Source: a virus
Strand: one strand, 5' to 3'
IMG/VR virus record: IMGVR_UViG_3300045120_000483
Location: 32,001 to 96,000 of that record
Length of the DNA: 64,000 nucleotides
Shown piece by piece: positions 1 through 64,000 of this stretch. A program made the translations under genes and the position numbers. Numbering within the stretch: the first letter of the stretch is position 1; each line of letters opens with the position of its first letter. Under the pieces are notes generated by a model. It saw only the letters and a program-made list of their open reading frames with translations, did no database searches and was not told the origin of the DNA.

Positions 1-10
1 TCCTCTCCGC

Positions 11-18
11 TATAAATA
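11..18 (+). promoter_or_regulatory. T4-type late promoter (TATAAATA)
   Basis: Exact TATAAATA upstream of the GIY-YIG gene; a gp55 late sigma factor is encoded in the window. Confidence 0.75.
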
Positions 19-86
19 CCCTTATCAGTCGCGGTGTTCAGACCCACTGATTCTAGTTTAACCGCTTTTAAGGGAAAACCAGCTAC

Positions 87-734
87 ATGGATATTTATTG
101 CGTCTATCTTACGATCTACTCCGGAAACCTCCTACCCCCATTTTACATAGGATTTTCAAAACTTGAAAATATAGCCAAAGGATATCATGGTTCAGTAGTA
201 TCAAAACGTTATCGGGACATCTGGGAAAAGGAACTAATCAAACACCCAGAACATTTCAAAAGTATCATTTTAACAACTCATCCAACCCGTAGAGCAGCCA
301 ATGAAAGGGAATCTAGTTTTCAAAAATCCCTCAACGCTGCCAGGAACCCTCTTTACACAAATAGAGCCCATGGAGCACGCTTCTTTAATACTAAAGGTTA
401 TAAAATGTCTGAAGAGACACGAAAAGTTTATCGAAAACCTAAATCAGCCGACCATAGAGCCAACATTAGTAAAGGGAGGATGGGGATCAAATTTTCCAAA
501 AAACAAATTGAAAAAATTAGAGAAGCGGTTCGACATCAAGTTCATACAGATGAATCCAGACGAAAGCGTCGTCAAATCATGTCACAATTAAAATGGTGGA
601 ACAACGGTTCAATATGTAAAAGGGCACAACAACCCCCAGATGATACTTGGCAAACAGGTAGGATAAAATGGAAAAAACCCAAAACATCTAACTATCTCAC
701 ACCTTCATTTCTCCAATATCTCCCTAAAAACTAA
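87..734 (+). CDS. Seg-like GIY-YIG homing endonuclease with NUMOD3-like C-terminus
   Basis: N-terminal YCVY..FYIG..Y.GS motif, conserved E and N, basic KMSEETR/HTDESRRK repeats; opposite strand to neighbours. Confidence 0.75.
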   Translation: MDIYCVYLTIYSGNLLPPFYIGFSKLENIAKGYHGSVVSKRYRDIWEKELIKHPEHFKSIILTTHPTRRAANERESSFQKSLNAARNPLYTNRAHGARFFNTKGYKMSEETRKVYRKPKSADHRANISKGRMGIKFSKKQIEKIREAVRHQVHTDESRRKRRQIMSQLKWWNNGSICKRAQQPPDDTWQTGRIKWKKPKTSNYLTPSFLQYLPKN

Positions 735-943
735 TCCAACAGTTTATCATCCATGAACATGGCGGCGATATAACCAAAGACCCAAATAAGAGCCAATAGA
801 ATAAGAACCGTCTGTAGGATATGAGTAGCAGTGCTATCGGCTCTTGTCAGAAATTCAATAATCTCAGTCATAGTTTCCAAACTTTCCAAAAAACGAAACC
901 GACAAAAAACAAAAATGGTACAGAGAATATAAGACCGGCGGCG

Positions 944-1126
944 TCACCCATTACCCCACTCTCCATTATCTAGAACCAAAATGATCGACAGAAACAACAC
1001 CCGAAGGTACCAGATGTGTAAATAGGGGTCTGTTTCAGTCGGCTTTTGGTGGTGCCCCCGAAACCCCCACGCAAACGGGTTCAGGTCCACACTTAGCTTC
1101 AGATTGCTGTACCTGAGATATCTCAT
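944..1126 (-). CDS. hypothetical protein
   Basis: ORF in the minus-strand operon. Confidence 0.45.
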   Translation of the reverse strand: MRYLRYSNLKLSVDLNPFAWGFRGHHQKPTETDPYLHIWYLRVLFLSIILVLDNGEWGNG

Positions 1127-1328
1127 TAATAACCGCCGCCACTATCCTTGCATCTTCTTCTTCAAGAAATTTCTCATTGAATTCATCTATCAACTTATCA
1201 CACGTAGCAGCATTAGTAGCATTAGTAGCATTGAAACAAATCTCCTCTATCAAAGCCTTACTGATTTCCTCAATAATGTCTTGAGATATCTCATTCAATT
1301 CTCTCTTACGTTTCGTACTCTTTTTCAT
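1035..1328 (-). CDS. hypothetical protein with a short NAT repeat
   Basis: ORF directly downstream of the PRTase; AATGCTACT tandem units. Confidence 0.5.
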   Translation of the reverse strand: MKKSTKRKRELNEISQDIIEEISKALIEEICFNATNATNAATCDKLIDEFNEKFLEEEDARIVAAVINEISQVQQSEAKCGPEPVCVGVSGAPPKAD

Positions 1329-1332
1329 TTGA

Positions 1333-1737
1333 TCACCACTTGGTGTGCATCCAGCAATCTACCCAAAACGGTAGTTTCTGGTTTCGGGCGAAGGCCACAA
1401 ACCCCCTGATATTAGCGGCGCGGGGGTCATGTTTATCAATTGCATCTTTCATTGATTTACCGGTTGTCCAAACATCATCAACGAAGAGAACTGTAGTCGA
1501 AAAGGGAGTTTTATATTTCTCAAAAGCTCTAGCTAATTTCTCCCCTCCGGTCGGAACACCATAAACTGAATTGAATGGCACTAGCTGAGGACCACAAATA
1601 TCAGCAATGGTTTGCCAATCTTCATCAGTCATGGCATCACATTCAATCTTCCAAGTCAGATAGATACCAGCCGCCGAAACAAATGATTTCTTTTTAAAAA
1701 GCGCCAAATCCGGAGCCGGGTAATCATTATTAAACAT
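1333..1737 (-). CDS. type I phosphoribosyltransferase (orotate PRTase-like)
   Basis: GVPTGG loop and PRPP-binding motif VLFVDDVWTTGKS; start re-called at MFNND. Confidence 0.8.
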   Translation of the reverse strand: MFNNDYPAPDLALFKKKSFVSAAGIYLTWKIECDAMTDEDWQTIADICGPQLVPFNSVYGVPTGGEKLARAFEKYKTPFSTTVLFVDDVWTTGKSMKDAIDKHDPRAANIRGFVAFARNQKLPFWVDCWMHTKW

Positions 1738-1766
1738 CTTCAATACACGCTTTCCATAATCACTGG

Positions 1767-3731
1767 TCAAAGAATTTCGCAGCCGCCTGAGGCGGAACAA
1801 GCCAATTCCTGGCTACCCACAGTCATATCGTTTTTCTCATATTCAGAGAGACGGCTCCAGTCAATTTGGGGGGTCTTCGCACACCATTTTTCATAATCTT
1901 CTTCACTAACCTCCTGGAACGGGGCCTGTTGATAAACATGATCCGAATAGGGGAGGAAGGAGACCCCACTCATCCATTCGAAATGATCATAAACCCAGGC
2001 ACCTACAGTAAACCACTCATCTTCCTTAACTGAGACAGTAATGGAGGGCTTATGATCGGTCCAATACTTCTGATACATCAACCACAAATTAAGTTGATCT
2101 AGGGCGGTGGCATCCGCCCGGATTAATGCATCCTTCGGGCTCTTAAGCGGAAACGAAAATACGTCCACATCATTGGGCCTCATCACATCCGTTTCATGGT
2201 AAAGACCCTGATCCTTTAGCATCTGCCCCAGAGGGTCTTTTTTGTCTGATCGGGCCGTTCGAATATAGTATGGTGAATGTCTCCGATGCAAGCCACTGGC
2301 TGAGTTGACCAGGGCTGAAACGGTGCCGCTAGGCTTGACACACGTCGAAGCTGTTGAAACTGGAATGCCAAGAATATTGGCCATTTCCATATTAGTTATG
2401 ATAACTTTTTTCCGAATTGTTGTCAAGGCATTTTTTAGAGGTTCTTCCCCCATTTGACCGGATAAAAGAGCATTATCACAAGGCCCGGTTAGAGAGACGC
2501 CCAGAAGTCTTTCATCTTCGGTATTATTTTTCCATTTCTTGGAAAGAAATTTGAAGTCAGTCAGGGTCGATTGGAAAGTCCCCAAAATAGCAGCAAGTCG
2601 GGCTTTTCGAATAAGATCATCAACGGTGTCCGTCGAACGCACCACAATTTCTGTCAGATTACAGACTTGATCCTTCCTGAGAATAATCTCTGAACAGGGA
2701 TTACACCCCCACTCATAATCAACCTCCCGGTATCGAACGTCCGGATGATCCCCAAAATGTGTCTTTCGAAAAGCATTAGAATTATCAATAACATGCTTAC
2801 AAGCGGCTCTAGAGAAAATCCCTCTTTCTCCCGACTTGGATTCATATAAAGAATGCCACTCCGCCATGAACGTGCCCATGGCGGGCTTCTTATCAGTATA
2901 GACCGCAGAATTATTTGAATTTGACAAATACGGCTTTAATAGCCACCACTGGCCGTTTTTGGCCCCCCTCATTCGATCATCCGACAAATTACTTAGAGAG
3001 ATCAAGGCACTACGGCGAACGCCCCCGACGACAACACATTCCCCGATGAAACAAGCAATCTCATGACAATCCAGGGATGATAATTTCTGACCCTTATTGG
3101 CCTCAAAAACCGAAACAATAAACTTGAAAAGACGGTTCAGGGGTTCGGGACCGGCGGACCTTCCCCCAAAGGTCTTCAGGATCGCTCCGGAAGGCCGTAG
3201 CTTGCTCAAATCCCACTTGGGTATCAAACCAGTGTAGAGCAGGGAAATCAACTCATTGAGCCCCGCTGCCCATCCCAACTTAGAATCCTTTACAACGATT
3301 GTAGTATCAGTAGGATGCAACTCATCCGGGACCTCCGGAAGCTTGTTGGTATATTGTCGCTCCACCGAAAATCCCACCCCGGTGCCATTCATGAGAATAT
3401 AAAGTTCTTCCCCAAAAGCCTTGGGGTTATCGATGGCCAAATAAGAGCAGTTGAAACCCGCCATGTTCTCCTTAGCCAGGGCAGGACCGGCCGTCATGAC
3501 CGCTCTCATCGATGGCATTACTTCCAGATTGAGAACTGCGGTCTCTAGCTCCTTTCGCAATTCCTTCGGAAGTTTATAATTACATTTTTCCTTCAAATGG
3601 GTAGTGAAAAAATCAAAATATCGGGCGACTGTTTCGGGCCACAACTCCCTTCGATTTTCTTCCGGTAGAAACCGGCTATAACGGGAAATATAGATATATT
3701 GTTGAAATTGTGTTGAATTACTAGGTAGCAT
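1767..3731 (-). CDS. nrdJ: class II (B12-dependent) ribonucleotide reductase
   Basis: NPCSEI finger loop, FNCS, CNLTE, VKPSGT, C-terminal CSASGGC; 654 aa with no small subunit nearby. Confidence 0.9.
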   Translation of the reverse strand: MLPSNSTQFQQYIYISRYSRFLPEENRRELWPETVARYFDFFTTHLKEKCNYKLPKELRKELETAVLNLEVMPSMRAVMTAGPALAKENMAGFNCSYLAIDNPKAFGEELYILMNGTGVGFSVERQYTNKLPEVPDELHPTDTTIVVKDSKLGWAAGLNELISLLYTGLIPKWDLSKLRPSGAILKTFGGRSAGPEPLNRLFKFIVSVFEANKGQKLSSLDCHEIACFIGECVVVGGVRRSALISLSNLSDDRMRGAKNGQWWLLKPYLSNSNNSAVYTDKKPAMGTFMAEWHSLYESKSGERGIFSRAACKHVIDNSNAFRKTHFGDHPDVRYREVDYEWGCNPCSEIILRKDQVCNLTEIVVRSTDTVDDLIRKARLAAILGTFQSTLTDFKFLSKKWKNNTEDERLLGVSLTGPCDNALLSGQMGEEPLKNALTTIRKKVIITNMEMANILGIPVSTASTCVKPSGTVSALVNSASGLHRRHSPYYIRTARSDKKDPLGQMLKDQGLYHETDVMRPNDVDVFSFPLKSPKDALIRADATALDQLNLWLMYQKYWTDHKPSITVSVKEDEWFTVGAWVYDHFEWMSGVSFLPYSDHVYQQAPFQEVSEEDYEKWCAKTPQIDWSRLSEYEKNDMTVGSQELACSASGGCEIL

Positions 3732-3818
3732 TTTTACTCCAAAAAATAAGGGAAGCCCGATGGCTCCCCGGAACTGTTTAAACTGATTTGTTGTGAGGAT
3801 ATTTAGTTAAATCGCTAT

Positions 3819-4004
3819 TCAGTTCTCTCCCGCCATGAACACTGTTCCGATGCTAAGAAAATATAAAAACATTGTCCCGGCCATCCAGGGTTTTCCATCA
3901 AAAAAGAAAGATATGGCCGAACCCAGATAACCAATGGACGCCCAAGTCATGAAGAATTGGGTGGGGGAAATTTGAAATCCCAGAATTATCATCCATCCGC
4001 CCAT
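3819..4004 (-). CDS. small membrane protein
   Basis: Two hydrophobic segments. Confidence 0.5.
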   Translation of the reverse strand: MGGWMIILGFQISPTQFFMTWASIGYLGSAISFFFDGKPWMAGTMFLYFLSIGTVFMAGEN

Positions 4005-4567
4005 CTTTGTCCGGTAACTTCATAAGGATCAGTCACCAAGTCTTTACCAACAGTTGAATCATTTCCAAAGAATTCAGGTTTCTTTCCTTCCCGAATCTCA
4101 TTGGGCATTGGTAGCATTGATAGACCCGGAAGCATCCAATCATATCTGACAAGTGTCGGAACCGACACCTCAAAATAACCATCAATGAATTTAAAAGCTT
4201 CCGACCAACTATCAAAAATCTTCGTAGAATGATACTTCAGCCAGGGTGATAAATGAGAACTAGGAATATCAGAATTATTCACAATGACAACAAGCTTCCC
4301 CATTTGATGACCCAACATTGCTTCCATGGGGGTGCCGTTGGAATTCTTGAAATAATTCAGAAGAATAAAGTCACTTCGGGCAATATCTACCTTATCCAGT
4401 TCAACAATCTCTTTCCAGCGGGGGTCGGCATCGGCATAATACCGTCGAACTGGATCAAGGTAGTCATATTCTGTAAAAGAACCCTTGATATAGGTTCTCC
4501 AATTGCTCATTTCCTCTTTGGAACATTGGGCTATGGGACCGCTCAGATAGCCAACATATCTTTTCAT
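3989..4567 (-). CDS. nucleoside 2-deoxyribosyltransferase-like protein
   Basis: YLSGPI..W..DP..D..DI..SD..GT.ME pattern. Confidence 0.75.
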   Translation of the reverse strand: MKRYVGYLSGPIAQCSKEEMSNWRTYIKGSFTEYDYLDPVRRYYADADPRWKEIVELDKVDIARSDFILLNYFKNSNGTPMEAMLGHQMGKLVVIVNNSDIPSSHLSPWLKYHSTKIFDSWSEAFKFIDGYFEVSVPTLVRYDWMLPGLSMLPMPNEIREGKKPEFFGNDSTVGKDLVTDPYEVTGQRWADG

Positions 4568-4571
4568 AGTG

Positions 4572-4784
4572 CTATTTCCTTTTGTCATAACGTTTCACAT
4601 TACCACTTGAATCAACACAAAACCAACCCGCCTGGATACGATAGACATCCAAGCCATAACTTTGACAAATCTCTTCTTGTTCTTTTTGTACCTTATTGTA
4701 ATAATAATATGATGCTATTAACACCCCCGCCACTATGGAGACAAGGAAAACAACAAAAACCCCAATTAACCACTCAATTTTCAT
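4572..4784 (-). CDS. membrane-anchored hypothetical protein
   Basis: N-terminal TM helix and Cys pair. Confidence 0.55.
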   Translation of the reverse strand: MKIEWLIGVFVVFLVSIVAGVLIASYYYYNKVQKEQEEICQSYGLDVYRIQAGWFCVDSSGNVKRYDKRK

Positions 4785-5827
4785 AGCCCGATCATCTTTC
4801 TGTGTTGACGCCAGCCGATAAAGTTACCATGGTCTCTAAGGTTCATCCATTTTCCTACATTCATAGAAAATCCTTTACCTTTAAAATCAGGAGTAGCCTG
4901 ATGTTCACAAGGAGATGCATGGGCTGGTTTCGAAACAATCAATTTATCATATAGATCAATGTCTTTCGCAATGACCGGGGGCTTTGCATCATGAGTTAAG
5001 TAGGAAACTCTTGCACACCTAGCCACTGAGCACTTGATTGCTTTCTTAACATATTCCCTTTCAATTATAACACCCCTATCATCAACTTTCGTTATAACCT
5101 TTCCATCATCAAAACAAGGAAACGGGATTGTCATTAGAATATCTTTTCGATCTTGTTCAGAAATATATGGTAGATGCCATTCCCCATCCTTCAAAAGATT
5201 AGGCGTGCTTTCCGCCATGGCTTTCTTCATCGCTTGAGCCAGGACCATAATCTCCGGTTGGGCATCGGAATGATCTCTAAGCTCAAAAAAGTTAGACCAC
5301 TCCGTTGCAGTCACCACCACATTTATGTGGCAAAACGGTTCCAATAACCGATTGACAATCTGCTTATGATATCCCGCTTCATAAAAACGCTTAGCCCATT
5401 TAACAGCTTCATCCCTAGCTTTCTTCCAAGCCTCTTCTCTTGATATATTAAACGGAAGTGAATAAGCGCCATGATAGTTTTGATAAGGATTATAACCACC
5501 CAACACCCCGGCGTCACACTCTTCCCGGGCCTGCATACCGGGTTGGTTCTTACCCCAAAATAGGGGCATAGCAGTATCTTCCATAACATCCTTGATCAGA
5601 CGTTCCACCGGTATCGCCCTTGAAGAAGATGCATTTCTTGATAGATTTCGATCATACATCACCCCATCAGCAATTTGTTGGACCACAATCTCTTCCGGTG
5701 TGCTACTAAGGATACGATGAGTAAGTTCCTCCGCATGAATAAAACGGGGGTACCTAAGCTGCATAGTAGTTAATCGTACACCAGCTTCAGAGATAGAATC
5801 ACAAATGATTTTAGCTGTTATTGTCAT
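4781..5827 (-). CDS. thyX: flavin-dependent thymidylate synthase
   Basis: HAE..THR, SRNASSSRAIP, NRLLEPF, LR.H..AQPEI motifs of phage ThyX. Confidence 0.85.
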   Translation of the reverse strand: MTITAKIICDSISEAGVRLTTMQLRYPRFIHAEELTHRILSSTPEEIVVQQIADGVMYDRNLSRNASSSRAIPVERLIKDVMEDTAMPLFWGKNQPGMQAREECDAGVLGGYNPYQNYHGAYSLPFNISREEAWKKARDEAVKWAKRFYEAGYHKQIVNRLLEPFCHINVVVTATEWSNFFELRDHSDAQPEIMVLAQAMKKAMAESTPNLLKDGEWHLPYISEQDRKDILMTIPFPCFDDGKVITKVDDRGVIIEREYVKKAIKCSVARCARVSYLTHDAKPPVIAKDIDLYDKLIVSKPAHASPCEHQATPDFKGKGFSMNVGKWMNLRDHGNFIGWRQHRKMIGL

Positions 5828-6024
5828 GATTTATACCATGGTTGATCTGGACAAATACTCTGGTGAGCTACATGTTCTGGAACGAAGGTTGTTGTTATAA
5901 GAGGATAATAAAAAACTCTATATAACCATCCATTCGGAACCTTTAAACGCTTTGTTTCAAAATACTTTTCTCCGGTATAAACCGATTCCCATTTTTCCGG
6001 CTTATCTACGCTTCCGACCGTCAT
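5824..6024 (-). CDS. hypothetical protein
   Basis: Translationally coupled ORF; TKRLKVPNGWLYR. Confidence 0.55.
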   Translation of the reverse strand: MTVGSVDKPEKWESVYTGEKYFETKRLKVPNGWLYRVFYYPLITTTFVPEHVAHQSICPDQPWYKS

Positions 6025-6572
6025 ATTCCTAGGTCCTTTATGATGTCTTCATAACTGTTGATTTGCTTATAGGGGAGCCCGTACCACTCCAGAAAATACA
6101 GACAGGAAACGTCAATGGCTTCCGCTTCAACTTTATTCTGAATCCGCCCCTTCTGAATATACTCTCTATCCCCTCTATGAAGATAATAGTTGATGTTATC
6201 GTATTGAATGAAGGTTCGATAGCAGAAATCCTCAAAAGCGGAATTCCAGCGTTCCCGATCAACCTTAAAATGCTTCGAAGCAGTCCGGAGATATACTGCC
6301 GTCAATAGGATTGGGGAATCCGTTACAATGTAATCCAAACCTTTATCAATCATGGAGTAAAGACGACGGTTTTGTTCGGAAAATATCTTAACCTGATCAT
6401 CCAGGGGGTCTTTGGGGTCCAGAGGAGGGTAGGACTGCCAATTCAACTCATCAGCTACCTCCGGAGTAAGTTTAACATTCATCCTCTTGGATTTCATGTG
6501 ACCATAAAGCTGAATGGAATTGGTCGTTTTTCCGGCGGACGGACCCGCAAAGATATTAATTACTTTCGTCAT
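6021..6572 (-). CDS. NadR/AAA_28-like P-loop kinase/ATPase
   Basis: Walker A GPSAGKTT, VTDSP, GR.Q motif. Confidence 0.75.
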   Translation of the reverse strand: MTKVINIFAGPSAGKTTNSIQLYGHMKSKRMNVKLTPEVADELNWQSYPPLDPKDPLDDQVKIFSEQNRRLYSMIDKGLDYIVTDSPILLTAVYLRTASKHFKVDRERWNSAFEDFCYRTFIQYDNINYYLHRGDREYIQKGRIQNKVEAEAIDVSCLYFLEWYGLPYKQINSYEDIIKDLGI

Positions 6573-6580
6573 AAATTTTT

Positions 6581-7243
6581 CTAACCATCATGTTTCTCCC
6601 GGGGAATAAACAAAGTGTCTGACACGTTACGACCCACTTCCTTATAATTCAATTCCTCAAAAAGCTCCTGAAGGGGAAGATGTAGAGTTTCAACAGAAAT
6701 AGCTGGTCGGTACTTCTTAATCGTCTCCAGACCCCCCGAAATGATTTGGTATTCCGCCCCCTCCGTATCCAATTGAATGGCATCCAGACCATGAGCCCAC
6801 GCAAAATCATCGATAGCAACGGTCGGAACCGGAACCTCCGTTTCCTTCTTTTCATGAACAAGGGAATGCTCCCCCGAATTCAGATAAGAGGTACGTCTTA
6901 ATATAGCCATTCCGACTTTATCAAAAAGAGCCTTGTTGTGAGGAAAGATATTTCGCCCAAAACAATTCTGTTGAAGACAATAGAAATTCAGGGCTTCCGG
7001 CTCATAGGTAATCACTTCGGAAAACACTTCCGACCACAACCTGGGATACATCCCACATCCTCCCCCGGCCTGGAGGAGGACGCCCTTCGGCATCTTTGTC
7101 ATGTTGTTTAAAAAAAGCTTCTTTAGGCCCGGAAATTCGTTGGAGGGACCATCCCAAAGCCCATTATCTTCCTTAATCCAGGTCCAGGGGCCGACCCCCT
7201 CAATTTGTTGTTCTCTTACCGTCACTAAATCTCTAAAATTCAT
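6581..7243 (-). CDS. FkbM-family SAM methyltransferase
   Basis: QAGG.CG, EP, IQLDTEGAE..I..G motifs. Confidence 0.8.
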   Translation of the reverse strand: MNFRDLVTVREQQIEGVGPWTWIKEDNGLWDGPSNEFPGLKKLFLNNMTKMPKGVLLQAGGGCGMYPRLWSEVFSEVITYEPEALNFYCLQQNCFGRNIFPHNKALFDKVGMAILRRTSYLNSGEHSLVHEKKETEVPVPTVAIDDFAWAHGLDAIQLDTEGAEYQIISGGLETIKKYRPAISVETLHLPLQELFEELNYKEVGRNVSDTLFIPREKHDG

Positions 7244-7401
7244 ATCTTAATATCTTCCTCCAAATAGTATACCTGTCCTTCTTTTATCATCATAGGCTTT
7301 TCCACCATCGGATATATCCTTATCCCCGTCCCATTGCTTATTATGATTTCTTGTTTACCCGGAGATATGTAAACCACATCTTTACTTTCGCTCTTGAACA
7401 T
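7240..7401 (-). CDS. small hypothetical protein (53 aa, MFKSESKD...)
   Basis: Read by hand; fills the gap between primase and methyltransferase. Confidence 0.45.
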   Translation of the reverse strand: MFKSESKDVVYISPGKQEIIISNGTGIRIYPMVEKPMMIKEGQVYYLEEDIKI

Positions 7402-8410
7402 TTACTTTACTCCAAAAAGCTAATTTAGCTTGAGCCATCATACCTGAGTAGGTATTTTCCAAAAGAATAGTCTCAATCTGAGACGGAGAATGCCCGTCCA
7501 GAACCATCGCATTGATATCTTTGGGTTTTAGGCCGGGGGGCCAAATGACCACCGAAAATCCCGTCGAAATAGCCTTAAGGATTTTTTCCTTAAGGTGAGG
7601 ACTTCGGGGTTCATTATCATAACAAACAACAAGTTTAACAGAGGGAAGATGCTTTGTCAAGGAAGAAAAGTTAGCTCCCGCAATTGCTACTGAGTTAGAA
7701 AGAAAGGCACAATCTAGAGGTCCTTCCAGGGCGTAGATCGTCTGAGAGAAATCAACCTTTTCCAGGTTGTAAATCATCGCATGAGAATCATCCAGATTGA
7801 TGGAAATGTAGCGAACTCCATCCGGCTCTAGGCTTCGGCCCTGATAAGCAAAAAGTTTCTTTTCCCGGGAAAAGAACGGAATGATAACCCGACCATGCTC
7901 ATATCCCATTGATTCCGGAGAGAATTTACCCGGCATCAAATTATTCGTCCAGGCCTGAAAATTAGGAACCCACCGAAATTCCTCCAGATAATCCGCAGGA
8001 ATCTTTCGGCCTCTCAGGTATTTAACTGCTTCATGGTTCGGCGGCAAATGGGTGATTTTCTTCGCTCTAGAATAGGCTTCAAATGCTCTCTCCAAATCGT
8101 TCTTAACAGCAATCTCCTCCGGGGTCTTGATCTCTGCTTGCCGGGGTCCATACTTTTCGAACTTCAATTGAGACCAAAGCACGGGATCAATCCGGTATAA
8201 AAAGACCTCAAAAGGAAGGTCAACGGAACAGTTGAAGCACCGGAAGCGATAGTCTCCTTCCTTTTCATAGATATACCCCCGCTTCTTTCGTTTATTCGCA
8301 GAATCACCACATAGCGGGCAAGAAAAATTGACTAGCTTCGGGGACTTACGCTTGAACCCCTCTAACCGTACAGCTACCAGATTGATATATTTTTGGTGAA
8401 AAAACGACAT
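7382..8410 (-). CDS. gp61: DNA primase (T4 gp61-like)
   Basis: CPLCGDS..CFNC zinc ribbon, QGRSL, TOPRIM EGPLD, DNEPR, KDIN. Confidence 0.93.
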   Translation of the reverse strand: MSFFHQKYINLVAVRLEGFKRKSPKLVNFSCPLCGDSANKRKKRGYIYEKEGDYRFRCFNCSVDLPFEVFLYRIDPVLWSQLKFEKYGPRQAEIKTPEEIAVKNDLERAFEAYSRAKKITHLPPNHEAVKYLRGRKIPADYLEEFRWVPNFQAWTNNLMPGKFSPESMGYEHGRVIIPFFSREKKLFAYQGRSLEPDGVRYISINLDDSHAMIYNLEKVDFSQTIYALEGPLDCAFLSNSVAIAGANFSSLTKHLPSVKLVVCYDNEPRSPHLKEKILKAISTGFSVVIWPPGLKPKDINAMVLDGHSPSQIETILLENTYSGMMAQAKLAFWSKVNVQERK

Positions 8411-8524
8411 TCGGTTTCAGAATACACCCAACTCCCTGAGTTGTCAACGAAAAAGAAATAGCATTTTCCTGTTGACAGAATCAAAACAAAATGCGATAAC
8501 TAATCATCGAAACAGGAGGACCCC

Positions 8525-8857
8525 ATGGCCAAGACGAAGGAAAAGGTTCCGGAACTGAGGATCACTGAGGCAAATCAGTCGGAAATGATCAACCGCTTTG
8601 CGGAGATCAAGGCCTTCAAGGCCAGCATCGAAGCCGAAGAAAAGCTGATTCGGGACGCCTTTGTGAAGCTGGGAGGTCAGACCCTAATCGACAACGATGA
8701 GTTCGAAGTCTCTAATGAACTCTTTGTGGTCCGGGCCATTATCACCGATACCGATCGATTCGACACCAAACGCTTCAAGGAAGAGCACCCGGACCAGTAC
8801 AAAGCTTATCTGAAGGCCGGGACGACCACTACCGTCACCTGTTGCAACCGCAAGTAA
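8525..8857 (+). CDS. early hypothetical protein
   Basis: TTGACA promoter at 8472 and AGGAGG RBS. Confidence 0.7.
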   Translation: MAKTKEKVPELRITEANQSEMINRFAEIKAFKASIEAEEKLIRDAFVKLGGQTLIDNDEFEVSNELFVVRAIITDTDRFDTKRFKEEHPDQYKAYLKAGTTTTVTCCNRK

Positions 8858-8870
8858 GGGAGGAAATATC

Positions 8871-9083
8871 ATGAGCGAACAAGAATATCTCCCCTATGCC
8901 GTTCGAACAATTGATCATATCAACGGCCCCCTGATAGCCCGATTTCATTCAATGTCAGTAGCCGAAGATTTTGCGTTAGAGAGGTCTAGGCGCTATCGAA
9001 ATCACACATATTTTGTCATCGATACCAACTATAAAGACCCCCATATAACAACGATATTCCGAAATGGAGAAAGCATAACTTAA
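8871..9083 (+). CDS. hypothetical protein
   Basis: GGAGG RBS. Confidence 0.6.
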   Translation: MSEQEYLPYAVRTIDHINGPLIARFHSMSVAEDFALERSRRYRNHTYFVIDTNYKDPHITTIFRNGESIT

Positions 9084-9159
9084 AATAACACTTGACTTAA
9101 GATGCCGAATTTTGTATTCTCTCATTATCGGAAACGGGATGCAACGGAGGAACAAAATC

Positions 9160-9495
9160 ATGGCAAATCATCTGGTTACCCGCGACACGATGCAGACCCT
9201 GGTGAACAACCCGGCTCTTCGGGATCAGGTCATCGGGCGGGCCTTGGTTGTGATCTTCAAAAACCAGACTGCCTCAGAGCGGATGGTCAATACCACTGAG
9301 GTAGACAACGGGGTGGGTTTCACCGGAGCGGACGCCAAGTCGGGCTCTATCACCGCCAAGTATTTCATCAAGCATGGAACTTTGTTGGAGTGGCAGGTTG
9401 AAAGGTGGATGAAGCCCGGAAAGTCCGGCTTTGCGCGGATCACCAAATACTGGGCCCAATTGGATGAGGCCGCCAAGGCTAAAGCGGCGGCTTAA
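9160..9495 (+). CDS. early hypothetical protein
   Basis: TTGACT-17-TATTCT promoter at 9092; GGAGG RBS before MANHL. Confidence 0.7.
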   Translation: MANHLVTRDTMQTLVNNPALRDQVIGRALVVIFKNQTASERMVNTTEVDNGVGFTGADAKSGSITAKYFIKHGTLLEWQVERWMKPGKSGFARITKYWAQLDEAAKAKAAA

Positions 9496-9508
9496 AAAAG
9501 GAACCGGG

Positions 9509-10009
9509 TCAGGGAGAACTTACCCCCACCCGGTTCACTTCTGGCCCTAATATTGTAATCGAAACATTGATATCCTCTTCCTGGATAGGCCAGATGTACT
9601 GTTGGAAAACATTACACCAGCGGGTCACTTTCGACCTGTAAATGGCCTGTCCAGGTTCGGCATCCTTCGGAATTGAAAACTTAGTTTGAAAAGATTGTGG
9701 AGTGTGCTGCATCGCATAATGATAGGTCGTTGGAGCTTGTTCAAATTGTTGAACGATTGGCAGCATTCCAGGTTTATTCACATTAGTAATTAAAAAGCGA
9801 CGAACGATTCCATCACAATTACGATGTTCTGTGGCCAACCATTTGAAGGTTACTTCTGACCCGGGATAAATCTCCTTGGGAAAAATATCAACAGAATGAA
9901 TTGTAATGGCGGGATGTCGATCCGCCAACATGAGAATAGGAGCGGCGATTACACTAATCGAAAATAATGCCGCCAAAATATGACACATGATATAACGGGG
10001 AATCTTCAT
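9509..10009 (-). CDS. membrane-anchored protein with a beta-rich domain
   Basis: N-terminal TM segment, Cys pair; overlaps the upstream stop codon. Confidence 0.6.
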   Translation of the reverse strand: MKIPRYIMCHILAALFSISVIAAPILMLADRHPAITIHSVDIFPKEIYPGSEVTFKWLATEHRNCDGIVRRFLITNVNKPGMLPIVQQFEQAPTTYHYAMQHTPQSFQTKFSIPKDAEPGQAIYRSKVTRWCNVFQQYIWPIQEEDINVSITILGPEVNRVGVSSP

Positions 10010-10257
10010 TTTCCTACCCCCATAAAATGCTGAAGGGCCTCCCATGCTGCATAAAGAGCAACAGGAGCGCCAACAATCCAACCAGCCCAGATTCTAACTG
10101 AGGCCCATAACCACTCCATTCTTGCATCCGACTCCATAATCTTTCGAAGCTGTTCAACCTCTTTATGGGTAAGTGGCCGGTGATCATCGGGGTCTCCCTC
10201 ATATTTGTAGAATGGCCGATGAATTTCCGGATCGATACCCTTCTGTTCCTCAGTCAT
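10006..10257 (-). CDS. small protein with C-terminal TM helix (holin-like candidate)
   Basis: Helical segment followed by a single TM helix, in a late operon. Confidence 0.45.
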   Translation of the reverse strand: MTEEQKGIDPEIHRPFYKYEGDPDDHRPLTHKEVEQLRKIMESDARMEWLWASVRIWAGWIVGAPVALYAAWEALQHFMGVGK

Positions 10258-10456
10258 CCTGCGCATCCCCCTTAACAAAGGAAATGCCATTTTGTTCCAT
10301 AACTTTCTTTCTTTTTAAAAGAAAAGATGAAAACTTTCTACGCTTACCCAAAGCAGGATCATACATAGTCACCGGACCAGATGTGGAGGAACTAGCCCCG
10401 GCACTACAAGTTGGGGCGTCTTCGTTGATTTCTTTAGATTCGTCTAAGTGCATCAA
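10250..10456 (-). CDS. small late hypothetical protein
   Basis: INE protease-site-like motif; follows a conserved T4-like gene. Confidence 0.5.
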   Translation of the reverse strand: MMHLDESKEINEDAPTCSAGASSSTSGPVTMYDPALGKRRKFSSFLLKRKKVMEQNGISFVKGDAQDD

Positions 10457-10826
10457 TGATCCCCTGATCCATCCCGATTTCGTCGGTCCTTATTATTCCC
10501 TCTTCCGAAACATTCCTAATAAGCTCCACCATGATCCCCAAATAGACTAAGAAGGGTTTCAGAAGAGACATATGCTGAACCATTTTTAGGTAGAGAATTC
10601 TACATAATACCTCCGGAGAGAAGACATTATGTAGAACAATCAAATGGTTCAGTATCAGCCTATCTTTCAGTTCTCCTCTTTCTTGCCACCGGGTTAATAG
10701 TTTTTTAATGTACTTTATTCGGTTAACGTCTTCTAAAAATTCCTCCGTTGAGTGACACTGAGGATTGGAGTAGTTCTTGGCACAGTATAAAAGAAAATTA
10801 CGATCATTAAGGACTTCCATAATCAT
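10434..10826 (-). CDS. conserved T4-like myophage hypothetical protein
   Basis: NFLLY.AK.Y.NP.C..EF.ED..KY..L..RLILNH...NVF pattern typical of T4-like cyanophages and alphaproteobacterial phages. Confidence 0.75.
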   Translation of the reverse strand: MIMEVLNDRNFLLYCAKNYSNPQCHSTEEFLEDVNRIKYIKKLLTRWQERGELKDRLILNHLIVLHNVFSPEVLCRILYLKMVQHMSLLKPFLVYLGIMVELIRNVSEEGIIRTDEIGMDQGIIDALRRI

Positions 10827-11476
10827 GTAACTTTAATATGTAAAAGATCAACTCTATTAGAATATTCAGCTTTTGAGACTCTCAAAAAATTACCATTAAG
10901 GTCATGACAAGGTACTTTACCTTTGTATTTCAAACTATTTCCAGGTTTTAATTTTCCTTTATTACTATTACTAAGCTTAATCCGAAGTTCATCAGGACAA
11001 GCTTTCCCTTTTAAGGCTTTCGAAAGGTTTAAACAATGTATAATCGACCTCTCTTTTCCTTTCAGTTTATTTGCATATTTGTTAACCCTTTCGTCTTTTT
11101 CTTTTGTCAATCCTTTATTCCAAGGAATTTTTCCTTTATTCACCACCCCTTTGCTTGAAGCACTAATTTTTCTTTTTGTACTTTCATCACATTTTGCAAA
11201 ATTTCCACCACCAGCTAATCGTGTTAAATTATAGTATTTTTTTCCAAGTTCATTCGGATGTATCAGATTAAGCCATTTTTGTTCAATCTCTCTTATAGTA
11301 TCTTTTGTTTCAACGTATAATACTATCTTTCTCCTAAAGTCACTGGGTCTTCTTCTATATGAATTTAACATCCATTTTGAACTACATACATAACCATCAT
11401 TTTCCTCCCCCCAATGAGAACCTACATAATACATTCTTCGCTTCTTATCAAACCAAATATACACAAACCCGGACAT
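10823..11476 (-). CDS. Seg-like GIY-YIG homing endonuclease
   Basis: GFVY..YYVGSH.G..DGY..SS, E, YYN; PWNKG NUMOD repeats; AT-rich. Confidence 0.8.
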   Translation of the reverse strand: MSGFVYIWFDKKRRMYYVGSHWGEENDGYVCSSKWMLNSYRRRPSDFRRKIVLYVETKDTIREIEQKWLNLIHPNELGKKYYNLTRLAGGGNFAKCDESTKRKISASSKGVVNKGKIPWNKGLTKEKDERVNKYANKLKGKERSIIHCLNLSKALKGKACPDELRIKLSNSNKGKLKPGNSLKYKGKVPCHDLNGNFLRVSKAEYSNRVDLLHIKVT

Positions 11477-11794
11477 TTAAAAATCACTTAATGCTACACG
11501 CTTAAGAACGTTATTTCCAGTAGCAAAATAAAGATAGGCATCACTGAATAACAAAGTCCCGGCCCCCACATTTAAAGCCGTGGAATTAGCCGGGTCTGAA
11601 ATGGTGTTGGTAAAACCTAGATTGGCCGCTCTGATTTGAAGATTAGGGGTATTTGCCAGAAGATTGGCTAAGGTGATAATAGCCGTCTGAGCGGTAACAG
11701 AGTTGGCCGCATTATAGACAAAAAGGATTTTATCGGAAGTGTTTGCCGATGTCTTAACCGGCAACTCACTTGTTTTCTTGGTTGAGTCGGCCAC
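11477..11794 (-). CDS. putative virion structural protein
   Basis: N/A/T-rich; LY.AT..N..KRVAL..F C-terminus. Confidence 0.6.
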   Translation of the reverse strand: MADSTKKTSELPVKTSANTSDKILFVYNAANSVTAQTAIITLANLLANTPNLQIRAANLGFTNTISDPANSTALNVGAGTLLFSDAYLYFATGNNVLKRVALSDF

Positions 11795-11797
11795 GTA

Positions 11798-12652
11798 TTA
11801 TGCCTCAGGCAAAATAGAATTTGCCGACGATGCGGTGTTGTTGCTCTGCAATGAAGACATTTCTACTAGGCATTCGTAATGAACTCTACCCGCACGTCCT
11901 CCCAGGACAGAGACGTTTGCAGCCCCGCCAGTGGACGCCTGAAGATTAGCTAGCAAAGTAGCCGATGAACCGTTGGAAGCACCACCGTTGGCCGCCAGAA
12001 CCGCAATAACAACATCCGTATTCGCTTTGGTATTTGCGAAAAGTCCGACGTTGGTCAGAGTAATATCGACATTACCAAAGCCCCCAATGGAGTTAGTCAC
12101 CAAGGTGGCAGTGGCATTCACCGTTGCGTTACTTACTCTGATAGTATCGGTATTGTCATAACCCGAACCCCCAGTGACAGTCAGGTTCTTTAGAAGCTTC
12201 TCCCGCTGAAAAGCATAAACCAAACTGGAGTTGTTTGAAAAGATACCGGCCGCTCCGGTATTAACTGCCGCAGAGACAAGATTTCCGGTTGCATTGGTTG
12301 TTAGAACCACCGTTGCATCAGAAGTGCCGCCACTAATCTTAAGAGTGCTACCATTCGCAAAAAGAGCGCCGTTGGCGACCACTACCGTAACAATCGGGCC
12401 CTGACCTACCCGCCGAAGGTTCCAGCCCGGAGCGGTCACTTTTGACCCTTCTCCCGTAGTATTTGCCATTTTTGTCGGTGTTGCCGCCATCACCCCAATT
12501 GTCTGGGTATTAACAAAAGCATTAATGGTTGAATTAGCATACAATGCATCGTTATTGGCGCTTTGGTTTGTACGGCCCGAACCCTTATTCAGGCTCATTG
12601 CGACGAACTTTGGGGCGTTATTAACTAAATCTACACCTTTATAAATTGGCAT
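11798..12652 (-). CDS. putative virion structural protein
   Basis: N/A/T/G-rich repeats; GW and GGRAGRVHYE.LV motifs of T4-like structural proteins. Confidence 0.65.
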   Translation of the reverse strand: MPIYKGVDLVNNAPKFVAMSLNKGSGRTNQSANNDALYANSTINAFVNTQTIGVMAATPTKMANTTGEGSKVTAPGWNLRRVGQGPIVTVVVANGALFANGSTLKISGGTSDATVVLTTNATGNLVSAAVNTGAAGIFSNNSSLVYAFQREKLLKNLTVTGGSGYDNTDTIRVSNATVNATATLVTNSIGGFGNVDITLTNVGLFANTKANTDVVIAVLAANGGASNGSSATLLANLQASTGGAANVSVLGGRAGRVHYECLVEMSSLQSNNTASSANSILPEA

Positions 12653-12657
12653 TTTTC

Positions 12658-14403
12658 TTAAACTCCTGATTTCTTTTGTGTATTTATCATTTTGGATTCT
12701 ACATTTAGGGTACTAGCCGACTTCCCCGTCTTATGGACATGGGCAATGGCATCATCCTGATTCTTAAAGACTTTGACCGGTCCCCCTCCGCCCGGAACGG
12801 CATGATACTTACCCTTCCGAAGATGAACATGACCAATCAGAAGACGACCCTTTCGGATACCTAGCTCATTGAGAGTTTCTTCCTTAGTCAGAAGGGGATG
12901 ATGAAGACCATAGGTTCCATCGCGGCCTTTGGTAAGCTTTCCCCCTGATACCGGTTTGGGGCGGGCTCTTTTGACAATCGGCCCATGACCTTTCAACTTA
13001 TCCCGGGCATCCTTATAGGTCTTGTACTGTTGGGCGTGATCTTTCATCTCCGCTTCAGCATCTCTTTTTTCCTTGGCGGCGTCCGCATAACGACCCAGAT
13101 GATAGGCCCTCTGAGCCTGATTATGATGATAATCAGCAACTTTCTTTAGCTTATGATATTCATTTCCAGCCCTTCCGGTTGCCGCCCGGGCCTTATCACT
13201 AGCAGCTTCATACTTGTCTTCATGATGATTTTCGATATCACTTAATCGGCCCTTGCCGGTTAACTCCGAAAGGACATCCTCCTTCACATACTTCATTGCT
13301 TTTTCGTCCCATCTCTTACCCGGGAGTTTAGGCATAGCAAACGGGGGCTTGTCTTCTTTCTTATCATCTAACCGTTGGTTTTTGAAAGCATTATGAGCGG
13401 GCGTTACCTTCAGAAATAATCTCCGACCTTCTTCTAGCTCTTCCTTATTCAACCTCATGACATTCTGAGAATTCTGCTTCTGATGAGCCATCAACTTCAT
13501 CAGTTTCTTACTGATAACCGGAGGCTTCTTTGGGGTGATCCAGGAAGGCTTCTTCAGAAGACTTTCATCCACTGCTTCATCAAAATATCTTTTCTCCAGG
13601 TACTTCTTAATCACCGGTAGATGTTCCTTTAGTTTTTTAACTTCATGGTCGGGTGCTTTGTGAATATAATTGGCAAGATGTTTTTGAGCAAAAGTATGGT
13701 GTAAGGATGCAGCTTCCAAAGCCGCCTTATGCTCTGACTCCTTTTTCTGACGGGCCCTATCACTCATTTTTTTAGTATTAAGTTCATGGTGAATATACTT
13801 GGCAAGACCATGCATCTCTTCGGATTGGGTGTTATGTTTCTCAAATTCTTTGACATGTTCATCGGACGTATAGCTACCCATCTTCTTGGAGTTTAGAGCG
13901 GACTCCGAAAGCCGGTAGTGTTCCATGACCCGCTCAACGACGGTTTTCTTTTTGTCAAGAAGGACTTCCGAATCCTTTGCGGTCGGGTCAAGGATCACCG
14001 GGGTCTTACCTCCCAACTTAACCTTATCATCCTTTTTGGCTTCTTCTTCTTTCATCGTATTCTTTGTCATCTTTCGTAAGGCTAAGTTCATGGAATTCTT
14101 TCGTTTATTTAGCTTTTGGGCGGCATATTCCGGGTTGTCCTTCAGGTTCTTATTCCGCAGACCGGCATGAACGATATAGGGACCCAACCGCTGATTTGAC
14201 ATTTCATTGATATTTTCGGCTGTTTTATGAGTTTTCACCAACCATTCAACGGCATCTTTTTTGGATGGATGATCCCTTTTTAAATTCCAATGAATAGACC
14301 GGGCATCCCAACCTTTTTTTCTAGGTTCAAAAATATTTCCTATATGCTTTCCATTGTATCTGACATTATGGACCGACCCGTCTTGTACTATCTTTACACT
14401 CAT
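12658..14403 (-). CDS. large basic virion-internal protein with multiple prohead-protease-like sites
   Basis: K/H-rich, with repeated (L/I/V)xE sites: INE, LSE, VDE, LEE, LSE, LNE. Confidence 0.6.
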   Translation of the reverse strand: MSVKIVQDGSVHNVRYNGKHIGNIFEPRKKGWDARSIHWNLKRDHPSKKDAVEWLVKTHKTAENINEMSNQRLGPYIVHAGLRNKNLKDNPEYAAQKLNKRKNSMNLALRKMTKNTMKEEEAKKDDKVKLGGKTPVILDPTAKDSEVLLDKKKTVVERVMEHYRLSESALNSKKMGSYTSDEHVKEFEKHNTQSEEMHGLAKYIHHELNTKKMSDRARQKKESEHKAALEAASLHHTFAQKHLANYIHKAPDHEVKKLKEHLPVIKKYLEKRYFDEAVDESLLKKPSWITPKKPPVISKKLMKLMAHQKQNSQNVMRLNKEELEEGRRLFLKVTPAHNAFKNQRLDDKKEDKPPFAMPKLPGKRWDEKAMKYVKEDVLSELTGKGRLSDIENHHEDKYEAASDKARAATGRAGNEYHKLKKVADYHHNQAQRAYHLGRYADAAKEKRDAEAEMKDHAQQYKTYKDARDKLKGHGPIVKRARPKPVSGGKLTKGRDGTYGLHHPLLTKEETLNELGIRKGRLLIGHVHLRKGKYHAVPGGGGPVKVFKNQDDAIAHVHKTGKSASTLNVESKMINTQKKSGV

Positions 14404-14939
14404 TGTTTCTTAATCAACTTTCGTATTGTTTTCAAGGTCTTAGAGCCTTGTCCGGGGGTGTCGTTTCGGTAATTCTTTAGAAGTTCGGGACTACCGGTCA
14501 TGCGACGGGAGGACATCATTTCCATCTCTGTTAAGTCCCGATCAATATCCGCCCCGGCCAAAAAGCTATTGACCCGGTTGAATGCCACATTTTCAGGTGT
14601 TAAATGGGAGGGACAATCTTGATTCAGACCCCTATTATAAACTTCCATAATGATTTCAAGAGGATAACCATGCTTATCCGCCTTGGCTTTTAGATTATCC
14701 AGGGCTTCCCGACGCATGTTATCCGCAAGCAAATCAACCCGCAGTCGCGAATACAACTGAGGGTCCTTCAGGACATATTTTACAAGAGTTTCAAGGACCT
14801 CCGCCGCAAGGTCCCGGGTATAGGAATTGTTAAAAGATGAGCGGGGGTTGGTCAGAACTTGCCGATAATAGGCAATTCGGGAAATATTTTTTGCAAGTCC
14901 AGCCTGAAGTAATGCCGTTATTTTACCGTCTTGTGCCAT
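14400..14939 (-). CDS. conserved late hypothetical protein
   Basis: L..KA...G....I..EVY.RG..AF.RVNSF motif; TAAATA upstream at about 14984. Confidence 0.65.
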   Translation of the reverse strand: MAQDGKITALLQAGLAKNISRIAYYRQVLTNPRSSFNNSYTRDLAAEVLETLVKYVLKDPQLYSRLRVDLLADNMRREALDNLKAKADKHGYPLEIIMEVYNRGLNQDCPSHLTPENVAFNRVNSFLAGADIDRDLTEMEMMSSRRMTGSPELLKNYRNDTPGQGSKTLKTIRKLIKKQ

Positions 14940-15203
14940 CTCTAGGGTTGCCGTAGCCTTATCTAGGGGGTCAAATTTCCTATTATTTATGAAATCTAGC
15001 CTTTTCAGCTAGATACCATGGATAACTAAGAAAATTACGACAACCCAAAGAGCTACTATTGCTAGTTGCAAAGCCCACTGAGGATCATTTGGACGTGTAC
15101 TCATTTCACCCTATCCCTTTTTTAATTATTTATGGCATTTTGCTATTGACAGGGAAATGGCATTTCTGTATAGTCGGGAAATCGGAAACAGGAGGAACAC
15201 CCC

Positions 15204-15479
15204 ATGGCTCTCAAGGTACCGACCATTCACCTCAATGGCACTTCCAAGAAAGACCTGTTGGATGGCTATAAGGCGGCCTATCTGGCAGTCGGGGAAGCCC
15301 TTGATAAGCTTCAACAAACGGTCCCGCATGGTCGGGATTACTACGTCCAGGGTTCAGCAAGTTCTATCCAAGAGGCAATTGCTGAACATGTGGTCCGTTG
15401 GACCAAGCTGGATGATGTTCGGAAGGAGTTACTGGAGATCGCCATCGCCATTCAAGACCAGGGAAAGGACCGGTCATGA
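15204..15479 (+). CDS. early hypothetical protein
   Basis: TTGACA-17-TATAGT promoter at 15146; AGGAGG RBS. Confidence 0.7.
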   Translation: MALKVPTIHLNGTSKKDLLDGYKAAYLAVGEALDKLQQTVPHGRDYYVQGSASSIQEAIAEHVVRWTKLDDVRKELLEIAIAIQDQGKDRS

Positions 15480-15742
15480 ACAAGTTCCCGATGAAGCTCA
15501 AGGTCACAGAACTGAAGCTGGGAGATGTTGTTGCCCTGGAATTCAATGGGGGGCCCTGGAACCATGCCATCGTGAGAAACATAACCAAAACTGATGTGGT
15601 CCTTTGGCGGCCCTACGGGACTACCACCAATTTCTCCTATACGGGAGGGGTCATCTGCCTTATCGGGGTGGAGGATAATATCGACTATTCTCTGACAACT
15701 GACCAAATCTTTGAAGTTGTCCAGCGGACGGAGTTGAAATAA
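15476..15742 (+). CDS. hypothetical protein
   Basis: ATGA coupling to the upstream gene. Confidence 0.65.
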   Translation: MNKFPMKLKVTELKLGDVVALEFNGGPWNHAIVRNITKTDVVLWRPYGTTTNFSYTGGVICLIGVEDNIDYSLTTDQIFEVVQRTELK

Positions 15743-16008
15743 TGATCGTGATTCTCAATAAAGAAAATTTATTGAAAGAACTACAAAAGCCCTATCGGGT
15801 CTTCGTAGAGGTCAAGAATGTGTGGATGGAAAGTAGATTTACTGGGTTAGGGGCGAAATATCCGCTAGGGTTTCAGGTTCCGAAAGGAGCAACAATTGAG
15901 CTAATTAAAACACACGTCCTTGACGATGCTCTATTCCGGGTCTGCATCGAAAATAATATCTATGTTCGCGTACCCAAAGATACCCTTACGTTCCTGGGAC
16001 ACATCTAG
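15742..16008 (+). CDS. hypothetical protein
   Basis: TAATG coupling. Confidence 0.55.
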   Translation: MIVILNKENLLKELQKPYRVFVEVKNVWMESRFTGLGAKYPLGFQVPKGATIELIKTHVLDDALFRVCIENNIYVRVPKDTLTFLGHI

Positions 16009-16207
16009 ACACCCGCTTCCGAAATTCAAAAATGGAGTTCCGGAGGGCCCGGAAGGCATCATTAAGACTGTCCCGGTCCCCATCATCAAGGTCCAGGACC
16101 TCTTCGTGAGTCCGCAGGACAGTATCAAAAACCTTCATCAGGTGTTCGGCATCAATTGCCAGATATTCAGCAAATTCAAGGGCATAGTCTTTGTTGTCTC
16201 TTGACAT
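15986..16207 (-). CDS. hypothetical protein
   Basis: Helical ORF at the end of the minus-strand operon. Confidence 0.55.
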   Translation of the reverse strand: MSRDNKDYALEFAEYLAIDAEHLMKVFDTVLRTHEEVLDLDDGDRDSLNDAFRALRNSIFEFRKRVSRCVPGT

Positions 16208-16394
16208 AATTTAATTTTTTCCTAATCTCTTTTCGGTCAATTTCCCAGGAGGAAACAGCCTCTTCAACCTCTGAATTATCGGGGTACTTTTCTCTCAGGT
16301 CTATGATTGCTTCATCAATCTCTCTAAGAGTTTGTTCGGCCCGGACAATCCGTTGTTTCCGGGTCAGGACATAATCATCAAGACAGACCACCAT
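16176..16394 (-). CDS. hypothetical protein
   Basis: Abuts the upstream stop codon. Confidence 0.55.
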   Translation of the reverse strand: MVVCLDDYVLTRKQRIVRAEQTLREIDEAIIDLREKYPDNSEVEEAVSSWEIDRKEIRKKLNYVKRQQRLCP

Positions 16395-18227
16395 TTACTT
16401 CTTTCCTTTGGCCTGTTTCAGAGCAGTTCGCATTGTGACAAACATCCTCTTGGCCTTATTGTCATCTAGGTTAGCCGGGGCATTCTTTCGGAAAGCTGGG
16501 AAGTCATTAGCCGCTACGGCCCGACGCTGTTTACTGGCGGACACTCCCCCAATTTCCTTGCTAGCCGGGTCTCTGTCCCCTCCGGAGACAATATTAATCT
16601 TTGAAAAATGGAACAATTTACCGGGCTCCGGTCCATTATATTTCGCCACAAGCTTCTTATAGTCCGCAACCCGGTCGGAACCCGCCATAATCGTCAAATG
16701 TTTAACCCCCGAATGATGCATATGCTTCAACTGGGCGACAAGAGTGGCTTTATCGGGACCTGCGACCGCAACATCAGCCTTCGGAAACATACTTTTAAGC
16801 CATTTCAGTTTATCGGCCGGGGACAAGGGGTTTTTCTTATCTCCCTGAGAGCCTGAGGCGACCACTGATAACTTTCCGCCGGTTTTGGTAGCTATCCTAC
16901 CCCCCTGATCAATTAATTGCCTGTGGCCCTCTGTGGGCGGATTAAAACGGCCCCAAACCAGGACGGTCGGGTTATCGGATGGATTGACCTTCGCATTCCA
17001 GTCAAAATTAGCCGCAGAGAAATGATTTCGATCCACCAGCTTGACGGGCTCATGATTTAGAGAAGCAACAAACCCCTCTGGTTTTGACTTGTTTCCTAGG
17101 ATAGTCTCATCGTAAGGAGACTTGTGAGATAAAGTATCCACAAGCACGTTTTTAGCATTTTGAAGGTGTTTATGAGCCATAAACAGAGATTTGAAAGTAT
17201 CTTCATTCCCCAAAACATTCTTAATCTCCGTATTCAAGTTAGATTTCAAGTTAGATTTACCTGAATCGGTCTTCAGGTCCTCCATTTTACTATTCATTTG
17301 CTTTCGAAGGAAGCTGATATAGCCTGAAACTGTATTTTCTTTCCGATTCTTTACCGCATCATTGATATAGGCCAGAAGGGTCTTTTCATGGTTCCGAACC
17401 GGCTCATGATCCGGAATTTTAGAAAAGACCTTTCGGGCCTTGGTCAGAGCATCACTGAACTTCTTCTGATCCCCGGGCGGATAGTAAAAATTCCCCCCCA
17501 CCTTGGTATTGAACAAATGGACATCTGGAGAATCCTTAAAAGCCCCATGATCAAATTTATATTTGGCTTTTAGAGTTCCATCCATTTCGGGTTCATAAGT
17601 GGTATGGGGGGCAATCCCGATCTTCGAATCAGCTATTTTCCTGCCCTCCGCTGAGCCCTTCGGAACATGATAGGAAAGGGTATTGGGAGAGAATGAATAA
17701 TGGGAATTGTTAGCAACACCAACATCCTCCGCCGTGTACATCAGATCACCCTGATAAACGCCTTCCTTGGGGGTTATCCCCTTCAGGTGCTTCAGAGCAT
17801 TCTTGAGCTTCTTAACCAGACCCGGGCTCTTTCCATGATTGGCCTCAATATCCTTATCCGAAAAGTTGATTTTTGGGCTCTTGTTGAAAAAAGCCTTGGT
17901 GCCTACAAAGAACTTTTTAGTTTCGGGGTGATGTCCCCAGACCAAAGAAGGGCTTCCGTCCATCTTTGTCGTCAAATTAAACTTATCGTTCTTCTTGCCG
18001 GTCAGAAAATTATGAGTATGGGTCAGAAATTCTGAAGCCTTACTCAGACCATCGGGGTGACGGATTAGCAGGTCTTCAGCATGATCTAAGTGCTGGTTTT
18101 TGGAAGATTTCTTCTCTTCCCTGGCTCCTTCGGTGAGAAGTTCGGCATCCTCAAAGATAGCCGAAAAATCCGGATCGACTAGAACGCCCTCCGGGAATAA
18201 ATGGGTGATTTCATGTAATAATTTCAT
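16395..18227 (-). CDS. RNA-ligase-fold domain (DUF6267-like) fused to a cytidylyltransferase-like nucleotidyltransferase
   Basis: N-domain TKMDG, QGDL, PEGFV, VKLVDR; C-domain GRFNPPTEGH, GSDR, SASK.R. Confidence 0.75.
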   Translation of the reverse strand: MKLLHEITHLFPEGVLVDPDFSAIFEDAELLTEGAREEKKSSKNQHLDHAEDLLIRHPDGLSKASEFLTHTHNFLTGKKNDKFNLTTKMDGSPSLVWGHHPETKKFFVGTKAFFNKSPKINFSDKDIEANHGKSPGLVKKLKNALKHLKGITPKEGVYQGDLMYTAEDVGVANNSHYSFSPNTLSYHVPKGSAEGRKIADSKIGIAPHTTYEPEMDGTLKAKYKFDHGAFKDSPDVHLFNTKVGGNFYYPPGDQKKFSDALTKARKVFSKIPDHEPVRNHEKTLLAYINDAVKNRKENTVSGYISFLRKQMNSKMEDLKTDSGKSNLKSNLNTEIKNVLGNEDTFKSLFMAHKHLQNAKNVLVDTLSHKSPYDETILGNKSKPEGFVASLNHEPVKLVDRNHFSAANFDWNAKVNPSDNPTVLVWGRFNPPTEGHRQLIDQGGRIATKTGGKLSVVASGSQGDKKNPLSPADKLKWLKSMFPKADVAVAGPDKATLVAQLKHMHHSGVKHLTIMAGSDRVADYKKLVAKYNGPEPGKLFHFSKINIVSGGDRDPASKEIGGVSASKQRRAVAANDFPAFRKNAPANLDDNKAKRMFVTMRTALKQAKGKK

Positions 18228-18239
18228 CAAATATTTATC

Positions 18240-19601
18240 TCATTTGATCCCGGCAAATAACCCTTTCAGGACTTCCTTCCCGGCATCCATTACCGGGACA
18301 CTATCCTTTTCGGGTTTAATGTCGGCAGAAACATCAAAAAGTCGCATCTTATCCAGGTCCAAACCCAGATGAAACCTCAAATAGTAGTCCTTACGATTGT
18401 AGCGATTCTTAATTTGTTTGATAAAAACCTGTTTCAGAGCATCAAGCTCTTCCGTTCGAACAATTGCCAGAATAATATCAGCGGCGGCGGCAAGACCAAA
18501 GGATTCAGAGATATGATGCATCTCCGGTTCAGAACTCTTAAACCCCTCCCTATTGAACTGAGTGGCAGAAACAATGGGAACGTTAAACTCCTTGGCCAAC
18601 CCCCTGATCTCTTGAGCAATGGCCTGAACATATTCATAGAGACCGACGTTACCAGAAAGTTTAATTCGGGAGGACTTGCAGATATTTAGATAGTCGATGT
18701 AGATGATATCCGGAACAAACTTCTTCTTCAACTTCAATTCATTGAGAAGATGACGAAAATTATCGGCCCCCGCCGTTGCTTCATTGTACTCCTGAATAAT
18801 CAGCTTACCGGGAGTCTTGTCCCACACCTTCTTGATCTTATTATGAAAAGCCGCCTTATCCAGCTTAACAAGATCATTCAGGGCAACATCCATCAGATTG
18901 GCATCGATACGCTCCGCAATAAGCTGTTCGGCCATCTCCATAGTAATGTAGAGGACATTAAATCCCCTGACCAAATTAGCAGCCGCCATATGACACATGA
19001 ACAGCGACTTACCGAAACCAACACCCCCCATAAGAATATTAAGGGTCTTTCGAATCAGACCCCCCTTGGTAATCTTGTTCATAATCTCTAAATCAAAGGG
19101 GATACGAACATGCTTTTCATGAAAAAATGAGTGTCGATCTTCCCAATCTTCAAAATAGTCATGACCAATATGAGAATCAAAAGAAACAGCTAGAGCATCC
19201 GACAAGATTTGGGGGATAGCTCCCCGCCCCAGCGTGTTACCCTTTTTGTTCTCCATAATCGACATGGCCTTGTACAGACCATTCTCAATCGCCTTATCCT
19301 GACAGAACTTCTCTGAGGCATTGACCAACCAATCCAACTCAAGCTTCTTACCGTCATAGGTGTCAACAATAACCTGACAACCCTTGGCGGTTTCTTCCGT
19401 CAGGTCCCGTCGATTATCAATTTCAATCTTGACGGCCTGAAGCTCCGGAGACTTATTATACTTATTGACATAATCCCGGATGACCTCAAAGGCTATCCGT
19501 TCGGAACGATCATGAAAATATTCCGGTTGAATATGAGGAAGAACTTTTCGGGAGAAATCTTCATTCGAAATCAGATTGTGAAGTATAGTTTGTTCGATCA
19601 A
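18240..19601 (-). CDS. gp41: replicative DNA helicase (T4 gp41-like)
   Basis: GVGFGKS Walker A, ITMEMAE, IDYLNI, SATQ.NR, SESFGL, KNRY. Confidence 0.95.
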   Translation of the reverse strand: MIEQTILHNLISNEDFSRKVLPHIQPEYFHDRSERIAFEVIRDYVNKYNKSPELQAVKIEIDNRRDLTEETAKGCQVIVDTYDGKKLELDWLVNASEKFCQDKAIENGLYKAMSIMENKKGNTLGRGAIPQILSDALAVSFDSHIGHDYFEDWEDRHSFFHEKHVRIPFDLEIMNKITKGGLIRKTLNILMGGVGFGKSLFMCHMAAANLVRGFNVLYITMEMAEQLIAERIDANLMDVALNDLVKLDKAAFHNKIKKVWDKTPGKLIIQEYNEATAGADNFRHLLNELKLKKKFVPDIIYIDYLNICKSSRIKLSGNVGLYEYVQAIAQEIRGLAKEFNVPIVSATQFNREGFKSSEPEMHHISESFGLAAAADIILAIVRTEELDALKQVFIKQIKNRYNRKDYYLRFHLGLDLDKMRLFDVSADIKPEKDSVPVMDAGKEVLKGLFAGIK

Positions 19602-20095
19602 TTTTGGGGAATTTCCTCTCTAGAAAGAACATAAACAACCGGTTCGGCATGAAACATCGACTCCTGAATGATCTCTGAAATGATCTTCCAATCGCCGCCC
19701 CCTAGACCGGCCCCGATCTTTGGCATTGCCACGGCCGTAAAAGCGGGACCTCCAAAGTTTCCATCATAACAGAACGTGTTCAAACGCCTCATACATTCCC
19801 GAATGGCATTGTAATCAACATACTGTTTGTTTTGACGACCATAGAATTCTTGTGTGATGCAGTTCGCAATTGCCTTACCGCCCGAATAAGCAAAGATGAT
19901 ATCCCCCGGAACGAAAGGAGTTGTATCTTTAAATTCCATTATTTTTTGGGCGTAAGTTCTATAGGCAGATGGAAAAGCTTGTTTGATAGCTAAGGCGACT
20001 CCGGCCCCCATCACACCTTGAGCATTACAGCCATGAGCTATTATCGGCTCCGGAGCTTTTGTCAAATTCCCCACAACATATCGAATATTTGTCAT
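19598..20095 (-). CDS. macrodomain protein (T4 Tk.4-like)
   Basis: IAHGCNAQGVMGAGVA and MPKIGAGLGGGDW. Confidence 0.88.
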   Translation of the reverse strand: MTNIRYVVGNLTKAPEPIIAHGCNAQGVMGAGVALAIKQAFPSAYRTYAQKIMEFKDTTPFVPGDIIFAYSGGKAIANCITQEFYGRQNKQYVDYNAIRECMRRLNTFCYDGNFGGPAFTAVAMPKIGAGLGGGDWKIISEIIQESMFHAEPVVYVLSREEIPQN

Positions 20096-20122
20096 ACACT
20101 TCTCCAAAACGACAAGTGTAGA

Positions 20123-21145
20123 TCACTCTACTGGGGTTGTCAAGTTTCCCTCCAAACAATATTTCTTCCGAATATGTTCCTTGAATTTCTCATTTTTGAT
20201 TAGAACCTCCCAAAAGGAATCATCCTCTTCCAGAGTCTTGCGTTGAGACTTCTTCTCCATTCCTTCACATTGATACCAAGCCCCCGATTGAGTAATCAGC
20301 CCGGACTCTACCCCCTCTTCCAACAAACCCGACCACTTGAAGATGCCAGATTCAAATGAAACTGTAATCGGAATTTTGCTCTTTTCGCGAACCGTTCGGG
20401 ATTTATCGATATTAATAATAAACTCATATCCAGACAATTCCTTGCCATCCTTATCCTGTTTACGTCCAATGACCCAAATATCATTGCCGTTGTAGTAGCC
20501 GCCCCGGCCGCCGCTCACTACTTCTTTGGAATAGGTTTCCTGGGTCTGATAAGTGTGATTGACACAAATCAGAGGAATACCCTTGAGGGTCAATGACGGC
20601 CCAATAATTCGAAACACCGATTTAATTTGTTTTGCCCGGGTCATATCAGCCGCATCATTACCCTTCAGGGCATCGTCAACCTCTTTCTTTGAGGCGATAT
20701 TTCCCAGAGAATCCACAAAGATAAAGACCTCATCCCCCTTTTTCATACTCTCAAGCTGAACAGCAATATCATGCTTGAACATTTCGATATTAGTAATCGG
20801 GGTGTGAATAACCTTATCCATATTGATCTGAAGGGAATTGAAATACCCCTCCGGAGAACCAAACTCCGAATCATAAAACAAGCAGACCCCTTCGGGATAC
20901 TTCCGTTGAAACGACTGTAGCATCAAAAGAGCAAAAATCGTTTTGAAATGTTTTGGGGGGCCCGCAATAATGGTCACCCCCGGTAGCAACCCGCCATCAA
21001 GTTCTCCACACAAGGCGACGTTGACCATGGGGACGACCGTTGATATTCGTTCCCGATCAGCAAAGACCGTTGATTCCGATAGAACGGAGGTCAGTTCGAT
21101 AGTGGATGCTTTTAAAATACGATCCCGCAGGGTTGTATTAATCAT
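20123..21145 (-). CDS. uvsX: RecA-like recombinase
   Basis: AGPPKHFKT, YDSEFG, DSLGN, ADMTRAK, NHTY. Confidence 0.95.
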   Translation of the reverse strand: MINTTLRDRILKASTIELTSVLSESTVFADRERISTVVPMVNVALCGELDGGLLPGVTIIAGPPKHFKTIFALLMLQSFQRKYPEGVCLFYDSEFGSPEGYFNSLQINMDKVIHTPITNIEMFKHDIAVQLESMKKGDEVFIFVDSLGNIASKKEVDDALKGNDAADMTRAKQIKSVFRIIGPSLTLKGIPLICVNHTYQTQETYSKEVVSGGRGGYYNGNDIWVIGRKQDKDGKELSGYEFIINIDKSRTVREKSKIPITVSFESGIFKWSGLLEEGVESGLITQSGAWYQCEGMEKKSQRKTLEEDDSFWEVLIKNEKFKEHIRKKYCLEGNLTTPVE

Positions 21146-21344
21146 GATTTTTTTCCTTGTATATCTCTATGTCTGTTTGTGTTTTTTTGAGTTGAATGAA
21201 AAGTAAACTTTCTAGCTGTTGAAGGGTCACCTTCAGGGCTTCCGACCCTTTACATTCGGAATATAATGATTGCCAAAGTTGACTTTGTAAGTCCAGAGCC
21301 GTTTGAAGCCGTTTTTCTTTCTTTACCAAAATATCATATATCAC
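21138..21344 (-). CDS. hypothetical protein
   Basis: ORF between gp43 and uvsX. Confidence 0.45.
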   Translation of the reverse strand: MIYDILVKKEKRLQTALDLQSQLWQSLYSECKGSEALKVTLQQLESLLFIQLKKTQTDIEIYKEKNHD

Positions 21345-21413
21345 AGTATGACTACTCCTGTTAGGACTCCTGTTAAAATGAATACAACTGCTATCATTAG
21401 CAGTAATTTGAGA

Positions 21414-23933
21414 TTATCCAAGAGCCGCGCCCAGTGTTGCTTTCTTCTCCGTATTCCAACCAATAACGCTGGTAATTGACTGGACCGGGTTTAGAAAAGT
21501 CTTCTCCCATTGGGTCACTCTGTCTACATACTTATCGACATTGATTTGCTTGGGAAGAAAGCCCTCATCCGGGAGGGTAAGAACGTGCGACCGAAAAATG
21601 TTGGGCTCTTTCAAATAGACAAACCGTATCTTGTCCCGGGACTTGATCTTGTTGAATTTGTTTTTCAGTTCATACTTATCGATTTGTTCGTTATAGACAA
21701 TTGCCCCTCTGACATGAATGGGGCAATGCGGTTTGAACCGAAACACCGGGTCAAAATAATCCTCAATCCCGTTGACGGTCTTGGGAAGAGCAATGTCCAT
21801 AACGGACAATCTCATAAACTCCAGTTTAAACTTCTTCACAAGATCGTGAAGGGCTTTTTCATCCTTGAACATAATGATATTCAGGGCTTCTTTCATATGG
21901 TCCCGACAGGCCTTGGGTTTATCGGAACGGGCAACTTCAATACCCTTATAAAGGAGCTTGGGAGGATCATACCTAACCCCCTCCTTATCCAGAACGGACA
22001 TCACATACATCTTCTTGCCGCGCCAAATCGCTTTGGCCGCGATCACTTCCCTCTTCATCTTTACAACATTATTGTAGCTGTTTAGCATTCGGGCCAAATC
22101 AGCACACTGTTTATCGATAAAGGGTTCTAGCTTTTTCTTACAAAGAGCATCAATAAAATCCAATTTCTTTTCCGGAGCAATCTCCAGGGCCTTGGTAATA
22201 GCTTCGACTTTGATATACAAGCTATCCGTATCCCCCGCGACAATAAAATCCTGTCCCTCTGTCTTCAGAACCTTATTCAGATAGATATTGATATTTCGCA
22301 TTACCCACTTGATATACAACTGACCGGTCAAAGTCACCGACTCAGCCAAATTGATATCAAACCACCGGCAATATTCATTGCTCAAAGCGCCGTACAAACC
22401 ATTAGTCAAAATTTTCAATGCATTCTGATAACTATCCAATTGTCCAATTTTGTTCTTGTCGGGATTATCAGACTTTTGCATTTCCAGCATTTCTTGTTTA
22501 ACCACATCTCTATCAGAGATAAACTGATCAACGATGGCCGGGATGAAGCCCCGAATATCTCTCCGATAGACACACTTATTTGCACATAATGTGAGGTTTT
22601 TGTCTTGGAGATATTCGGTAGCTCCATCCCAATTCTCTACGTCGAACTTAGTAAACTCCGGTATTCGATTGAAACCCGCCGTCAGAAACGTTTCCGGAGA
22701 AATGTTATGCTGAGAAATAAGAGAAGGATACAGGGACCTAAAGTCAAAAGAAATCACGTCATGGGAAAGACCAATCTGGGGGTCCAGAACGAAACCCCCA
22801 CTAAAGTCCCGAACAGTCTGGGGTTTGTTCTGAGGGATAACAATTCCCCGCTCCAAAAGATAATTGTGAAGGATCACGTCCCAAGGTTTCACCGTCACAA
22901 AGGCATCATTCAAATTGACCTTGGCCTTGTAAGCCATGGCAAAAATCTGTCGAAGAAACCCCAACTTCTCTTCTAATTTTTGAACCAACACCGCATCATG
23001 AATATTGTAGTCATAGTAGCGTTCGGGGTCCTTCTCATACAAGTCATTCAGACTTTCAAACTCTGAATAATCCAGCTTGCGTTCCCCTAACTCCAGAAAG
23101 GCGATGTTGTCTAGTCGATAGGAATCCCGGGAAGAAGACGTGAATTTCTTGTAAAGCTGAATATAGTCAAGCTGACTGATCCCGGCAATCTCATAGATTT
23201 TATCCGTTCGATTCTCAATATTCTTCGAAGAATTAGACGTTGATTTGCCTCTAACCACATCCTTTTCATCTACAATCCGCCAGGGACTGAGCCGTAACAT
23301 GGCATCCGTCCCAAGAATTCGTTCAATTCTATTAATAAGATAGGGCATGTCAAAACGGTCGGAATACCAACCGCTTACCACATCACAAACCCATTCATCC
23401 GACTCCCAGACATTTAGGAAATCATTCAACATCCTCCTTTCATCCTCATAGAGGACATAGACCACCTTAGGATTCTTCGGGAGATAATATTTGGTTCCGA
23501 AGGTAATAATCTTATCCCCCCGGACTAGAGTGATGGCCGTTACCTCATCCTCCCCTTTCATGGGGTTCGGCATTCCGTTCTTGGAATCGACCTCAATATC
23601 GATAAAATTAATTCGGATCAACCGGGGGTCATAATCCACCTTTCCCGGAAAATGATCGTTGATGAAGGGGTATTTAAAGTTCGTCATTCCATAGAATGGG
23701 ATGTTCGAAACCCCTTCGTAATGCTTAATAAAGTCGCGGGCGGCTCCCAGACTATCGAATTCAACCTTTTGAGCGGAGGTCCCTTCAAGGGTCTTGAATG
23801 GCCCGGGGCCCGGTAAGAAGAGGTAGGGCTTATAATCAATTGTCTCTACAATACGCTTGTCCCCAAGGTATCCGATGAGACAGATTTTATCACGTTTCTG
23901 ATAAACGTTGGTATAAAAATACTTACTTGTCAT
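21414..23933 (-). CDS. gp43: family B DNA polymerase
   Basis: Exo I DIE, FDMPY, YNIHD; Pol SFDFRSLYPS, K...N.LYG, GDTDS. Confidence 0.97.
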   Translation of the reverse strand: MTSKYFYTNVYQKRDKICLIGYLGDKRIVETIDYKPYLFLPGPGPFKTLEGTSAQKVEFDSLGAARDFIKHYEGVSNIPFYGMTNFKYPFINDHFPGKVDYDPRLIRINFIDIEVDSKNGMPNPMKGEDEVTAITLVRGDKIITFGTKYYLPKNPKVVYVLYEDERRMLNDFLNVWESDEWVCDVVSGWYSDRFDMPYLINRIERILGTDAMLRLSPWRIVDEKDVVRGKSTSNSSKNIENRTDKIYEIAGISQLDYIQLYKKFTSSSRDSYRLDNIAFLELGERKLDYSEFESLNDLYEKDPERYYDYNIHDAVLVQKLEEKLGFLRQIFAMAYKAKVNLNDAFVTVKPWDVILHNYLLERGIVIPQNKPQTVRDFSGGFVLDPQIGLSHDVISFDFRSLYPSLISQHNISPETFLTAGFNRIPEFTKFDVENWDGATEYLQDKNLTLCANKCVYRRDIRGFIPAIVDQFISDRDVVKQEMLEMQKSDNPDKNKIGQLDSYQNALKILTNGLYGALSNEYCRWFDINLAESVTLTGQLYIKWVMRNINIYLNKVLKTEGQDFIVAGDTDSLYIKVEAITKALEIAPEKKLDFIDALCKKKLEPFIDKQCADLARMLNSYNNVVKMKREVIAAKAIWRGKKMYVMSVLDKEGVRYDPPKLLYKGIEVARSDKPKACRDHMKEALNIIMFKDEKALHDLVKKFKLEFMRLSVMDIALPKTVNGIEDYFDPVFRFKPHCPIHVRGAIVYNEQIDKYELKNKFNKIKSRDKIRFVYLKEPNIFRSHVLTLPDEGFLPKQINVDKYVDRVTQWEKTFLNPVQSITSVIGWNTEKKATLGAALG

Positions 23934-23972
23934 TCATTCCATGATATCTGAAAACGTCTTCTCTGTCAAGAC

Positions 23973-24194
23973 CTAATGTAACTTTCTCTCATTAGAAGTT
24001 TCGGCGGACGATACCACAAACCGATAACCATCCGGAGAGACCATATAAACCGGTTCCAGACCCGCCTTCTTGAAAATCTCCCCCCGAATCAGGAGGTTCT
24101 TGACATTCAACTCACATGTATAAATGTCCATCTTGGACTTCAACCAATCCTCCGTAACGATATCGTAAGTCGTAAAAACTTCGTAGGGTATCAT
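23973..24194 (-). CDS. hypothetical protein
   Basis: Start re-called at MIPYEV with GAGGGAG RBS. Confidence 0.6.
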   Translation of the reverse strand: MIPYEVFTTYDIVTEDWLKSKMDIYTCELNVKNLLIRGEIFKKAGLEPVYMVSPDGYRFVVSSAETSNERKLH

Positions 24195-24217
24195 TGCTAC
24201 TCCCTCATTCTCACTTC

Positions 24218-24235
24218 TGTATTTAGCTAAATACA
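24218..24235. promoter_or_regulatory. palindromic back-to-back late promoters
   Basis: Perfect 18-bp palindrome TGTATTTAGCTAAATACA gives CTAAATA on both strands between divergent genes. Confidence 0.6.
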
Positions 24236-24238
24236 TGT

Positions 24239-24607
24239 ATGTTCGGTCTAAGCATCGGTACCAAGCTCATCATCATCTTAGGTCTTGTCCTTTCCCTTCT
24301 GGGAGCGGCGGGAGGAGGCTATCTGTTCATTCAGCATCAGGCCGCCCAAACTCAACTCTTGAAAGACCAAAAAGCTCAATTGGAACAAATCGTTGCCCAA
24401 CAAAACAAAGTCATCGAACAAAATAATGCCATCATGGAACTGGGGGACGCCTCCACCAAGAAATTCTCCGAAGTCATTGATACTCTTAGCTTAAATCATG
24501 AAGCCCTGAAGGAATTTCTATCCTCCCCCGAAGCCAACAAAATGGATAGAGGGTCATCCGACCTACTTAAGAAAACCATAGAAGAATTATCTAAAAAGGG
24601 AAAATAA
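24239..24607 (+). CDS. inner-membrane spanin (Rz-like)
   Basis: N-terminal TM helix plus coiled coil, adjacent to a lipoprotein gene. Confidence 0.75.
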   Translation: MFGLSIGTKLIIILGLVLSLLGAAGGGYLFIQHQAAQTQLLKDQKAQLEQIVAQQNKVIEQNNAIMELGDASTKKFSEVIDTLSLNHEALKEFLSSPEANKMDRGSSDLLKKTIEELSKKGK

Positions 24608-24912
24608 TGAGAAAAACTATTCTAGCATCTATTTTGGGAACTTCCCTGCTACTTGCCGGTTGTAACGAAAATGACATGGTTCAACTTCAGACCCAATACA
24701 AGGTCGTAATCGCCCCCAACTCCTTGTATAATTGTCCTCAGGTCACTAAATGGCCAAAGGTAAAGACCCTGACAGACTTGCAGGTCGCCCGGGTCATGGT
24801 GCAATTGGCCGAAAGCAATAAGATTTGCGCGGCTAGCCTAAATGCCGTCAAGCAGTTCTATGCTGATGCCAAGGTTCGAATTGAGGGTTCCAACCCTACT
24901 AAACGAAAGTAG
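24607..24912 (+). CDS. outer-membrane spanin lipoprotein (Rz1-like)
   Basis: Lipobox LLAGC, internal Cys pair, Pro-rich segment. Confidence 0.78.
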   Translation: MRKTILASILGTSLLLAGCNENDMVQLQTQYKVVIAPNSLYNCPQVTKWPKVKTLTDLQVARVMVQLAESNKICAASLNAVKQFYADAKVRIEGSNPTKRK

Positions 24913-25057
24913 CCTCTTCGATGAGGGGTTTGTCTGCTAGCTGCATTCCCCGTAGGGACTTCAGAAAGTCGATCACTTCCTTCATGGAGGTAAAGAGCTT
25001 GGACTGATTAATCAGTTGCTTTTGCTCATTTCGATATTGATACGATACCTGAATCAT
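24899..25057 (-). CDS. small hypothetical protein (52 aa, MIQVSYQY...)
   Basis: Read by hand; RBS and TTGACA promoter upstream on the minus strand. Confidence 0.55.
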   Translation of the reverse strand: MIQVSYQYRNEQKQLINQSKLFTSMKEVIDFLKSLRGMQLADKPLIEEATFV

Positions 25058-25238
25058 CCAAATCCCCTATTTCTCTCTCATTTAATGCTAAAATTGTACA
25101 GCATCTTCAATGAGTTGTCAAGGGGATTAATTTAACACAAATTCTACCAAAAATGGCATTGACATCCTCCCAGAAATGAACTATTATTTGCAATACTGAG
25201 GGCGACCGCCTTTCAGAGACAACAACCAGGGAGATATC

Positions 25239-25625
25239 ATGACTACATCAAGATTGGCCAAAAAGGCCGGAATTTCCGTGCAGAACGGAGAGGTTATCAA
25301 GCTGAACGTGATCACCACCGGACGCGATAAAGGGGGTGTTCCCATGCAACTTTCCGAAGTGGCGGGAGAAACGACCACTTGTTTCTACACCTTCACGCAT
25401 CTTCCCAAGCCAATGAATAAGCTGGATGCCGCGAAGTACCTTCTGACCCTGCGGGAATATCAGGACCCCGCTACCGTTGCGTACCTACAGGCTGAAATTG
25501 CCAAACGGTCCAAGACGGAAATTACGATAAGAGTGGCGACCGACCCGGATACTACTTCTTCCGGTATTGATGCCATCAAGCAAGCCGTCAAGCAAGTTGT
25601 GAGAGAAGCCGCCCGAAAGGATTAA
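25239..25625 (+). CDS. early hypothetical protein
   Basis: TTGACA-17-TATTAT promoter at 25159; GGGAG RBS. Confidence 0.65.
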   Translation: MTTSRLAKKAGISVQNGEVIKLNVITTGRDKGGVPMQLSEVAGETTTCFYTFTHLPKPMNKLDAAKYLLTLREYQDPATVAYLQAEIAKRSKTEITIRVATDPDTTSSGIDAIKQAVKQVVREAARKD

Positions 25626-25662
25626 TCCTTATGGCAAATTTGCCCTTCGGGAGCCAAAATGT

Positions 25663-25685
25663 AAGGGGGTCTAATCGGCCCCCTT
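25663..25685. terminator. hairpin terminator between convergent genes
   Basis: AAGGGGG-N9-CCCCCTT. Confidence 0.6.
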
Positions 25686-25697
25686 CATCATTCATTT

Positions 25698-26123
25698 TTA
25701 CTTCTTTCCGCCAATGTTATATTTCGCTACAAGAGTATATTCCGACTTTTGGCTGTAGGGGAGAACCTTAATTTGATTGAGGGGAAGCTTATCCTTCACA
25801 AGCTCCGGATTGATAATCTTCAAAAGCCCCCAATCCTCCAGAAGAGAAACAACCAGATTGCGGCGTAACCGGTCCTCTTCGGAAAAATTGGTAGGCTTTC
25901 CATCAATACCAAACAATTCCTTAAAGTGCAGAATAGCATACTTCCCCTTCTTATGAAGGATATGACAGGACTGACATAGGGTCTTACTCTGAGTGGAGGG
26001 AATACCTACTCTTGTCAATGTTTCTCTGATTTTGAGAAAGGCGTCTCTTAGTTGGTCTTCAGCGGCGGCGTTTTGTGGTAGGGAAACCGGTACCCCATAT
26101 CCCCGAAAAGTATCATTTTCCAT
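25698..26123 (-). CDS. regA: translational repressor RegA
   Basis: FLKIRETLTR.G, L.QSCHILHK.GKY.I.HFKELF, RRN. Confidence 0.95.
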   Translation of the reverse strand: MENDTFRGYGVPVSLPQNAAAEDQLRDAFLKIRETLTRVGIPSTQSKTLCQSCHILHKKGKYAILHFKELFGIDGKPTNFSEEDRLRRNLVVSLLEDWGLLKIINPELVKDKLPLNQIKVLPYSQKSEYTLVAKYNIGGKK

Positions 26124-26145
26124 GATGTATTTCCTTTTATTGTTT

Positions 26146-26535
26146 TTATCCGCCCAACTCCATTGAGGTCTTGATTTGGGCCAGATCGTTCTTACTCAGT
26201 ATATTTAGATACTCTTCGGCCTTCTTTCGGTTGACCTGATAATAAGTCATAAGCATTTCAGCCTGTTCAGTTTTTGGCTTCTTGGGCCATTTGGGATAGC
26301 CCCTCTTCATCCTTCGAATGGAATGCCAAAAGTAATCATATTCTTGCTTACCCGGGAGGGGAGCATAGAGGTTCATTTCATTGGCGTAGAAGATAGCATC
26401 TAGATGCTGGGATAGCCCCCGTCTAGTCAGGAAGGCCATTTTCTCATAATCGGCGGCGTCCTGAGGGGTTTGAACCAGATGCTCTTTCTTATCGAAAATG
26501 GAGTTCAGGAACCGAAAGGGTTTATCATCTGTCAT
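26146..26535 (-). CDS. gp62: clamp loader small subunit
   Basis: PF.FLNSI..K, LSQ..D...ANEMN, C-terminal GG; position next to regA. Confidence 0.88.
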   Translation of the reverse strand: MTDDKPFRFLNSIFDKKEHLVQTPQDAADYEKMAFLTRRGLSQHLDAIFYANEMNLYAPLPGKQEYDYFWHSIRRMKRGYPKWPKKPKTEQAEMLMTYYQVNRKKAEEYLNILSKNDLAQIKTSMELGG

Positions 26536-26819
26536 GAGGGGGGGTGCTTGGTCTGAACTATTGCATCATAGACGGCATCTCTCATTTCATGAGAAAGTCC
26601 GAAATCCCATACTTCTTTAGATACTAGAGCAAATCGGTTTATCTCTAGATAATAAAAATCCCTACCATCCAGAGCATCACTACCCGGATTGGTGACATCC
26701 AGTTTAGTTACACCTATGATATCTGACCAATTTATAGGTCCGGGCCCTCTTCCAACATAATCGTATGGGGCCCTTACAATATATCCCGGTACAAGATATT
26801 GTGAAACATGATCTGTCAT
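26532..26819 (-). CDS. hypothetical protein
   Basis: Coupled ORF inserted between gp44 and gp62. Confidence 0.55.
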   Translation of the reverse strand: MTDHVSQYLVPGYIVRAPYDYVGRGPGPINWSDIIGVTKLDVTNPGSDALDGRDFYYLEINRFALVSKEVWDFGLSHEMRDAVYDAIVQTKHPPS

Positions 26820-27008
26820 TTAACCCTCTTTCACAATCTCTCTCTTTTCAAGATCAACAACATGCCACCAGCGTTCTCTCCGGGAGAATTTCTTTACTAT
26901 AATAGGATCAAGCATCGCTTCTTCAAGACTATCATAATCTTGATGGAGGTTATCCCATCCTCCCATACTTGATTCATAGACACCCACAAAAAGCAAATAT
27001 CTCTTCAT
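26820..27008 (-). CDS. hypothetical protein
   Basis: MKRYLLF..GGW.. WWHVVDL pattern; GGAGG RBS. Confidence 0.6.
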   Translation of the reverse strand: MKRYLLFVGVYESSMGGWDNLHQDYDSLEEAMLDPIIVKKFSRRERWWHVVDLEKREIVKEG

Positions 27009-27010
27009 TT

Positions 27011-27946
27011 CTACCTCCATGAGGATTGTATCATTATTTCGACTAGACAAGATGCAAGATTGATCTCTTGATCGACCACAAAAACCGCCATGTGTTGGTA
27101 TTTAGCCAGAATTGTCACAAGCTCTGCCACAAAAGACGGGGCGAAATGCTCCGCAGCCGTATCATAGAACTCCCGAAAGATTGTTTGAGCATCATTCTGA
27201 ACATTCTCTCCGACCCATTTCCGGACATTAGTGAAATCCTTATCCTTGAGGAAAGGAATAAGGGCGGTAATACTAGCTCCCTTCAGATTATTCAGAATGC
27301 CGCTGTCAATAGTCCCCGACATAGAATACTTCTGAAGTTCATTCAGGATACGTCGAAAATCAGGAAAGTGTTTATTGATAACCCCAATTACCGCTTCCTT
27401 TTGGAAGGGAATATTCTCCAGAGTAAGGATTTCACAAACCCGCTTGAAAAAACGGGCGGCGATCTTTGGGCGATCCACTTTACGATTGGTAAACTCAACG
27501 ACAGAACATCGACTCTGAAGGGGAAGAATGATCTTGTTCTGAAAATTAGCTGTTAGGATGAAACCACAATTCTTGGCATACCGCTCCATGAAGTTTCGAA
27601 GAGCACCTTGAGCCACATACGTAATGGAATCGGCCTCATCCAAGATGACGTATTTTCGTTTTCCTTTAAAAGAAACAGAAGAGGCAAACTGAGTGATTTG
27701 ATTTCGGATGGTGTCAATATTGCCATCCAGACCACACGGCACAAAGATGTAATCACAATCCAGTTCCTCCAGAAGGGCTCTGGCGACTGTGGTCTTCCCC
27801 AATCCCGGAGGCCCCACTAAAAGCAGATTGGGGATATTTCCCTGAACAACCATCTGCTTGAAAATCTGGGTAAGGTCTACCGGTAGAATACACTCTTCAA
27901 TTGTATGTGGTCTGTATTTTTCCGGCCAGACGAACTGTTCTCTCAT
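27011..27946 (-). CDS. gp44: clamp loader large subunit
   Basis: W.EKYRP, GPPGLGKTT, ILDEAD, SRC, FPDFR. Confidence 0.95.
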   Translation of the reverse strand: MREQFVWPEKYRPHTIEECILPVDLTQIFKQMVVQGNIPNLLLVGPPGLGKTTVARALLEELDCDYIFVPCGLDGNIDTIRNQITQFASSVSFKGKRKYVILDEADSITYVAQGALRNFMERYAKNCGFILTANFQNKIILPLQSRCSVVEFTNRKVDRPKIAARFFKRVCEILTLENIPFQKEAVIGVINKHFPDFRRILNELQKYSMSGTIDSGILNNLKGASITALIPFLKDKDFTNVRKWVGENVQNDAQTIFREFYDTAAEHFAPSFVAELVTILAKYQHMAVFVVDQEINLASCLVEIMIQSSWR

Positions 27947-27952
27947 AATCTA

Positions 27953-28144
27953 TCACTTTCCTATATCACCAACTTCTAGATATACTCCCGAAGCCTTAAC
28001 ATCAATCGGAAGAATAAAATCTACATGAGGACTAATACCAAAATCAGATACTATATTAGCACAAGGCCCGACCACCCTAACATCAATAATTTGTAGGCTG
28101 TGTTTATCGATTGTCAAACTCAAATACTGTTTACTCATTATCAA
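27953..28144 (-). CDS. hypothetical protein
   Basis: ORF between gp45 and gp44. Confidence 0.45.
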   Translation of the reverse strand: MIMSKQYLSLTIDKHSLQIIDVRVVGPCANIVSDFGISPHVDFILPIDVKASGVYLEVGDIGK

Positions 28145-28326
28145 TCTCCAAGGGTAACAATTCCATTTACCAATTCAACAGATTTCAAAATCTTTAAATT
28201 TGACGAATATCCCATATTTGGATGGGTATTGGAAACAGGTAAATCAGATAGAAGACGAACAGACGAAAAACCACCACAAGTATTACTAATCCTAGGAATC
28301 GTAAATTCCAAATATTGTTTACTCAT
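28141..28326 (-). CDS. hypothetical protein
   Basis: Starts MSKQYL like its neighbour; possible tandem duplicate. Confidence 0.4.
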   Translation of the reverse strand: MSKQYLEFTIPRISNTCGGFSSVRLLSDLPVSNTHPNMGYSSNLKILKSVELVNGIVTLGD

Positions 28327-29005
28327 AGACGCTAGTATCCTCCGTCGCAATGAAATACTTCACATCCTGGGTAGTGAAGACCCCAATTCCGACATCCACC
28401 CCCTTGATCGGGCCGTAGGTGATATCAATCTGATACTCCCCGGGAATGAGCTTCAGAAACTTATCGGCATTAATAAAGACATTAAATTCCTTCTCAGAGG
28501 TTCCAACCTGACAAGTATAAGAGTCCCCCGTAGGATTTTCCGGATTGATACCCTCCACATTAACCTTCCCGTCATTAGCTCTGAGGGAGATTGTTGGAAC
28601 TTTTAGAAAATTGGCCGCCTTGTTTAAGGCCGTGAAATCCTTTTCAAACAGCTTGAAAGAAGTAATAACCGGGGGTAGCGTTAGAGTATTTTCCGGATAG
28701 GCCGTCACTGCTTCCATATCGGCATAGACAAAGTTCAGCTTACGGGTTTCTTCATAGATCGTCAACATTGTATCAAAGAACTCTACCCGGGGGTTCTTAA
28801 ACAATGATAGCGCCCCCAATAGCCGGGAAAGCTCCCCCACCGCAAATTCCTGCGGAATGGTTTCTACAATAGAGGCTTCCGCAATAATATCCTGATGATC
28901 GGTTATAGTCTTCAGAAGGTTACCCGGCTTAAAGTGTAGAGACGGGTTGATTGCGGAGAAATTCGAAATGATATCCTTGGTTCTAGAAGAAAATTCAAAT
29001 GTCAT
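28319..29005 (-). CDS. gp45: sliding clamp
   Basis: NFSAINPS...PGN.LKT, Y.IA.E C-terminus; 228 aa; synteny. Confidence 0.92.
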   Translation of the reverse strand: MTFEFSSRTKDIISNFSAINPSLHFKPGNLLKTITDHQDIIAEASIVETIPQEFAVGELSRLLGALSLFKNPRVEFFDTMLTIYEETRKLNFVYADMEAVTAYPENTLTLPPVITSFKLFEKDFTALNKAANFLKVPTISLRANDGKVNVEGINPENPTGDSYTCQVGTSEKEFNVFINADKFLKLIPGEYQIDITYGPIKGVDVGIGVFTTQDVKYFIATEDTSVYE

Positions 29006-29007
29006 AA

Positions 29008-29391
29008 TTATGTCCTCACATGTTCAATGGCTTTATCAATCGGTTGAGTTCGCCAATCCGGCCACTCCCGATTTTCATTCTTGGTCTGTTTGTATTGTAG
29101 CTTTGCTACAATCTCTTCCGGAGAATGTCCGCTTCTCCAGGCAGCATCACAAGCCAGGATGATGACATCAATCCATTCTTCCAGGTCTTGGCCGTTGACA
29201 TCCTCAATCTCTTTCAATTCTTTTCGGATATGATCAAGAATTCCCTTGGTTCTATCTCCGGGTCCAAAGGTCTTCTCCGAATGAGCTTTCTGACGGTAAA
29301 GATGGGCAACCAAATCAAAAACTGGCCTCACAGGATTAAATCCCCCACAATAATAAGTATCTAATACATCAGGGCTTATAGCAAACGACAT
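29008..29391 (-). CDS. dATP/dGTP pyrophosphohydrolase (DUF550/MazZ-like)
   Basis: TFGPG.R..G..DHI.KEL.E..DL.EW.D...L..D..WR.G..KQ.KN..R.WPDWR. Confidence 0.85.
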   Translation of the reverse strand: MSFAISPDVLDTYYCGGFNPVRPVFDLVAHLYRQKAHSEKTFGPGDRTKGILDHIRKELKEIEDVNGQDLEEWIDVIILACDAAWRSGHSPEEIVAKLQYKQTKNENREWPDWRTQPIDKAIEHVRT

Positions 29392-29411
29392 AATCAAACC
29401 TTTCTTTTCCT

Positions 29412-29627
29412 CTAATACGTATAATTGTTAAATCTCTCAAAGAACGGATCATTCTTTCCTTGAATAGAGACTTCCATTAAGACAGTATAATCCTCTCCAA
29501 ATAGAGTAAAACTCAATTGAGGTTGGCATAATTCATGACAAACCCCTCTCCTAAAGTCCTTAATATCTTCAGGATTTGCATCTTTCAATATCTCTTTAAA
29601 ATGGTCTATCGTTTCAATTTTTGTCAT
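29412..29627 (-). CDS. hypothetical protein
   Basis: Coupled ORF. Confidence 0.5.
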   Translation of the reverse strand: MTKIETIDHFKEILKDANPEDIKDFRRGVCHELCQPQLSFTLFGEDYTVLMEVSIQGKNDPFFERFNNYTY

Positions 29628-30487
29628 TTTTTACTCTTGTTCACTTCTTCGGGATCAGCAGTGGGATTCGCTCCCGCCGCCGCTAGATCAGCCAAAGACC
29701 CACTGAAAATATAGGTCCCGGTGTGTTGAAGCTTCATCCAGGGACAAAGCCATGTCTTCAATCCAATTTCATGGGCTTTCTGAGAAAACCAATAATCTTC
29801 ACTCAGATAACGTTCCGTAGCAGGATCAACTTCCGCCTGAAAATACTGCATAATATAACGGGAACCATCGAAAGCCGCCGTCCGAATATGATCGGGCCGA
29901 TATTTGTACCGTTCAAAATAAGCATCATGAAACTTATCCATGGTACGGCGGGGCACCATCATAAATCCCGTACCAATCTCCCGAACCTCCGCAGGCTCAT
30001 TAATATTGATCGTCTGTTGTCCCGCCGCTGGATTGAATACAAAGTCTCCCACATACTTCTCTAGGTCATTGGGAGTACCTTTGGGAGGTTCCGCCAACCC
30101 CTTATTGACCGCTTGGACGACCTTCTCCCAGGCAATACATTTTTTGGGATAGGCCGCTCCAATAATATCGTAGTTGGGATTACGATCAGTCAGGACCATC
30201 AAGGCCAAAATATCTCTGGGATTGAAGGTAATGTCCGCATCAATCCACATCAGATGTGTGGCGTCTGACCTCATAAACTCATCGGCAATATAATTGCGGG
30301 CCCGGGTGATCAACGATTCATTGAACAAAAAATACAATGAAAGGGGGATGCTATATGCCGTACAAATCGCTGTTAGGTCAGCGGTTGACTTAGTAAATGT
30401 CCCGGTACACATACCCCCGAACATCGGGGTTCCAACAAATAACTTGAATTTCTTCAGTTCATCTGCATCAATCTGAATTTGCGCCAT
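29624..30487 (-). CDS. GT-A-fold glycosyltransferase-like protein
   Basis: TPM.GG, ESLITRARN, IDADI (DxD), GTGFM, YLSEDY.F, H.G. Confidence 0.8.
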   Translation of the reverse strand: MAQIQIDADELKKFKLFVGTPMFGGMCTGTFTKSTADLTAICTAYSIPLSLYFLFNESLITRARNYIADEFMRSDATHLMWIDADITFNPRDILALMVLTDRNPNYDIIGAAYPKKCIAWEKVVQAVNKGLAEPPKGTPNDLEKYVGDFVFNPAAGQQTININEPAEVREIGTGFMMVPRRTMDKFHDAYFERYKYRPDHIRTAAFDGSRYIMQYFQAEVDPATERYLSEDYWFSQKAHEIGLKTWLCPWMKLQHTGTYIFSGSLADLAAAGANPTADPEEVNKSKK

Positions 30488-30519
30488 TTGTCTCCATTAA
30501 AAGGTAAAGAATATCAGAA

Positions 30520-30840
30520 TTAGTTCTTATTGTCAAGCTCAATTTGTTGTTTTTCGTTAATTTCTTTTTTGTAAAGATAGAGCAGAAGAAGACCATAATG
30601 GAGAACCTTCATGATGTCCCCATACTCTTCGCCCTTTTTCTGCTTCCACCGGGAAGCATATTTCAACATGTTTCCAATTGTGAAACCTTCCCCATGGCCG
30701 GTAGCAAAAATCAGGTCAAGAGTCTGAATATTGTCCTTTCCAACATAATGCTTGCCATAGGTTCCGGCAATGTAATTATGTAATTCCTTGATGAGGTTTG
30801 GCTCATCGTACTTGGCAGGAAAATCCTTGAATTCTGTCAT
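30520..30840 (-). CDS. DUF3310-like protein (putative nucleotide kinase)
   Basis: TY..HY, F..GN..KY..R..K..D..K..HY. Confidence 0.7.
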   Translation of the reverse strand: MTEFKDFPAKYDEPNLIKELHNYIAGTYGKHYVGKDNIQTLDLIFATGHGEGFTIGNMLKYASRWKQKKGEEYGDIMKVLHYGLLLLYLYKKEINEKQQIELDNKN

Positions 30841-30841
30841 T

Positions 30842-31183
30842 TTATCCACCCGCTCCATTGTTGTCGCCATAAGTAATAACCACCGGGACTTCTTGTCCAA
30901 AAGGTCCGGGATTAGTAATGGTAATGCTAGTAATCCGATTATTCAGAAGTCCAATATAATCGGCCTTATTGGGCTCACAGGGACACCCAATCTTATCTTC
31001 CATTTCCTTGATCTCTTTCAGAAGATCACGATACTCCTTCAACTGTTCCAGGGTCCATTTAGGATGAGGGCCGGGTGTAACTGGTTGGGGAATAGTGGGA
31101 TAAACCGTTGGGTCTACATAAAAGGGGGGATTATGACGGAACGCCCAATCTCCCATACTACAATATGCACAAATAATTTTCAC
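30842..31183 (-). CDS. hypothetical protein
   Basis: C..SM, Pro-rich segment, PC..P.K. Confidence 0.55.
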   Translation of the reverse strand: MKIICAYCSMGDWAFRHNPPFYVDPTVYPTIPQPVTPGPHPKWTLEQLKEYRDLLKEIKEMEDKIGCPCEPNKADYIGLLNNRITSITITNPGPFGQEVPVVITYGDNNGAGG

Positions 31184-31722
31184 TCCCTATATAAATCAGT
31201 TATAGCTTGAATTGCCTCTGGGGATAAATTCTTGGGACGACTGCCAATTCCGGTGTACTTCCCCTGAGGCCTTGTTGGTTTATTTATCTCCCAAATCAGC
31301 CGATTCTTATCCAAATGAGAAAATTTCTTCCAAACCGTATCGAAGACGTATATTTCGGGCACAGATAGCTGTATAGCCATTACAACGGCCCAGGCCGTGC
31401 CTCCCTTGGGTCTCCCCTTCTCATCCAACTCAGTGGCGGCATAAACCCGTTCTGTGTCATAGACCTGATAATAATTCCGACGAAGTAGGTTATTCACATC
31501 AGAGGTCTTGGTCGGAAACGTTCGCTGTAGGAGCTTATTAGCATCCTGAAGGTAGGTATCTGCCACCAACAGGTTTCGAATGCTGAGAGGAAAACGATTT
31601 TCTATACCTTCATGATGTCCTTCAAAGGAAAAATGAACAACCTTATGACCGGCAGCTTTAGCTAGTTTTCCAAAAAGCTGATCGGCCCCCGGGGCTCCTC
31701 CTGAAAATAGAATATCAGTCAT
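31180..31722 (-). CDS. SLOG-superfamily nucleotide-binding protein
   Basis: SGGAPGAD, RN, GGTAWAV, GIGSR motifs. Confidence 0.7.
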   Translation of the reverse strand: MTDILFSGGAPGADQLFGKLAKAAGHKVVHFSFEGHHEGIENRFPLSIRNLLVADTYLQDANKLLQRTFPTKTSDVNNLLRRNYYQVYDTERVYAATELDEKGRPKGGTAWAVVMAIQLSVPEIYVFDTVWKKFSHLDKNRLIWEINKPTRPQGKYTGIGSRPKNLSPEAIQAITDLYRE

Positions 31723-31846
31723 CCCAATCATCCTTTTTCCTAAAAACATTCATAATAATAGCCCCCGTAGCTACCAAAATTGGAAACACCACAAAAATCA
31801 CCAATATTAGTGCCCCTAAATTAAGCCAGCCCATAATAATCCTCTC

Positions 31847-32254
31847 CTACTGAATAAGATGGGAACCCGAAGACGTGGGTTCCGGGAGCCTTTCTTCCTC
31901 TTCGGGTTTGAAAGGAATTGAAAGATCAAACCCCCCAATAATCTGCTTATCCGCCGCCTGAACAGTCACCATGTTACTCACATTATGAAACAACTTACCA
32001 TGCAACTGAAGAAAATGAAACGCAATGGCTGGTTTGGCAAACACAGAGCCAAAATCCAGGGGAATGATAATGGCCCTGGGAGGTTCCTGACTAACAAACA
32101 GAACAACCTCTACAATCCAAAACGATACCTTCTTCTCTTCGTCTATAAGTTCCGAAATGTTGTAAACGGCGGACTCATAGAGAAGCAAATGAAAATTGGG
32201 AAGAACAATTTCATTCTTCGGAAGATCATCAATAAGGGGGCTGTGCCATGTCAT
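31847..32254 (-). CDS. hypothetical protein
   Basis: ORF in operon. Confidence 0.55.
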   Translation of the reverse strand: MTWHSPLIDDLPKNEIVLPNFHLLLYESAVYNISELIDEEKKVSFWIVEVVLFVSQEPPRAIIIPLDFGSVFAKPAIAFHFLQLHGKLFHNVSNMVTVQAADKQIIGGFDLSIPFKPEEEERLPEPTSSGSHLIQ

Positions 32255-32789
32255 ATTTTGCTAACACAAGCTCCTTGGAGAAATAATCAAAGTTAAAGGG
32301 GTAAAAACTCTCTCCCCCTTTCAGTCTAGAGTTTTGTTGGGGCTTTATTCGTCTATCAGAAATCACCTTCTCAGCTTCCTTCCGAAAAACATTAAGATCA
32401 AGCAAATGCCATAAAACTAGATGGCCCCCCGCCGCCTTATCTCTCCAATAATACAAAAACTGATCACCATTTCCCTCCATTATTTTAGCATACTCCGTAA
32501 CAATATAAGCATTGGGATAACCCAATCGAATGGTAAATTGACCCAGATAATTCCGATAGGCTTCTTTATAATCCCTACCCCGGGATGCAATGTTGATTAT
32601 ACATGAAAGATTATCAGCTTCTACGACCCAATCAGTAGCCAATTTCCGGTCTTCATGGCTAGAAGCTTCTCTAATCAACCGCCCCGGATTTAGCTCCTGT
32701 AAAAGTTTTCTAACCCGTAACTTGTAATCTTTTTCAAATGCTTGACGCTGAGTAAACGTATCTTTTTCATAAAGTTTTGTTGTTATCAT
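32229..32789 (-). CDS. hypothetical protein (possible PD-(D/E)XK fold)
   Basis: ED..ATD, R.R, FTIR, TEYAKI..G.GD..LY. Confidence 0.55.
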   Translation of the reverse strand: MITTKLYEKDTFTQRQAFEKDYKLRVRKLLQELNPGRLIREASSHEDRKLATDWVVEADNLSCIINIASRGRDYKEAYRNYLGQFTIRLGYPNAYIVTEYAKIMEGNGDQFLYYWRDKAAGGHLVLWHLLDLNVFRKEAEKVISDRRIKPQQNSRLKGGESFYPFNFDYFSKELVLAKYDMAQPPY

Positions 32790-33313
32790 TTGGCGTATTT
32801 CATCATCCCTCTGTTGGAGTAATCATACTTACGCTTCTTCGCATCTTTGATAGAGCGGCTAAGTCTCAGCTTAGTAATACCTTCAAAAAACATCTTACCA
32901 TCCAAATGACAAAGCTCATGTTGAGCAACCCGGGCGGACATACCCGTTAAGGTCCGGGAAAATGTCTCTCCATTTGGTCCCTGGAATCGAATACGAACTG
33001 AGGTTGAGCGGGGGACCTTGATAATCAGTCCCGGAAAGGATAAACACCCTTCCTCCAGGTTGTCTTTTTCTGGAGCAAAATAAACAATCCGGGGGTTGAA
33101 GAAAACAAAGTCTTCCTGCGGACCTATCATCGCAAAGCAACGATAGGGAAGACCACACTGATTGGCGGCCAGACCATACCCATTTCGGGAGTACATCGTC
33201 GCTACTAGATTAGTAGCTAATTCGGCTGGATCAATCGGGGGTTCATTAAAATCAAAATCCGGAACGGGCGTCGTCAGGAACTCATCGTTATTCAGAGGGA
33301 TGTCATATATCAC
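32786..33313 (-). CDS. def: peptide deformylase
   Basis: GYGLAANQ, EGCLS, QHELCH motifs. Confidence 0.93.
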   Translation of the reverse strand: MIYDIPLNNDEFLTTPVPDFDFNEPPIDPAELATNLVATMYSRNGYGLAANQCGLPYRCFAMIGPQEDFVFFNPRIVYFAPEKDNLEEGCLSFPGLIIKVPRSTSVRIRFQGPNGETFSRTLTGMSARVAQHELCHLDGKMFFEGITKLRLSRSIKDAKKRKYDYSNRGMMKYAK

Positions 33314-33570
33314 TTCATCTTCACTTTCGTTGATGGTAGTTTCTTATAATCTTGAGATCGTTCCCTTACGTAATTATACTCCAAAGGAAACCGGTAAACA
33401 TCCACAACAGTCCAATTTTCCCAAATCCCCTTCGCATTTCTCATCTCAAGAGGTCTACCAACTTCAGCAAAAACTGCGGGAATCCATGAAGTAGTATATA
33501 TTTGAGGATAAGGACCATCCTTCTCCAAATAACACTGCTTCATCTCATAATTATCCGACAAGGCTACCAA
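33310..33570 (-). CDS. hypothetical protein
   Basis: QC.L..TSWIP..FA.VG. Confidence 0.55.
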   Translation of the reverse strand: MVALSDNYEMKQCYLEKDGPYPQIYTTSWIPAVFAEVGRPLEMRNAKGIWENWTVVDVYRFPLEYNYVRERSQDYKKLPSTKVKMK

Positions 33571-33573
33571 AAT

Positions 33574-33948
33574 TCAATTCCTTCTCTTGATGCTCAAAAT
33601 ACAATATTTGGGGTGAAGAACCGCGGGAGAAAAAGCACAGGGAGCATGTTCAGCAGACGTTATATAAGTAATATTAAATGTTGCTGTACGTCCCGTGTAG
33701 ACCTTTTCTCCCCAGTTGTATTCTTGGAGAACCAAGAAATCCCCAATCTTGTAGTCTCTATCCATGACACGAACATCATGGGTTTTATGACCTGCAAGAG
33801 CATCCGGAAACAAGGTTGTCCAAGATTTTACGTAATGAGTATCAGGAGGATACACCTTTTCAAGGTGCTTTTTTCCCCGACAACAAGTCCCGGCTATGTT
33901 CATTGTATGGGCAAAGACACACCCCGGATCACAACTCAAAATTATCAA
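33574..33948 (-). CDS. ASCH/DUF3850 domain protein
   Basis: H..K..F..G.KT...R..DRDY..GD.L.L.E...YTGR. Confidence 0.8.
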   Translation of the reverse strand: MIILSCDPGCVFAHTMNIAGTCCRGKKHLEKVYPPDTHYVKSWTTLFPDALAGHKTHDVRVMDRDYKIGDFLVLQEYNWGEKVYTGRTATFNITYITSAEHAPCAFSPAVLHPKYCILSIKRRN

Positions 33949-35654
33949 CCTCTAATTTGTGAGAAATTTTTGGTTTTTTCGACATGAAGAACTCTGGAAA
34001 ATTTGTCTTCATATGAAGTAACCTTGTGAGAGATCATAACGATATTTTCGCCCATTGTCAAGCTCTGAATCAACTTTAAAAAGGCTTCCGAACCATCAAT
34101 GTCCAAACTACCATCAAAAATCTCATCAAAAACTATGAGGTTTACATCTATAGACCCCCGGAGCTTTGCCAGGGCTCTCCAGGTAAAGAGAATTGCCAAA
34201 TTCAATCGGGCTTTCTCTCCCTCCGAAAAACTAGCATAAGTGAAGTTATCCCTGAAACGGGATTTGATGGTCTCCTTAAAGTTCTCATCTAACTGAAACT
34301 CCACAAAGAAGTCCAGACAGGCCAGATACTTTTGAATTAGTTGATTGATGATCGGGACATAGGTCTTGATAATCTGAGCCTTGATGCCGGTATCTTTTAG
34401 CATTTGTGAGGCAAACGACATCACATGTTCTTCATCCCTCTTCGCCAAGATGTCCGCCTGAAGCCTGTCCTTCTCAATCAACCAATCTACCAATCCGGAC
34501 GCATCAATCACCTTCTTTTGAGACAGAGTTTCAATTTCCTTTTTGGTATTATCTACCGCCGTCTGATAATACCGAAGACCCTGTTGTAGCTCAATGATCT
34601 TGTTGGATCGAACATTAATCTCATTTTGAATATGAGAAATAGCATTCAGACGTAGTTGAACTTCCTCAAGCAGACCCCGAAGCTTCTTTAACCCCCCATC
34701 GATATCCCCCAGGACCTTACTCTTTTCAAAGGTAGTCTTTTGTTTAAAATCCTCTTCAATTTCTTGATGACAGGTCGGGCAAGAATCGTTGTTAGTCAAA
34801 AATGATACTTCCCTCTTTAGGCTTCCACTCTTTTGCTGCAACTGAGTTTGAATTTTTGTCAATTCGGCTAGCCGGGAATTAACCTGTTTCAGGTCCGCCG
34901 TATCTTTCGCATATTCCTGAATTTCGTTCTGAAGGGTAGTAATCTGATTTTCCGTCTCCCGAAACTTTATAAAAGTTTCTTCAATGAACTTCTTCTTGAC
35001 CTTAATCTGATCCTCATTGTCGATTTTCATTTGTTCGACATGTCGGGTCGTCAGGGTGATTTTCTCTTCCAAAAGCTTCTTTTCTGCTTCCCATCCCTCA
35101 ATTAGCTTCTCCGTTTCAGAAACCTGATCCTTAAGGAGGGTATTCATCCGACTGAACACCTTCAGGTCCAAAAGGTCTTCAATGATAGCCCGACGCTCCG
35201 GGGCCTTTAGAGCCATAAATGGGCTGAAAGTAGCGGACCCCAACATCACAATCTGAGAGAAGGTCTTGTGGTTGACCCGCAAAATATGCTTCTCAAAGGC
35301 ATCCTGATAATCCCTAGTATCGGCCGCCTCTGTGATCAGTTCCCCGTCCTTATAGATTTCAAAAAGGGTCGGGCGGATACCCCTCCGAACCTGAAAATCA
35401 TGACCATTGATTGAGAAAGCCAACTCCACTAGACACTGATGCTTGTTTAATGATGAAGCAAGTTGGGGCTTGTTGATATCCCGAAACGGCTTATTGAACA
35501 GGGCGAAGGAAATAGCATCAATCAGAGTGCTCTTACCGGCCCCGTTCTTTCCAACTATCAATGTCGTGGCATGTTTATCTAACTCTACCTCCGTCCACTG
35601 GTTACCAAAGGATAGGAAATTTTGCCACCGGACACTCTTAAGATGTAGTCTCAT
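33945..35654 (-). CDS. gp46: Rad50/SbcC-like recombination ATPase
   Basis: GKNGAGKST, CPTC zinc hook, FSEGE, DEIFD, ISH. Confidence 0.95.
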   Translation of the reverse strand: MRLHLKSVRWQNFLSFGNQWTEVELDKHATTLIVGKNGAGKSTLIDAISFALFNKPFRDINKPQLASSLNKHQCLVELAFSINGHDFQVRRGIRPTLFEIYKDGELITEAADTRDYQDAFEKHILRVNHKTFSQIVMLGSATFSPFMALKAPERRAIIEDLLDLKVFSRMNTLLKDQVSETEKLIEGWEAEKKLLEEKITLTTRHVEQMKIDNEDQIKVKKKFIEETFIKFRETENQITTLQNEIQEYAKDTADLKQVNSRLAELTKIQTQLQQKSGSLKREVSFLTNNDSCPTCHQEIEEDFKQKTTFEKSKVLGDIDGGLKKLRGLLEEVQLRLNAISHIQNEINVRSNKIIELQQGLRYYQTAVDNTKKEIETLSQKKVIDASGLVDWLIEKDRLQADILAKRDEEHVMSFASQMLKDTGIKAQIIKTYVPIINQLIQKYLACLDFFVEFQLDENFKETIKSRFRDNFTYASFSEGEKARLNLAILFTWRALAKLRGSIDVNLIVFDEIFDGSLDIDGSEAFLKLIQSLTMGENIVMISHKVTSYEDKFSRVLHVEKTKNFSQIRG

Positions 35655-35871
35655 TCACCCCGCCATATCTAGTTCCAAATGATAATGGTGGTACAAAAGA
35701 TTCCGGTAAATTCTTAAAATGAAGAGGGATGTAAGGACAATAGACAACGACCGCATCAATAATCTGTTTGCCCTTATAATGCATAATCAGGGGTTGTGCT
35801 ATACTCTTAAGAGGAGAAGCAACAACCGCTACGGCGGCAAACAGACCCGATAAGAACCCCCGTCTATTCAT
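35638..35871 (-). CDS. Tat-signal small protein carrying a gp23 major-capsid C-terminal fragment
   Basis: MNRRGFL..A signal, then YKG....DA...YCPYIPL...F.P...F.TRYG. Confidence 0.65.
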   Translation of the reverse strand: MNRRGFLSGLFAAVAVVASPLKSIAQPLIMHYKGKQIIDAVVVYCPYIPLHFKNLPESFVPPLSFGTRYGGVNETTS

Positions 35872-36253
35872 ATCCCATTCCTCTCAACACAAACAAATAC
35901 AACGTCAGTATCAAGGTAGTTTGATGAATTAACTGATCCAATCCAATCACCACAAAAAAGGAATGGATATCTCCCTTACTATAAAAATAAGCTGTTATCC
36001 GGCTGGTGATTGCATCTGTTATAAAATGAGCGAACCCATTGAAAAATACAAAACCCAACCACACAAAAGGAAATCCTATAAAAGCTAGTTCCATGGTCCC
36101 TACACCCAGAAGGGCTGTATAGAAAGTCACATGCTCTAATAAAGCATCCCAATTTTTACTCTTATTTTCGGCCTGCCATCGGGTCTGACAAACAAAATCA
36201 GCAAACCAGTGTATGCCTAAAAGACATACAACAATCAATATCACATTTTCCAT
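35864..36253 (-). CDS. DUF3307 membrane protein
   Basis: HW.ADF..Q..K..L..H, H...D, DQ..H. Confidence 0.8.
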   Translation of the reverse strand: MENVILIVVCLLGIHWFADFVCQTRWQAENKSKNWDALLEHVTFYTALLGVGTMELAFIGFPFVWLGFVFFNGFAHFITDAITSRITAYFYSKGDIHSFFVVIGLDQLIHQTTLILTLYLFVLRGMGYE

Positions 36254-36257
36254 GATC

Positions 36258-37298
36258 TCACTCCATAGCCAAAGCTTGATTATACAAATCAACAAACAAG
36301 GTGTCAAGCTTGGAATGATCGACTGTGGCGTTTACCGCTTTGGCATAATCCCGCATGATCGTCAGGGTATCTTTAGTATCGGAAATGATCAGGTCATCAG
36401 AGACCTTATCCAGGTTAAGATGATCCTCAACTATCTGAAACTCAATGGGCTTGGCGGCCTCTACTCTAGAAAGGAAATGATCATATTTGATTTGATTGTT
36501 ACGTTCCCTGACAATGACCTTGACGTATTTTCCGGTTATAGCGGCAGGATCGAATTGTCCTCCATCGGCATCGTCATAATGGACTTTGGCGAAAAGATCA
36601 TACGGATTACAGATAAACTCAAGTTCTCTAGTGTCAGTATCAAAAATGTGAAAGCCCCTAGCATCACCAAAATCAGTCCAAGTAAACTGAGAATGACTCC
36701 CAAGATAATGGATATTGGCGCGTGAAGACCGGTGATGGAAATGTCCCGTACAGACCATTTCAAATTTTTGATAGATTGCCGGATCGTCGCCATCATGATT
36801 GAACACCCCTCTGAACATCGGAAATCCCGCTAACTCCAAATGACCAAAGACGATTTTGGCGTCTGTGCTATTTAGCAAATCGACCGTTTTGTCTCTGTTG
36901 CCGTCACATATCCAGGGAACGAAAAGAATTTTGGTACCGTTAAAAACAACTTCGGCGGGGTCCTCATAATAGGTCAGATCATACTTATCCAGAATTTCAG
37001 TAGCAATAGAGATACACATATCTTCTCTGTTGAAGATATCATGGTTCCCCAAGATCAGATGAAAATCATAATCCCGACAAAGAGGTTCCACAAAATCCTT
37101 TCGTAAGCAGGAAAGACTTTTGAAGTTGATGTACTTACGTCGGTCAACGATATCACCCAAATGAACAACGGTCGTTATTCCCCGCTGTTTCAGGGTCGGA
37201 AAGAACACCATATCAAAGAAACGTTTATCGTTCTCTATGAAGACCGGAGCGTCATTCCGGACGCCTGCATGGGTATCAGTTATCAAAGCAAGCTTCAT
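36258..37298 (-). CDS. gp47: Mre11/SbcD-like nuclease
   Basis: DTH.G, GD..D.R, GNHD, GH.E, GHFH. Confidence 0.95.
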   Translation of the reverse strand: MKLALITDTHAGVRNDAPVFIENDKRFFDMVFFPTLKQRGITTVVHLGDIVDRRKYINFKSLSCLRKDFVEPLCRDYDFHLILGNHDIFNREDMCISIATEILDKYDLTYYEDPAEVVFNGTKILFVPWICDGNRDKTVDLLNSTDAKIVFGHLELAGFPMFRGVFNHDGDDPAIYQKFEMVCTGHFHHRSSRANIHYLGSHSQFTWTDFGDARGFHIFDTDTRELEFICNPYDLFAKVHYDDADGGQFDPAAITGKYVKVIVRERNNQIKYDHFLSRVEAAKPIEFQIVEDHLNLDKVSDDLIISDTKDTLTIMRDYAKAVNATVDHSKLDTLFVDLYNQALAME

Positions 37299-37921
37299 GT
37301 AAAGGCCGTAGCAAGGCTTGATTTAGGAATAGGCTTATCATCCGGACTGAAATGCGTATAGGTTGGTTCCAATTTAGGATCAAGAGGTAACATGGGTATG
37401 TTTCCATTATTTTCTAAATAATCAGCCATTCTTCGATGTAATTCTGCTTCTTCTCCCAACCTTGTATTACAGCTATGACACAACAGACCCCGAATATCTC
37501 CTGTATAATGGTCATGATCAGACGCTAATCTTATAATCTTTCCCGATTTTGATCTCATAGACTCAGGCTTATTACAACATTTACAACGGCCCTCTTGTTC
37601 GGCAAATCGCCAAGGATATTCCGCTCTTGCTCTTTTTCGATTTTCAGATGCACACGTCTTGCAAATATTATCCTTCTGATGATTGTTGTATCTTATAACT
37701 GCGAAACACGCTAATGGTTTGATTTCCTTACATTGTCTACAGGTCAGAGACGCCTTTCCGCCCCTGAATTGTTCATTGTTAATCTTGTAAAACCCCTTCC
37801 TGATCATTTTATCACAATTCCCATCATTTTGCTGATTTAATTCAAAATTATCATATTGTAACATCATTTCAATGTTAGCTTCTATCACCTTTTTTACGTC
37901 AACTATATTAACATTACTCAC
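37295..37921 (-). CDS. Endonuclease VII-type HNH nuclease (probable homing endonuclease)
   Basis: CxxC zinc fingers plus Q...C..C..DHDH.TG..RGLLC..CN..LG. Confidence 0.8.
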   Translation of the reverse strand: MSNVNIVDVKKVIEANIEMMLQYDNFELNQQNDGNCDKMIRKGFYKINNEQFRGGKASLTCRQCKEIKPLACFAVIRYNNHQKDNICKTCASENRKRARAEYPWRFAEQEGRCKCCNKPESMRSKSGKIIRLASDHDHYTGDIRGLLCHSCNTRLGEEAELHRRMADYLENNGNIPMLPLDPKLEPTYTHFSPDDKPIPKSSLATAFT

Positions 37922-38097
37922 TTTCTCCTTGCCTTCTTGGCATACTGTTCCAGGGATGCAATACAGTAATCCCGAATAACCTCAATCTGTTGAGCATAGG
38001 TGTCCCGAACCTCCGGGCGATTGGCCTCAGTAAGTAGCTGAGCTACTCTATCCTGAACAGCGGGGGGAACTAGATGTAAATTCTTGATATTCCACAT
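37918..38097 (-). CDS. small hypothetical protein (59 aa, MWNIKNLH...)
   Basis: Read by hand; coupled to gp55 and the nuclease gene. Confidence 0.55.
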   Translation of the reverse strand: MWNIKNLHLVPPAVQDRVAQLLTEANRPEVRDTYAQQIEVIRDYCIASLEQYAKKARRK

Positions 38098-38098
38098 A

Positions 38099-38620
38099 TT
38101 ATTTCACTTTCTCTTTTTTCTTACGTAAGTATTCTTCGAACTCCGTTATAACTTTATCGGTGTATTCGTTATCCGTCGAATCTCTTGAAAAGTTGCCAGT
38201 AACCTCATCAATGGTATGAAGCTCCCGGTAATTCTTGTGTTTTATGTAATTCTGTTTCTTCTCTATATTGATCCTATTTTGAAAGGCATGGTAGGCAATC
38301 ATTGTAAAATAATTAAAAATGTTATTGGTCTTGGTAATCTTGGCGGGATCAAACTTCGTAATAGCTCTGCAACAAACCTCAATGGCATCATCCACCATTG
38401 CCTCTTTCCAATTGTTCGTATAGCGAATGAACTTCGGGTGGTTGGAAAGACCGTTACAAAGGTCAAAAATATACATTCCAAAAACGTTGGGCTGATTGGG
38501 TATGATCTGCCCGTTCTCCCGGCAGAACCGGGCCCTCTCTTGATATTCCAGAACGACTTTTTCTAGGTCTTCTTTTTGAATGTAAAATTTGTTGGGATCA
38601 GACGGCTTCTTTTTTCTCAT
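38099..38620 (-). CDS. gp55: late transcription sigma factor
   Basis: LS..P.F..YT..W...M..DA, FDP.K..N.F.YFT.I...AF..RI..EKKQ. Confidence 0.92.
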   Translation of the reverse strand: MRKKKPSDPNKFYIQKEDLEKVVLEYQERARFCRENGQIIPNQPNVFGMYIFDLCNGLSNHPKFIRYTNNWKEAMVDDAIEVCCRAITKFDPAKITKTNNIFNYFTMIAYHAFQNRINIEKKQNYIKHKNYRELHTIDEVTGNFSRDSTDNEYTDKVITEFEEYLRKKKEKVK

Positions 38621-40070
38621 TAAGTCCTATTTGGTAAAGTTTGTAATCGTATTGTTCTTCATTATAAAGCTTAATTCTCTCCATGCTATGTTTAATGATA
38701 GTATTCGGTCTATCCTTATAAGTCATATCATCAGCAATATCATAAAGTGTACAAGTTTGACCTTTGTATTTCCTCAGACCTCTTCCGATAGACTGAAGGA
38801 CCTTGATTTTTGATTTGTAGGGACTACCGAATATGATGTGTTTCAGGGTCGGAGCATCAAACCCCTCCGACACACACCCGTAACTCCCCAACAAAACAGC
38901 ATTGGACTGGTTTGCCAGCTTGGCCCTGATAAGCTCCCGCTCATTCAATCCGGTACCTCCATAAATCAAATGAAGGGGACGATCCGGGGGAAGGAGCTTC
39001 TTCAGGTCCTCATAAAGAATTTTGCCATGTTTATCCACAAGGCGGAAAAGAATTATTGTATTCCCTTTAAGGGATAATGTCAAGTTGTTTATGTATCTCT
39101 TTCGACATTCTTGAGAAAGTATATATTCTAGCTCAGCGGGATAATCCGGATGATATCCCAGACCCTTACAGATAGGGTCCGGATACCTCAGGGATAGCAC
39201 TTTTATCTTAAGTTGGGCAACATCTCCCCTGTCCATCAGTTCTTTGGTAGTTACGACCTTATGAATAGGGCCCAGAAGTCCTTCTATTACCCACTGGTTC
39301 ATTTCAACATCATCTAGGGTACCGGTGAAGCCATAGCGGTATTCGACGCCCCTACAGGCCTCTAAAACGTTCTTAATAGATTGGGACTTCGCTCCATGGA
39401 CCTCATCGACCATAACCAGTTCAAATTGGTTAAAATATTCCGGGGGTTCCTGATAAATCGACTGCCAAGTGCTGACCACAATCGTTTTGTCTGTTTTTTT
39501 AGATTGTCCCTCATAGATCGGATGAACTTCCCGGGGGTCCAGGCCATATTCTTTAAAATGCCCAATTAGCTGTTCAACCAACCCAATCCGGGGGACGATA
39601 ATCAGGGTCTTCATTCCCATGAAGTATCGCACCAAAAGATAGATAATCAGGCTTTTACCGGATGCAGTCGGAGAGATATAGACCCCCCGCTTCTCCCGGG
39701 CGGCCTTGATGAAAGTGTCTAGCTGATAATCTCTAACAGGAAAAGGAAGCTTCAGGGATTTGATGAAATCCTCTGCTTCAACAACGGAGAACTCATTCTG
39801 AATGATAGGATTGGCAAACTCAACGGAATAACCATTATCCTTCGCGAAATGCTCCAGATGATGACGTAGCCCCGCATAAAGCCGGGACCTACCCTTCTGG
39901 AAAAGATGTAATTTTCCGTCCCAGTTCTTCAGACGGGGCGACCTCTTCCTCATGTGTTCCGCGTTGGGAACATCAAAGGTAAAGGCGTCGTAAAGCTCCA
40001 GGGCTATGTGTTCTTCGCACTCAATTCGATCATAAACTGAATTTACCGAAAATACTTTAATGTCAGACAC
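38598..40070 (-). CDS. uvsW: SF2 helicase UvsW
   Basis: WDGK, RDYQ, PTASGKS, TWQS, DEVH, TGT, QSIGRGLR. Confidence 0.95.
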   Translation of the reverse strand: MSDIKVFSVNSVYDRIECEEHIALELYDAFTFDVPNAEHMRKRSPRLKNWDGKLHLFQKGRSRLYAGLRHHLEHFAKDNGYSVEFANPIIQNEFSVVEAEDFIKSLKLPFPVRDYQLDTFIKAAREKRGVYISPTASGKSLIIYLLVRYFMGMKTLIIVPRIGLVEQLIGHFKEYGLDPREVHPIYEGQSKKTDKTIVVSTWQSIYQEPPEYFNQFELVMVDEVHGAKSQSIKNVLEACRGVEYRYGFTGTLDDVEMNQWVIEGLLGPIHKVVTTKELMDRGDVAQLKIKVLSLRYPDPICKGLGYHPDYPAELEYILSQECRKRYINNLTLSLKGNTIILFRLVDKHGKILYEDLKKLLPPDRPLHLIYGGTGLNERELIRAKLANQSNAVLLGSYGCVSEGFDAPTLKHIIFGSPYKSKIKVLQSIGRGLRKYKGQTCTLYDIADDMTYKDRPNTIIKHSMERIKLYNEEQYDYKLYQIGLNEKKEAV

Positions 40071-40896
40071 TTACAGTTGTATTTACACTCCTATAATTCT
40101 CTTCAGCTACTTCACTGACAGCTACAACAATTTTTTCAATATCAGCACAATAATGACCGGCCGAATGAAAGTCACCCATTTCTATAATTTTCAATTCCCC
40201 ATCCTCCATCGCTCCAATATCAAGAACCAAAACCAGGGTCGGATTCCACTCTCTTATTCGCTCTTCCGCAAAAGTAATTACTTGTGGAGGTACATAAGGA
40301 CTTTTTCTTAATTGCCCATCTACCCGATAGAGACTTCCGGTAACAACCTTTCCATCCACAATAAACAACCTCCATTCCTGTTCGATCACCTTAGGTAGGG
40401 AAACAGCAATTAAGAGGGACCCATCAAATTCATATCCACCTTTGCAAATTTCTTCAGACCATTTACAAAGGGAATTCACTGTCATAAGCATCCCATCAAA
40501 CTGCTTCATATCCCCATTAGGACGAACAAAAACCTTATCATTTTGTCTATATGAAAAAAGTTTTGTTGAAACTACCCCAAGAGGAAGAATACTGGCATCA
40601 TGATTGACCATGTACGGACCCCAATGATCTAAATAATTCTTTACCGTAAAAATATTCTCATCAAAAAAAGCCCCCGGGCTCCATCGGCCGGAATCCACTA
40701 CATTTTTAATAAAACGGGTAGAACCATAAGCAATAATTGGACCATCATGATTTATAACAAGAAGACCTTCCGGACCCGTGAACGGAATTACAACAATACC
40801 TTGAAATGATCGACCATGCTTAATACAAGCTGCTTGTATAGCAGCAGAACTATCCTCATTTAGTAAATTAGATTGGACTACCCAAAGAGCTTTCAT
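40063..40896 (-). CDS. ATP-grasp domain protein (DUF4343/R2K-like)
   Basis: FVRP..D.K.F.G, EWR.F...G..V.GS.Y, D.., IIE...SAG.Y. Confidence 0.75.
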   Translation of the reverse strand: MKALWVVQSNLLNEDSSAAIQAACIKHGRSFQGIVVIPFTGPEGLLVINHDGPIIAYGSTRFIKNVVDSGRWSPGAFFDENIFTVKNYLDHWGPYMVNHDASILPLGVVSTKLFSYRQNDKVFVRPNGDMKQFDGMLMTVNSLCKWSEEICKGGYEFDGSLLIAVSLPKVIEQEWRLFIVDGKVVTGSLYRVDGQLRKSPYVPPQVITFAEERIREWNPTLVLVLDIGAMEDGELKIIEMGDFHSAGHYCADIEKIVVAVSEVAEENYRSVNTTVSV

Positions 40897-40897
40897 T

Positions 40898-41140
40898 TCA
40901 TTTCCCTTCTTTCCAATCCTGCCAAGAAATATATTTTCCTTTCGAAAAAGTCCTTAATTGCTTTCCTCTATCTAAATGATAGAGGATATCAGTTGGATCA
41001 TTGAACCACATCTCAAAGAAACACTCCGGATCAGTCGCGTGATTATCCAGACATTCCTGACAAAACCCCAGGCTATAAGGTGCGGATGTCGCATACACAC
41101 CAACTATCGGCCGCTCCCTATCACAAATTCCACAGTTCAT
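40898..41140 (-). CDS. small zinc-finger hypothetical protein
   Basis: CxxC...CxxC. Confidence 0.5.
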   Translation of the reverse strand: MNCGICDRERPIVGVYATSAPYSLGFCQECLDNHATDPECFFEMWFNDPTDILYHLDRGKQLRTFSKGKYISWQDWKEGK

Positions 41141-41257
41141 TTCTTTCCAAACCTTTTATTCATCCAATCCGATATTAGAATAATCAACGAAATTATCATT
41201 CTTAAGATAAATTCCACGATTGACCAAAATTTATGTTTTTTATCCCACCGGTACGGC

Positions 41258-41680
41258 TCACCCATTTTTCATCTTCTCTTCCAGAATCGCATTACGACGG
41301 GCCTGAATATGTTCAGAAAAGTCATTATCCAGGTTACTAGCAGAAGTGTGATACCTAGAAAGATGATCCAGGACCCGGTTATCGCCAAAATGATAAGTGC
41401 GTATGACCTCTTGGTTTTTAACCCTTCCAGGCTGGTCTTTATTGATCTGAGCAACAATCCAGGGCTCCAATAGCTTTCCCAACGCCGAAAAGGCCTCAGA
41501 GAAGTTCTGCTTCCGGCTGCGTTGCCGCTGTCCGGTGGTTTTCAGACCGGACGGAATGTGAGTGACCCGGCAACAAGCCTGAGATTTATTCCGGTTTTGG
41601 CCGCCGTTCCCTGTTCCGGAAAACCACTCTATCCGGAAGTCTTTTCGGGTGTAACAATATCGTTCGATTCGTTCTGCCAT
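41258..41680 (-). CDS. truncated class I release factor (GGQ peptidyl-tRNA hydrolase domain)
   Basis: SG.G.GGQ..NK, R.TH.PSG, Q..RS..QN, IRTY.F...RV.DH. Confidence 0.85.
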   Translation of the reverse strand: MAERIERYCYTRKDFRIEWFSGTGNGGQNRNKSQACCRVTHIPSGLKTTGQRQRSRKQNFSEAFSALGKLLEPWIVAQINKDQPGRVKNQEVIRTYHFGDNRVLDHLSRYHTSASNLDNDFSEHIQARRNAILEEKMKNG

Positions 41681-42030
41681 GGATGCCGTTCCGGGTTAGG
41701 TACAACAATGAATTCATGATCACTCACAAAGGAGTATTGAATAATCTGGCTGTCGTCGGGAGGGACAGAATTGTACTTCACCCAAGCCACAAATATTCCA
41801 ATCCCCCGGTCGCGACTAACAACAGAATCATTGATTACTCCTCCCTGTTTAAGTAGGGCCAGAACCAACCAAATCCGACTATGAGTGTAAATATCATAGG
41901 AATTCTCCACAGCCTCTTTCAAAGCCGTAAAGACCGTAATGCGGGGGTCCTCAGTCGCTAGAGAAAGGCGGGGGAGAAGACTTACAAGGGCAGTTGCCGC
42001 CACACCCCGAAGCAGATTTCGTCTGTTCAT
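41629..42030 (-). CDS. Tat-signal hypothetical protein
   Basis: MNRRNLL + hydrophobic core + SLA; GGAGA RBS. Confidence 0.55.
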   Translation of the reverse strand: MNRRNLLRGVAATALVSLLPRLSLATEDPRITVFTALKEAVENSYDIYTHSRIWLVLALLKQGGVINDSVVSRDRGIGIFVAWVKYNSVPPDDSQIIQYSFVSDHEFIVVPNPERHPWQNESNDIVTPEKTSG

Positions 42031-42154
42031 TGATCTCTCCTATGACCTGTTCAAGATTATTTCGGGCGTCCTGCACGTCCATCACATCACCGAATCGCGT
42101 CCTAGCTGTGATTAACTGGTCGATAGCCTCAACTAAATCTCTGGCTACCCTCAT
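41951..42154 (-). CDS. hypothetical protein
   Basis: Coupled ORF. Confidence 0.45.
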   Translation of the reverse strand: MRVARDLVEAIDQLITARTRFGDVMDVQDARNNLEQVIGEINEQTKSASGCGGNCPCKSSPPPFSSD

Positions 42155-42345
42155 TATATATTCCTTTGTGACATAAGGTCAATAAGGATTCGAACCGACT
42201 GAGCCAGAACTTGAATGCATTCATTCTGAGCTTGAATGACTAAAGCTAGATCGATAATTTTCTGTCCTAGGAATTCTTGTCGGGCTTTCAAGTCTTCGAT
42301 TTCTTGGGCCACGCTAAAAATGGTTGGAGATGGTTCGTCTGTCAC
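42154..42345 (-). CDS. coiled-coil hypothetical protein
   Basis: Coupled ORF. Confidence 0.5.
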   Translation of the reverse strand: MTDEPSPTIFSVAQEIEDLKARQEFLGQKIIDLALVIQAQNECIQVLAQSVRILIDLMSQRNI

Positions 42346-42542
42346 GTAATTTTCCTTCTGTGACTATTGGTATACAACGGTACATCCTGGGAAAGGAGGA
42401 TAAGAGACTTTTCCAAACGATTGTACTTCTCTTCCAACGTTTGATATTGTTCTTTTGTTACAAACCTGTCGTTTAATATCTCCAGGACAAGTTCGCCTAA
42501 ACGAATACCCAAAGCCTGAGCTTCTTCTACATGTCCCATCAA
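42342..42542 (-). CDS. hypothetical protein
   Basis: Coupled to uvsY. Confidence 0.5.
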   Translation of the reverse strand: MMGHVEEAQALGIRLGELVLEILNDRFVTKEQYQTLEEKYNRLEKSLILLSQDVPLYTNSHRRKIT

Positions 42543-42970
42543 TATTGTCCTTCCTTGAATCTCTCATGCTGCATTAGATTGTTGATGGCTCTGATATGCT
42601 CCGCCACCTGTCGAATGACCAGTTTGGCACACTCCACCCTTAATTCCAGGGCTGAGATGTTCTCTACAAGAACCAACACGTCTTCGTCCGCATCCACATA
42701 GGTCGGAACCTCTGTCTTCAGAATCTTTCCGGAGGCTGGCATTTTCCAACCGGGGCGGGCTTTCGCGGGCCCATACATATAATGTTCATGCTTTTCCAAC
42801 CGAAGCTTCTTCATTTGGCCTTCCAGGCCCCGAAGAGAAGCAACCGCTGAAACATATTCTCTTAAATACTTAGCATGAAGCCGAAGGGCTTCTTCTTGGG
42901 ATTTTCGATAGTTAGTGGGATCGACAACGGTGTCTTTGTCCCATTGTTCTAATAGATTGGTTAGGTTCAT
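42539..42970 (-). CDS. uvsY: recombination mediator UvsY
   Basis: W.KD..D, LHAKYL, Y.G, Y.DADED, F..G end; gp3-uvsY-uvsW synteny. Confidence 0.85.
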   Translation of the reverse strand: MNLTNLLEQWDKDTVVDPTNYRKSQEEALRLHAKYLREYVSAVASLRGLEGQMKKLRLEKHEHYMYGPAKARPGWKMPASGKILKTEVPTYVDADEDVLVLVENISALELRVECAKLVIRQVAEHIRAINNLMQHERFKEGQY

Positions 42971-43068
42971 GTTATCATTTATATCTGAAAATCAACGGCT
43001 TGTCAAGTGAAAAAAGTCTTGACAAGAAATGCCATTTCTACTATTATCCCCAAATCGGAGGAAAACAA

Positions 43069-43533
43069 ATGACCGCCACAATCTTCATAATCTCAGTAAT
43101 GGTCATGAGCTTTCTCCTGGAAAAGGACCATGGCGATAAAGACGTTGCCCTCACCCCGGCTTGGTACCAACATCAGTTTCGGAGGATTTTCAGAATGAAC
43201 ACCTATACCTACACAACCGTAGATAGCAGGGTCTTTGTCATCCGGAATGGCATTGGTCAAGGCTATATCGATGAGACCCCGAATTCATATGTGATGGTCA
43301 TCCATGGCTTTGATTCAACCTTTAATAGCATGAAACCCAAAAGCCTGGATGATGTCAAGAAACTGTTCAATGTCATCCAATCCAGCCTGAACCCCCACTT
43401 TGGTAGGGACCTTGCCCGGGATGTAGCAAATCTGCCTGTTTCGAAAAATTATAGCAAACTTACCAGTTTCGAAAAAGCATGTAATGAACGTAGTTCAAGC
43501 AGGCCTGAGGCCTGCTTAGGCAAGAGCCTATAA
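43069..43533 (+). CDS. early hypothetical protein
   Basis: TTGACA-17-TATTAT promoter at 43019; GGAGG RBS; alternative start at 43195. Confidence 0.55.
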   Translation: MTATIFIISVMVMSFLLEKDHGDKDVALTPAWYQHQFRRIFRMNTYTYTTVDSRVFVIRNGIGQGYIDETPNSYVMVIHGFDSTFNSMKPKSLDDVKKLFNVIQSSLNPHFGRDLARDVANLPVSKNYSKLTSFEKACNERSSSRPEACLGKSL

Positions 43534-44050
43534 TGTTGTTTTTATTACATAATTATTATCTTATTCTTAACAGCAATTGCCTGTGTTCGGAACGCACTTT
43601 TGGCTCCCTGACCAAAAGTGTACTTCCTAGGATAGGTTTTGCCTATGCGTCCCGGAGATAGCACATCGATTTGAACAACTCTCAAGCGGAGAGGAAAGCG
43701 CGGTTGCGCGGCTACTTTTTATGTTCAGGTTTTTCAACCCCAACCTATCATGCCAATCGATCAACAATGATAAGTCCCCGGGTCGCAAGTGAGACGTTGC
43801 CCGGTCGTGCTCCGATAATCAAATCGGAACTTGTCGTAAAGCATCATACCCCAGGCCTTGGGAAGCCTTTTCAAATAGGGATAACCGCCGCTTTCGCCCG
43901 GGGGAGATTCGATAGATCGTTTTCAAAATACGATCACCACTTCAACATGACACGAAAGTTTCAATTTTTGAATGTATGTTACTTATGTACGTATGTGAAA
44001 TGTTTATATATTTTACTTATGAACGCCTATTAGAACACATCTGGAGGGAC
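43490..44050. other. non-coding hairpin-rich region (candidate replication origin or ncRNA)
   Basis: No credible ORF; many inverted repeats; AT-rich flanks; minus-strand TTGACA at about 44053; lies between gp3 and uvsY. Confidence 0.5.
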
Positions 44051-44091
44051 GTGTCAAGCCTTTATTTATTCTCTATTCAAATGTAATACAG

Positions 44092-44622
44092 TTACAGGTC
44101 GCTACCTGATTGATAATCCCAATTGATATACGCAAATGTAGCATTACATTTGATGTGCTTGACCCCGGTAGCTGAGCTAGTGAAGACTATTTTTGACACT
44201 GAGATGGGGAAGGCATCGTAGTAGGTTATGTTGAAATTGGCATTCCTAGCCGAATCCAGGACAGAGACAACAATGTCGCTCTTGACCCCCAGACCGGTCC
44301 ATTGGGGTTGATCGTCCAGGGCCTTGTATTGCTCAAAGTTATCGGCATGAGAAATGGACCTTATCCAGGAATGAACTTCTATCCAGTTTAAAAAATCTTC
44401 ATCGACCAGAAAGGTGATCGAAAGAGGATCGAAATCCAGATGATCTCCGGGTTCTGGAATGGGGACGAAGGGGGTAGATGCGGCCGGGGAAGGTAGATTG
44501 CAGCCCGGAAGCTCCACGTCTGTACAGAGAAAATTCAGGGTCGGGGTCCTTTTCATCAACACCCTGAAATTGATTTGAGAGAGCAGATTGGGGTTGATGA
44601 TGTTATTTTGAAGAGCGGTCAT
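44092..44622 (-). CDS. gp3: tail tube terminator / tail completion protein
   Basis: N.LS..F, LPG, PGD...F..L...F.VDE...N..E...W, AFP.S; late promoter. Confidence 0.85.
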   Translation of the reverse strand: MTALQNNIINPNLLSQINFRVLMKRTPTLNFLCTDVELPGCNLPSPAASTPFVPIPEPGDHLDFDPLSITFLVDEDFLNWIEVHSWIRSISHADNFEQYKALDDQPQWTGLGVKSDIVVSVLDSARNANFNITYYDAFPISVSKIVFTSSATGVKHIKCNATFAYINWDYQSGSDL

Positions 44623-44701
44623 AATGATATTTAGCCCTTGACAAATCGTATAGATGAGATATTGTGTTATATTCAATTGATTTTATGAAAGGGAGGAAAT
44701 T

Positions 44702-45333
44702 ATGAAATTATACAAGTTGACTGATGAAAATTTTCAGACCAAAAACCAGACTCAATGGGGGGAGAACGTCACCCATGAAACTGGTGGGGAAGGTGACCTA
44801 TGCGGCCCCGGTTGGCTTCATGCCTACCTGAATCCTTATCTGGCGGTCCTTCTCTCCCCTTTACATGTTTTCTTTGAGCATCCTGTTCTTTGGGAGGCGG
44901 AGGGGGATGGGACATTCAAATACGAACGCCAGCTTAAGGTGGGTTGTACTAAACTAACAACCCTCAAACAGATACCAATGCCGGTTGTAATGACTGATGA
45001 TATAGGATCAAATTTGCTATTCTTTGTGCCAAAAAGGTTTGTAATGATGAGAAGTGGAACCTATGGGCCGACAAGTGGTTGAGCGGGGAAGATAGGAGCA
45101 GTGAGGCTACTTATGCTGCCTATGCTGTTAATGCTGCTACTTATGCAGCTAATGCTGCTACTTATGCAGCTAATGCTGCTACTTATGCTGCTGCTGCTAC
45201 TTATGCTGCTGCTGCTGCTAATGCTGCTGCTAATGCTGCTACTTATGCAGCTAATGCCGCTCATTATGCTGTTGGTGCTGGTGGTGTCCTTTTCGATCTT
45301 CTTGAGATTGTCAAGGAAATGTGGTCAGAATAA
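44702..45333 (+). pseudogene. frameshifted hypothetical gene with Ala-rich repeat tail
   Basis: The -1 frame from 45001 reads RIKFAILCAKKVC..WADKWLSGEDR and runs into ORF 45079-45333. Confidence 0.6.
45107..45272 (+). repeat. tandem repeat of (GCT)n and ACTTATGCAGCTAATGCTGCT units
   Basis: Imperfect 21-bp units encoding TYAANAA. Confidence 0.85.
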
Positions 45334-45353
45334 ATATACGTAGAGGAGTACTC

Positions 45354-45971
45354 ATGACCCGAAAGTTTTCCAGTTTCCTGAACGAAGCCGCCCGAAAGTC
45401 CCTAAGCCGGGTACAATCTAAATTTGCCAATTCCAACGTGGGAATTATTACGGCCCACCGGGGTAATTACGACGACAAACCCGCCGAAGAGCACGCAGCC
45501 CATAACAATGTTCAGAATGGATACTTAGCTAAAGATATCCGTGCTCATGGTTTTGGGTTCCAACATATTCGGGGTCGTTTTATTGAAAAACACGGTACCC
45601 CTGCGGCTCATCCGGTCGATGAGCACTCCTTCCTGGTCAGTCATCCCAACGCAAACAAGCTGAAGCACTTCCTAACGAAGCACGGGGAGAAGTATGGTCA
45701 GGATTCGGTGCTGTTCAAGCACAAGGATTCGGAGCACGCCCACCTGATCGGGACCAAGGAAGGGGCCTTCCCCGGTAAGGGAGTAGAGCACTCCGTTGGT
45801 AAATTCCATGCCAATCGGTTTCCGGAGTTTCATAGTCTATTGCACCGGGGCGGGGATGCCAAGCCGGGGAAGACTGCCTCCACCAAAAAAGGCTTTGCCT
45901 TTGAGGATTATGAGAACTTTGGGGTCTATATGCCGATTAGTTGGTTTTCCCGCCGGGAAGAACTCTATTAA
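45354..45971 (+). CDS. conserved late protein with capsid-targeting-like N-terminus
   Basis: TAAATA at 45331; MTRKFSSFLNE; IITAHR..N..L..G.GF..G...E..E.SF..KYGQDSVL. Confidence 0.7.
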   Translation: MTRKFSSFLNEAARKSLSRVQSKFANSNVGIITAHRGNYDDKPAEEHAAHNNVQNGYLAKDIRAHGFGFQHIRGRFIEKHGTPAAHPVDEHSFLVSHPNANKLKHFLTKHGEKYGQDSVLFKHKDSEHAHLIGTKEGAFPGKGVEHSVGKFHANRFPEFHSLLHRGGDAKPGKTASTKKGFAFEDYENFGVYMPISWFSRREELY

Positions 45972-46042
45972 GAAATAGCATTCTCTTCTTGACAGAACTG
46001 TTTCTTTCTGGTAGTCTGATTCTCTCTTAAAGGAGGTAAACC

Positions 46043-46249
46043 ATGGTTCAATCAATTCAAGAAAAACGTCAGTATACCGCTCTATTGGACTGTCCCCACG
46101 ACGTTCTTCTGCTGAACGTTCGCAACGTCTATTTTTGTCGGGAATGTGGGGGAGAGGTATCGTTTCGGTGTGTGCGTATCGCGGTGCCGGGACAGGTTCT
46201 TCAAGAAGACGATAAGATTACCTTTTGTGAAGGGGAGAAATCCCTTTGA
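46043..46249 (+). CDS. small zinc-ribbon hypothetical protein
   Basis: TTGACA at 45989; AAGGAGG RBS. Confidence 0.6.
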   Translation: MVQSIQEKRQYTALLDCPHDVLLLNVRNVYFCRECGGEVSFRCVRIAVPGQVLQEDDKITFCEGEKSL

Positions 46250-46272
46250 GCTACTAAAAAGGAGGATATATC

Positions 46273-46515
46273 ATGTTTGGGAATAGGTCTGACCGGTATG
46301 AGGTCGGGGACGTTGTGAAGTTTCGGATATTTGACCCTGATTTTCCGGAACTGGTGGAGTGGGCGGAAGTAGTAGATGCCCTTCAACAAAATTTGGGGAC
46401 CAAACCCTACAGGGTAACGAACATAGAGGACACTAAATTCAAAGCTCATCCTCAGTTTCTTACTATCAACGATGCTTTTACTTATTCCGGCTGGTGGTTT
46501 GAACCGCTTCGATAA
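46273..46515 (+). CDS. hypothetical protein
   Basis: AAGGAGG RBS. Confidence 0.6.
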   Translation: MFGNRSDRYEVGDVVKFRIFDPDFPELVEWAEVVDALQQNLGTKPYRVTNIEDTKFKAHPQFLTINDAFTYSGWWFEPLR

Positions 46516-46523
46516 ATAGGGAT

Positions 46524-46688
46524 ATGGGAAAGAAAAAAGCAGGACAACATGCCACTACCTGCAAGGCATATAAGGCCGGTAAGAGACGCGAAAAGAATAA
46601 GGTTCTCAAGCTACGGCGGCATTTGAAGCGTTTTGGGGATGATGCGGCGGCCCAGGCTTCTCTTGAAAAATATCAAAAAATAGCATAA
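46524..46688 (+). CDS. small basic protein (54 aa, MGKKKAGQ...)
   Basis: Read by hand; TAAATA 5 nt upstream of ATG. Confidence 0.55.
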   Translation: MGKKKAGQHATTCKAYKAGKRREKNKVLKLRRHLKRFGDDAAAQASLEKYQKIA

Positions 46689-46696
46689 AAAGACGC

Positions 46697-46725
46697 TTGA
46701 CAGGGGGTTCGGTTTAGAGTAGACT
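46697..46725 (+). promoter_or_regulatory. sigma70-type early promoter at the start of the RNA island
   Basis: TTGACA-17-TAGACT. Confidence 0.7.
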
Positions 46726-46973
46726 CCAAAATATAGAGAGTGATCAAGAGGGGGAGAGATACCCCCGACATCCTAGTCAGGGGATTAGTCACAACCTGAC
46801 ACAACCCGGAGGCGTGTCATGTAACAAGAATCTCAGCTTTTGGACAGTAGTAATAGATAAAAAGTTGAAGTTTTGTGTTATAATTGGTCGGGTGTCAAGT
46901 GTATGAGGGGGATGGAGGGCTTTAAGCTTAAGTCCCGACAGAGGCCTGTTGAAGTCCCCCTCTTCTAAAATCA

Positions 46974-47076
46974 GTATTCTCAAGCGGGAGGGTGTGGACC
47001 TTTACCTCCTTTCAGGTCCACCGGCCCCTAACACCCGGGTAACCACTAGTTAACCACCCTCCTACTTGAGGATATT
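46974..47076 (+). ncRNA. unidentified structured RNA (long stem with multibranch loop)
   Basis: TATTCTCAAG.GGGAGGGTG pairs with CACCCTCCT.CTTGAGGATA, enclosing hairpins GTGGACCT/AGGTCCAC and TAAC/GTTA. Confidence 0.55.
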
Positions 47077-47084
47077 CTGGAATG

Positions 47085-47159
47085 GAAAGACAGGCCGGTC
47101 CTTTCAGCCGGGGCAGACCCTGATGAAATCTTACAATTGAACCGGGGTTCCTGTCTTTC
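47085..47159 (+). ncRNA. hammerhead-like RNA (type III core, irregular stem I)
   Basis: CCGGTC..CTGATGA-AAT..ATT-GAAACCGG inside a 10-bp stem GAAAGACAGG/CCTGTCTTTC. Confidence 0.35.
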
Positions 47160-47176
47160 TTTTTGAGGATATCATC

Positions 47177-47404
47177 ATGAAATATGTTAGCATTAATAGC
47201 CATACCATCCGGCGAAATAAGAAGCATGGGGAGAATAATCCCCCAATTCGGATAGCCCGAACCCCCTCCGATAAGAAACCGGTCTATGCCTTTGAAGCGG
47301 AGATTGTGGGACCAGCTAAGCTCATTTATAATCCCAAGGCACCAATATTGAAGTGCGGGGCGCGGCTGGTCCTTCAATGTGAAAAAGTAAATATTCTGAA
47401 ATAA
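47177..47404 (+). CDS. conserved phage hypothetical protein
   Basis: IN.H.IR.N.K.G...P, Y...EI.GP....Y.P...CGAR. Confidence 0.7.
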   Translation: MKYVSINSHTIRRNKKHGENNPPIRIARTPSDKKPVYAFEAEIVGPAKLIYNPKAPILKCGARLVLQCEKVNILK

Positions 47405-47729
47405 GGTACGAAATGCAGCTTCGAAAGAAAAATAAGTTACCACCCCACGTTGTCCCGGTGCATCCAGCATTTGGAGATATTCGGGCTTGGCAAACTCAGA
47501 CTCATGAATATTGGATTCACCCTACAAAGGGATTGCGAAAAAGAAGGAAATAAGGCATCCAGCCTTAATTGAAAAACTAAATAGAGGACTAGGTGAACTA
47601 GTTCTTGACATCATGAAATAAAATCTTATATAAGGGTACGATGAAAAACGCCTGTTCCATAAAAGTCAATACGAACCCCGCCCAAAAGCGGGGAGAGCGG
47701 ACGTTTTCGAAGTATACTATTTAACTTTT

Positions 47730-47894
47730 CGGTTGGATCAATCCGGTCCTTCCGCAAAGGAGGGACGAAAGAGATCACAAATCTCCCAATCCCTGTTTAA
47801 GACGTGGAAATAGGGAAATCCATTACATAAAAGCCCTCACCGGATAGACACAAAAGAATACGAATTGTGTTTATTTTTTCGGACGTGCCAACCG
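47730..47894 (+). ncRNA. unidentified multibranch structured RNA
   Basis: CGGTTGG/CCAACCG closes ATCCGGT/ACCGGAT and four hairpins; promoter at 47605. Confidence 0.5.
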
Positions 47895-48022
47895 CAATTT
47901 AAATTGCGCTGATAGGGTCATCTCTTGGGGCATACGGATAGAAACGGGTTCGTGTTCAAATTGAAATGGTAAAGCGCGGCTCCGACGCTAGTATCGGGCA
48001 ACAATTACAATTCAGAGGGATT

Positions 48023-48778
48023 ATGCATAAGTTCTGGAAATCGGTTGAAAAGAACTTTAACGTTCAAGACTTGAACAATTTCAAGAATTGGGAGGATGTC
48101 CGCAAGATACCCCTTTACATTGAGCGGGACTGGGTTGACGGCTATTACCCGGACGTAAAGGCGATGATCGAAACCAACCCCAACAAGGATTGGGAGAAGG
48201 TCTATTTAGAACCGGCTCTGGGACATACGCCGGAAAGCCTGCTTCAGGCGGAATTTATTTTTGAAGGAAAAATCAGATCGACAGGTTTCCGGTTGAAGTC
48301 CATGCATCATGGACTGACCTATGAAACGTTAGCCGGTAAATCGCTCCTCAATTATGATATGATAATTGAGTTTGGGGCGGGTATCGGAGAGTTAGCAAAA
48401 ACAATTTTTGAGTTGGGTTATGGGGGTCGCTATGTTGTCGTGGACCTTCCGGTAATATCTCAGATTTCCAGTTTCTATAATAACGGGATGACGGAGAGCG
48501 TTTCCTCAATTGACCAGATTCTTGGTATCCCGAAGAATACGTTGTTTATCGCAACGTGGTCACTCTCCGAAACTCCCTTTGGAGTCCGTAAGGTGGTGGC
48601 CGAAACTATCAAAGGTATGGACCAGTTGATTCTCTTTCAGAAGAGCTTTTTTGAGATTGAGAATTTTGAATATTTTACGGAAGAGTGGCCCCTTCTAACT
48701 AACACCTTCTTCCGGCTCAAGAAGATTTGGTTTCATGAACATCAGAACGGAAACTATTACTTAGTTTGTAAGTCGTGA
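48023..48778 (+). CDS. putative sugar O-methyltransferase-like protein
   Basis: IIEFGAG.G, Y..VDLP, FIATWSLSE. Confidence 0.7.
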   Translation: MHKFWKSVEKNFNVQDLNNFKNWEDVRKIPLYIERDWVDGYYPDVKAMIETNPNKDWEKVYLEPALGHTPESLLQAEFIFEGKIRSTGFRLKSMHHGLTYETLAGKSLLNYDMIIEFGAGIGELAKTIFELGYGGRYVVVDLPVISQISSFYNNGMTESVSSIDQILGIPKNTLFIATWSLSETPFGVRKVVAETIKGMDQLILFQKSFFEIENFEYFTEEWPLLTNTFFRLKKIWFHEHQNGNYYLVCKS

Positions 48779-48932
48779 GAGGGCGTCGTCTTGTCGGTTG
48801 GTTTCTTCCATTGTTACCCAATCGGCGGTCATCCGGCAGAGAGAGGATGATAAATGTAAGGGGACAAAAGGTATTTCTCCGGAGTTGTGTATGTTGAAGT
48901 AAACGGAGAGTGTATAGTACAAACTCCCTTAT

Positions 48933-49007
48933 GCTAGTTTAGCTTAAATGGTAGAGCATCTGATTCGTATCCAGATAGGTTCCTTTTCGATAAGGAAACT
49001 AGCACCA
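48933..49007 (+). tRNA. tRNA-Thr(CGT), atypical T arm
   Basis: Cloverleaf GCTAGTT/AACTAGC, loop TTCGTAT, CCA. Confidence 0.75.
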
Positions 49008-49014
49008 ATTTAAT

Positions 49015-49090
49015 GCCGATTTATCCTTAGTGGTTAAAGGTCTGCCCTTGTAACGCAGGTACGCGGGTTCGATTCCTGCAATCGGCTCCA
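49015..49090 (+). tRNA. tRNA-Thr(TGT)
   Basis: GCCGATT/AATCGGC, loop CTTGTAA, TTCGATT, CCA. Confidence 0.88.
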
Positions 49091-49097
49091 GTTCAAT

Positions 49098-49173
49098 GGG
49101 ATCATAGTTTAGCGGTCAGAATCCCGCCCTTTCAAGGCGTGAGACCGGGGTTCGAATCCCCGTGGTCCTACCA
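49098..49173 (+). tRNA. tRNA-Glu(TTC)
   Basis: Loop CTTTCAA, TTCGAAT, CCA. Confidence 0.9.
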
Positions 49174-49206
49174 TTCGAAGAAATGCATGAAATCATAAAT
49201 ACTTTC

Positions 49207-49569
49207 ATGCGTAATCAAATTAAATTAAAAGAATACAATCGACAACATTATTTGAAAATTCGGGTTTATCGTCGTGATGAAGTATTGGACCGTCAGCGTT
49301 TTATTAGAGGCAGAGTTAGGGAACTTAAAGTTGAACTTGGGTGTTCGCTTTGTGGATACAATAAATGTGCCAGGGCTCTCCAATTTCATCATTTAAGTGG
49401 AAAAGATGAAAATGTAGCAAGAATGGCGGCTCAAGGAAGATCGATGAAGAGAATTCTTGAAGAGATAGATAAGTGTGTTTGTGTATGTGCTAATTGTCAT
49501 GCTGAATTACATGATGAAAAAGAGAAAAATAAAGCTCCGAAAGCTAACTTAGTAGAAGCGCCAGTCTGA
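49207..49569 (+). CDS. HNH homing endonuclease within the tRNA cluster
   Basis: GC..CGY..C..ALQFHH..K..EI.KC...CANCHAE.H; 3' end overlaps tRNA-Phe. Confidence 0.85.
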   Translation: MRNQIKLKEYNRQHYLKIRVYRRDEVLDRQRFIRGRVRELKVELGCSLCGYNKCARALQFHHLSGKDENVARMAAQGRSMKRILEEIDKCVCVCANCHAELHDEKEKNKAPKANLVEAPV

Positions 49570-49609
49570 AGAATTGGATGAGTGGGGGCGGAACCTACAC
49601 GGGGCACCA
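49534..49609 (+). tRNA. tRNA-Phe(GAA), T-loop GGCGGAA
   Basis: Cloverleaf, loop CTGAAGA, CCA. Confidence 0.8.
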
Positions 49610-49613
49610 TTTT

Positions 49614-49707
49614 TGATCGGTAGCTTAAGCAAAGCGTATCTCACCAAAGGCCATACTGTGGTTTTTGGGGAGGTAAGATGGAGGTCCAAGCCCTCCCTGA
49701 TCAGCCA
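49614..49707 (+). ncRNA. tRNA-like RNA with a 17-bp arm in place of the anticodon arm
   Basis: Acceptor TGATCGG/CTGATCA+GCCA, D arm GCTT/AAGC, T arm GGAGG/CCTCC. Confidence 0.7.
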
Positions 49708-49712
49708 ATTTA

Positions 49713-49785
49713 TGTCCGATGTAGCTTAAGCGTAAAGCAGACCTCCAAGGGAGGATCGTTGAGGGTTCAAGCCCCTCCCGGGCAG
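49713..49785 (+). ncRNA. tRNA-like RNA without an anticodon loop or CCA
   Basis: D arm GCTT/AAGC, CCTCC-AAG-GGAGG arm, T arm GAGGG TTCAAGC CCCTC. Confidence 0.55.
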
Positions 49786-49849
49786 AAACAAAACCGTGTA
49801 AGCCGGTGGCAAAGAGCGGGTTATCCCGCCGCTAGCTAAATCATTTTAA

Positions 49850-49923
49850 CGCGGGGTAGAGGAGTAGTTCCTTGCCAGCCTCATAAGCTGGAGACATCGG
49901 TGCAAGTCCGGTCCACGCAACCA
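49850..49923 (+). tRNA. initiator-type tRNA-Met(CAT)
   Basis: C1:A72 mismatch, loop CTCATAA, CCA; lacks the three G-C pairs in the anticodon stem. Confidence 0.85.
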
Positions 49924-49928
49924 TTAAT

Positions 49929-50012
49929 GGGCAAGGCGCGGTCTGGGAACCCAGAGAGTCTGTAAAACTCACGCTTATAGCTAGAGAGGTTCGATTCCTC
50001 TTTTGCCCACCA
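49929..50012 (+). tRNA. tRNA-Tyr(GTA)
   Basis: Loop CTGTAAA, long variable arm, CCA. Confidence 0.85.
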
Positions 50013-50013
50013 T

Positions 50014-50092
50014 TTTCTACTCAGGTTCGAATCCTGACGTTCAAGGACAGTCTATAGGCGAACGAACACTTGCGGAGATCGGTCAGTAGAAA
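50014..50092 (+). ncRNA. permuted tRNA-like RNA candidate (T arm first)
   Basis: TTTCTAC/GTAGAAA stem encloses TCAGG TTCGAAT CCTGA, then CGTTC/GAACG. Confidence 0.5.
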
Positions 50093-50101
50093 TTCATTTA
50101 T

Positions 50102-50178
50102 GGGACTGTAGCTCAATTGGGAGAGCAACGCTTTTGCAAAGCGAAGGTTGTGGGTTCAAGTCCCACCTGTTTCCACCA
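50102..50178 (+). tRNA. tRNA-Ala(TGC), irregular acceptor stem
   Basis: Loop TTTGCAA, G3-U70, CCA. Confidence 0.8.
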
Positions 50179-50182
50179 TTAT

Positions 50183-50243
50183 GGAGGGGTACCGGCCGCC
50201 TCCGGATACGCTGGTCTCAAAGACCGTGAAAAGACCTCCACCA
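50183..50243 (+). ncRNA. CCA-ended mini-RNA, copy 1
   Basis: GGAGG/CCTCC+ACCA with two internal hairpins; homologous to 60553-60608. Confidence 0.65.
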
Positions 50244-50267
50244 AATTCTTATTATGGGAGAAAAGGA

Positions 50268-50711
50268 ATGAACTGGACGGATAATTATCCAGAGTTTACG
50301 GATACAGCTAATTGCTTTATACGGGCAACTAGTATAGCCCTAGAGAAATCATATGAAGACTCTTACAAAGAAGTTTCATTTCTCATTGAAAAGAATAATG
50401 ATCCGCCAGTGAGCCCCAATCAGGGTGTATATCTAGATGTTATGATTAACTACATGGAATCAGTAGGTTGGAAATGGAATGGAGTATCCCTCTACAGACC
50501 ACAACGAAATGATGTTTTAGTGGGGGGTTATCTCAGGGATGTCCCCAAAAAAGGTTGTTTCGTTGTCCTAATTTTTCTTCCTGATTTGAAACAACCGAAA
50601 CAACGTTATGATGGTCATGCCCTTGCTGTAATTGATGGCACTATTCATGAACATTCTGTTTTTAAAAAAGTTTTTGATGAGCACGCCCCTTTGTGGGGAT
50701 ATTTCTCATAG
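50268..50711 (+). CDS. hypothetical protein (possible C39-like Cys/His peptidase fold)
   Basis: NCFIRA.SIAL..Y and GH..AVIDG. Confidence 0.6.
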   Translation: MNWTDNYPEFTDTANCFIRATSIALEKSYEDSYKEVSFLIEKNNDPPVSPNQGVYLDVMINYMESVGWKWNGVSLYRPQRNDVLVGGYLRDVPKKGCFVVLIFLPDLKQPKQRYDGHALAVIDGTIHEHSVFKKVFDEHAPLWGYFS

Positions 50712-50729
50712 CAAAGTTTCCACCATTTC

Positions 50730-50804
50730 GCCTCTGTATTTTTAATGGTAGAAGTCATTCTTGGTACGAATGGAGATGGCGTTCGATTCGCCACTGAGGC
50801 ACCA
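50730..50804 (+). tRNA. tRNA-Thr(GGT)
   Basis: Loop TTGGTAC, TTCGATT, CCA. Confidence 0.85.
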
Positions 50805-50912
50805 TAGAAAAAGGAAAAGTTCAGAAGTAGGCAAGGGGGCTAGCCTCCGGTCGGTACTCTAGACCGGTGACCAACACAAATCGTTGGTCTGATAAATGGC
50901 CCTCAAATTTAA

Positions 50913-50996
50913 GGTGGATGGGGTCCAAGGTGGACACACGGCTTTGAATACCGTCCCTCCGAAAGGATGAGAGTTCGATTCTTTCATCCACCGCCA
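50913..50996 (+). tRNA. tRNA-Ser(TGA)
   Basis: Long variable arm, G73, loop TTTGAAT. Confidence 0.8.
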
Positions 50997-50998
50997 GT

Positions 50999-51115
50999 TT
51001 CTTCGAAGATCACTGTAGTAGGTGTGGGTTCATGTTCCTTCTAGACTATAAGGAGCTAGCCGTACTAACAGGTGTCTAGACCGATGTGGGCGATAATGTT
51101 AACCTTTCGAAGAAT
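50999..51115 (+). ncRNA. unidentified structured RNA between tRNAs
   Basis: TTCTTCGAAG/TTTCGAAGAA closing stem with internal helices. Confidence 0.5.
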
Positions 51116-51121
51116 TCAATT

Positions 51122-51203
51122 GCAGATATGGTGAAATGGAAAACACACTACGCTTAGAACGTAGCGCGAAAGCTTGCGGGTTCAAGTCCTGCTATCTGCA
51201 CCA
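51122..51203 (+). tRNA. tRNA-Leu(TAG)
   Basis: Class II cloverleaf, loop CTTAGAA, CCA. Confidence 0.92.
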
Positions 51204-51232
51204 TAAATACTAAAAAAACAGAGGAAAATGAA

Positions 51233-52078
51233 ATGAAAAAATTGAGAGAAATCCTGAATGAAAAATTTATTAAAGATATGTCCTCTGTGGAACATAAGAG
51301 ACATCGACAATCTGAAGCTGAAGGGAGCCAGTGGCATCAGGATCACCCCGTAAGTCATGAAAATATAATCAATCATTTTAATGCTGCCACTTCGGAGGAG
51401 CATCATAATGGGATGAGTTGGTATAAAGATGCTCATCATACGATGAAGGCTTTAGCTCATGACACCAAAACTCCCCATCATCAGATGGCGGGTCTAATTT
51501 CAAATTATTCGCCCCAGACACATTGGTTTACAAATATCCATACTGCCGCAAAAGTTGCCCGGGAGAAGAAAGCTGTGGGCGGCCCCGGATCAGGAGTTTT
51601 TGCTTCAGGTCAACAAAAACATGCTGCACATAGGATGTTGCAGGGGGAACATTATAATAACGTTCTTGTTGGACATAAGGTGAGACATTTTGCTCATTTA
51701 ATTGAGCATGGGGGCAATGAACATCCCGATCACCCCCATGTTGTGTTGGATCGTCATGCACATTCGGTGGCATCAGGAAGCCGTATTACTGATGCGGCAT
51801 TTAGTCAAGCCGGACTCAAATCCAAGAAAAAATATGCTGATATGAGTAATGCCTATATAAAAGCGGCTCATCATCTATCGGAAATTCACAAACAAACAAT
51901 TCATCCTCATCAAGTTCAGGCTGTAACTTGGCTGGTACGTCAACGGTTGAATGCTCAAGAAGATAAAGGGCAGGCGAAAAACAAAAGTAATAAGGCAAAA
52001 GATACATGGCACAAATATGCGGAGGAACATCATCCAAGTGTGATTGGTCAAGAGCCCGGAACAGGTTATGGCCATTGA
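51233..52078 (+). CDS. late protein with capsid-targeting-like N-terminus; putative HhH-glycosylase-like fold
   Basis: TAAATA at 51204; MKKLREILNE; WY..A, SPQ..W..N, KV..F, V.DRHA, QVQAVTW. Confidence 0.6.
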   Translation: MKKLREILNEKFIKDMSSVEHKRHRQSEAEGSQWHQDHPVSHENIINHFNAATSEEHHNGMSWYKDAHHTMKALAHDTKTPHHQMAGLISNYSPQTHWFTNIHTAAKVAREKKAVGGPGSGVFASGQQKHAAHRMLQGEHYNNVLVGHKVRHFAHLIEHGGNEHPDHPHVVLDRHAHSVASGSRITDAAFSQAGLKSKKKYADMSNAYIKAAHHLSEIHKQTIHPHQVQAVTWLVRQRLNAQEDKGQAKNKSNKAKDTWHKYAEEHHPSVIGQEPGTGYGH

Positions 52079-52087
52079 TTCAACTAA

Positions 52088-52163
52088 GCTTCACTAGCCC
52101 AGCGGTAGAGGCAGCAGATTTAAATCCTGTTAAGGCCGGGTCCGAATCCCGGGTGAAGCACCA
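52088..52163 (+). tRNA. tRNA-Leu(TAA), short variable loop
   Basis: Loop TTTAAAT, A73, CCA. Confidence 0.82.
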
Positions 52164-52169
52164 TTTAAT

Positions 52170-52245
52170 GGCTCTTTAGACAAACCGGCATAGTCGCTTC
52201 CCTCAAAAAGAAGAGTTCTGGATTCGAATTCCAGGAGAGCTACCA
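52170..52245 (+). tRNA. tRNA-Leu(CAA), short variable loop
   Basis: Loop CTCAAAA, CCA. Confidence 0.82.
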
Positions 52246-52254
52246 AAATATCTC

Positions 52255-52283
52255 TTGACATGTTCTGACACTTTGGTTATCAT
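52255..52283 (+). promoter_or_regulatory. sigma70-type promoter
   Basis: TTGACA-17-TATCAT. Confidence 0.65.
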
Positions 52284-52348
52284 ATTGAAAGTGGATGGGA
52301 AGCGCGTTGTGTTTTCGTCTTTCAACAAAAGCGGTCCCGTCCATTCTT

Positions 52349-52434
52349 GTTCTTAATTGTGGAATACCTTGCTGTTCAAGGGCTTATGCAAGGGATAGAC
52401 TTTGTAAGAAGGCGGTATTCCACAGTTAAGAACA
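52349..52434 (+). ncRNA. structured RNA with a 21-bp stem and terminal junction
   Basis: TGTTCTTAATTGTGGAATACC/GGTATTCCACAGTTAAGAACA. Confidence 0.6.
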
Positions 52435-52435
52435 T

Positions 52436-52526
52436 GGTGTTCCTGGCTGGCTTAATCTAAGCTTCCCACAAGTCGCTTAGAACGTTTTGTGGAACGTAAG
52501 GAAGGGTTCGAATCTCTTCGACACCA
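52436..52526 (+). ncRNA. tRNA-like RNA with an elongated arm displaying a Leu(TAG) anticodon loop
   Basis: GGTGTT/GACACC, T arm GAAGGG TTCGAAT CTCTTC, arm ending CG-CTTAGAA-CG. Confidence 0.6.
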
Positions 52527-52606
52527 TCGTAATAAGAACGGGATGATATCTTAACCCGAATAACGGCGAATCCTTCGGAAAAGTCGTTTCGTTCTTTCTT
52601 TTTAAT

Positions 52607-52682
52607 GCCCCTTTAGCTCAGTGACCAGAGCGGTTGTTTTACATACAACGGGTCGGGAGTTTGATTCTCTCAAGGGGTACCA
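52607..52682 (+). tRNA. tRNA-Val(TAC)
   Basis: Loop TTTACAT, CCA. Confidence 0.9.
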
Positions 52683-52687
52683 GAGAT

Positions 52688-52885
52688 AACGGTGTTGTCG
52701 CACCGTAGCCCGGTTTGACGGGCTTAAAGGATAGCAGTAGCGATACTGTCAAAGTAAGGAAGCTTACAGCCTTACACCGGAGCAATCCGGCCCATTCAAG
52801 CAGGTCCGGTTCACCCGAAAGGGCAGTCATACTAGACTGTGGCGGGAAGCAGGACGATGAGGAGACAAGACCCGAAAGGGATAAG
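52688..52885 (+). ncRNA. about 200-nt multi-hairpin ncRNA
   Basis: At least eight hairpins, several with GNRA loops; no credible ORF; between two tRNAs. Confidence 0.55.
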
Positions 52886-52890
52886 AATAT

Positions 52891-52964
52891 AGCCTAGTGC
52901 CGGAATGGTTACGGGACCGCCTGCAAAGCGGGAGACAGGAGTTCGATCCTCCTCTAGGCTTCCA
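52891..52964 (+). tRNA. tRNA-Cys(GCA)
   Basis: Loop CTGCAAA, U73, CCA. Confidence 0.88.
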
Positions 52965-53076
52965 GCACACCGATGAAGATATTCGTAGCGTTGTGGACCC
53001 GTGGCGAACGAATAAAAATAAGGGAGCAAATTTCAGTACGCGACTGACCCACAAGTTAACGGTTTTCCAATAGAAT

Positions 53077-53151
53077 GCATCTTTAGCTCAGAGGAAGAGT
53101 GTCGCATCGACATTGCGAAGGTCCGGATATCGTAATTCCGAAGATGTACCA
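53077..53151 (+). tRNA. tRNA-Val(GAC)
   Basis: Loop TCGACAT, T-loop ATCGTAA, CCA. Confidence 0.82.
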
Positions 53152-53172
53152 CCTTAAACAAAAGGAAACATT

Positions 53173-53322
53173 ATGTTTGAAGCTCTGTTGATGACAATTT
53201 TAATTGCTGTTGTTATTGTGGTTATAGCGGAATGGTTTTCTCCGGATGCCCGTCTTACATGGATTGTTCGTTTGTTGGTTTTTGTTTGGTTGATTTACAA
53301 GCTTCTTCCGTTTTTGAAGTAA
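53173..53322 (+). CDS. small two-TM membrane protein (49 aa)
   Basis: Read by hand; AAGGA RBS. Confidence 0.55.
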   Translation: MFEALLMTILIAVVIVVIAEWFSPDARLTWIVRLLVFVWLIYKLLPFLK

Positions 53323-53329
53323 AGTTAAT

Positions 53330-53408
53330 GTGGGAGTAGGGGAGTCTGGCCGTCCCCTCTTGCCTTGGAAGCAAGAAATCGTGAGTTCGAATCTCACTTC
53401 CCGCACCA
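53330..53408 (+). tRNA. tRNA-Pro(TGG)
   Basis: Loop CTTGGAA, TTCGAAT, CCA. Confidence 0.9.
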
Positions 53409-53422
53409 TTTAGGAGTTGATA

Positions 53423-53611
53423 ATGTTTTGGAAAAGCCTTACACCCCCTGAAGCCGTTGAGTATTATAATCTTCTACAAAAGATTAGCATTTGGTCGGGC
53501 CACTGTGAGACTTGTCGAAAGGCAAAGTCTCCGGTACAAGAAGACTTGCGACCAACGGACCAAGAGTTTATGCGTTGGAATGAACTGTTCTGGAAATTTT
53601 GGACAAAATAA
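53423..53611 (+). CDS. hypothetical protein
   Basis: AGGAG RBS. Confidence 0.5.
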   Translation: MFWKSLTPPEAVEYYNLLQKISIWSGHCETCRKAKSPVQEDLRPTDQEFMRWNELFWKFWTK

Positions 53612-53651
53612 AACATAATTCTAGCTAATCGGAGAAGCGACGTTAGTTTAT

Positions 53652-53728
53652 GGGGGTATAGTTCAAAGGTAGAATAGGCGCTTGATAGGCGTTTGATCGT
53701 TCGGGTTCGATTCCCCGTATCCCTACCA
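53652..53728 (+). tRNA. tRNA-Ile(GAT)
   Basis: Loop TTGATAG, CCA. Confidence 0.85.
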
Positions 53729-53747
53729 GTTTTTTAAAAGCAATCGT

Positions 53748-54080
53748 CTATTTAGCGTCGTCTGGCGACGTGGAATAATCGTCTGGAGACAACTCCACAA
53801 GAGGTTGGGGTGGCGCTTCGGGAGTGTGCTCTGTCTGAATCCTAGCCATTGCCAGGGCATCGGAAGTTGATCGTAAAGTAAAAGCTAGCTTAGCTAGGTC
53901 TTTGTTATATTTACTAATACCGGCCTCAATGCCTTTGTCAATTTCTTTCTGGATGTCAACCCTGTCTTCTTGACAGTTTTTATAGTATAAATCGTCACAC
54001 TCCCGGTCCCTTCGGGCTAGTTCTCTATCATGCAGGATAATTGCTTCTAGGGTGGCGACGATCATTTGTCGAAAGTTCAT
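53748..54080 (-). CDS. late hypothetical protein
   Basis: TAAATA on the minus strand at about 54103; RBS. Confidence 0.55.
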   Translation of the reverse strand: MNFRQMIVATLEAIILHDRELARRDRECDDLYYKNCQEDRVDIQKEIDKGIEAGISKYNKDLAKLAFTLRSTSDALAMARIQTEHTPEAPPQPLVELSPDDYSTSPDDAK

Positions 54081-54148
54081 TTAATTTCCCTCTCTAAATC
54101 AATATTTATCGCTTGACATTCCTTATAATATAAAGTATCATTATTGGA

Positions 54149-54706
54149 ATGAATAGAGATTTTACCAGAATCAACGATGCCTGTATGTACGCCGGTCTGG
54201 CCCATGCATCCATTGGGCAGGTACGTAAGTACAGTAAAGAGTCCTATATCGTTCATCCCATGCGGGTTTGCCGCCTTCTTGATGAAGTGGGGGAAACCGA
54301 TGATGTTCTTATTGGCGCTCTTCTTCATGATGTGGTAGAAGATACGCCGATTACGTTGGCGGAAATTCAGGCCAAATTTGGGATGGAAATTGCCAAATAT
54401 GTGGAAGGGATGACAGATGTCTCTAAACCTGAGGATGGTAACAGAGCCGTTCGTAAAACGATTGATAGGGAGCATTCTTGGGAAGCGTGTGGAGAATCCC
54501 AGACGATCAAGTGTGCGGACCTTATCGACAACACAGAGGACATTACTTCCCACGATAAAGATTTCTCTCAGGTTTACCTCCGGGAAAAGAGACTACTTCT
54601 TCCGGGTCTGACCAAAGCCAATCCAGCCCTTATTCAAAAGGCCTGGGAGACATTGGAAGCCGCTGAAATCAAAATTTTTGGAATTATTCAAGGAGAAAGA
54701 ACATGA
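54149..54706 (+). CDS. HD-domain small alarmone hydrolase (SpoT/Mesh1-like)
   Basis: AH..Q.RK...YIVHP, ALLHDVVEDT, IK.AD..DN. Confidence 0.88.
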   Translation: MNRDFTRINDACMYAGLAHASIGQVRKYSKESYIVHPMRVCRLLDEVGETDDVLIGALLHDVVEDTPITLAEIQAKFGMEIAKYVEGMTDVSKPEDGNRAVRKTIDREHSWEACGESQTIKCADLIDNTEDITSHDKDFSQVYLREKRLLLPGLTKANPALIQKAWETLEAAEIKIFGIIQGERT

Positions 54707-54933
54707 AGGTTGACGTGAAGGTGACTAGTGCGGGGAACGGCTCCCGGGCATATCCTAAAATTAGAAGGAGTATTGCCTACCAATACTTGGTTTGGTTCTC
54801 CACCCCTACAGTGGGGATAGTTGTATCCCAAGGTACGGGAACACAACTTCCCGGAAAATATTCAAATGATTGGGCCCCGGAGTGTTTTGAAGAGTGGACG
54901 GGAGAGGTCGTTTTAACGCTGACACAGGAGTAA
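54703..54933 (+). CDS. hypothetical protein (paralog family A)
   Basis: YP..YLVWF....GIVV..YS..W..F...G.V.L. Confidence 0.6.
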   Translation: MKVDVKVTSAGNGSRAYPKIRRSIAYQYLVWFSTPTVGIVVSQGTGTQLPGKYSNDWAPECFEEWTGEVVLTLTQE

Positions 54934-54936
54934 ATC

Positions 54937-55188
54937 ATGACATTGAGAGTCAAAGCTACAGAGGCCGAAGCTAAGAAAGCTGAGTTAGCGTTTCCCTGCC
55001 TGATGAGGTCCAAGAGCGATGGTTGGATTATGTTAGTTACGGGGGTAGAGAATAATATTGTTAGTGGTATGGTTGTTTCCGATCCTAATAAGTATTGGTC
55101 TTCTCCGATCTTGAGATATTCGAATCGAATGACCGCTATTTCGACTCTTGAACCCTGGGTTGGTAAGGTAGAGTTTATTTCAGAGTAA
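54937..55188 (+). CDS. hypothetical protein (paralog family A)
   Basis: FPCL..GMVV..YS..W.GKV. Confidence 0.6.
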   Translation: MTLRVKATEAEAKKAELAFPCLMRSKSDGWIMLVTGVENNIVSGMVVSDPNKYWSSPILRYSNRMTAISTLEPWVGKVEFISE

Positions 55189-55192
55189 GCCG

Positions 55193-55303
55193 GATGGTGG
55201 ACAGTGAGGATGCATTCCCTGAGTGGTCAAAAGGGCCGGTCTTTTAAACCGATGCGAAAGCTACGTGGGTTCGAATCCCCCTGCATCCTCACTGTCCATT
55301 ATC
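55193..55303 (+). ncRNA. tRNA-Lys(TTT)-like RNA with a class II body sealed in a 22-bp stem, no CCA
   Basis: Cloverleaf at 55208-55288 with loop CTTTTAA; flanks add 15 more base pairs to the acceptor stem. Confidence 0.75.
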
Positions 55304-56131
55304 ATATAATTTATAGAGGTCTTTGATTTTAAGACCGGTTTTGTTTTCTACATAACTGAAAACCTCCTGGAGGTCCGGTAGATAAAGAATTTGGATGGGT
55401 TCTGTTACTCCTGAAAGTTTAAAGTCATCAACGGGAGATTTGAAGCCTTTGATTTCGATTAATTTTCCGTTTACCCGAAAGTCTGGGTAAAAGTTATGTT
55501 CTCTTTGAGTTATAGGATTGAAGTATAGATAAGGGGCCTTGTTTCTAGTAATGGAAATTTGGTGTTCTGTGCAAAAAATATAGTAAGCTATTTCGTATGT
55601 GGAATTACAAAAAAATCCTTGATAGTATCCCTGTTTTCCTCTCCCCGCCCGGTGTCGAAAGCATCCAGGTTTTCCTTTTTTAGTTATGCTGATATTCTTC
55701 GCAGAAAGCGCCTTATTGCACTTAAGAGAACATGTCTTTAAACGTCGGTGTGTATATGGAAGAGGTACCTTGCATTCTTGACATATTGAGGGAGATTGCA
55801 AATAAAGCTTTTTTGTGATTAAAGATTTTTGTTGTCCTGATATTCTAGAAATTTCCGAAAGACGTTTTTTAGTTTCTGATGAATGTTGCCACCCGCTTTC
55901 TTCTCTCTTTTTCATATTAGCTTTAGCTCCACAAGATTTAGAACAATACCGATATAAGCGACTTTTGTAGGAAATAGGATTCTGACAAAATTCACAGATT
56001 TTTGGGTTTAAAGCGTATTTTTGTTGACTACGCTCAGAAAGCCTGATACCATGGCAAGTAGGAGAACAAATTTTACTTCGCGGGTCTTGAGGGGTAAAAG
56101 GGGCTGAACAAACAAGACAAGAAATTGTCAT
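55289..56131 (-). CDS. putative PD-(D/E)XK homing endonuclease with zinc-ribbon repeats
   Basis: CxxC..CS..C repeats; S.YE..FYPDF..IEIKG; late promoter at about 56170. Confidence 0.75.
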   Translation of the reverse strand: MTISCLVCSAPFTPQDPRSKICSPTCHGIRLSERSQQKYALNPKICEFCQNPISYKSRLYRYCSKSCGAKANMKKREESGWQHSSETKKRLSEISRISGQQKSLITKKLYLQSPSICQECKVPLPYTHRRLKTCSLKCNKALSAKNISITKKGKPGCFRHRAGRGKQGYYQGFFCNSTYEIAYYIFCTEHQISITRNKAPYLYFNPITQREHNFYPDFRVNGKLIEIKGFKSPVDDFKLSGVTEPIQILYLPDLQEVFSYVENKTGLKIKDLYKLYDNGQ

Positions 56132-56191
56132 TTCTAGAATTAACTCCGGAGTTGATAGGTTACAACTCTATTTATCTTCCAAAATATAGAT

Positions 56192-56268
56192 GGATCAATG
56201 GCTAGACTGGCAATGCAACGGACTCTTAATCCGTCCCCATGGGGGTTCGATTCCCCCTTGATCCTCCA
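56192..56268 (+). tRNA. tRNA-Lys(CTT)
   Basis: Loop CTCTTAA, TTCGATT, CCA. Confidence 0.88.
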
Positions 56269-56275
56269 AAATTAT

Positions 56276-56339
56276 GCGGAGTTCCGATCTGGAAGTAACA
56301 AGAACTAATAGGATTTATCCTGATTAGTCCTCCGCACCA
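56276..56339 (+). ncRNA. CCA-ended two-hairpin mini-RNA
   Basis: GCGGAG/CTCCGC+ACCA; hairpins TTCC/GGAA and ACTAAT..ATTAGT. Confidence 0.6.
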
Positions 56340-56344
56340 AGTTT

Positions 56345-56420
56345 ACCCGTAGATGCTGCTAGTTGTGGCAGAATGATTGTCAATCATTTGAGTGGAGGGC
56401 AGAACTCCATACGGGTGCCA
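56345..56420 (+). tRNA. tRNA-Asp(GTC), T-loop GGCAGAA
   Basis: Loop TTGTCAA, G73, CCA. Confidence 0.82.
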
Positions 56421-56425
56421 TTTAA

Positions 56426-56482
56426 GGGGTCGGGTATATTGGTACCAGATAAGATGCGGTAAAAGTCCGTCTCACCCCACCA
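56426..56482 (+). ncRNA. CCA-ended mini-tRNA lacking an anticodon arm
   Basis: GGGGT/ACCCC+ACCA; D-like GGTA TATTGG TACC; T-like CGG TAAAAGT CCG. Confidence 0.55.
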
Positions 56483-56487
56483 AGTCA

Positions 56488-56556
56488 GGAAGAAACATCG
56501 GTGCAAATCCGGTACAGATAACGGTTTCTGTTCGTCCAGTAGACTAGGACGCTTCC
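56488..56556 (+). ncRNA. circularly permuted tRNA-like RNA 1
   Basis: GGAAG, variable AAAC, T arm, looped acceptor stem, TC, D arm, G, CTTCC. Confidence 0.75.
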
Positions 56557-56649
56557 GCTCCTACCTGGGTATAGCTTTCCCCTAAGAGTGGTTTCTGGGG
56601 GTAAAGGGTGAGCGTCCCATAAAAAACGGAACCCACTAATTTTGAGCTA

Positions 56650-56723
56650 GGGGGAGATACGGTTCGATTCCGATACTAGTCGCGCGTGAAAGCTAGTTGG
56701 ACCTAATGGATATGGTCGCCCCC
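56650..56723 (+). ncRNA. circularly permuted tRNA-like RNA 2
   Basis: GGGGG, variable, T arm (TTCGATT), looped acceptor ACTAGT/GCTAGT, TG, D arm GACC/GGTC, G, CCCCC. Confidence 0.75.
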
Positions 56724-56727
56724 GTTA

Positions 56728-56818
56728 CCCGTCTAGAACTGGTGTTCAGAGGAGCCTTATAAACTCTTTGCTCCGGACTGGAGTCTTTGGCGCGGATCGT
56801 AACCGTGAGGCGGGACCA
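56728..56818 (+). tRNA. tRNA with TAT (Ile) anticodon, long variable arm, minimal D arm
   Basis: CCCGTCT/AGGCGGG+ACCA, loop CCTTATAAA, variable stem GCTCC/GGAGT, T-loop ATCGTAA. Confidence 0.65.
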
Positions 56819-56834
56819 ATTTAAGGAGTCTGTT

Positions 56835-57002
56835 ATGGAAGATGAAGAGGAAATATTCTACCGGGTTAAGTGTGTTCATTGCGGTCGTTTCATGTCGTCC
56901 AAAGACGCCCGTTATCACTTTATTCCGGATAGTCATTTTGGACCGGAAGAGGGATGGTGGGAGCATCGGGGATACTGTAATGAAAATATATCTAAAGTTT
57001 GA
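56835..57002 (+). CDS. small zinc-finger hypothetical protein
   Basis: AAGGAG RBS; C..CGRF..PDS.F. Confidence 0.55.
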   Translation: MEDEEEIFYRVKCVHCGRFMSSKDARYHFIPDSHFGPEEGWWEHRGYCNENISKV

Positions 57003-57372
57003 TGAGAATGTCTTTCCCCCGAAGCTGACGCTTTCTGTCAAAGGTGCTCCCCATTCCCGTCAACACCGGGCAATTTTTAAGACTTATCGAAATGCAATCT
57101 GGGAAGCTTGGGAGAAGGCAGGTTATAATCATCAGATTGATTATCCCATTGACCTGGACGTAATTTTTTGTGATCCGGCATCACCAGATTTAGACCATAC
57201 CCTAATGGCGCTCTATTCTGCTATTGATGGCAAGTCCACGCTGAAGGGTAATAAGAATGACAAGAGTCCAAGGCACCCGGCTCTGATGACGGATGATGGA
57301 TATATTTCAGAAATTCGAATGCGAAACTTCTGGCCTAACGAAGCTACCAGAGCCGACAACCGAATCTATTAA
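56980..57372 (+). CDS. RusA-like fold protein (degenerate)
   Basis: PDLD..L...DG..DD..I pattern; catalytic Lys replaced. Confidence 0.45.
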   Translation: MKIYLKFDENVFPPKLTLSVKGAPHSRQHRAIFKTYRNAIWEAWEKAGYNHQIDYPIDLDVIFCDPASPDLDHTLMALYSAIDGKSTLKGNKNDKSPRHPALMTDDGYISEIRMRNFWPNEATRADNRIY

Positions 57373-57386
57373 CAGGGAGAGAGATT

Positions 57387-57701
57387 ATGCAAGCAGAGAT
57401 CAAGACCAAGTGGGCGAACGCTCTTCGTTCCGGAAAGTATGCCCAGGGCACCGGGGGCCTTAAGAAAGATAATGCCTTTTGTTGTTTGGGAGTCCTTTGT
57501 GATATTATTAATCCCGATGGTTGGGAGGATAGTACCATACCATCCCAAAGATTTACTTATGGAGGAGAAAGTTCTTATTGTTCCTTACCCGAAAGCCTAA
57601 AGACAGAGCTTGGGTTTAAAGCTACTCTGAGGTTCATTGAAATGAATGATCAACAAGGACGATCTTTCGACTATATTGCAGATTATGTGGAGAACCTATG
57701 A
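57387..57701 (+). CDS. hypothetical protein (paralog family B)
   Basis: W..ALRSG.Y.QG..CCLGVLC..MND..F..IADY. Confidence 0.7.
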   Translation: MQAEIKTKWANALRSGKYAQGTGGLKKDNAFCCLGVLCDIINPDGWEDSTIPSQRFTYGGESSYCSLPESLKTELGFKATLRFIEMNDQQGRSFDYIADYVENL

Positions 57702-57886
57702 CCGTCCTGGAGCAATTTATAGAAACTTTTGGGGAAGCTTGTGATATGGATTCGCCGGACAGACTGTTTGTCTTCAAATCAATTCTTCTTGAGTTTGCCA
57801 CCTTGGCTATAAATGATAAGGACTTTCAAGAAGAAGTGCTTTCCGAAGCAAAGAAGGTCAATGAAATTTTAGCTAAAATGACATAA
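57698..57886 (+). CDS. hypothetical protein
   Basis: Coupled ORF. Confidence 0.5.
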   Translation: MTVLEQFIETFGEACDMDSPDRLFVFKSILLEFATLAINDKDFQEEVLSEAKKVNEILAKMT

Positions 57887-57962
57887 GCCTACGTAATTCA
57901 ATGGATAGAAATCATGCCTTCGAAGCATGAAGTTGCGGGTCCGAATCCTGCCGTAGGTTCCA
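57887..57962 (+). tRNA. tRNA-Arg(TCG)
   Basis: Loop CTTCGAA, CCA. Confidence 0.85.
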
Positions 57963-57981
57963 CCTTAAAAAAGGATATATT

Positions 57982-58329
57982 ATGAAGCAACATAGTTTTC
58001 GTTATATTCTGCTTGAGCTTTTTGATGGAAATAATGTTTATTGGGATTATGGGTCGCCGCTCATTCTGAGAAAAGATGAAACTTTTACATTTTTTGCGGC
58101 TTATTCTGCCAAAGATTTTCCGGAGTTTGAGGACCGACTAGCCATCAATTCTATGATACTTCCTAAAAAAGTAGTCTGGAAATGGGATGATCTAGGTTCT
58201 AAAAAAGAGGCGGCCGGTACTTTCTCCTTGAGAGAGAAGCTTCCAGATTTTGCGCGCAGACTATCTGTCAAAGGTGTTAATGATCCAACAGCCCTTAAAG
58301 CTGAAGGTCGGGTCCTGACCAAAGACTAA
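57982..58329 (+). CDS. hypothetical protein
   Basis: AAGGA RBS. Confidence 0.5.
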   Translation: MKQHSFRYILLELFDGNNVYWDYGSPLILRKDETFTFFAAYSAKDFPEFEDRLAINSMILPKKVVWKWDDLGSKKEAAGTFSLREKLPDFARRLSVKGVNDPTALKAEGRVLTKD

Positions 58330-58355
58330 ATTCACTTGTAGTCATACAACACTAT

Positions 58356-58820
58356 TTACTTGCATTCGTCAAAAATCTGAAATGCCACAATTTGATCTGC
58401 CATCATGTAGCTGACTTTAGGCGTCAGGGGTCGTCTAGTGTCGATGAATGCCTGGACGATCTCCGGATAGAATCTTCGAATTAGCATATCAGTTAGTTCG
58501 GGTTCCGGAACACTCCCTCTAGGGGTCTGGGTAGATGCCAAATGAAAACCAAAGCTGGCCCGGGGAGTCACACAGACTTGTTCCTTGGGAAGCATCAGAA
58601 CAAGGGTACAGGCAGAGACACACCAGCCATCGATTTTGACCGGGGCATGAGAGGCCAGAAGGCGTTTATACCATTTGTTATATTCATCGACTTCGCCACC
58701 CCAATCATCTGCAATGGTGAAGTAGGTCTGACCGGAAGAGATAGAGGAAGTAGCAGGTTGGGCAAAACAGGTGGAGATTGTCAGAAAAAGAGCAAAAAAA
58801 GTCGAAAGAAATCTTGACAT
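58356..58820 (-). CDS. secreted ClpP/crotonase-like protein
   Basis: Signal peptide; D.GG, IDG.C.SACT, CVTP.A.FGFH. Confidence 0.7.
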   Translation of the reverse strand: MSRFLSTFFALFLTISTCFAQPATSSISSGQTYFTIADDWGGEVDEYNKWYKRLLASHAPVKIDGWCVSACTLVLMLPKEQVCVTPRASFGFHLASTQTPRGSVPEPELTDMLIRRFYPEIVQAFIDTRRPLTPKVSYMMADQIVAFQIFDECK

Positions 58821-58961
58821 GGGGCCTCTCTCTTGATAAGATACTAGGCATATTTAGCAAATTAGGAATTAGCCCGGAAGTAAGGCAATTCCTGATACCG
58901 AAGAAGGGGACTAACGTATTCCTCTTTTTCACCCCAATTTTCTGTGAAAAGGAACTTTATT

Positions 58962-59309
58962 ATGTCAGAGGTAGAGAAAGTCGTTCTGTCCCCCGAACAA
59001 ATTCTGAATAGGGCAGCCGACCTGATTGATAAGAATGGTTTGGCCAAGGCAAGCTTTTGTACGGCGGACTTAGGAAACGATTGGACGGAACAGGATTGTT
59101 TCTGTATAGCGGGGGCTATTGCTTTTGCTTCTGGTTATTCTGGTTCGCCCCGGTCTCCAATAAAATTACATAAGGCTTATAGTATTCCCCTTGAGAAGGA
59201 GTTTAGAGACTCTACTGAGGCCTTTGAATGGAATGATGACCCCAAAACCACCAAAAAAATGGTAGTCAATTGTTTGAGAGATATGGCAAAGAAGGAGACG
59301 AAATCATGA
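58962..59309 (+). CDS. hypothetical protein (paralog family C)
   Basis: AADLI.KNGL..C.CIAGA..WND. Confidence 0.65.
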   Translation: MSEVEKVVLSPEQILNRAADLIDKNGLAKASFCTADLGNDWTEQDCFCIAGAIAFASGYSGSPRSPIKLHKAYSIPLEKEFRDSTEAFEWNDDPKTTKKMVVNCLRDMAKKETKS

Positions 59310-59629
59310 GCACTCTGAAGGATGTCTATCTAAAAGCGGCGGAATTGATTGAGAAGAATGGCCTCTACACGGCCGGGGGATATGCCAATAAACCTCTTTA
59401 TTGTTGTAAAGAAAATGATTGTGTTTGTATAGCCGGGGCAGTTGTGATTGCTAAGGGGTTGTTGCTTGGTAAAGATGAATTCGATAATTATGCTAAAGAA
59501 GCAACAAAACCTTTGTTTTGTTATTTTGACCCGGATGGTCAATATGATAAACTGTTTGATTGGAATGACAGTCAAGGTACCAAGGAAGCAGCTATAGCAA
59601 TCCTGAAAGAGATTGCCGAAACACTGTGA
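59306..59629 (+). CDS. hypothetical protein (paralog family C)
   Basis: AAELI.KNGL..C.CIAGA..WND. Confidence 0.65.
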   Translation: MSTLKDVYLKAAELIEKNGLYTAGGYANKPLYCCKENDCVCIAGAVVIAKGLLLGKDEFDNYAKEATKPLFCYFDPDGQYDKLFDWNDSQGTKEAAIAILKEIAETL

Positions 59630-59851
59630 GTTTTAGTCCACATGAAGCATTTGCCGCATGGTGGAACGCTCATTCCCATGAGGATCGACAAAGGTTAGTA
59701 ACTGATAATGTACATATTGCTCTTGGAACGTGGGAGAGGATCGAAGGCCGGGATGTTTATATACGACAAATAGGTCAAAGTTACAGAGTTTGCCCGATCA
59801 GTATATTTTCGGAGCCATTAATTGGTGGTCCCGAATCGGGCACCAGTTCAA

Positions 59852-59925
59852 GCGGGAGTAGTTCAATGACAGAACATTGCTTTGCCAAGGCAAATACGGG
59901 GGTTTGATTCCCCCTTTCCGCTCCA
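59852..59925 (+). tRNA. tRNA-Gly(GCC)
   Basis: Loop TTGCCAA, U73, CCA. Confidence 0.9.
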
Positions 59926-59931
59926 GTTTAT

Positions 59932-60018
59932 GGAAATGTCAACTAGCGGGGAGCTAGCACTGTTTGGAAAACAGTTGAGACCGAAAGGTTGAGGGATCGT
60001 TTCCCTGAGTTTCCGCCA
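59932..60018 (+). tRNA. tRNA-Ser(GGA), atypical
   Basis: Loop TTGGAAA, long variable arm, G73. Confidence 0.72.
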
Positions 60019-60027
60019 TTTTAAGTA

Positions 60028-60103
60028 GGGCCTGTAGTGATAGAAGGTAGCATTCCGCACTTGCAATGCGGGGGACACGGGGCAGTACCGTGCTGGTCCA
60101 CCA
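60028..60103 (+). tRNA. tRNA-Ala(TGC), second copy, T-loop GGCAGTA
   Basis: G3-U70, loop CTTGCAA, CCA. Confidence 0.82.
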
Positions 60104-60129
60104 TTTAACATAATGAAAGGAAATACATC

Positions 60130-60597
60130 ATGGAAGCGTCAGAGGTTTTGAAGATTGTTGCTAACGGACTGGCCTCTCAGGGGGGCCCGGCTTATGAAAG
60201 TGGAGCGTGTCTTTATCGGGCTTCGGGAGGTCGAAAGTGTGCGGCCGGATGGATCATTACCGATGAAGAGATTATGAGGGGCGTTCGGAGTATGAATTTA
60301 TCTAGCTTGAAACATGAAGGAACCCTTCCAAAGAGTTGTGAGGAACATTTTAGTCTATTAGAATTATTGCAAGAAGTTCATGATAGTTGTGCTTTGAATT
60401 ATTCATATGTTTCAGTAACAAAACCCGAACCGGATCAATTGGCTATGTGGAAGAATGTCCATGGACCATGCGGTATTGCAACCAAACTGAGAAGGGTTGC
60501 CCGGGAAAATGATCTTGATCCGGAGATTGTGACTGAAGCGTTCAAAAATTATGGAGGGGTCACGGCCGATTCCGATGATGCTAGAAATAGCGAATAA
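60130..60597 (+). CDS. hypothetical protein
   Basis: QG..C.YR..G.KCAAG..I..LQ..HD; 3' end overlaps a mini-RNA. Confidence 0.65.
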   Translation: MEASEVLKIVANGLASQGGPAYESGACLYRASGGRKCAAGWIITDEEIMRGVRSMNLSSLKHEGTLPKSCEEHFSLLELLQEVHDSCALNYSYVSVTKPEPDQLAMWKNVHGPCGIATKLRRVARENDLDPEIVTEAFKNYGGVTADSDDARNSE

Positions 60598-60608
60598 AAC
60601 CTCCGCCA
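60553..60608 (+). ncRNA. CCA-ended mini-RNA, copy 2
   Basis: GGAGG/CCTCC+GCCA; shares GGAGGGGT..CGGCCG..TCCG with 50183-50243. Confidence 0.65.
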
Positions 60609-60617
60609 AATTTTAAT

Positions 60618-60692
60618 GACTTGGTAGCTCAGTGACAGAGCGGGAGTCCGTTAAACTCTTGGTCGGGGGTTTGATTCCCTCCCTTGTCTCCA
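60618..60692 (+). tRNA. tRNA with GTT (Asn) anticodon, C33 and U73 variant
   Basis: Loop CCGTTAA; U-U mismatches in the acceptor stem. Confidence 0.7.
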
Positions 60693-60706
60693 AATTAAAA
60701 ATTTAT

Positions 60707-60787
60707 TCCCACGAAGGCGAAGCAAGGTGCATTCGCGTCCGCTGTTAACGGAAGATTAGGCAGGTTCGATTCCTGCGGTGGGAGCCA
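60707..60787 (+). tRNA. tRNA-Asn(GTT)
   Basis: U1-A72, G73, loop CTGTTAA. Confidence 0.85.
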
Positions 60788-60793
60788 ATTTTT

Positions 60794-60868
60794 GGGGTAT
60801 TCGTCTAGCGGTCAGGATGCTGCTTTCTCAATGCAGTGACAGGGATTCAACTTCCCTATACCCTACCA
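60794..60868 (+). tRNA. tRNA-Glu(CTC)
   Basis: Loop TTCTCAA, CCA. Confidence 0.82.
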
Positions 60869-60874
60869 GTTCAT

Positions 60875-60951
60875 ACTCTAGTAGCTCAGTGGAATAGAGC
60901 GTCACCCTGCGAAGGTGAGGGTCGGAAGTTCGAATCTTCCTTAGAGTGCCA
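60875..60951 (+). tRNA. tRNA-Arg(GCG)
   Basis: Canonical cloverleaf, loop CTGCGAA. Confidence 0.88.
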
Positions 60952-60957
60952 TAGAAA

Positions 60958-60979
60958 AAGGGAGCCGTTAAGCTCCCTT
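60958..60979. terminator. hairpin terminator
   Basis: AAGGGAGC-N6-GCTCCCTT between convergent units, with a T-run on the minus strand. Confidence 0.6.
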
Positions 60980-61003
60980 CCCCAACTCTTATTGAAAAGG
61001 TTA

Positions 61004-61195
61004 TTAACCTTTTACAGATACGTCCAAAGCGTCGGCCGCGTCATGAAGCTTGGTTGTCAGTTCGACAACTGCGGCTTTGTCACCGCCTGCTGCGGCGATC
61101 TGGTCGGCAAGGTCCTTGAACTTTACGACGGCAAGACCGACTTCGGTTACCATACGGTCAACTTCAGTAGATAGGGCATCGAATTCTACGCTCAT
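61004..61195 (-). CDS. late small helical protein
   Basis: TAAATA at about 61250 (minus strand); AAGGA RBS. Confidence 0.6.
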   Translation of the reverse strand: MSVEFDALSTEVDRMVTEVGLAVVKFKDLADQIAAAGGDKAAVVELTTKLHDAADALDVSVKG

Positions 61196-61270
61196 ATTTT
61201 ATATTCCTTCTTTTGTTTGTTGTTGCAACAATAATAACGTCATGTGTACTATTTATCTTTCAAATTTCTT

Positions 61271-61345
61271 GGGGAATTAGCATAACGGCTAGTGCATTCG
61301 GCTCTGACCCGAAAGGTGGGGGATCATTCCCCTCATTCCCTTCCA
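61271..61345 (+). tRNA. tRNA-Gln(CTG)
   Basis: Loop CTCTGAC, T-loop ATCATTC, CCA. Confidence 0.8.
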
Positions 61346-61353
61346 TTTTCTTC

Positions 61354-61383
61354 TTGACAACCCCTCTTTCATTCAATATAATG
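61354..61383 (+). promoter_or_regulatory. consensus sigma70 promoter
   Basis: TTGACA-17-TATAAT. Confidence 0.8.
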
Positions 61384-61421
61384 TGAAAATTGAACATGAC
61401 AACAAAAAGGATATTTTCGTC

Positions 61422-61646
61422 ATGAATGACCGTCCGCAACTTAGTATAAAGCCCCGTAATTGGCCCGAAGCGGTATCTATGGGTAAGGAAAAAAGTTCCA
61501 AGTGTACCAAGCCTTATCGGAATACCGATGGGGGCAAGCTGGGACGTAAGCAGGCCAATTTGAGTCGCCGCCGCAACGACCATGCCGCGACTATTAAGGC
61601 CGCCCGTGATCCTCAGGCATATAAGACACCGGGGAGCATGAAGTAG
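61422..61646 (+). CDS. small basic protein
   Basis: RBS; ends YKTPGSMK. Confidence 0.6.
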   Translation: MNDRPQLSIKPRNWPEAVSMGKEKSSKCTKPYRNTDGGKLGRKQANLSRRRNDHAATIKAARDPQAYKTPGSMK

Positions 61647-61835
61647 ATGATGTCTCCCTATGAGATGAAACATCTTCATGATTTTCGAATTTCCTGGTTC
61701 CGGGTTCTTGTGAATGGGACTAATGAAATTCTTCTGAATCATATGAAACTTCGGGAACCTACCGCTGAAATGGCGGAGTTCAATTTTCGAAGAGAATATC
61801 CGAAAGTTGATGATTATGAACTGGTGGAAATATGA
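61647..61835 (+). CDS. hypothetical protein
   Basis: Coupled ORF. Confidence 0.5.
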   Translation: MMSPYEMKHLHDFRISWFRVLVNGTNEILLNHMKLREPTAEMAEFNFRREYPKVDDYELVEI

Positions 61836-62065
61836 GATATGTAGCCCTTACAAAATGGACCTTTTCTAAAAAGGTCATATGGCGACAATATATTTCCTTT
61901 CATGGTGGGTATACGGAGTATACCTGGATATTCTTGGATCGTTATAAGGAATATAGGGGAGAGTCTTTTCATATTAATGCAGAGGTTTATGTATCGGGAA
62001 GTATTACCCCCGATATTGGTCCGTGGTATGATGCGTTGAAGAGACATCCTTTCACCGTGTTTTAA
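61832..62065 (+). CDS. hypothetical protein
   Basis: ATGA coupling. Confidence 0.5.
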   Translation: MRYVALTKWTFSKKVIWRQYISFHGGYTEYTWIFLDRYKEYRGESFHINAEVYVSGSITPDIGPWYDALKRHPFTVF

Positions 62066-62255
62066 TTTAAATGGAGGAACAACAAATGGACGTAAAGACC
62101 TACTTGTTGCAAGACCGACAATGGCCCCGGGAGTTGCGTATCGCCCATGCTCAATTTCAGTTGAAGAAGGTTACTGTTCCGGAGGAATTTGATTTCTGGA
62201 AGGCCGTTCTGGAGGCAAACGAATCATGAAATCACTTGGTGGAGACAAACGAATC

Positions 62256-62510
62256 ATGAAATCAACATTTGTACAGGCTCAAGAACCGATTAAACCGGAA
62301 TACCCTTGCTTCAAAAGGTTTTCTAGATACATGGATGGGGAATCGGAGGTTAGGCCGGGGGACCAATACATCGTTTTTTTTACTTCTCCGGGAAATGGGG
62401 TAGTAGTTCAGAAGAATGAAGATGTTGTGTTTTATATTGGATATACATCTAATTGTTGGATGGAATCCCGTTTTGATAAGGTTCACGGTGTTATCACTCT
62501 AGAGTTTTAA
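62256..62510 (+). CDS. hypothetical protein (paralog family A)
   Basis: YPC..YIVFFTSP..GVVV..YTS..W..F...G.I.L. Confidence 0.6.
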   Translation: MKSTFVQAQEPIKPEYPCFKRFSRYMDGESEVRPGDQYIVFFTSPGNGVVVQKNEDVVFYIGYTSNCWMESRFDKVHGVITLEF

Positions 62511-62589
62511 ACCCTTGTATGCCGCCACACTTCTAATGTGGAGAAAGCTAACTGGAAACATGCGGGTTCGAATCCTGCCAAGGGTGCCA
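62511..62589 (+). tRNA. tRNA-Arg(TCT) with absent or displaced D arm
   Basis: ACCCTTG/CAAGGGT+GCCA, CCACA CTTCTAA TGTGG, canonical T arm. Confidence 0.72.
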
Positions 62590-62593
62590 CTAA

Positions 62594-62669
62594 ACCCCAG
62601 TACCGGTCTTGTTTCCTAAACAAGATACCGTAAGGGACTATAGGGGTCCGACTCCCCTCTGGGGTTCCA
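62594..62669 (+). tRNA. tRNA-Arg(CCT) with absent or displaced D arm
   Basis: ACCCCAG/CTGGGGT+TCCA, TCTTGT TTCCTAA ACAAGA. Confidence 0.7.
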
Positions 62670-62693
62670 CTGTTAACAAAGGAAAGAGATTTT

Positions 62694-62894
62694 ATGAAAA
62701 AAGGAATCTGTCTTATCTATTTTTTGGGAGTTGTAGTAGTATTCGGCTATTCCTGGAAATATGATTGTGTTCTTGATAGTAGTAGTGTCTTTGTCGTCAG
62801 GAAGAGTGATCAAATTTTTTGTTCGACAGGAAATGCGTTGGCTTGGCCCATTATACTTCCCCTGAAGGCTTCGATTTGGGTTTGGAGTAAGTGA
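62694..62894 (+). CDS. small membrane protein
   Basis: Two hydrophobic segments with a WP motif. Confidence 0.55.
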   Translation: MKKGICLIYFLGVVVVFGYSWKYDCVLDSSSVFVVRKSDQIFCSTGNALAWPIILPLKASIWVWSK

Positions 62895-62896
62895 TC

Positions 62897-63214
62897 ATGG
62901 ATCAAGATATCAAAGACAGGTGGGTTGCCGCCCTCCGTAGTGGAGAATATGCTCAGGGACATACCAGACTCCGGACTGATGATGATATTCCAAAATATTG
63001 TTGTTTGGGGGTCCTTTGTCGGATCGTTGGGCTTCCAATAAGTGAAGATGGGATGTCTATAGACGGGGAGAAGTTTGGGGGTTATTGGGCTCTGGGAAGG
63101 TTTATGTCGAACGAACAGATGACAGTTCTTTGGAACATGAATGACGGATTAGATACTTGTACTAGGGTCCATAGTTTCGAAGAGATTGCGGACTACATAG
63201 AGAAGAATTTATAA
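62897..63214 (+). CDS. hypothetical protein (paralog family B)
   Basis: W..ALRSGEY.QG..CCLGVLC..MND..F.EIADYIE. Confidence 0.7.
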   Translation: MDQDIKDRWVAALRSGEYAQGHTRLRTDDDIPKYCCLGVLCRIVGLPISEDGMSIDGEKFGGYWALGRFMSNEQMTVLWNMNDGLDTCTRVHSFEEIADYIEKNL

Positions 63215-63300
63215 AGAAAGCTAACCAGATGGGTTCTGGACACGCCTGCTAAGCGTTGTGTCCCTGAGGGGGTGTGGGTCGGGACCACAGTTTTCTGCCA
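63215..63300 (+). tRNA. tRNA-Ser(GCT)
   Basis: Loop CTGCTAA, long variable arm, G73. Confidence 0.8.
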
Positions 63301-63317
63301 ACTTAAAGGATAGATAA

Positions 63318-63506
63318 ATGAAATTCAATTATGAACAGTTTGTTGTCGATATCAAAGCAGTCTGCGATCAACATGGTGTTGAGATCGCCGGTACATGTGA
63401 TAGTGAAGGAATCTATGGAGAAATTACCATAGAACGTAAAGGGGATGCTACTTATAAAGGGTGGAATGAACGTAAATTTAATTTTTCTGAAGGAACCACT
63501 CTATAA
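63318..63506 (+). CDS. hypothetical protein
   Basis: AAGGA RBS. Confidence 0.5.
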   Translation: MKFNYEQFVVDIKAVCDQHGVEIAGTCDSEGIYGEITIERKGDATYKGWNERKFNFSEGTTL

Positions 63507-63510
63507 TAAT

Positions 63511-63584
63511 GCGTGGCTGGTATATTGGCAGTGCCTTAGCCTTCCAAGCTTTTGATAGGGGTTCGATTCCCCTGCTACGCTCCA
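63511..63584 (+). tRNA. tRNA-Gly(TCC)
   Basis: Loop CTTCCAA, U73, CCA. Confidence 0.88.
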
Positions 63585-63618
63585 GATAAATACTCTTACA
63601 AATAGAAGGAAATTAAAT

Positions 63619-63789
63619 ATGACTGCGTTTGTTGCTGTTTTGCTTTTGGCCACCGTTCTGGGACATTCCAATGTCTCTCCCCGGGTTCATTCTACATCTG
63701 CCGTTCATGATGTATATGTCGGCGGTAAGTATGTTGGGTCTGATCCGGACGTGAGGGTCCGTAGGGAACTGGCCAGAGATCAATATTAA
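63619..63789 (+). CDS. small secreted protein (56 aa) with a G.DPD..VR..L.RD motif
   Basis: Read by hand; TAAATA, RBS and signal peptide. Confidence 0.55.
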   Translation: MTAFVAVLLLATVLGHSNVSPRVHSTSAVHDVYVGGKYVGSDPDVRVRRELARDQY

Positions 63790-63837
63790 ATAGCCCTGAT
63801 AGACGGCCCCCTAGGTAATAGTCTATCTCTAATTTAA

Positions 63838-63911
63838 TGTGGTTTCGTCCAGTGACAGGGCCGGGGTCTTTGAAGCCTCAGACGTAGGTTTGATTCCTAC
63901 AACCACTGCCA
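63838..63911 (+). tRNA. tRNA-Gln(TTG)
   Basis: U1 mismatch, loop CTTTGAA, G73, CCA. Confidence 0.85.
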
Positions 63912-63918
63912 TTTTAAT

Positions 63919-63986
63919 GCTCTTGTACCGGCGTACAACTTTCTTTCATACGGAAGGTTTGGCGGGATCGACCCCCGCAAGAGCTA
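63919..63986 (+). tRNA. degenerate CAT-anticodon tRNA-like element (reduced D arm, no CCA)
   Basis: GCTCTT/AAGAGC, loop TTCATAC, T arm GCGGG/CCCGC. Confidence 0.4.
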
Positions 63987-64000
63987 CGCTACCGTAGCCC

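Follow-up and report, generated by a model that had tools for sequence, protein, structure and literature searches.

The locus described here lies within a 64,000-nucleotide stretch of phage DNA (the window) that belongs to a 104.9-kb IMG/VR virus record of soil metagenome origin with a completeness of ~59% (CheckV). The phage carries T4-like replication genes, namely a family B polymerase, UvsW, a RecA-like protein, and gp46/47-like proteins. The 26 tRNAs called by ARAGORN in the record form a plus-strand array. One of them, with the anticodon UUU, has a long variable arm, encodes no CCA, and is enclosed by flanks that pair with each other. Upstream, on the same strand, are a gene for an alarmone-hydrolase-like protein and two small open reading frames (ORFs), and a nuclease-like ORF converges on the tRNA from the opposite strand (Table 1).

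Close relatives of the locus or the phage are not found by blastn against the phage database or in IMG/VR searched with the HD protein and with the DNA polymerase, and the best match to the HD protein in JGI metagenomes is only 46% over 48 amino acids. A sequencing-run search for the locus returns one DNA run, the probable source soil metagenome, and no RNA run. A Logan contig from the source run matches 55257-56400 exactly and none spans 54600-55256, which leaves the left arm of the pairing without an independent assembly check. The contig starts inside the tRNA, and its start may mark a branch in the assembly graph that stems from strain variation or a repeat.

Table 1. Features at the long-armed tRNA(UUU) locus, in window coordinates.
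Feature	Position	Strand	Basis
Promoter-like site, TTGACA-17-TATCAT, 11/12	54113..54141	+	consensus match only
185-aa HD-domain protein, small-alarmone-hydrolase-like	54149..54706	+	Pfam HD_4 1.5e-13
Two small ORFs, 76 and 83 aa, no family match	54703..55188	+	ORF list, profile searches
5' leader arm, GATGGTGGACAGTGA	55193..55207	+	sequence, inverted repeat, fold
Long-armed tRNA(UUU)	55208..55289	+	ARAGORN; Rfam; family model R1
3' trailer arm, TCACTGTCCATTATC	55289..55303	+	sequence; minus-strand ORF end
280-aa ORF, zinc-ribbon repeats, PD-(D/E)xK-like core	55289..56131	-	alignment, profile, structure prediction
Terminator-like hairpin with T-rich tail, 15 nt after the locked stem	55318..55336	+	consensus match only
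Class I tRNA-Lys(CUU), encodes CCA	56192..56268	+	ARAGORN; repeat comparison

The tRNA body is intact, with an ARAGORN call of tRNA-Lys(ttt) at 55208-55290 and a score of 37.8 bits on the Rfam tRNA model (RF00005), whose gathering score is 29. The acceptor stem, GGATGCA/TGCATCC, is accompanied by a class II-style D arm, an anticodon loop CTTTTAA (55241-55247, with the anticodon at 55243-55245), a T arm of GTGGG-TTCGAAT-CCCCC, and a discriminator T (U73) at 55289. The variable region (TGCGAAAGCTAC, 55253-55264) is 12 nt long and forms a GC-GAAA-GC hairpin, a short extra arm of a 2-bp stem and a GAAA loop, in place of the 4-5 nt variable loop of the class I body that is canonical for tRNA-Lys. 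The long variable arm on a Lys(UUU) loop, reported by the first-pass annotation, is confirmed. Two mismatches, C.A at 27:43 and U.C in the T stem, are found elsewhere in the family to which the gene belongs. The identities usual for class II tRNAs, Leu, Ser, and Tyr, do not fit the anticodon UUU and the discriminator U. Lysine identity appears to be the most economical reading, as GGAU...AUCC, U73, and the 3' strand of the T stem are common to the tRNA and the tRNA-Lys(CUU) of the same phage (repeat D2, 88% over 24 nt).

The gene had been described as a tRNA look-alike, a label that does not hold, since it belongs fully to a large family of long-armed tRNA(UUU) genes in phages. A pattern scan of IMG/VR finds at least 94 tRNA(UUU) genes of 82-94 nt, and a covariance model (R1) built from 83 long-armed phage tRNA(UUU) genes, with the present gene left out, scores it at 68.8 bits (E 1.5e-16), with the next match in the window at 49 bits. 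Family variable regions range from 11 to 21 nt and 71 of the 83 fold as hairpins of 2-6 bp, mostly with GNRA loops, of which GAAA is the commonest. Among the matches listed, 53 have A as discriminator, 18 have U, and 1 has G. Serine identity is unfit for the family because A or U predominates at this position, and leucine and tyrosine are unfit because of U73. The present copy shares with the family the GNRA-capped extra hairpin, A43 opposite C/G27, and the GUGGG T stem. It differs in carrying the minority discriminator U73 (18/72), in having no CCA within a CCA-encoding array, and in being the only member in the sample with paired flanks; among the matches listed, CCA is encoded by half of the family and such pairing is seen in no other member.

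Extra arms are not peculiar to lysine tRNAs. In phage arrays picked through an unrelated protein (loci L163-L242), long versions of at least 81 nt occur for Asn (7/32), Asp (5/33), Cys, Trp, Glu, Gln, and Pro tRNAs. Phage T5 is rejected as a further long-armed example, as its tRNA-Lys is class I. A full-text search of the literature, with most subscription journals outside its reach, returned no long-armed tRNA-Lys and no leader-trailer-paired phage pre-tRNAs.

Within its own array the gene is exceptional. All 25 other ARAGORN tRNAs of the record encode CCA, and the long-armed tRNA(UUU) alone does not, reading TCAC instead; the contrast drawn earlier for the window extends to the whole record. 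The same is true of the earlier remark that the window holds no normal Lys(UUU) gene, as the long-armed tRNA is the sole UUU tRNA and the sole AAA decoder in the ~59%-complete record. Most codon families are otherwise covered by the array, and AAA is heavily used, at 34 per 1000 codons in the long ORFs of the phage.

The flanks of the tRNA were said to extend its acceptor to 22 contiguous base pairs with two G-U pairs, and on this point the sequence, the inverted repeat, and RNAfold agree. GATGGTGGACAGTGA pairs with TCACTGTCCATTATC over 15 bp, two adjacent pairs being G-U, and the trailer arm starts at the discriminator. Acceptor and extension together make 22 contiguous bp, seen also as an inverted repeat of 22 nt with 91% complementarity. 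All 22 bp are present in the minimum-energy fold (-53.8 kcal/mol, z = -5.6), so the stem is an uninterrupted helix of the ~20 bp or more expected of an RNase III stem. The two arms are identical at 13 of 15 positions and differ at two adjacent ones. We refer to this leader-trailer pairing as the lock.

The plus strand folds better than the minus strand, which reaches only -49.4. The argument from G-U pairs that the plus-strand RNA is the selected form is weak, because both pairs are adjacent and may be one mutational event. A clean leader-trailer duplex is found on none of the other tRNAs of the genome, nor is such a stem found at its other ORF-to-tRNA junctions. A MITE-like repeat element was considered and rejected, as the 15-mer is not repeated in the window.

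The genes upstream appear to belong with the tRNA. The 185-aa protein matches only the hydrolase part of RelA/SpoT, at positions 5-89 of the 687 in the NCBIfam spoT_relA profile, and the second small ORF stops 4 nt before the 5' arm of the lock. The promoter-like site, the HD protein, the two small ORFs, the locked tRNA, and the terminator-like hairpin are probably one unit. When toxic alarmone synthetases pyrophosphorylate the CCA ends of tRNAs, some small alarmone hydrolases can undo the modification (bioRxiv 10.1101/2021.04.30.441581). The apparent pairing of an alarmone-hydrolase-like gene with a CCA-less tRNA would be notable in this light.

On the other side, the trailer arm does double duty. 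Read on the minus strand it is GAT AAT GGA CAG TGA, which supplies the nuclease ORF with its final four codons (D, N, G, Q) and its stop, and the stop codon overlaps the tRNA discriminator. The link to an adjacent endonuclease gene suspected at first is therefore real, in that the trailer arm coincides with the 3' end of the nuclease-like ORF. The 280-aa product has no Pfam, NCBIfam, or clear PHROG family. Weak profile matches point to T7 endonuclease I (E 0.013) and Bax1 (E 0.016), and an AlphaFold model with a mean pLDDT of 83.9 has weak top Foldseek matches that include the PD-(D/E)xK nucleases Bax1, TnsA, lambda exonuclease, RecU, and RecE (best E 0.019, none individually significant). The core motifs in the C-terminal part, P216-D217-F218 and E226-I227-K228 (PDF...EIKG), are invariant across the family of relatives. 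The conserved part stops at LYD/E and gives way to variable tails, which here is NGQ-stop.

Relatives of the nuclease ORF lie in tRNA arrays at 77 of 80 IMG/VR loci (L163-L242), beside different tRNAs and in both orientations, and the family is also present in Lak megaphages. They very often stop at or read into the next tRNA, frequently Asp or Glu. This sporadic, seemingly mobile placement suggests a family of homing-endonuclease-like proteins resident in phage tRNA arrays. The annotation of T5 has HNH genes overlapping tRNA genes, and the present arrangement resembles both these and SegB of T4/T6 (PMC13096335) in that a free-standing nuclease gene is wedged between tRNA genes and overlaps a tRNA end. 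It differs from them in that the ORF is neither GIY-YIG nor HNH, having zinc-ribbon repeats and a PD-(D/E)xK-like core, and in that it lies on the opposite strand. An upstream remnant of an inverted second copy of the nuclease gene was considered and rejected, because the frame that runs through the 5' arm is closed on its upstream side.

Locks are not confined to this phage. Among 2711 non-redundant phage tRNAs screened for at least 11 in-register pairs counted from -1:73, with at most one mismatch, 10 are locked, in eight contigs, and 7 of the 10 have 13-17 pairs. By estimate, chance would yield ~0.4 tRNAs with at least 11 pairs and ~0.07 with at least 13. The extension is not a chance pairing, because only these 10 of 2711 reach at least 11 pairs. 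The loci concerned (L053/L268 at G001:C1:21263-23458, L339, L170, L143, L223, L099, and L040) belong to unrelated phages. CCA is absent from 9 of the 10. The total helix length is 19-24 bp, which would lie near the minimum for an RNase III substrate. In all four uninterrupted cases of at least 13 bp within a first census of 1945 tRNAs (the window tRNA, Asp of L053, Asn of L170, and Gln of L143), the acceptor stem is followed by N73-C-A.

One case is a complete 310-kb phage, whose His, Asp, and Glu tRNAs are locked and without CCA while its 19 CCA-encoding tRNAs are unlocked; a fourth CCA-less call in this phage is a 95-nt Pro-like RNA under the Rfam threshold. The locked tRNAs of this phage sit in tight tRNA runs. 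All 10 locked tRNAs have a U35 anticodon (Lys, Asn, Asp, His, Glu, and Gln), against a background of 995 in 2711 (p ~4e-5 counted by tRNAs, ~3e-4 by contigs). This pattern was noticed after the fact, and only one further case, an Asn tRNA, came from a fresh independent sample of 774 tRNAs; the restriction to U35 is a lead rather than an established result. The leader-trailer lock is a rare, recurrent design in phage arrays, so far found only on tRNAs for NAN codons.

Phage tRNAs are now regarded as counter-measures to bacterial tRNA-cutting enzymes. The U35-anticodon group includes known targets of anticodon nucleases (PrrC, colicin E5, and zymocin). The targets of AriB, the nuclease of PARIS, are Lys, Thr, and Asn tRNAs. 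Its cleavage has been mapped to U36AAUCA41, with the cut just before A41; the change of U39 to A abolishes cleavage and that of A41 to C inhibits it, and the tRNA-Lys of T5, which reads U36AAACC41, is not cut (PMC12409363). The cleavage-site sequence is absent from the window tRNA, which also reads U36AAACC41. Both tRNAs have the anticodon arm core GGU-CUUUUAA-ACC with A39 and C41, and both are phage-encoded in arrays rich in endonuclease genes. The T5 tRNA differs in being class I (78 nt with CCA and a 5-nt variable loop), with A73, encoded CCA, and no pairing of its flanks. By this analogy the window tRNA looks like an AriB-resistant replacement rather than an AriB-like bait.

The reading that we favor, tentatively and at somewhat less than an even chance, is that the gene encodes a locked, CCA-less precursor of a working tRNA-Lys(UUU), which needs cleavage of the duplex or trailer and then CCA addition. 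The gene, the helix, the family membership, the recurrence of locks, and their restriction to U35 anticodons in the sample are observed; transcription, every processing step, and charging with lysine are what we infer. The tRNA would be the last gene of a short transcription unit comprising the promoter, the alarmone-hydrolase-like gene, the two small ORFs, the tRNA, and the terminator. The primary transcript would carry no CCA, and 15 bp of leader and trailer would stack on the acceptor as a 22-bp helix. This helix would first have to be opened or cut, whether by RNase III or by some other endonuclease that attacks the trailer. Maturation of the 5' end would then fall to RNase P and completion of the 3' end to the host CCA-adding enzyme, yielding a lysine tRNA whose anticodon arm is of a nuclease-resistant type. 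In the present copy, the trailer arm also serves as the last codons of the converging tRNA-array endonuclease gene.

That the RNA is a precursor gated by processing, one of two options raised by the first-pass annotation, is plausible, and it gains support because locked, CCA-less tRNAs recur in other phages. Parts of the route have parallels. The CCA-less tRNA genes of phage T4 are matured by host RNase BN and tRNA nucleotidyltransferase, and are likewise phage tRNAs that need CCA after transcription; to our knowledge, T4 tRNA precursors have no long leader-trailer duplex. In bacterial pre-rRNA, leader-trailer helices are cut by RNase III (PMC10250234), and there too the flanks pair and a helix of about two turns encloses the RNA. 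Here, a single tRNA is enclosed, acceptor stem and helix form one continuous duplex, and cleavage is only predicted.

Several observations weigh against a locked precursor. The lock is a one-off in the genome and is absent from the other long-armed tRNA(UUU) genes among the matches listed. The two adjacent differences between the arms fit a young duplication as well as they fit selection. Searches of the ~59%-complete record give no family match for RNase III, a CCA-adding enzyme, or class II LysRS. A duplex that spans the RNase P cleavage site should also be an obstacle to maturation.

The first two of these observations also count for a serious rival, though a somewhat unlikely one, in which the lock arose by accident, through an inverted duplication connected with the nuclease gene. 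Breakage or repair tied to this homing-type gene would have swapped the CCA trailer for an inverted copy of the leader, by template switching at the inverted repeat of the acceptor stem and joining at an ATC/GAT microhomology in the LYD codon. The helix would then be functionless and may impair the tRNA. Such an origin fits the exact coincidence of the 3' arm with the last four codons and stop of the nuclease ORF, in a family conserved only to LYD/E with variable tails beyond, whose members often read into the neighboring tRNA in both orientations. The near-identity of the arms looks young, and TCAC resembles TCCA minus one C, as compared with the 3' end of tRNA-Lys(CUU). However, most other locks have no nuclease ORF on either arm (three times at L053, and at L143, L040, and L339), and their clustering on CCA-less U35 tRNAs is not predicted by random mutation. 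The tRNA body is also undamaged, with the best family fit of any tRNA in the window, and the upstream side holds no remnant of a second nuclease copy.

A more ambitious form of the locked precursor, which we consider unlikely, holds that leader-trailer locking is a dedicated phage strategy for NAN-codon tRNAs, a reserve kept hidden or unmodified until processing releases it. The lock may then work together with the nuclease-resistant anticodon arm, the extra arm, and perhaps the apparently co-transcribed alarmone-hydrolase-like enzyme, which might clean tRNA 3' ends.

It is quite improbable that the helix acts mainly on the neighboring mRNAs with the tRNA as a passenger, whether as a 3' stabilizer or processing site for the hydrolase operon or as the structured 3' end of the nuclease mRNA. 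The upstream stop codon 4 nt before the stem, the terminator-like hairpin 15 nt after it, and the strong folding of both strands count for such a role, but the locked tRNAs of the 310-kb phage lie inside tight tRNA runs and not at mRNA ends, and no other ORF-to-tRNA junction in the genome has such a stem.

The least probable reading is the unchargeable decoy of the first-pass annotation, an RNA that stays locked and uncharged and soaks up or distracts PrrC or PARIS AriB: a sequestered acceptor end without CCA and the confinement of locks in the sample to U35 tRNAs, a group that includes nuclease targets, would suit it, but an AriB bait is disfavored because the anticodon arm is the AriB-resistant T5 form (U36AAUCA41 replaced by the uncut U36AAACC41, where U39-to-A alone abolishes cleavage), half of the family encodes CCA with no other member locked among the matches listed, and the tRNA is the sole decoder of a heavily used codon in an array that covers most codon families. 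A missing CCA alone does not block charging, as cells add CCA.

A regulated reserve of exactly the attacked tRNAs, kept as locked, CCA-less precursors, would add to the arms race over tRNA a layer at the level of maturation. It would also involve a pre-tRNA route in which duplex cleavage precedes RNase P and CCA addition, one for which we found no description in bacteria or phages. Should the lock be no more than the scar of an endonuclease-gene insertion, it would still show mobile nuclease genes remodeling the ends of tRNA genes.

The array has further irregularities. Two 76-nt tRNAs of class I size on the plus strand (52088-52163 and 52170-52245) have the leucine anticodons UAA and CAA, A73, and CCA, and they present the mirror image of the long-armed lysine tRNA. 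Rfam tRNA matches with no ARAGORN call lie on the plus strand at 53077-53148 (41 bits), 62511-62586 (37.7 bits), 60028-60100 (30 bits), and 49534-49606 (24.3 bits). Several array spacers are also closed by tRNA-like 3' ends in ...CCA, so that the 26 called tRNAs do not account for all tRNA-like RNAs of the array. Between the start of the nuclease gene and tRNA-Lys(CUU), TTTATCTTCCAAAAT at 56171-56185 (plus strand) is alike at 13 of 15 positions to the 3' end and trailer of that tRNA, and may be a displaced tRNA end or a chance likeness.
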